The notes beneath the pieces are model-generated. The model did no database searches and had not been told where the DNA came from. It saw only the letters and a program-made list of their open reading frames with translations. Both the position numbers and the translations under genes were made by a program. A DNA stretch of 64,000 bases from Leucoraja erinacea. Lineage: Eukaryota. Positions 1 to 64,000 of this stretch are shown here, piece after piece. Each line of letters starts with the position of its first letter. Positions within the stretch are counted from its first letter, which is position 1. The DNA is taken from NCBI RefSeq assembly GCF_028641065.1, contig NC_073400.1, positions 29,760,001-29,824,000 of the forward strand, given 5' to 3'.

Positions 1-329
1 CTCTGGCAATGGAGGAGGCCCAGGACAGAAAGGTCAGTGTGGGAATGGGAAGGGACATGGACAGGGTTGGCAACCGGGAGATCAAGAATGGTCCCGACCC
101 GAAAAGGACACCTATCCATTTTCTCCAGAGATTCTGCCTGATCCGCCGAGTTACTCCAGCACTTTGTGTCTATCTTTGGTGTAAACCAGCACCTGCAGTT
201 CCTTGCTACACATGATCTATGCGAAACCATGAACCTGTCTGAACAGCGCAAATGACATGTTTTTTATTGTTAAACCTCAGCTTGTGTTACTGCAGTGTGA
301 GTGATCTTTCATCATTAATGTGTCCACAG

Positions 330-653
330 GGTCAAGGGGAATAACTGGACCCGAGGAGGTGAGGGGACAGTTGGGGCAGTCGGTCACTGTGGAATGTCAG
401 TATGGTCAGGAATACACTGACAACAAGAAGCTGTGGAGTAAAGGTGATTCTTACCGGAATTCTTATACTGTGTTTTCTACTGATGACCAACGACGAGGGA
501 GAACATCGATGACTGATGACAAAGAACAACAGATAGTTTTAGTCACCATCGACAAGCTGAAGAAGAGTGATGAAGGACTCTACTGGTGTGTGATAGTAAA
601 GGGAAACGATTCACTCATTGAATCGACCTCCATCTCATTGACGGTTTCTGAAG
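330..653 (+). CDS. Receptor 1 Ig V-set domain exon, copy A (phase 1-1, 324 nt)
   Basis: Acceptor tccacag|, donor GAAG|gtaagt. Encodes GPEEVRGQLGQSVTVECQY...KKLWSK...LKKSDEGLYWC, the CD300/pIgR V-domain pattern with B- and F-strand Cys. Confidence 0.92.
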
Positions 654-3600
654 GTAAGTTGACGATCTCTCCTCACTCTCCCAGATGTGAAAATTCCAGC
701 CTGTGAATTCCCGGCCTCGGTCCTGATGGTGACTCGGTGCCACATCCCCGGGGGGGGGGGTCGCGGTAAGGGGGTTGGGTGGATAACTCACTTACTGGGG
801 TCCCGGCCCGTGGGGCCACACCAAGAGCTCACTGTCGCTGGAGCAGTATGGGGGGGGGGGGGGGGGGGGACTGTCAGACACCAGCCCCACGGAAGGTCCC
901 ATCTACCGGCGGTTCTGTTGCTGACGGCTCATTTCCACGAAGACGATCGCTCCGGGACCAGAACCTCTGCCGCCCCCTCACTGGGGCAGGTGGTGGGAAA
1001 CCCGGGTGGAGATAGGAGTCAATGGGGGAGGGGGCAGGTTAGTAGAAGATACTTAAAATTAGAGAACCAACGTTCAAACCGTTGGGTTGGAAACTACCTG
1101 AGCCCAATATGAGGTGCGGTTCCTCCAATTTGCATGTGGCCTCACTCTGGCAATGGAGGATGCCCAGGACAGAAAGGTCAGTGTGGGAATGGGAAGGGAC
1201 ATGGACAGGGTTGGCAACCGGGAGATCAAGAATGGTCCCGACCCGAAAAAGACACCTATCCATTTTCTCCAGAGATTCTGCCTGATCCGCCGGGTTACTC
1301 CAGCACTTTGTGTCTATCTTTGGTGTAAACCAGCACCTGCAGTTCCTTGCTACACATGATCTATGCGAAACCATGAACCTGTCTGAACAGCGCAAATGAC
1401 ATGTTTTTTATTGTTAAACCTCAGCTTGTGTTGCTGCAGTGTGAGTGATCGTTCATCATTAATGTGTCCACAGGGTCAAGGGGAATAACTGGACCCAAGG
1501 AGGTGAGGGGAGAGTTGGGGCAGTCGGTCACTGTGGAATGTCGGTATGGTCAGGAATACACTGACAACAAGAAGCTATGGAGTAAAGGTTATTATTACAC
1601 ACTATCTGATACCGTGGTTTCTACTGATGACTCACAACAAGGGAGAACATCGATGACTGATAACGAAACAAAACGGATAGTTTCAGTCACCATCGGCAAC
1701 CTGAAGAAGAGTGATGAAGGATACTACTGGTGTGTGATTGGAAAGGGAATATTTTCAAGCAATGAAAAGACCTCCATCTCATTGACGGTTTCTGAAGGTA
1801 CGTTGACGATCTCTCCTCACTCTCCCAGATGTGAACATTCCAGCCTGGGAATTCCCGGCCTCGGTCCTGACGGTGACTCGGTGCCACATCCCCAGGGGTC
1901 GGGGTGAAGGAGGGGGGAGCACATGAGCAGTGTGTGTGTGTGTGTGAGTGTGTGTGTGTGGGGGGGGGCTCATCAATGGGGACCGGCGGTTCTGCTGCTG
2001 GCGGCTCATTTCCCTAAAGACGATCGCTCCGGGTCCAGAACCTCTGCCGCCCCTCACTGGAGCAGGGGAACAGCCAGAACTTCTGGTGCCCCCTCACCCT
2101 CTCCCCCTGCCCGTCACTGTCACACCCACCACACACACAACATCTGAAGAAGGGACCCAACCTTAAACATCGTCTATTTATTCCTTCCACGGATGCTGCC
2201 TGACCTGCTGAGTTACTCCAGCACTATGTGTTTTGCTCAAGATTCCAGCACCTGCAATTCCTTGTGTCTCACAAACGTTAGTGATTCATGAGCTCAGTTT
2301 ATTGTTGTTGTCTGTACTGAGGTACAGGGAAAAGCTTTTACCATGTTTCCAATGAGGGCCAAGTCATTGGGTATTTTCAGGTGGAGATTGACAGGTTCTC
2401 CATTAGTACGGGTGTCAAGCGATATGGGGAGAAGGCAGGAGAATGGGGTTGAGAGGGAGAGATAGGTCAGCCATGATTGAAAGGTGGAATAGACTCAATG
2501 GGCCAAATGGCCTCAATCTGCCCCTATCACTTATGAACTAATGAACTAAGAATCCTCATGAGATGAGTGATATAGACTTTACACTGAGCCACACAAACTG
2601 TACAAGATGAGATACTCAACGGGTCGGGCAGCTTCTGTGGAGAGAGAACGAGAGTTAATGTTTCAGGTAGATACCTCCAACCAAATTGCATTATTTCCAA
2701 TTCAGTCTGCGTAATGAAAATAGTCCATGGATCCTCCCGCTCCCACTTTAAGTTCTTCTCCAGTGTAGAAGACATGTGCCTAACTCTAGCAGCAGGCAGA
2801 TAACACAGCCTGTGGGACTCTGAAGGTCATGAAAGAAGTCTCTGAATGCTTGTGACCAACTGGTGGCATCTTAATGGGTGAGCCTCCGGTCTAGATCAAG
2901 AGGCTTGGTCCATCTATGGTGGCCTCAGAAGGATCTTTGCCCAAATGTCTGGATTGGGATTTGAACCCAGGAATCTCCCCACACAGAGCAAGAGCGTTCC
3001 TGACTGAGGCATCTCCCACACATCACTAAAGTGGCACAGAACGTGACTTCACACATTTTAATGTTCAAAAACTTCATTTTCTTCATCTCCACAAGGGTCT
3101 CAAACAAGCCGCCCAGACATGGTCACCACCACCTCTACAACAATAAGCACAAAGGCTTCCACCACAACCACTCTGACCACCATGCCTCAAGGTACACCAA
3201 CCACCAAGGCAGCAAGTTCTACTGAGGCTTCTAGTTCAACACCTCCAAACAGGTTAGTAACTCGAAGAGTCAACTCAGCCTCACCTGGGAACAAATTAGT
3301 TAAGTTCAGTTCAGTTCAGTTTAAAGATACAGCGTGGAAATGGACCCTTTGGCCCACCGAGTCCGCTCTGAGCAGCGATCACCCCATACACCAGTTCTGT
3401 TCTACACACTAGGGACAATTTACAGAAGTCAATTAACCTACAAACCCGCACGTCTTTGGAATGTGGGAGGAAACCGGAGAACCTGGAAAAAACTTGCGAT
3501 CACAGGGAGAACGTACAAACTCTGTACAGACAGCACTGGTACTCAGGATCGAACCCGGGGCTCCTGCGCTGTGAGGCACTGCGCCACCGTGCCGTCCCTA

Positions 3601-6495
3601 AATGGTCAGCATGGTCTCAATGGGCCAAAGGGCCTGCTCCCATGTCATATCTCTAAACTCTAAACTACTTTATAGTTCCTTAAATACCAATAGAATTATT
3701 CATAATGTTCTAGAATTTAACCTGCACTGCATTCAAGTCTAGATCCACATTTTTACTTTCCGGATCGAAACGCATGGTTCGTTACTGGGGAGGGAATCAG
3801 TCCTATTACCATGAGCTCGTCATTGTTTTTCCTTGTATTTTGCAGGGACGCATTTCCATGGAAGGTTGTTCTATCGATCGCCTTGACAATTGTCTTTCTT
3901 CTGTTCATCGCTGGCATTATCCTATGTGTAAAAATGAGGCAGAGAAAGAAAACTGGTAAGTAGCGATGAATGTACGTAAATATCAAGGGGCCACTCTTGT
4001 TGATTAACAACGATTTGGCCCTTCTCTCTGAGGTGCCTTTCACAAACTCAGACCATTCACCTACCGTGTAACAGCAGGGAAATACACCAAGTGCTGGAGT
4101 AACTCAGCGGGTCAGGCAGCATCTCTGGAGGACATGGACAGGTGACATTTCAAGGCGGCACAGTGGCCAAGCGGGAGAGTTGCTGCCTTACAACACCTGA
4201 AACACGGGTTCGATCCTGACTATGGGTGCTGTCTGTATGGAGTTTGTACGTTCTCCCTGTGAGCGCGTGGGTTTACACCAGAGAGACAGGACCTTTGGCC
4301 CAACTCGTCCTTACTGGCGCCCAAGGTGCTCCCCTACGCTAGTCCCACTTACCTGTGCTGCTCATGCATTGGGCCAACCAAATTGGTAACAACACTGAGA
4401 AGGAGGATTTCCTGGAATGTATACAGGGTGGGTTTTTATACTAATATGTAGAGGAACCGACTAGAGGGCAGTGTCTATTAGACTGGGTATTGTGTAATGA
4501 GGAAGGTTTAGCAATCTTGTTGCGCAAGGTCCCTTGAGCAACAGTGACCATAATATAGTGGAATCCTGCATTAGGATGGAGGGTGACATGGTTAATTCAG
4601 AGACTAGGGTACTATTCATTAAAGGAGACTTTGAAGGTTTGAGGGGAAGAGGCTAGGTTAGACTGGCAAACTATACTTAAAGGGTTGACAGTGGAGATGC
4701 AATGGCAAAGATTTAAAGACCACAAGGATGAACTCCAGAAATTGTTCATCCCTGTCTGGCGAATAAATAAAACTGGGAAGACAGCTCAAACGTAGCTGAC
4801 GAGGGAAGTCAAGGATAGTGTTAAACTCAAGGAAGCCGCATATACATTGGCCAGAAAAAGTGGCACACCAGAGGACTGGGAGAAATTTAGAACTCAACAG
4901 AGGAGGACAAAGGGGTTAATTAAGGGGGGGGGGGGGGGGGGGTGATAAGAGCATGAAAGAAAGCTTGCAGGGAATATAAAAACTGACTTAAAAGTTTATT
5001 TAAGTATGTAAAAAGGAAAAGATTAGTGAAGAATAATGTAGGTCCCTTACAGTCAGAGGCAGGTGGATTTATAATGGGAAACAAGGGAATGACAGAACAG
5101 TTAAACGAGTACTTTGGTTCTGTCTTCACTAAGGAAGACACTAACAATCTCCCGGAAATACTGGGGACCGAGGATCTAGTGGGAGGGAGGAACTGAAGGG
5201 AATCCACACTAGTCAGAAAATGGTGTTAGGTAAACTGTTGGGACTGAAGGCAGATAAATCCCCAGAGCCTGATGGTCTGCATCCCTGAGTACTCAAGGAG
5301 GTGGCCCTAGAAATCGTGGAGTAAAAATTCACGGCGACCAAAATGAGGCCGCGACTAGTTTCCAGAATGCGAGAACTCCTCACGACCATGAAGGCGACTC
5401 CCCGGCAAACACCCGGCAACCCCGGCAACATGTGGCGACTGCATAGTCTCCCTCAGTCGCCTAAAAAGTTGCCTAAGTGGGACAGGCCCATACGTTTCAT
5501 CAAATTTCACCAAGTATGGCATCAATGGTTAAAAAGCAACATTATCCTTTGCGTGTTTGACTTCAATGAAGTCCATATAAGAATTCATTATCATTATATT
5601 TTTCAGGCTCAAATGAACAGAGAATTATGAGTCAGCAAAATCCAGCAGACAGTTTCAAGGTAAGGCAATGCCACAAATGTTGTAGCCCCAGGGAAATAAA
5701 ACAACCTTACTGGAAGTCATCCCTGCAGGGTCCCACATCACATGACATATCGATCACTTGCCCGCTCCTAACATGGCACCTAAATGATCGAGTGCCCATC
5801 CTTGGCCTTTCTCCACTGCCTTGTCTGGGTTCGATTCTGACCACGGGTGCTGTCTGCGTGGAGTTTGCAGGTTTGCAGAGTGTGACCACCTGGGTTTTGT
5901 CTGAATGCTCCAGTTTCCTCCCACACCCCAAAGACGGGCGGATTTCTAAGTGAATTGCCCTCCATAGAACGGCAGATGCTGGAAAAATCGAATGTAGAAA
6001 AAAATGCTGGAGAAACTCAGCAGGTGAGGCAGCATCTATGGAGCGAAGGAATAGGTGATGTTTCGGGTTGGTGACGTCAATGTTCAAGCAGCCCTTGCTT
6101 TCACTCTCTCTCCATCCCTTTCCCCTTCCAAATTCTCCAACCAGTTTTACTGTCTCCGACTACATTTTATCTCTGTACCAACCACTCCCCTGGCATCAGT
6201 CTGAAGAAGGGTCTCGACCCGAAACGTCACCTATTCCTTCGCTCCATAGATGCTGCCTGACCCGCTGAGTTTCTCCAGCATTTCTGTCCACCTTCTGACA
6301 CTATCTTTAAGTAATTATGTTTCTCACTTGACTCCAAAGGAAACCCCTGTCATTTATACCACCGTGACAACCCGTCCTCCAGCTAGCACGGATAATACTT
6401 ACATGAACCTTCAGGATCTGAACACACAAGGACAAGCCAAGAGGCAAGGTGCCGCAGAAGTTGTGTACGCAACAATTCTCACTGATAATAATTAA
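330..6495 (+). CDS. Receptor 1: CD300/pIgR-like (CMRF35-like / skate MDIR-type) inhibitory Ig-superfamily receptor, 5'-partial gene span
   Basis: Six in-frame GT-AG exons: 330-653, 1474-1797, 3096-3252, 3846-3955, 5607-5659, 6340-6495, with phases 1,1,1,2,1,0 all compatible. They encode V-V-mucin stalk-TM-ITIM tail. No leader exon is in the window. Confidence 0.88.
986..1200 (-). mobile_element. Penelope-like element fragment (GIY-YIG C-terminus) at the duplication junction
   Basis: Minus-strand translation PSHSHTDLSVLGILHCQSEATCKLEEPHLILGSGSFQPNGLNV, matching the copy at 21085-21420. Confidence 0.65.
1474..1797 (+). CDS. Receptor 1 Ig V-set domain exon, copy B (phase 1-1, 324 nt)
   Basis: Acceptor tccacag|, donor GAAG|gtacgt. 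Encodes GPKEVRGELGQSVTVECRY...KKLWSK...LKKSDEGYYWC. Lies exactly 1144 nt after copy A. Confidence 0.92.
3096..3252 (+). CDS. Receptor 1 Thr/Ser-rich mucin-like stalk exon
   Basis: Polypyrimidine tract then aag| at 3095 (in-frame alternative cag| at 3116); donor AG|gttagt. Encodes SQTSRPDMVTTTSTTISTKASTTTTLTTMPQGTPTTKAASSTEASSSTPPNR. Confidence 0.8.
3300..3595 (-). mobile_element. tRNA-derived V-SINE (HE1-like); one of more than 15 copies in the window
   Basis: tRNA-like head (ggcacggtggcgcag...gggttcgatcc B-box), conserved core and (taaac)n-type tail. Confidence 0.8.
3846..3955 (+). CDS. Receptor 1 transmembrane exon
   Basis: ttttgcag| ... ACTG|gtaagt. Encodes DAFPWKVVLSIALTIVFLLFIAGIILCVKMRQRKKT: an uncharged hydrophobic span followed by a basic stop-transfer segment. 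This frame is not in the ORF track. Confidence 0.88.
4365..5320 (+). mobile_element. CR1-type LINE internal fragment (endonuclease-RT linker), degenerate
   Basis: Decayed CR1 ORF2 motifs (LNEYFGSVFTKED, DKSPEPDGLHP-VLKEVA) with stops and frameshifts. Confidence 0.75.
5321..5489. mobile_element. Truncated PIF/Harbinger-type MITE end
   Basis: Ends aagtgggacaggccc, the same TIR family as 36726-36934. Confidence 0.5.
5607..5659 (+). CDS. Receptor 1 short cytoplasmic exon
   Basis: tttttcag| ... AAG|gtaagg. Encodes GSNEQRIMSQQNPADSFK; phase 1-0 bridges the TM and terminal exons. Confidence 0.75.
6201..6228 (+). ncRNA. Minimal hammerhead-ribozyme-like motif in a Penelope-derived short repeat
   Basis: CTGAAGA-A-GGGTC(TC)GACCC-GAAAC-GTC: core boxes, a perfect stem II and a GUC triplet. 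Activity untested. Confidence 0.5.
6340..6495 (+). CDS. Receptor 1 terminal exon with ITIM motifs
   Basis: Acceptor ccaaag|. Encodes ETPVIYTTVTT...NTYMNLQDL...AEVVYATILTDNN*, containing VIYTTV and VVYATI ITIM/ITIM-like motifs plus YMNL. Confidence 0.85.
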   Translation, partial: ETPVIYTTVTTRPPASTDNTYMNLQDLNTQGQAKRQGAAEVVYATILTDNN

Positions 6496-7795
6496 TTCAA
6501 TCACCGGTGAACACCAAGAATACATTGGAAACGGACAGTCTGGTAAAATTGCCTTTGCTTACCCATTAATCCAGACACTTGTGTTCAGATCTCACCAGTG
6601 CATGGTCATCAAGATAACTGGAGATTTTGGGAATCTGATAAAGATAGAACATAGGAAAGTACAACAGGCCATTCGGCCCACAATATCCGTGTTGAAAATT
6701 AAAAATGCAAAAAGTCTCGGCTGGTCAGGCAGCACCTGTGGAGATAGAAACAGAGATAACATGATAGTTCGATGACCTTAAGATGAGAGGGGAAAGATTT
6801 AATAGGAACCCGAGGTTCAACTTTTTCACTCAGTGGGTGGTGGGTGTAAGGAACAAGCTGCTAGAGGAGGTAGTTGAGGCAGGTACTATAACAACATTGA
6901 AAAGACTTTTGGACAGGTACATGGATAGGAAAGGTTTGGAGGGATATGGGCCAAATGCGGGAAGGTGGGACTATCATAGATGGGTTGGCAAGGACAAATT
7001 GGGCCAAATGGCCTGGTTCGTGCTGTATGTTTCTTAGAGTTTGTATTCAACATAGGAAAATAAGAGTAGAAAGAGGCCATTCAGCCCTTCAAGCCAATTC
7101 CGCCATTCAACACAATCATGGCTGATCTGCCTCCAACCTCATTTCCTCTCCTGTGCCAGTACTTCAATGCCCTCGACTCCCTGCCCCTTCAAACTCCTCT
7201 TTAAATACCCCTAATGATCCAGCCTCAATAACCCCCCAGTAGCAGATTATTATAGGGATTCATCACTCCGTTCCGCTTTCCACAAATGCCGCCGAACATG
7301 TTGAGATTTTCCACCATTTTTCTTTTGCCTCAATTAGAACAGTTGTGGAATTTGAACTCTGTTATTAATTTGTGATTTACATATAAATATGTATATGTAC
7401 TGTTGAACACAAAACTGCCGGCTTGGTGTTAAAACTCACTGGTTGACTTTCCACCATCCAGTTTACCAAGTGAAACAGTTCTGTTACTAAGTCATAGAGT
7501 CATACAGCACGGAAACTGGCCCACGTGCTTTCCAGCCAATTGCTTTAATTTCCCAGTAGTTTGTGAATGTTTACGCCAAGCGCAGTGGCTTGCAAATATG
7601 TGTATAAGGAACAGGAATCGCAAGTGTGAGATTGTGTAAATATGTTAAAACGTTTTGTAATGAAACATCTACAGATGACATGGTAGATGTTGTAAGCATA
7701 CAATAAAGTACACTGGTCCTCTGAATACATGGTGAGCCCAAGCTACTAATGACTTTGTGGAAGGTGGTTTTGCGAATGGACGTAAAACACAGAAC

Positions 7796-9299
7796 TAAAG
7801 AATTTGGTGGATTAACACTCCCTCATTTTTTGTATTATTATTGGGCAGCAAATGGCAAAAATGTGATTCACCTGTTGGACAACTCTGCCCAGAGAGAGGA
7901 TTGCTCCCCTTTTAATATAGGAGCAATCCTTTCCCACCAATAAAATTGAATAAAAAATGCAGTAAAAATCCAAGCTATTCATAGTACAATTAGAATTTGG
8001 AATCAAATAAAATTAACCTTAAAATTAAAAGAAACCTATCACCTTTTTCCCCCAATAGATAATAATCCGTCATTTAAACCATCTATTATAGATAAATCAT
8101 TTACATACTGGGAAAGAATAGGAATTAAAATGTTTGGAGACATGTATGAATTTTTTTTTTTTTTTATCATTCCAACAACTACAACTTAAATACAATCTGA
8201 GAAGTAACCAATATTTTAAATATTTTGAAATCCATGACTATTTGAAAAAATATACACAAGAATATCAAAATTTGTCTCCAGACTTATTAGACGAAGCAAT
8301 GAATATAAAGGGGGAATCAACTAATTTAATATCATACTTGTATAATATCATCCTAAACATAGAAATACCATCATCCGATAGAATTAGAAGAGATTGGGAA
8401 CAAGAACTAGCTATAAAAATTTCGAAAGAGAGGTGGGATAAACACTTGTAAAATGTGCACAGATGCTCGATCAATGTAAGACATATTCTAAACCAAAACT
8501 TTACATAGACTATATTACTCAAAAACTAAAATAAGTAAACTTTTTCCAAATGTCTCCCCCATCTGTGATAAATATCTATCCCAAGAAACAACCAACTATA
8601 GCACATTCCTTTGTTTTTTGAATTAAAATCCAAACATTTTGGAATGAAATCTTTGACATTTTTTCAAAGTTTTTTCATATAAAACTGAAACCGAATGCAG
8701 AAATGATTATTTTTGGAACGATGGAAGCCAGCCTTGAGCTGACTTCGTTCCAAAAGAGCTTCCTTAATTACGGCTTAATAATGGCAAAAAAACTTATACT
8801 TAAATTCTGGAAAAACGCTCCCACACCAACGATAAAAATGGGGATTTCAAATGTGTCCGAAATGTTACACCTGGACGTTATCAGATTCCTCCTAGCAAGC
8901 AAATCAGATCATTTCCAAATGATTTGGTCTCCATTTATCGACTTATTACAAGTATCGGGTGCAATAACTTTGAGAATAAACGGTTTCAGGACCTGGTGAG
9001 GGGTGTGGGAAGTTACGAAGTAGGTATTTCCCTTTTATCTTATTTTCCTTTCTTATATCTTCTGTTCTCTATTTTTCTCTTTCTTTTTCTTTGGTCTTCT
9101 CTTTATCTCTTTTTCGTGTTTTACGTTCCTACGGGTCTCTCTTGATCACTCTTTCACGCACTTACTATCCTATCTAACTCTCGTTCCATTCCTTCTTTTT
9201 AAAGTTTAAAGCAAGAAGTGATACAGGAAATGTATTGTGTTATTTTTGGCTTATATCACTGTAATGTGCATTACTTCTAATAAATAAAATATTTAAAAA
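7796..9299 (+). mobile_element. 5'-truncated L1/Tx1-clade LINE with poly(A) tail and 12-bp TSD
   Basis: KEFGGLTLPHFLYYYWAAN and ...KKLILKFWK...W.PF C-terminal motifs, pyrimidine-rich 3' UTR, AATAAA and A-tail. TSD AAAACACAGAAC at 7784-7795 and 9300-9311. Confidence 0.85.
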
Positions 9300-9554
9300 A
9301 AAACACAGAACAGCACGGGAACAGGCCCTTCGGCCCACATTGTCCATGCCAACCATGAGGCAAAGTTAAACTGATCTCATCTGCCTGCACATAGTCCACT
9401 ATCCCTCCACCCCCTGCATATCTCTGTGCCTATCTTCTTAAATGTTTACAAAAATTAATTTCACTGCACCTCGGTACATGACATAAAGTACCATACCATA
9501 CTATCTAAAAGCCTCAGTGGGTCGAAGGGCCTCTATCTCTAAAGCCTAAAGCAA

Positions 9555-9835
9555 AGAGTGCCACAGTGGTAGATTTGCTGCCTCATGGCGCAGGAGACCC
9601 AGGTACGATCCTGACCACGGGTGCTGTCTGTGTGGAGTTTGTACGTTTTCCCTGTGATCGCGTGGTTTTTCTCCGGCTTCCTCCCGCATTCCAAAGACGT
9701 GCAGGTTAATTGGCTTCTGTAAATTGCCCCTAGTGTGTAGGATAGAACTAGTGTGTTGGTGATCGCTGGTCGATGTGGACTCAGCGGGCCAAAGGACCCG
9801 TTCCCACACTGTATCTCTAAACTAAACTCAACTAA
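9555..9835 (+). mobile_element. tRNA-derived V-SINE (HE1-like)
   Basis: Same consensus, full length. Confidence 0.8.
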
Positions 9836-10461
9836 AGCATTACATATTAGATGGGAAATGGGATAAATCAATAGTTGAAGCAAAGTCAGCTGCATCAGAG
9901 GACCATTGGTGTACAATCGAGATTCACAACGCATGTGGAAAGAGAAGTTGTTTCAATTGCAATGTCCTCCAAGCAGCAACTCTACCGCTGCGCCACCGTG
10001 CTGCCTCATCAAAGAGCTTCTGGTTATTAAACTGGAAGCGACGTGGGGGCAGCACAAAATGTGGCGAGTGATGGGTGGATACAGGCGAGGAGAGGGGGAG
10101 GGGGGGGTTGATTGAATGCAATTATTGATTACTGACCATCCAAACAACATTAAATATTTAAACAACACACACATTTCCGCTGGCAATTCTCATTGCTCTT
10201 GTTCGTCTAACAGAAGGAGAACGGACACATTTAGTTGCATTTAACAGTTTTTCATGTTTTCAAAACATTTAAAAAATGCCTCACTATCAGTGCAGCACTT
10301 CTGCAAAACGCCCTGACTGTGGTTTTCCTGCATGTATGGGAGCTAACTCTGCACACTGTCTCAGTGTACCAGTACTATACACATGTTCTGTATCTGAGAT
10401 GCTTATCTAAGATGTATCCAAGTGCCTATGTATAGTGATACTTGTACTGACCAGTATATAG

Positions 10462-11890
10462 AAACATTGAAACATAGACAATAGATGCAGGAGTAGGCCA
10501 TTCGGCCCTTTGAGGCTGATCACCCAAAATCAAGTTCAAGGTCACATTTATTGTCACATGCACCAATTAATGTACAGTGATATCAGTACCCCGTTTCATC
10601 TTTTCCCCCATATCCCTTGATTCCCTTAACCTTAGAGCTAAATCTAACTCTCTCTTGAATCCATCCTGTGAATTGGCCTCCATTGCCTTCAGTAGCAGAA
10701 AATTCCACAGATTCACAACTCCCTGGGTGAAAAATATTTCCCTCATCTCCGTCCGAAATGGCCTACCACTTATTTTTAAACTATAACCCCTGGTTCTGGA
10801 CTCCCCCCAACATTGAGAACATTTTTCCTGCATCTCACCTGTCCAATTCTCTAAGAATTTTATATGTTCCTCTAGATAACCTCTCATCCTTCTAACTTCC
10901 AGCGAATACAAGCACAGTCGAACCATTCTTTCATCATATGTCAGTCCCGGCATCCTGGGAATTAACCTGGCGAACATACACTGCACTCACTCAATAGCAA
11001 TAATGTCCTTCCTCAAATTAGGAGTCCAAAACTGGACACAATACTCCAGATGTGGTCTCACCAGGGCCCTGTCCAACTGCAGTAGAACTTCCTTGCTCCA
11101 AAACTCAAATCCTCTCACAATGATGGCAAACATGCCATTGGCTTTCTTCACTGCCTGCTGTACCAGCATGCTTACTTTCAATGACTGATGTACAAGCACA
11201 CCCAGATCTCGTTGCACCTCCCCTTCTCCTAATCTGACACCATTCAGATAATAATCTGCCTTACTGTTCTTGCCACCAAAGTGGTTAACCTCACATTTAT
11301 CTACATTATACTATAACTGCCATGCTTCTGCCCACTAACTCAACCTGTCCAAGTCACCCTGCATCCTCCTCGCAGCTCTCACTGCCACCCAGCTTTGTGT
11401 GATCCGCAAACTTAGTGATGTTACATTTAATTCCCTCGTCTAAATCATTAATATATATTGTAAATAAGTGGGGTCCCAGCACCGAGCCTTGCAGCACCGC
11501 ACTAGTCACTGCCTGCCATTCTGAAAAGAACCCGTTAATTCCTACCCTTAGCTTCCTGTCTGCCAACCAGTTCTCTATCCATGTCAATGCCCTACCCCCA
11601 ATACCATGTGCTCTAATTTTGCACACTAATCTTTTGTGTGGGACCTTGTCAAAGGCTTTTTGAAAGTCTAGATACTCCACATCCACTGGCTCTCCCTTAT
11701 CCATTCTACTTGTTACATCCTCAAAAAATTCCAAAAGATTAGTCAAGCATGATTTCCCCTTCATAAATCCATGCTGACTTTGACCGATCCTGACACTGCA
11801 TTCCAAATGCGCTGCTATAACATCCTTAATAATCGATTCCAGCATCTTCCCCACTACCGGTGTAAGACTAACTGGTCTATAATTCCTCGT
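10462..11890 (-). mobile_element. CR1 LINE 3' portion including reverse transcriptase domain (degenerate)
   Basis: NYRPVSLT...QHGFMKGKSCLTNL...YLDFQKAFDKVPH...QGSVLGP...KFADHTK, and downstream RPHLEYCVQFW; typical CR1 3' tail. Confidence 0.92.
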
Positions 11891-14539
11891 TTTCACATTC
11901 TCGAGTGGTCCCCGTAACCTTTGACTCTCTAGCCCTGAGTCAATCATGCTTACAATCCTCGCCATGTAAAGTTCTGCAATTGGAGCTCGCGTTCCTGGTC
12001 ACACTATGCTTGACACTTTCCCAGCATCGCTGACTTGCAGTAAATGATTGCATTCATTGCACAACCACCATTGTTACTCATACCAATAAAATATTGCCCA
12101 AAACTGCAAACCAAACCCAAACTATCCCATTGAAATTCAGGGCACAGTACTCTCTTTATTACTGAAAGGCCACTCAGCTGACACTGGCATTTCTAAGTTT
12201 GGTTTAGTTTAGAGGAACAGTGGGGGTGGAGGCCGGTTCTTTGGATACTTTCAAGAGAGAGCTAGATAGGGCTCTTAAAGATAGCGGAGTCAGGGGATGT
12301 GGGGAGTTGGCAGGAACGGGGTTCTGATTGGGGATGATCAGCCATGATCACATTGAATGGTGGTGCTGGCTCAAAGCGCCGAATGGCCTACTCCTGTACT
12401 GTCTATTGTCTATTGAAACAGGCCCTTCGGCCCACCAAGTCTGCGGCGACCAGCAATCCCCGCACACTAACACCATCCTACACATCAGGGACAATTTACA
12501 ATTATACCAAGCCCACTAGCCTACACGCCTGCCTGTCTTTGGAGTGAGGGAAGAAACTGGAGATCCTGAAGAAAACCCACACAGGTCACGGGGAGAACGT
12601 ACAAACTCCATACAGACAAGTACCCGTAGTTCGTTTCGTTGTCTCTGTACAAGTACCTGAATCTGAATCTGAGTTAGGATCGAACCCGGGTCTCTGGTGC
12701 TGTAAGGCAGCAACTCTACCACTGTGCCCCAAGATATTAAGATATCTCATGTTATTCCAAATCTGTCTACAGTGAGATACATGAGGACCTTCATACCTGG
12801 TCTACTCCATCCATGGAGGTCAAGATCACATTGACTCTCATCTTCCTAGTCGTAGGATTTGACCATCGTGCAGCACGTCTCGGCAGCATCAGAGAGATTA
12901 TCATGGTAATGTATTAGAATCATAGACTCATAGTTATATAGCACGGAAATAGACCCTTCACTCGTCCATGCTGACCAAAATGCCCCACCTGAGTAGTCCC
13001 ATTTAGCAGCATTTGATCCATATCCCTCTAAACCATTCCTATCCATGTACCTATCCAATTGTCTTTTAAATGTTGTAATAGTAGCTGCCTTAGCTAACTC
13101 CTTTGGCAGCTTGTTCTATATATCCACCACATTCTGAGTGGAAAGCTTGCCCCTCAGGTTCCTATTAAATCCCTCCCCCCTCAATTTAAACTTGTCCTCT
13201 GGATTTTGATTCCCCTTTTATTCTGGGTAAAAGACTCTGTGAATTAAATAGACAACCAGCCTCCACCGCCCTCTGAGGTAGAGAATTCCACAGACTCACC
13301 ACTCTCTGTGAGAAGCTCACCCTATCAATACCTACTGATGATTATATACACCTCTATAAGATCACCTCTTAGCATTCTGTGCTCCAAGGAATAAAGTCCT
13401 AGTTTATACAAATTTAGTTTAGTTTATCATTGACACATGGACCAAGGAACAAGAATTTTTTTTGTTGTTGCATGCTATCCAGTCAGCAAAAGGACTATAG
13501 GTGATTACAATCAAACCATCCACAGTACAGGTACAGGATAAAGGGAAATACTGTAGGTTCAGTGCAAGATAAAGTCCAGTAAAGTCCAATTAAAGATGGT
13601 GCAAGGGTCTCCAATGAGGTAGATGGTAGGTCAGGATCACTCTCTAGTTAGCAATAAGATGGTTCAGTTTCATGATAACATAAGGAAAGAAAGAAACTCC
13701 GTGAATCTGCTTGTGTGCGTTTTCAAACTTCTGTGCCTCTTGCCTGATGAGAGAGGGGAGAAGAGGGAATGGCCAGGGTGAGACTCATCCTCCTTGTAGC
13801 TCAGAACTTCGAGTCCTGGCAAAAATCCTGATAAATCTTCTCAGCACTCTTCCCAACCATGAAGGAATAATTTCAACTGTTTAGGAAGGAACTGCAGATG
13901 CCGGTATAAACCGAAGGTGGACACAAAAAGCCGGAGTAACTCAGCGGGTCAGACAGCATCTCTGGAGACAACCCCGTACGCTAGGACTATCCGACACACT
14001 AGGGACAATCTACAACTTAGCGAAGTCAGATAACCTACAAATCCACACGTCTTTGGATGGGGCGATAAGCCGGAACACCCGGAGAAAATCACGCGGTCAT
14101 GGGGAGAACGTACAAGCCCCGTACAGGCAGCACCCATAGAAACATAGAAACATCAAAAATACCTGCAGGAGTAGGCCATTCGGCCCTTCGAGCCTGCACC
14201 GCCATTCAATATGATCATGGCTGATCATCCAACTCAGTATTCTGCACCTGCCTTCTCTCCATACCACCTGGTCCCTTTGGCCACAAGGGCCACATCTAAC
14301 TCCCTCTTAAACATAGTCACAACTGAACCCAGGCCTCTGGTGCTGTAAGTCCAGCTAGTTGTGAAACAGGAGTCAATGTTCCTTATTCTACATTGGATTG
14401 CAAAGTATTACTTTTAAAAAGTGCATCTCCCAACACTGATCTTCAAGGAGGACAGGATTGGGATATGACCATGCAAGTTGTGGATACCCTCACTGGGAAT
14501 CTGCTACAGTTCAGCTTGTCTTCTGCCCAAACCTCTGCC

Positions 14540-14745
14540 AACCACAGTCCATCCCCCAAAGTGGAGCCGTTGACAATGTGCACGCAACAGATTGCAAAAC
14601 AGGATATGGGTCAAAGTTCCTTATTCTATGTTACATTGCAACGCGTTTGTTCATTCGTGAGGAAGTTTGCACACGGAGCAAGTGGTGAAATCAAACAAGA
14701 GCCAGTCGTGGACAGCACGAATTGGAGACCACTCCATCGGCAAAC
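14540..14745 (+). promoter_or_regulatory. Putative proximal promoter/5' UTR of receptor 2 with RUNX and PU.1/ETS motifs
   Basis: Repeat-free stretch upstream of the ATG, with AACCACA (RUNX) at 14540-14546 and GAGGAAGT (PU.1/ETS) at 14659-14666. Motif match only. Confidence 0.35.
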
Positions 14746-14809
14746 ATGGACCTCTCTCTCACTGTGACCACGATGTTTTATATTCTGCTGTTTCGGACTG
14801 TGACTTCAA
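14746..14809 (+). CDS. Receptor 2 leader (signal peptide) exon
   Basis: Good Kozak context aacATGG; encodes MDLSLTVTTMFYILLFRTVTS; phase-1 donor A|gtaagt matches the next exon. Confidence 0.75.
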
Positions 14810-17800
14810 GTAAGTTTTTCCACTTAAACCTGAGATGAACAGATTATTGATTAGTGCGGGTGTCAGGGGTTATGGGAGAAAGCAGGAGAATGGAGTTAGG
14901 AGGGAGAGATAGATCAGCCATGATTGAATGGCGGAGTAGACATGATGAGCCGAACAACCTAATTCTGCCCCATTAACTTATGGTCATGGAACCATAGCGT
15001 AGTTATATGTTAACGTGACGATTAGATCTTGTTATTTAAATCAGTGATGATACACTGCTGCTCAGCCAAAGGACCAGGAGCCGAGAAAGGAACCAACTAA
15101 CTTTACATTTTAGCAAGAGTTAAAATGAACTGTGGCAAGAGCACGGGGTTTAGCAGAGGATTTAAGAGACGTTCGGACTGGCACATGCATGTAAGAGGAA
15201 AAAGATACAAAGTGCTGGAGTAACTCAGCAGGTCAGGCAGCATCTCTAGAGAACATGGATATGTGATATTTTGAGCCGGGACCCTTCTTCAGACTGATTA
15301 TGGTGGGGGGGAGGGGGGTGGGGAGAATGCCCCGCTATCTCAATCAGTTTTTAAGAGTCGTTGGCAGGGGCAGATGGATATGCAGGGAATGGAAAGATAT
15401 GGATGATGAGCAGGCAGATATGGGTTGGTCGTGGCATCATGTTCAGCATGGCGATTGAGGGCCAAATGGCCTGTTCCTGTGCTGTGTTGTTCTATGCTTT
15501 TAGTGAAGATGCAGCACTGAAGATGTTTACAGTACAATCTTTCCTCGGATGCTGTCTTTGTGGAGTTTGTCTCCGTCGCCGTATGGGTTTCTTCCGGGAG
15601 CTCGAGTTTCCTCCCACCTCCCATTTCAGGATGAGAGGGACATTGAAACCTAACGAATAGTGAAAGGCCTGGTGATAGAGTGGGTGTGGAGAGGATGTTT
15701 CCACTGGTGGAAGAATCTAGGACCATGGTGCACAGCCTCAGAATAACAGGAAGTTTAGTTTAGTTTGGAGATACAGTGTGGAAACAGGCCCTTCGACCCA
15801 CCGAGTCCATGCTGACCAACGATCCCCGCACACTAGTTCTATCTGACACACTAGGAACGATTTTTACCAAAGCCAATTAACCTACAAACCTCCACGTTTT
15901 TGGAGTGTGGGAGGAAACCGGAGCGTCCGGAGAAAACCCACGCAGGTCACAGGGAGAACGTGCAAACTCCGTACAGACTGCACACGTACCCGGGTCTCTG
16001 GCGCTGTAAGGAAGCACCTCTACCGCTGCGCTACTGTCTTGCACCTGTTACTGTCCTGTACCTGTTAAGGGGGAGATTCTCATATTCTTGGTGAGCAGTA
16101 CGGGTGTCATGGGTTATTGTGTTGAGAGGGAGAGATAGATCAACCATTGGGGCAGACAATGAACTGAATGGTCTAAATGTTTTCCTATAACTTATGAACA
16201 TGAGATTATGTCCGGGGGGGGGAGGGGGTTATGGGAATATTTTGATGTAATTCTGTAACATTTCCAGCATTAAATTTCACCCGACAGGTTCCTTAGCAAA
16301 GCTTCCCTTGATGGTGATAAGAGCTGGCGAGGGAGAAACAGTGACCATAGAATGTCCACACGCTCAGAAAACAGGACCTGTCAGCTGGTGCAAAGTCTAT
16401 TCTCGAGAGGTATGCAATGTAATAGTCCACACTGAGAAAGAAGACAGTAGTGGAAGGATATCAATGAGAAGAGTCAATGGGTCTGTTTTTGTAACAAGTC
16501 AACTTCAGAAGAATGATACAGGAACATACTGGTGTGGAACAATTCAGGCAAATAAAATCCATGTTTCAGATATTGTCATGCTGGATGTTTTCACAGGTAA
16601 GAGATTTTCCGAAGATTTTAAGACCGATAATATGCTTCACAGATAATATACACTTGGACTGCGGTGCCATAATGAGCAGACTGATTGTTATGGAGAGGAG
16701 CTGCCCGTCCTGCTGAGTTACTCCAGCACTTTATACGTAGATTCCAGCATCTGCAGTTCCTTTTGTATACCGATTGTTAGCGGAGTTAACTTACAAAGGT
16801 GTGCAGGAAGGATGCTGGTTTACACCGAAGATAGACACAAAATGCTGGAGTAACTCAGCGGGATGGGCAGCATCTCGGGAGAAATGGAATATGTGACATT
16901 TTGGATCAATAGACAATAGACAATTGGTGGAGGAGTAGGCCATTTGGCCCTTTGTGCCAGCACCGCCATTCAATGTGATCATGGTTGATCATCCCCAATC
17001 AGTACCACGTTCCTGCCTTCTACCCATATCTCTTGACTCCACTATCTTCAAGAGCCCTATCTAGCTGTTTAAGGAATCCAGAGAACCGGCCTCCTCTACC
17101 CTCTGAGGCAGAGAATTCCACAGACTCACCACTCTGTGTGAAAAAGTGTTTCTCATCTCCGTTCTAAATGGCTTACCCCTTATTCTTAAACTGTGGTCCT
17201 TGGTTCTGGACTCCTCCAACATCGGGAACATGTTTCCTGCCTCTTGCGTGTCCAAACCCTTAACAATCTTATATGTTTCAATACGTTTTCCTCTCATCCT
17301 TCTAAATTCCAGATTATACAAGCCCAGCCGCTCCGGTTCGGGGCAATTCCTCAGACTGTCAGTAGGGAGATGGGGAAGAGCTGATGGAACTAGGGTGGAA
17401 GGGTGGAAGGGGGCAAGAGGGCAAGGGGGCAAGGGGGGAGGGGAGTGGAGTGTAATGCCCCTGTCCCACTTAGGAAACCTGAACGGAAACCTCTGGAGAC
17501 TTTGCGCCCCACCCAGGGTTTCCGTGCGGTTCCCGGAGGTTGCAGGTGGTTGCAGGAGGTTGCAGGTAGGGAGACTGACAAAAACCTCCGGGATTTAATG
17601 AGGATGCCTGCCACCCCGTGGCATAGCGGTAGAGTTGCCGCCTTACAGCCCCAGAGACCCGGGTTCGACCCTGACCATGGGTGCTGTCTGTACGGAGTTT
17701 GTACGTTCTCCCCGTGACCTTCGTGGGTTTTCCTCGGGTGCTCCAGTTTCCTCCCACACTCCAAAGTTTGTAGGTTAATTGGCTTCAGTAAAATTATAAC

Positions 17801-20800
17801 TCATCCCTAGTGTGTGTAGGAACGTGTTAATGTGCGGGGATCGCTGGTTGGTGCAGACTAGGTGGACTGTATCTTTAAACCAAAGTAAGGTTTGTGCATC
17901 CTTGGCTCTTCCCTACAAAAGCCAACAGTCAGCATCTCATACCCTTATTTTGTTTTAATTACAGCAGATTCACGGATACTAAACCGTACCACAGTCAAGG
18001 GCGTGATGGGCAATGCCACCACGATACACTGCCGGTACAAGGCCCAATTTAAAGCATATTGGAAATTCTTGTGTAAAGTCGTCTCTGTGAATAGTTGCAG
18101 CATCATAGCGACGCCTCACGACTACAACAGCAGCAAATTGTCAATCAGTGGGAACAAAGTCAACAACTTTGCCATCACGATCAGGCACACTGATGAAGGA
18201 GATGTGGGGGAATATTGGTGTGGGGCCAGGACACCAGTCGACTTTGAGATCTCACAGGTTCAAACCGTGATGTTTAAAGGTATAAATCAACATAAAATTA
18301 CAACGATTCAACATTTATGTAGAAATTCAGCATGCAAACGGTCTTTACTGATATTACCTTCCACGTATCTCTCTCCATTCTTGTAAGTTGTTGGAGTAGA
18401 ATTAGCCCATTCATCCCATCAAGTCGACCCTGCCATTCAATCATGGCCGACCTATATTTCCCTCTCAACCCCATTCTCCTGCCTTCTCCCCATAACCCCT
18501 TACACATGCACTAATCAAGAATCTCTCAATCTCTGCCTTAAAAATATCCATTGACTTGGCCTCCACAGCCTTCTAATTCTTCTCATCTCTCCCAACCACA
18601 TATCTTCGAAGCTTTCCCTAATATTCCTGATATTCACCCGAGTTTTACCTCCTTTCTAAGCTCTGATTGTGGAATGTATTACTAAATATTTCACTTATGT
18701 TTATTACTCTTAGACAGACTTTCTAATCCTCTTGTTAATATACATATTAATTGAATTGAAAGATGCAACATGGAAGCAGGCTCTTCGGCCCATCTAGTCC
18801 ATGCCAACCATCCATCATCCATTCACACTAGATTTATGTTATCCCAATTTTTGCATCTACTCCTTACAGACTAAAGGGCAATTTGCAGCATCTGCATTTC
18901 CTTGAGATTAAGTTATGTTGTGTTGTAATTGATATGAATTGGTATAATATGTTGATTTTAACAACCCACCTCAGGAACGATAACAAAACCAGGGGCACCA
19001 AGCAACAAAGCAAGGTAAGATTTCTGCAGTCATCCTCAATCTAATCATTATTTACCGATTGTTGTTGGTATTGGTTCAATACGTCATGTTTAGTTTAGAG
19101 ATAGAGTGCGGAAACAGGCCCTTCGGCCCACTGAGTCCGTACGGACCAGCGATTTCCGCACACTAACAGTATCCTAAACATACCAGGGACAAGTTACATT
19201 TATACCAAGCCAATATATTTATGCACGACTTTGGAGTGTGGGAGGAAACCGAAGATCTCGGAGAAAACCCACGCGGGTCACGGGGAGAACGTACAAAACT
19301 CCGTACAGACAGCGCCCGTGGTCAGGATCGAACCCGGGTCTCTGGCGCTGCGCCATTATGCCACCCCGTCTCTTATTCTAAACCAGCATCTGCAGTTCCT
19401 CGCATCTCGCTTCCAGTTTCACCCACATTCTAGTTTGTCAACACAAAGAACTGCAGAAGTTGGTGAATACAGAAAAGAATACAAAGTGCTGGAGTAACTC
19501 AACGGGTCAGGCAGCATCGCTGGAGAACATGGATGGGTGACCTTTCAGGTCAAAGCACTTCTTCAGATTCACGTTTCGGGTCGACACCCTTCTTTGATCT
19601 GAAGAAAGGTCTCAACCCGAAACATCACCTGTTCCCATTCTCCAGGGATGCTGCCCTGACCTGCTGAGCTACTCCAGCGCTTTGTGTCCTTCCTCATTCT
19701 GGTTCAATTTACTGTTAGAGATATTGTTCCTTGTCTCATTGAATGTTTCTCAATCCTGTTTTAATAGCGGCACCCCACAGATATGGCACATTATACTTCC
19801 ACTCGTGCTGGGACTATTGGTTGTAATAACGATAGTTCTACTTGTAAAAAAGAGGAAACAGTCACAAACTATCCCTCGTGAAAGTAAGTAGCCAACAAAA
19901 TATTTATTCTACAGTTAAAATGATAATGGAACAATAACTGCGTATGGATTTATTATTGTCGTGCAGTGAAAAAATGTCGTTTTGCATGTCACCCAGTCAA
20001 ATCACACTGAACACGTGTACGTGTAGGAAGGAACTGCAGATGCTGGTTTAAACCGAAGATAGACACAAAAAGCTGGAGTAACTCAACGGGACAGGCAGCA
20101 TCTCTGGTGAGAAGGAATGGGTGATGTTTCGAGTCGGATGTTTCAACCCATCTGAAGAAGGGTCTCGACCCAAAACGTCATCCATTCCTGCTCTCCAGAG
20201 ATGCTGCCTGTCCCGCTGAGTTACTCCAGCTTTTTTGTGTCTATCTATCTGTACACGAGTACATCAGGTTGTGCTTAAAATAATATGATGTTCCAGCGTC
20301 GGAGACAATGCAACTAAACATGTCCAAGGATTGCAAAGAGGCGTAAATTGCAATACATGTCTGTAAATTATCCCCAGTGTGAGGTTTAGTTTAGTTTAGA
20401 TTAGGGATACAGCGTGGAAACAGGCCCTTCGGCCCACTGGGTCTGCACCAACAAGCCATCCACTTACACTAGCACTATCCTATACAAACTAGGGACAATT
20501 TGCTATTTTACCAAGCCTATTAACCTACAGACCTGGAGACGTTTGAAGTGTGGGAGGAAACCGGAGTTCCCAGAGGAAACCCACGTAGGTCACGGGAAGA
20601 ATGTATAAACTCCGTACGGACAGCACCCATAGTTAGGATTGAACCTGGGTTTCTGGGCTGTGTAACCCCTGTGCCACTTAGGAAACCTGAACGGAAACCT
20701 CTGGAGACTTTGCGCCCCACCCAAGGTTTCCGTGCGGTTCCCGGAGGTTTTTGTCAGTCTTCCTACCTGCTTCCACTACCTGCAACCTCCGGCAACCACC

Positions 20801-23800
20801 TGCAACCTCCGGGAACCGCACGGAAGCCTTGGGTGGGGAGCAAAGTCTCCAGAGGTTTCCGTTCCGGTTTCCTAAGTGGGACAGCCAGGGAGGCAGCAAC
20901 TCTACCACTGCGCCACCGTGCATGACTGGTGTACGTGTGATCGCGGGCCGAAGGACTTGTTCCTGCTCTGTATCGCGAAACTAAACATGTTCCGTGCCAG
21001 TGATGGAAGGCCGGGACACCAGAGGCCAACGGGACATATTCCAAATAGTGTCGCTGGATGCTACACGCCCATCTGCAAGATATCGGCGAGACCCAGCGCA
21101 GACTGGGAGATCGTTTCGCTGAACACCTTCGCTCAGTCGGCGTTGACCCACGCAATCTCCCAGTTGCCATTAGATAACTCCCCTTCCCATTCCCACACTG
21201 ACCTTTCTGTCCCGGACCTCCTCCACTGTCAGAGTGAGGCCAAATGCAAATTGGAGGAACAGCGCCTCGTATTTCGTTTGGGCAACTTACACCCCAGTGG
21301 TATGAATATTGATTTCTCTAACTTCAAGTAACGTTTGCATTCCTTCTCTCTTCGTCTCTCCCCCAATCTGGTCATCGCACTAGTTTCACTGTCGTCCTGC
21401 TGAGATTCACTGTCTGTATCAATTAGGCAATAGGTGCAGGAGTAGGCCATTCGGCCCTTCGAGCCAGCACCGCCATTCAATGTGACCATGGCTGATCATC
21501 CCCAATCAATACCCCGTTCCTGCCTTCTCCCCATATACCCAGACTCCGCTATCTTTAAGAGCCCTATCTAACTCTCTCTTGAAAGTATCCAGAGAACCCG
21601 CCTCCACAGCCCTCTGAGGCAGAGAATTCCACAGACTCACAACTCTCTGTGTGAAAAAATGTTTCCTCATCTCCGTTCGAAATGGCTTACTCCTTATGCT
21701 TAAACAGTGGCCCCTGGCCCTGGACTCCCCCAACATCGGGAACATGTTTCCTGCCTCTAGCATTAACAATCTTATATGTTTCAATGAGAAACCCTCTCAT
21801 CCTTATGAACTCCAGAGTGTAAAAGCCTGCCCTTGCATGTCCAATCCCTTAATAATCTTATATGTTTCAATAAGATCCTCTCTCATTATCACTTTCCCCA
21901 CAGCCACCAATGGACCATTGTGGGCTCCACATTTCCTTGATCTGGCTGGCTTTGATCCGTCTTTTTACGAGCCTTTCATGCATTTATTCTGTGTACTTTT
22001 TCATATCTCTCGTTTCCCTCTCCCCTGACTCTCAGTCTGAAGTCAGGTTTCAGTGGTGGGTCTTGAACCCACATCCACGAGCGTCTCCTCAGTGTATGAG
22101 TGTGAAAAGGAAGTGGTACTCGGTTGCTGAGACCGGAAAGTAACATGTGGTTGCAGCTTCTGGTAAAGTGCTCGGTTGGTTAGAGGGGGGAGGGGGGGGG
22201 GGAGGGGGGAGGGGGGAGGGGGGAGCATGAGTGCGGAAGAGAGTGGGGAACTGAGATGTGTGTTGTGGTTCACATCTCATCACAAGCGGAACAAACCTAC
22301 TTCCAACCACATCCATCAAGACGCCCACCATCTCCTTGCTCCCCAGAGCTACAGTATTTATTTTAAAGAGAAACAGTGTGCAACCAGGGCCCTTGGCCCA
22401 CCGAGTCCACACCGACCAACACTCACCCACACACTAGTTCTATCCTACACATTAGGGACAATTTACAGAAGCTAATTCACCGACAAACCTGCACGACTTT
22501 GTAACGTGGGGGGAATAGATACAGCATGGAAACAGGCCATTGACCCATTGAATCCTCGTCAACCAGCGATCACCCCGGTACACGAGCACTATCCTACACA
22601 CCAGGGACAATGTACAATATTACAGGAGTCAATTAACCTACAAACTTGTACGTCTTTGGAGTGTGGGTGGAATCCGGAGCCCCCGTAGAAAACCCACATG
22701 GTTACAGGGAGAACATAGAAAATAGGTGCAGGAGTAGGCCATTCGGCCCTTCGTGCCTGCAACGCCATTCGATATGATCATGGCTGATCATCCAACTCAC
22801 TATCCCATCCCTGCCTTCTCTCCATACCCCCTGAATCCTTTAGCCACAAGGGCCACATCTAACACCCTCGTAAATATGAACTGGCCTCAACTACCTTCTG
22901 TGGCAGAGAATTCCACAGATTCACCACTCTCTGTGTAAAAAACGTATAAACTCCATACAGACAGCGCCCGTAGTCAGGATCGAACTCGGGTTTCTGGCAC
23001 TGTGAGGCAGCAACTCTACCATAGCTTTATGGCCAGCACTGCGGAGCAACATTCAAAGGAGACGTGCGGGGCAAGTGCGGGGAGAATCGGAGACTCCTGG
23101 AACGTGGTGCCACAGGTGGTGGTGGAGGCAGATACGATAGTGGCGTTTACGAGGCTTTTAGATAGGCACATGGATATGCAGGGAATGGATGGATGTGAAC
23201 CACTTGAAGGCAGAGGGGATCAGTTTAACCTGGCACCATGTCGAGGATACACAATGTGGGCCGAAGGGCCAAATCCAGCAAAAGGATTTGAGTATAAGAG
23301 CAAGTAGGTTCTTCTGCAGTTGTACAGGGTCTTGGTGAGACCACAGCTGGATTATTGCGTACAGTTTTGGTCTCGTAATCTGAAGAAATACATTCTTGCC
23401 ATAGAGAGAGTACAGAGAAGGTTCACCAGACTAATTCCTGGGATGTCAGGACTTTCATATGAAGAAAGACTGGATAGACTCGACGTACTCGCTAGAATTT
23501 AGAAGATTGAGGGGGATCTCATAGAAACTTACAAAATTCTTAAGGGGTTGGACAGGCTAGATGCAGGAAGATTGTTCCCAATGTTGGGGAAGATCAGAAG
23601 TAGGGGTCACAGTTTAAAGATAAGGGGGAAGTCTTTTAGGACCGAGATGAGAAAAACATTTTTCACACAGTGAATCTGTGGAATTCTCTGCCACAGAAGG
23701 TAGTTGAGGCCAGTCCATTGGCTATATTTAAGAGGGAATTAGTTGTGGCTAAAGGGATCAGGGGGCATGGAGAGAAGGCAGGTACAGGATACTGAGTTTG

Positions 23801-25249
23801 ATCAGCCATGATCATATTGAATGGCGGTGCAGGCTCGAAGGGCCGAATGGCCTACTCCTGCACCTATTTTCTATGTTTCTATGTTTCCTGTACTGTACAA
23901 TGTTTTCTGCTACTCGGGGAAATATGAGAACTATTATTCTTATTCTAATTTACCTGCTTTTTTGCAGATGGTTGCAAAAACTCAGAAACTCCCACCACAG
24001 CCAAGGTAAGAATGTAGAACTGTAGGAAACCATTCTGTATTATTTCTCTTTACAAATTCTGAACAGGATACATCTCTTCTTTACACGTGTTGAACTGTAG
24101 AGGCTGATTTACAGAACAAGATAGAGGCTGGAGTAGCTCAGCTGGTCGGGCAGCATTTCTGGAGAACATGGACAGGTGACGTTTCAGGTCGGGACCTGTG
24201 ACTCTGAAGCAGGGTCCTGACCGATTCACATTCTCCAGAGATGCTGCCCGACCCGCTGAGTTAATTAAGCACGTTGTGTCCTTTCCTTTAACAAATTACA
24301 ACGCAATACTGCCCTTTGATTCGGTTTCTCTCCCCACGTTTGCTGCCTGACCTGTTGAGCATTTCATAGAAACATAGAAAATAGGTGCAGGAGGAGGCCA
24401 TTCGGCCCTTCGAGCCAGCACCACCATTCATTGCGATCACGGCTGATCGTCCCCAATCAATAACCCGTGCCTGCCTTCTCCCCCATATCCCTTGACTCCA
24501 CTAGCCTCTAGAGCTCTATCTAACTCTCTCTTAAATGCATCCACTGACTTGGCCTCCACTGCCGTCTGTGGCAGGGAATTCCACAAATTCACAACTCGCT
24601 GGGTGAAAAAAAAAATTCTCACCTCAGTCTTAAACTGCCTCCCCTTTATTCTAAGACTGTGGCCCCTGGTTCTGGACTCGCCCAACATTGGGAACATTTC
24701 ATGCAGTTAGTTTATTTGTTTAGAGATACACCGCGGAAACAGGCCCTTCGGCCCACCGAGCCCGTGCCGACCAGCGATTCCCGCACATTAACACGGCCCT
24801 ACACACACCAGGGACAATTTTACATTTACACCAAACCAATTAACATACAAACCTGTACGTCTTTGGAGTGTGGGAGGAAACGGAAGTTCTCAGGGAAAAC
24901 CCGCGCGGCTCATCAGGAGAACGTACAAACTCTGTACAGAGGTCGGGATTGAACCCGGGTCTCTGGCGCTGTGAGGCAGCAACTCTACCGCTGCGCCACC
25001 CTTATTCTCAGATTTCCACAGTATTTTGCTTTTGTACTTAAACATCTAACTGACTTTTTTTCGTTTCAGTCTGAAGGAGAAACTGAAGATACGATTGCAT
25101 ATTCCACCGTGACCATTCAGTCGCCAGCTCAGACCGAAGCAAGCCCTGCAATTTATTCCAATCTTAAGGATCTAAAAGAGCAAAATGAAGACGTCAAGAT
25201 CCATTCGGCAGAATCGGTGGAATATTCTGCTCTGGTGTTCCGATCTTAA
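14746..25249 (+). CDS. Receptor 2: complete CD300/pIgR-like (MDIR-type) two-V-domain inhibitory receptor, 353 aa, gene span
   Basis: Seven GT-AG exons: 14746-14809, 16288-16596, 17965-18279, 18975-19014, 19768-19883, 23968-24005, 25070-25249. They sum to 1062 nt, with an open frame from ATG to TAA. Confidence 0.88.
16288..16596 (+). CDS. Receptor 2 Ig V domain 1 exon
   Basis: gacag| ... ACAG|gtaaga. Encodes GETVTIECP...SWCKVYSREVC...LQKNDTGTYWCG, with the CX7C second disulfide typical of CD300/TREM/pIgR domains. Confidence 0.9.
16910..17335 (-). mobile_element. CR1 LINE 3' fragment
   Basis: LGLYNLEFRRMRG...IETYKI...RVVSLWNSLP plus the CR1 3' UTR. Confidence 0.8.
17456..17593. mobile_element. 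Partial Harbinger-type palindromic MITE
   Basis: TAA followed by tgcccctgtcccacttaggaaacctgaacgg..., near-identical to the left arm of 20666-20886. Confidence 0.6.
17615..17885 (+). mobile_element. tRNA-derived V-SINE (HE1-like)
   Basis: Same consensus. Confidence 0.8.
17965..18279 (+). CDS. Receptor 2 Ig V domain 2 exon
   Basis: NAGNAG acceptor (cagcag, start 17965 or 17968), donor AAAG|gtataa. Encodes GNATTIHCRY...KFLCKVVSVNSC...DEGDVGEYWCG. Confidence 0.88.
18975..19014 (+). CDS. Receptor 2 short stalk exon
   Basis: ctcag| ... CAAG|gtaaga. Encodes GTITKPGAPSNKA; phase 1-2, as in the receptor 1 stalk exon. Confidence 0.75.
19768..19883 (+). CDS. Receptor 2 transmembrane exon
   Basis: ttaatag| ... 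GAAA|gtaagt. Encodes GTPQIWHIILPLVLGLLVVITIVLLVKKRKQSQTIPRE, with no charged residue in the hydrophobic core. Confidence 0.88.
20666..20886. mobile_element. Palindromic MITE with ~80-bp inverted arms, inserted in a SINE
   Basis: ccacttaggaaacctgaacggaaacctctggagactttgc... pairs with ...gcaaagtctccagaggtttccgttccggtttcctaagtgg. Confidence 0.75.
21085..21420 (+). mobile_element. Penelope-like element fragment (GIY-YIG endonuclease C-terminal half)
   Basis: IGETQRRLGDRFAEHLRSV, then after a frameshift LEEQRLVFRLGNLHPSGMNIDFSNFK*. Confidence 0.75.
21423..21890 (-). mobile_element. CR1 LINE 3' fragment
   Basis: FRTEMRKHFFTQRVVSLWNSLP plus the 3' UTR. Confidence 0.8.
23270..23887 (+). mobile_element. 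CR1 LINE 3' fragment
   Basis: LYRVLVRPQLDYCVQFWS...ERVQRRFTRLIPG and a (tttctatg)n tail. Confidence 0.85.
23968..24005 (+). CDS. Receptor 2 short cytoplasmic exon
   Basis: tttttgcag| ... AAG|gtaaga. Encodes NGCKNSETPTTAK; phase 1-0. Confidence 0.75.
24705..25000 (-). mobile_element. tRNA-derived V-SINE (HE1-like)
   Basis: Same consensus. Confidence 0.8.
25070..25249 (+). CDS. Receptor 2 terminal exon with ITIM motifs
   Basis: ttttcgtttcag|. Encodes SEGETEDTIAYSTVT...AIYSNLKDL...AESVEYSALVFRS*, containing IAYSTV and VEYSAL ITIMs plus YSNL. Confidence 0.88.
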   Translation, partial: SEGETEDTIAYSTVTIQSPAQTEASPAIYSNLKDLKEQNEDVKIHSAESVEYSALVFRS

Positions 25250-26559
25250 TGTCATTGCTCCATCTTCCATAAACATCCCAAGTTAACGCCATTCTCGTAA
25301 ACATTTACATTTGCAACATGGAAACAGGCCCTTTGGCCCATCGAGTCCACGTCAGCCACCGGTCACGTTTCAACATAGTTCTTAAGAAATTACTTACATG
25401 CAACAAGAAGCATGTCCAAGATCTAGCGATCACTGAAGTTTGCCTGAATTGGAATCTTTACTTGGCTTTCTAGTTTTAGATATAGTGTGGAAACAGGTCC
25501 TTCAGCCCAATAAATCCACACCGAGCATGGATCATCTTTGGACACTTGTTCTATGCTACACACTCGGGATAATTTTTACACAGAAGCCAAACCCGCACGT
25601 CTTTGGAGTGTGGGAGGAAACCCGAGCACCCGGAGAACAAACCCACATGAAAACAATTGCCTCATGGATAACTCACTTCCTGCTTGAAATCTCAGGCATA
25701 ACTTTGACAAACAAGAGGATTTACCCCAAAACAGAAAGTTTTTTTTAAAATATATATATATTACAGTAAACAGCGATATTACTCGTGGCTCTGAAATGCT
25801 GGAGAAAAGAAGATACAAATAAAATAATGGCGACTGTTGTGTGTGGCAATGGGGAGAACATGCAAACTCCGTTCAGACAGTACCCACAGTCAGAACCGAA
25901 CCCGGTTGATTGAATGGCAGAGTAGACTTGATGGGCCGAATGGTCTAATTCTGCTCCGAGATGTTATGAACGATTCTACTTGAGGGGAACATGGGGAAGG
26001 AAACAACGTTTGTTCCCCCCACTGTATCTCAGTACACGCGAGCATAAACCAAGACATCTACTCTACGCTTGACTCATACACGGTATTGCTGTACTCCTGG
26101 TCTACAGGAAAGGCTAAAGAAATAATCCTTCCTCATTTTTCACTCATGCAAGAATGGCAGCCAAACACACGCTTGGTCATCCCTATTTGTCACGTGGAAA
26201 CGTCAATCTGACACCATGAGATAATATCAGGAGCAGCAGGAAGAAATCAAAGTTCAATCACATGACTAAACAAGACAGATGTCCACAAGGATCAAAGCGA
26301 TCTCTGCAAGAACAGGTTGTAATTAAGAGATATAGAGCGGCTACAAAAGTTGTCTATATCCAGCCTGATGGTAAATCTAGGTTTTGAGCAGACAAAACAG
26401 AGTGCTCACGACTCCTAGAGAACAGAAACAGGCCATTCAACCCTACTTGCCCATGATGCCCCATCGACGTTAGTCCAATTTGTTTGTGTTTGATCCATTC
26501 CCCGCTAAACCCGTCCTGTCCATGTACCTGTCCAAGTGTCTTTTAAATGTTGTTTTAGT

Positions 26560-26864
26560 GGGTACTTTTCGGCGCCGCTGTGTCGGTGCCTCCGTTTATA
26601 ATATCTGTACTCATCAGAACCCTAACCCTAACCTCTGTAAATACCTCCAGATAAATAAAAGTGTTCCATACGTCACTATACTCCGGGATAGTGAATTCCA
26701 GAGATTCATCGCCCTCTGCAATAAGTTCCTATGCCAAGGATATTGCAAGTGAGATCAGCTTTATGTTAACAGGTTTGGAAATTGGTTTCCACTGGCCCAC
26801 CGCTGAGGCACCCTAACCCTAACTCTAACACCCCGAAACGGAGGCGCCGAATGGTACCATTCCG
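26560..26864. mobile_element. Unclassified 305-bp DNA-transposon-like insertion with 8-bp TSD and internal (CCCTAA) repeats
   Basis: TSD GTTTTAGT at 26552-26559 and 26865-26872, splitting a CR1 fragment. Imperfect inverted repeats ggtacttttcggcgcc / ggcgccgaatggtacc. Confidence 0.7.
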
Positions 26865-26981
26865 GTTTTAGTACCCGCTTCAACTATCTCCTCTGGCAGC
26901 TCGTTCGATGTAACCCACCACCCTTGAGTGAAAACGTTGCCACTCGGGTACCTTTTAAACCTTTCCCCTCTCACCTTAAAC

Positions 26982-27341
26982 CAGGGGTTCCCAACCTTTT
27001 TCGTCCCGTTTACCCCTGACAACTTTCTTCTTCTTGCGTGTGGCGTGCACAGTCTAAAGTTGTAGGACAACTTGTCCTATTTGATTGTGTACGCCAGGTT
27101 GATTGCATTGGTCGAAGCAGGGCGGACCACGTGAAGGTTGCAATCTTCCCACCCCGCTGGCAACTTTAATAGCACATAACAATGTTACTTCACTTATTTA
27201 TGAGCAACTAATGATGAACAGATACCGGTATACCAGAACCAAACACAGTCAGTCAATGAGAACAAATATGTACAAATAAATTCAGAATCAACAAATTTAC
27301 CCCCTGGGTAGGCGAAATTGACCCCAGGTTGGGAACCCTTG
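26982..27341. mobile_element. hAT-type MITE (16-bp TIR, 8-bp TSD)
   Basis: TIR caggggttcccaacct / aggttgggaacccttg; TSD ccttaaac / ccttgaac. Confidence 0.8.
27026..27155 (-). mobile_element. ~135-bp short retroposon with (AAG)n tail, nested in the hAT MITE
   Basis: Flanked by ctgacaacttt / ctggcaacttt. Homologous copies at 40222-40333, 45665-46210 and 52555-52691. Confidence 0.65.
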
Positions 27342-28656
27342 CCTTGAACCCATGCCCGCTGGTTCTTGATTCCTCTACTCTGAGCTAAAGACTCGGGGTA
27401 TTCATTCCATCAATTCCCCTCATGGTTTTAAACACCTCTGTAAAATCACCCCTTATCCTCCTGTGTGTTTAATTGTCATATGTACCAGCAACGCAACAAA
27501 TAAATTGTTCGAGAACTCTTAGAAGAAAATACCATTGTGGTTAATGTGTTCATTTATTTTCCAACTTACCCGTTTCCCAGACCTTAATCGAAAGTTACCC
27601 AACCTCCTTTCATCCATCATTTCCAATTAACCATCTGAGTTGTCTGCTCTTCTGCTGTTAATGTTCACTCTGATTTTGCAGAATAGGTGCAGGTGTCAGA
27701 GATTATTGGAGAGAAGGCAGGAGAATGGTGTTAGGAAGCAGAGATAGATCAGCTATGATTGAATGGCGGAGTAGACTTGATGGGCCGAACGGCCTAATTC
27801 TACTCCTTGCACTTATGACCTTATGAATATATTTTTTAAAAGACTTGTCATTTAGTTTTGAATTTGGGGAACTTATGAAGTTCCTGAAAAATGTTCTTTA
27901 ATTAGATTTGAAGAAAGTGGTTGATGGACCACAGGGTCACCGAGTTCCCCATCGTCACACACATCCTGACTTGAATGAGAAATGAGTGGCGGAGTCTGAT
28001 ACAATTACAGGAAACACCTCGTTTTTACAGACCTCTTTATAGAACCATTGAAAATAGGTGGAGTAGGCCATTCAGCCCTTCGAGCCAGCACTACCATTCA
28101 ATATGATCATGGCTGATCATCCAGAATCACTTCCCGTTCCTGCTTTCACCCCATATCCCTCGATTCCGTTAGCCCTAAGAGCTATATCTAACTCTCTCTT
28201 GAATACATCTAGTGAATACATCCACCTCTAGTTTAAATTCCATTTGGAATATTTTGGAGGACCAAGAAACCAAGAACCAAGAACAGTGAATTGGCCTCCA
28301 AGCCTTCTGTGGCAGAGAATTCCAGAGATTCACAACTCTCTGGGTGAGAAAGATTTTCCTCATCTCAGTCCTAAATGGCCTACCTCTTATTCTTAAAATA
28401 TGACCCCTGTTTCTGGACTCCCCCGACACGGGGAAACATTGTTCCTGCATCTAGCCTGTCCAATCCCTTAGGAATTTTATATGTTTCTATGAGATCCCCT
28501 TCTCTTTATACCGCACCGATTATAGCTGCCGACGCCACCCCATGCCACTTCCTCGGCCTTGAAGCTTTGCTTAGTTTAGGTTAGTTTAGAGATGCAGCAC
28601 GGAAACAGGCCCTTCGGCCCACCGAGTCCGCATCGACCAGCGATCCCCGCACACTA

Positions 28657-28668
28657 ACACACACACAA

Positions 28669-28699
<31 letters not shown>

Positions 28700-28717
28700 C
28701 ACACGACACGACACACA
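28657..28717. repeat. Imperfect (CA)n microsatellite within a SINE
   Basis: Directly visible. Confidence 0.85.
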
Positions 28718-31700
28718 TTTATACCAAGCCAATTAGCCTACAAACTTGTACGTCTTTGGAATGTGGGAGGAAACCGAAGCGGGTCACGGGGAGAAGTTGT
28801 AAACTCCGTACAGACAGCACCCCGTAGTCAGGATCGAACCCGGGTCTCTGGCGCTGTAGTTGTAAGACAGCGACTCTACCGCTGTGCCATCGTGCTTTAA
28901 TGTTGCCGCTGAAGAACAGGCACCTCTGTCAGTGCATTCCTTGCTCAGCCTTAATGTTATTATTGGGTCTCTACACATGAAACGCCACATATTACACTCT
29001 GTTGTAGCAGACAATCAGCTATACCGGACACCATTCTCCCCGTTACAACAAAGGTTTACTGTATTATATTTAGACCGTGAAATGGACCGACTGCAGGCAA
29101 ACTAGATCAGAGTACAAGGTTTAGCTTGGAGGCGACAGATCGAAGGGCCCCATTTCACAGTTGTGCAAGTTGTTTCATGTGTAACGTCTAGCAGAGATGG
29201 GGAAACATTATCCATGCAGTTGGCACTTGACTGTTCACCCCGACCGTCAATCAATCACCCGTTAACACTAGTTCTGTTACAGTCTGAAGAAGGGGCTCGA
29301 CCCGAAACGTTGCCTATTTCCTTCGCTCCATAGATGCTGCCTCACCCGCTGAGTTCCTCCAGCATTTTTGTCAACCTTTGATTTTTACAGCATCTGCAGT
29401 TCTTTCTTGAACAAAACGGAACCACTTTCTCATCCACTCCCTATACACCAGGTGCAATTTACAGAGGCCAATTTCCCCACAAACCCGCACGTCTTTGGGA
29501 TATGGGAGGAGATCAGAGCACTCAGAAAAAAAAAACTCGCACTGACCCAGAGAGAACGTGCAAACTCCACACTGACAGCAGCGGAGATCAGGATCACACC
29601 TGGGTCTCTGAGCGCTGTGAGAGACAGCATCTAAATCTATTTGAGATTAATTTCATTATTAACTTCAGCATTCCATTTAAAGAAAAGGCAAAAAAAACGT
29701 TTTTTAAATAATCAAATATGCATAACATTAGTGTCGAAGTCTGAAGAAATAAATGAGCTAATTTACAAATTAGATGAAGTTAATGAGTGTAAATAAATAA
29801 TTCATCCATTGGCCACTTTGCTAAACAGCTTTGATCAATCATTCTCACCGTCAGAACAAATCAACCTTCTATAACTGCGGTTGTGGTTAAGAAACATTAA
29901 ATTCTCGTTAAAACCAAAGATCTTTGGTTAAAACTAGTGCTCAGCTCAGTTATATTGATGCTGGTTTTGCATGTGGGCAGATCTACAGCACACAGGAAGT
30001 TATGATTCAAGGACTGTGGCTGCAGCAAACCACACGATATACAACGACACACTATGTCACTGCCCTTCCCATTGTGACCTGGGCCTCCTCCACCAAGGAT
30101 CCTATAGCAAAAGATATGCTATAGGATCTTTGTCCTCCACTGTCAAAGTGAGGCCACACACAAGTTAGAGGGACATCTATCACTTGGGCAGCTTACAACC
30201 CAGCGGTATGAATATTGATTTCTCTAACTTCAATTAACCCTTGCATCCCCTCTCCGCCCACCCTAGTCGCCATATTGGTTAATGTCGTCCTGCAGTTTCA
30301 CTGTCCCACTCCTTATCACCTTCTCCACAGCCAACAATGGATCATTGTGGGCTCCACGTTTCCTTGATCATCAATGCTGGTTTTGATATTTCTATTCATT
30401 TCGTACATTTCATTGATTTGTTCTATGTATCTTTTCATATCGCTCATTTTTCCCTCCCTGACTCAAGATTCAAGATTCAATTTAATTGTCATTTGGACCC
30501 CTTGAGGTCCAAACGAAATGGCCCAAAACGTCACCTATTCCTTTTCTCCAGAGATGTCGCCTAACCCGCTGAGTTACTTTGGCTTTTTGCGCCTACCTTC
30601 ACTCCCACACAACATTTGTTTCCAACACTTGTAGGAATCAGTTTTTATGCAGCAGTGATTTTAAACATTTTATAGACAATAGGTGCAGGAGGCCATTCGG
30701 CCCTTCGAGCCACCATTGCCATTTAATGTGATCATGGCTGATCATCCCCAATTAGTACTCCGTTCCTGCCTTCTCCCCATATCCTCTGACTCCGCTATTT
30801 TTAAGAGCCCTATCTAGCTCTCTCTTGAAAGCTCTAGAAATAATCAAAACAACAGGTAAGTTTAATCACCGAGCTTCTTGATGGTCCCCCAATACTGTAA
30901 CTAGGAAGCAGGGATCAATAGTCTAAAGTTATACAAAGAGCGTGCATGATAAAGGGATGGGATTCAGGAAGAGTGCAGGAAAGAACTGAAGATACTGGTT
31001 GAAATAAAAGTAGACACAAGATGCTGAAGTAATTCAGCGAGACAGGCAGCACCTCGGGAGAGAAGGAATGGGTGACATATTGAGGAAAAATGGTTATGTA
31101 TAATTGTGAATTATTAAATGGAGGAAACATTTAAAGCACTAACAATTAAAATAATGCACTCTTGAAAGTTATTTCCAGCAGCAATGCTGCTCATATTCTG
31201 AATGGATAGCTTCCAACCCAATAGTATGAACATCGAATTTTCCAATTTTACGTAACCTCTAACACTTCCCCCTCCCCTGTTCCTCAGCTGGACTCGCACC
31301 GATTTCTCCCCTCAGTCCTCAGCAGAGGCCTTACCTTTGTACCCGTGCCCACACCACGATGTTCCAAGTCCCCAGAAGGGTCCCGACCCAAATCGTCGCC
31401 TATCCACGTTCCGCAGAGATGCTGCTGACCCACTCCAGCACTTTTCTTCCTTACCAAGGTCAAGTGATTCACTGATCAAAGAAAACGACACACAAGGAAC
31501 TGCAATGCTGGAATTTTGAGTAAAACCACAAATGCTGGAGGAATTCAGCGGTCCAGGCAGCATCTGTGGAGGGTGTGGACAGGCACCGTTCTGGACCCTT
31601 CTTCAGATGGAAGCAAGCCTGGGCTTTCAGAACATCTCCATTCAGTGTTCCCCAACTTCCAGACACCATCACTTTATATTTTGTTCCAGTCTTTGCTACA

Positions 31701-32799
31701 GTTGTACAATACATTGGCGAGGCCCCATTTGGAATAGTGTCTTCAGCTTTGGTCAACCTTGCTACAGGATGTCACTTAGCTGGAAGGAGCGTAGAGAAGA
31801 TTTACGAGAATGTTGCCAGGACTTGAGGGCCTGGTTTGTAGGGAGAGGTTCCTTTGACTGCAGGAGGCTGAGGGGTGAGATATCATGAAGGGAATAGATA
31901 GGGTGAATGTACAGAGTCGTTCACCCAGAGGAGGGGAAATCAAGAGCCAAAGGAAACAAGTTGAAAAAGGTTTAAAAAGTTAGGAATGGATGACTTGGGC
32001 CGAAAGGCCTTTATCTGTACTATAGGACTCTCTCTCTCCATTGCCTCCTGCGCTGTTCTGCGTAGCTAACTCGCCCTGCACCAAGGCACACTGTGATTAA
32101 CACTGGATTCAACAATTTCATTTAATCAATTCTGCTGATTTCACATCTCATTTGCAACAGATTTTTTTTTGAATCTGTCAATCCTACTTATAATTCCTAA
32201 CCACCTTTCCCTAACAAGGTTTAGAGGGATATGCGTCAAATGCAGGCAGGTGGGACTAGTAAATATACAGCACCTGAACAGAAAGTGACAGAAATGAAGG
32301 TTTCTTGCTTATGTAGCCATATGTTGATAGTTCATTTCAAGACACAGAGTGCTGAAGTTACTCAGCGGGTCAGGCAGCATCTCTGGAGAACTTGGATCGG
32401 TGACGTTTTGGGTCAGGGACACTTCTTCAGACTGATTGCAGGAAGGGCAAGAAAGAAAGCTGGGAAAGAGGGGTAGGACAGAGCAGGGCCAGTAACAGGT
32501 GATCACGGGTGAGGGGGTTATTTAATAGATTGTTGGAAAAAGGCCAATTGGGTTGGTTACTAAATCCTTAATAACCAACCCAATAATTTAACCAATGTAG
32601 TCTGAAGACGAGTCCTGACCCAAAACGTCACCTGTCCATGTTATCCACAGACCTTGCATGAACCCGCTGAGTTACTCCAGCACTCTGCATCTTTTTTGGT
32701 AAACCAGTACCTGCAGTTCCTGTTCCTACATAGTTCGTCTCATCTCAGTCACGTCACATAAAACAGAAGAGGCATTTTTGAGTAAAAACAATTTGTGTT

Positions 32800-33991
32800 T
32801 ATATAATGATTTTAAAATTCTTTATTATTTTTTTTAAAATATATATTTTCATGTAACTGGAGTGAAAGTACTTTCTGGTCCCACGATTGGGTATCCAACC
32901 TCAAAGACATAAAACGCACAGCATTGAGAGGTCACCATCTAGTGCTCGTATAAGGTTCTGAAAATGCTCTGAAGATTTTGCTGGTGGTTTTTTGTTAACA
33001 AAAAGCTCCATCACAAACGGTACATAATCTCGGAAATGTTTTGTGTGCGTGTTGTATGCAACAAGTGTCTGTGGAATAAGAAGCCAAGAGGATTCAGAGA
33101 CCACGGACTCCATATGGCACGAACTTGTCCCAGTTTGATTTTGTTAAAATATAAATGACCAGAATTTGAAGACTGACCTGTCGAACTTATTTTTCCCCAC
33201 TGAATTAACAGATGCAAGCTTTTGTTTTCTTTGCCTGATTGATAACGATTCACGATCGAAACGTAGTATTTTATGGTGCCGATATATTAAGGCGTACAAG
33301 GGTAGCACTGGAGGGAGAGGGAAACGCAAAACTGAAATTCTCAAACAAAACCATTTCACATCTTGTTTTTGGTAACACAGTGATATTTACAGCTGCTTCT
33401 GTACTGACTGGTTAGTTTAAATCTTGATACTCGTCATTAAATACGGTCAGCGCTGATTCAGGGAAAGACAGAAGTATCAGACGACAAAAGTGGCAACTGC
33501 CAAATAGGATCCAATGACCACCAGGTAGGTACAGGTTCTTTTTGGGGGGTTTAAAAAAAAAAAAAATCATGGTTAAAATCAAGAGCGTCTTTTGGAACCG
33601 AGGCCAAACTGAGCTTTAAGCTCAGGCTGTGGACTAAAACTAACAGGGAAAAAAAACAAAGCAAACAAAGATAATTATTTTAAATTACAGAACAATCATA
33701 TCATACAGGTTCAAGTGATTTCACTAAGACAGCACTGTCACAATGCAGTGAGACAGTTATATCTCTCGGCAGTAAATTATAAATCAAAACACTCATTTGT
33801 AATTAGAATAGAAAAGAAAATACAAGCAAAAGACAGGCTGTTAAAGAAATAAGGTGCCTAGCTGCGCAGAAATGCTCTTCAATTACATTTAGCGAGCATT
33901 TAAACAGCTAGGCTTGCTCCTACTATACATTCTTCTATTGAGGCTTTGGACAACTTGGTCCTGGTTTTCAACCATTTGGATTCTGGTCCCG
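32800..33991 (-). other. AHCYL1: AHCYL1 3' UTR (about 1.2 kb, repeat-free, A/T-rich)
   Basis: Follows the stop codon; no SINE/LINE fragments, unlike its flanks; ends near an AATAAA. Confidence 0.6.
32821..32826 (-). terminator. Putative polyadenylation signal AATAAA of AHCYL1
   Basis: tttatt on the + strand at the distal end of the repeat-free UTR. Confidence 0.5.
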
Positions 33992-62725
<28,734 letters not shown>

Positions 62726-64000
62726 TTAATGGTGCCACACAAGTTATTCATCATTTACAGCAGATTGTTTTTACGTGGTTTTTTAAAAATCTTTACACGA
62801 CTGAATCCAGCGACTTTATAATTTGGGAAAAATGTTCGCGACCCACAATGTAACCTATTCACATTCTTCAAAGACGTTATCTGAACCATTGAGTTACTAC
62901 TCTAGCACTTTGTGCCTTTTTTCCGTAAAACAGCATCTGCAGTTCCTTTGTGTCACAACTTTAACTTGGGATTGCTGTTGGACGCAGATAATGCAGTCTG
63001 CTATTTGCAACATCATAGCATACATATTACTTGTGTTAAAATGCAAACAGAGTAAGTGGCTGCACTTCTATGTAATATATGGGTTATCCACGTATAGTAG
63101 CCCATACTGTGCAATTCCCAAGCAAACTCTCTTGAAAATAAATATATCAACTCTTCAAAGGTAGGCAAAAATGCTGGAGAAACTCAGCGGGTGAGGCAGC
63201 ATCTATGGAGCGAAGGAACTAGGCAACGTATCGGGCTGAAACCCTTCTTCTGCTGGATCCTACCGATTGGAATGTGAAATGTATAACAAGAAATGCACAT
63301 AAGAAGCAGAAGTAGTCATGATTCTATAAAGCTCTGGTTGATCTGATCTGATCTGGGTCTTAACACCACTTTCTCCCTGTCCCTGCGCCCACATACGCTC
63401 CTGTCGTTCAAAGAACTGGCAATGCCCACGTAGAATATGTAGACACAAGAAACTACAGATGCTGGGGTAGTCAGAGTGATACAGCATGGAAACAGGCCAT
63501 TTGGCCCAACTTGCCAACCCTGGCCAACATGCCCCAGCTACACTAGTTCCACCTGCCTGCATTTGGCCCATATCCCAACCAAACCTGTCCTATCCATGCA
63601 CCCGTCTAATTGTTTCTTAAACTTTGAGATAGTCCCTGCCACAACTACTTCCTCTGGCAGCTCGCCCCACACACCTACCACCCTTTGGGTGTAAAGGTTA
63701 ACCCTCAGATTCCTAATGCTTTTAAATCTTTCCTCCTTGAACAAGATCTTGAGCCAGGAACAAAATGCTGGAGGAAATCCAGTGGGTCTGGCGGGATTAT
63801 GATTGGAATGGACAGGCGGTGTTTAGGGTCAGGGATGAAGAAACATCCCCAATCTGAAACGTAGCCTTTCTGTCCCCTCCACAGATGCTACCTGACCCAC
63901 TGGGCTCTTCCACACTTTGTTTTTTGCTCACTTTGAATATGTTCAATGAGTCCACCTCAACACATCTCTGGGGGTAGAGTCTGTTGGCGAAATGCAGATT

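Follow-up and report, generated by a model that had tools for sequence, protein, structure and literature searches.

A mosaic of divergence between two adjacent V-set exons in a pIgR-like receptor gene of the little skate Leucoraja erinacea

Two adjacent V-set exons, here called V1 and V2, lie near the start of a 64,000-nucleotide stretch of the Leucoraja erinacea genome (contig NC_073400.1, forward strand, positions 29,760,001 to 29,824,000; hereafter the window). They combine many amino acid replacements with near-identical upstream introns. This raises the question whether the two exons are recent duplicates driven apart by positive selection, as a preliminary description of this DNA had offered as one of two options, or whether their exons and introns have different histories. 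We addressed the question through the identity of the gene, the divergence profile along the two units and the placement of both domains among their relatives.

Gene identity and domain architecture

HMMER and word searches with the V domains returned RefSeq proteins from skates and rays. The translations of V1 and V2 were identical to, and consecutive in, both isoforms of an L. erinacea protein that RefSeq names "polymeric immunoglobulin receptor-like" (XP_055510916 and XP_055510917, in our protein set P0181 and P0155). V1 and V2 are the third and fourth V exons of this annotated inhibitory receptor gene. XP_055510917 comprises 514 aa with three V domains and XP_055510916 comprises 622 aa with four; V1 is domain 3 in isoform X1 and domain 2 in isoform X2, and V2 is the membrane-proximal domain. 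The leader and the two preceding V exons are located upstream of the window, and a local scan detected no leader exon within it. The coding exons of the gene in the window are:

330..653, + strand: V1, third V-set exon, of the "alpha" (distal) type; Pfam V-set E = 4.7e-15, phase 1-1, AG/GT splice sites, identical to P0155/P0181
1474..1797, + strand: V2, fourth V-set exon, membrane-proximal, of the "beta" type; Pfam V-set E = 3.8e-13, phase 1-1, AG/GT, identical to P0155/P0181
3096..3252, + strand: Ser/Thr-rich stalk exon (tblastn to P0155)
3846..3955, + strand: TM exon; the TM carries no charge and a basic stop-transfer stretch comes after it (hydrophobicity scan; 100% tblastn match to P0155)
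5607..5659, + strand: cytoplasmic exon (tblastn and exon check)
6340..6495, + strand: final coding exon; it encodes two ITIM-like motifs (VIYTTV, VVYATI) as well as a YMNL motif, and contains the stop codon (motif scan; 100% tblastn match to P0155)

In a local translation check, the joined exon set reproduced the C-terminal 373 residues of P0155. The boundaries of the stalk and TM exons were shifted by one base after sequence inspection, which leaves the translation unaffected. The domain and exon layout is that of an inhibitory CD300/PIGRL-type receptor: the product is a type I receptor of the CD300/pIgR-like kind, in which a stalk rich in Ser/Thr leads to an uncharged TM and a tail with two ITIMs. 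The receptor gene had previously been annotated by an automatic pipeline, and both its family and its evolutionary pattern are of known kinds.

Both exons clearly pass the cut-off of the Pfam V-set family (PF07686; 56.1 and 50.0 bits, cut-off 26), and the V-set hallmarks C22, W35, Y84 and C86, among them the B-F disulfide cysteines and the core Trp, are conserved. Among solved structures, the two domains were nearest to pIgR D5/D1 and CD300LF: pIgR matched with E = 7e-32 over its whole five-domain chain, with domain 5 as the best single match (conditional E = 3.6e-15), and CLM-1/CD300LF matched with E = 1e-17. The likeness to CD300/CMRF35-like and PIGRL receptors extends to the type I layout with stalk, TM and ITIM tail, and to the existence of a paralog with an Arg in its TM. 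In contrast to CD300, which has one V domain, the skate genes encode three or four in tandem. A further difference from the CD300/pIgR family concerns the extra C-C' disulfide: V1 and V2 both read W-S-K, with Ser at the position of the cysteine and no partner Cys in C', whereas ray relatives and the second gene in the window have both cysteines. True pIgR binds polymeric Ig and J chain, performs transcytosis and has a long tail with sorting signals. The tail of the skate receptor is short and ITIM-bearing, and because of this tail a transcytosis function like that of pIgR seems unlikely.

The paralog with the TM Arg, P0001 (XP_055510911), is located on the same chromosome record and has three V domains and the same stalk. 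Its Arg-bearing TM suggests an activating partner of the inhibitory receptor; a scan of the whole window found no activating-type TM exon there. Across P0001, P0155, P0181, P0157, P0153 and P0154 the number of V domains ranges from 2 to 4, and both ITIM and charged-TM forms are present.

Divergence profile and tests of selection

The V1 and V2 units were compared ungapped at an offset of 1144. The upstream intron (1-329) showed 5 differences in 329 nt (1.5%), the exon (330-653, against the V2 exon) 41 in 324 nt (12.7%), and the sequence directly downstream (654-760) 7, with 4 of these in the first 95 nt. Thirty codons differ, 27 by replacement and 3 in a purely synonymous manner. These counts reproduce those of the preliminary description, and the loop motifs and the move of the N-glycosylation sequon from NDS to NET were likewise found as it had given them.

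The difference between the rates of exon and upstream intron is highly significant (Fisher p = 7e-9), and the exon itself is not uniformly divergent. A change-point scan confined the excess to 446-624, where 37 of 179 positions differ (20.7%) as opposed to 16 of 581 (2.75%) elsewhere. The likelihood-ratio statistic of 55.6, against a maximum of 22.6 over 200 permutations, identifies a significant local peak with low-divergence flanks. The edges of the exon are intron-like, with 3 differences in the first 103 nt and 0 in the last 29 nt. Runs of adjacent substitutions were observed at 455-460 and 606-609. Past position 760 one further block could be aligned (905-990 with 1982-2066), and indels of poly-G and of a (TG)n microsatellite lie between the blocks. 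The non-coding flanks diverged unequally, by 1.5% upstream and 7.3% downstream (p = 0.001), so that a single duplication date does not fit. From this profile we delimited the following segments:

1..432, + strand: putative, recently homogenised tract of the V1 unit, made up of the upstream intron together with 103 nt at the start of the exon; a comparison with 1145-1576 shows 8 differences in 432 nt, and the 5' limit is beyond the start of the window
1145..1576, + strand: matching tract of the V2 unit, the probable donor (compared with 1..432; the direction is suggested by beta-type residues in the N-terminal part of V1)
433..624, + strand: divergent core of V1, which begins where strand C ends and stops at the start of strand G; 38 differences in 192 nt, best change-point segment 446-624, dS 0.143, dN 0.250
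1577..1768, + strand: divergent core of V2 (compared with the V1 core, 433..624)
654..990, + strand: downstream intron of V1, which aligns with 1798-2066 in two blocks only (7/107 and 7/85 mismatches, 7.3% overall)
84..212 and 1228-1356, no strand assigned: SINE-like repeat in the upstream intron of both units; the window has about 25 more copies, on both strands and with 72-85% identity

The 27 to 3 ratio of replacement to synonymous codons invites the explanation that a recent tandem exon duplication was followed by strong diversifying selection on ligand-binding loops. The Nei-Gojobori estimate for the whole exon points in the same direction (dN 0.158, dS 0.080, dN/dS 1.97), but the ratio is not significantly above 1 (p = 0.23). 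The same holds for the divergent core alone (codons 34-98; dN 0.250, dS 0.143, ratio 1.76, p = 0.39), so that the pairwise dN/dS comparison, which the preliminary description had put forward as a check, lends its proposal no support for either the exon or the core. Moreover, synonymous divergence is raised in the core too. It exceeds the divergence of the upstream intron, with p = 0.026 when the three silent codons only are counted and 4e-5 with the Nei-Gojobori estimate, and does not differ from that of the downstream intron. Because of this raised synonymous divergence, the core of V1 and V2 looks older than the upstream intron, rather than merely faster. Core dN (0.25) is nevertheless higher than dS and than the divergence of the downstream intron, and far above intron divergence in general, and some adaptive divergence may have been added to the mosaic in the cores. 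Among all alpha domains, the cores are only about 75% alike.

We also located the 27 changed residues on an AlphaFold model (pLDDT 93; strands A', B, C, C', D, E, F, G). Sixteen are situated in loops (C-C', C''-D, D-E, E-F and F-G) and 11 in strands, and the B-C (CDR1-like) loop contains none. The proposed clustering of changes in loops is thus borne out for the 16 loop residues and not for the 11 in strands or for the B-C loop. A preference for the C-C', D-E and F-G regions is what selection on binding loops would produce. However, loops with changes are found at either end of the domain, with further changes at strand ends, and the CDR1-like loop is unchanged, so that a single hypervariable binding face is not evident in the model.

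Two domain types and the placement of V1 and V2

We aligned 17 V domains of the V1/V2 subfamily from Leucoraja, Amblyraja radiata and Rhinoraja longicauda at the protein level (about 108 residues each). V1 grouped with domains 1 and 2 of its own gene (LeriA_D1, LeriA_D2), P0001_D1 and Amblyraja_D1 in a clade with 99/97 support. V2 was placed outside this clade, beside P0001_D2 and near Amblyraja domain 2. Constraining V1 and V2 to be sisters cost 33 log-likelihood units and was rejected (AU p = 0.009), also when the core columns alone were used (p = 0.010). For 21 of the 27 differing residues, both states are also seen in other domains, another genus included, and for 19 of 27 they are seen outside the V1/V2 gene; only Q13, F48, Q/S53, E64, K66 and G74 are private. 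The shift of the sequon is a feature of the types as well, with NDS in the F-G loop of Leucoraja alpha domains and N-x-T in the D-E loop of most others.

On this comparison, V1 and V2 appear to be two old domain types, alpha (distal) and beta (proximal), whose split would predate the divergence of Leucoraja and Amblyraja. Distal-type and proximal-type V domains seem to have been kept across genera in skate pIgR-like genes, and the distinction could steer ligand studies in the poorly known CD300/MDIR family of cartilaginous fish.

Recent duplication followed by diversifying selection is therefore very unlikely for this pair, given the non-significant ratios, the raised synonymous divergence of the core, the rejection of V1 and V2 as sisters and the occurrence of both residue states in other domains. 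The claim of strong positive selection on recent duplicates is not supported by these results. What stands of the fast-evolving innate receptor that the preliminary description saw in a cartilaginous fish is a pair of V-set exons of an innate-type receptor in the little skate, not strong positive selection after a recent duplication. The pattern instead corresponds to the counter-case which that description had itself named, introns recently homogenised beside old exons: most of the differences between V1 and V2 come from older lineages that are common to the paralog and to Amblyraja. An excess of replacements beside near-identical introns is thus not by itself proof of runaway positive selection.

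The alpha-then-beta order is common to two Leucoraja genes, including P0001, and to Amblyraja P0157. This order also bears on the integrity of the assembly, in which two haplotypes or loci of one exon might have been placed in tandem by mistake. The window starts within the repeat, whose units are short and in part 98.5% identical, and their introns contain poly-G and (TG)n tracts, all of which would favour such an artefact. We nonetheless regard it as extremely improbable, since the order recurs at other loci and in other assemblies, indels and an unlike downstream flank distinguish the two units, copy 2 runs into unique sequence with the stalk exon, and sampled words of the window occur in sequencing runs from several studies.

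In Rhinoraja, the eight domains of the subfamily all fall into a single species-specific clade, and the four V domains encoded by a neighbouring skate gene (XP_055510909/910) are nearly identical to one another. The homogenisation of V-exon units is thus a recurrent event in the cluster.

Exchange between exon units and comparison with known systems

The two parts of V1 differ in their nearest relatives. The first 38 residues are nearest to V2 (35/38), whereas the core matches V2 at 37 of 61 residues, which is about as distant as any domain compared, and alpha domains at 45-46 of 61. Gly6 is found in V1 and in all six Leucoraja/Amblyraja domains outside the alpha clade, with Glu in the four other alpha domains, and Thr29 is found in V1 and V2 alone among the 17 aligned domains. 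Triplet tests, for which the breakpoint was set according to the DNA profile, resulted in p = 0.013 (Amblyraja D1), 0.06 and 0.075, the last two being marginal. For the domain proteins of Leucoraja and Amblyraja, a PHI-type test of recombination was not significant (p = 0.3-0.7).

We propose that a recent non-allelic exchange, overlying two old domain types, probably explains the pattern of V1 and V2. The two are adjacent 1.1-kb units that would carry the old alpha and beta domain lineages, and the present arrangement would be the product of a recent gene conversion or unequal crossover between them. Most likely the V2 unit was the donor and the V1 unit the recipient, and the V2 upstream intron, SINE included, together with the first ~100 nt of the exon would have been copied into the V1 unit. 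The tract would have stopped inside the exon, so that the core encoding the C-C' to F-G region retained its alpha or beta identity; selection may have contributed to keeping the cores distinct. The replacement excess between V1 and V2 would then show where a conversion tract, superimposed on two old domain types, comes to its end.

The preliminary description had alternatively considered exon-restricted conversion from a larger paralog pool. An exchange between exon units agrees with our reading, while the larger pool was not found: protein databases show only 7 V exons of the subfamily for L. erinacea, in 2 genes. This number also bears on a different course of events, in which the whole beta unit was duplicated recently, after which conversion from an alpha-type exon elsewhere replaced the core of the upstream copy. 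An identical mosaic profile is predicted, the core of V1 is alpha-type, and the two runs of adjacent substitutions look pasted. However, a recent donor should be near-identical, and the best alpha core sampled reaches 46/61 (V1's own gene, P0001), with only two genes of the subfamily found for L. erinacea. In addition, the 7.3% downstream divergence against 1.5% upstream is not predicted, unless the overwritten tract covered the downstream intron. We consider this course of events unlikely.

Exchange between V1 and V2 units that stops inside an exon resembles a pattern described for other tandem duplicates. Divergence peaks between duplicates under gene conversion are known from red/green opsin exon 5 and from RHCE/RHD (Teshima and Innan 2008, reviewed in PMC3924837), and, as far as the review's account of these cases goes, the peaks are read as conversion being excluded from functionally distinct sites (PMC3924837). 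The skate exons share with these cases the low divergence of flanking intron and a sharp peak inside one exon. They differ in that the duplicates are adjacent exons of one gene, encoding successive domains, and in that the exchange proposed for them is a single recent tract. In the skate, at the protein level, the core groups by type with the Amblyraja domain, and the N-terminal part groups within the locus. The V1/V2 locus may serve as a compact example of concerted evolution stopping inside an exon of a multi-domain immune receptor.

A second comparison concerns the MDIR receptors of skates, which have one to six domains from several domain subfamilies. MDIR of the clearnose skate is summarised as a multigene family with activating and inhibitory members, whose Ig domains resemble CD300, TREM and pIgR (Cannon et al. 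2006, Immunogenetics 58:362, cited in PMC3031540). As far as this family description extends, the genes studied here are alike in forming a skate multigene set with a variable number of CD300/pIgR-like domains and with activating and inhibitory forms. No MDIR of Raja eglanteria was among the matches of our protein searches.

We tentatively extend the proposal to skate CD300/pIgR-like (MDIR-type) ectodomains as a whole, a generalisation that is possible but doubtful at present. These ectodomains would be built from a small set of old V types, with continual re-assortment and patch conversion among neighbouring exon units as well as between paralogs of the inhibitory and activating kinds, and with selection keeping the loop-encoding cores distinct while their surroundings homogenise. 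The partial mosaics of Leucoraja and the full homogenisation in Rhinoraja would then represent two states of one process. If this is true, re-assortment and patch conversion would constitute a regime in which an innate receptor diversifies in the germline at the level of exons.

In RefSeq, the relatives retrieved go by the names "polymeric immunoglobulin receptor-like" and "CMRF35-like molecule 3". Bird pIgR proteins, which aligned with about 70% of the paralog P0001, showed only 24-28% identity to it.

Probably homogenised V domains in other skate genes

The V1 and V2 domains (V domains 3 and 4 of the receptor), which are partly divergent, contrast with the four nearly identical V domains of XP_055510910/909 (P0017/P0180), encoded by a little-skate pIgR-like gene that lies near the receptor gene and outside the window. 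This likeness is evidently the product of exon units that were either fully homogenised or expanded very recently. In Rhinoraja longicauda, all V domains of two proteins of the same receptor subfamily, P0153 and P0154, fall into a single species-specific clade (8/8), and this grouping indicates concerted evolution. P0153 also carries two transmembrane segments, one uncharged and one Arg-bearing, and may represent a merged gene model.

The RefSeq isoforms of the V1/V2 receptor, X1 (P0181) and X2 (P0155), differ in a part encoded outside the window, by one entire V domain and one leader residue (H/L). The difference suggests that a symmetric V exon is skipped or that an alternative leader is used.

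Repeats and simple sequence around the V-exon units

Repetitive sequence lies in and around the V1/V2 units and elsewhere in the window:

749-780, 850-869 and 1931-1968: tracts of poly-G, the longest of about 20 G, together with a (TG)n microsatellite
84-212, with about 25 more copies on both strands of the window: abundant SINE-like repeat, these copies sharing 72-85% identity with the one in the V-exon introns
1050-1198, and again at 21181-21330 (minus strand): second repeat, lying across the V1/V2 unit junction

The alignment of the V1 and V2 downstream introns breaks exactly at the poly-G runs and the (TG)n microsatellite.

A second CD300-like gene and an intervening ORF

Further along the window, a second CD300-like gene was found, as well as an ORF located between it and the V1/V2 receptor gene:

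11354-11965, minus strand: ORF of 203 aa
16288-25249, plus strand: second CD300-like gene, with V exons, an extra Cys pair and tail ORF motifs
about 16288-16597 and 17965-18280, plus strand: its two V exons, both phase 1
24971-25249, plus strand: its tail ORF, with the motifs IAYSTV, AIYSNL and VEYSAL

The extra Cys pair is retained in both V exons of this gene, and its top match is an uncharacterised protein of Stegostoma tigrinum (P0164). Judged by eye, the 203-aa ORF resembles part of the reverse transcriptase of a LINE-type retroelement.
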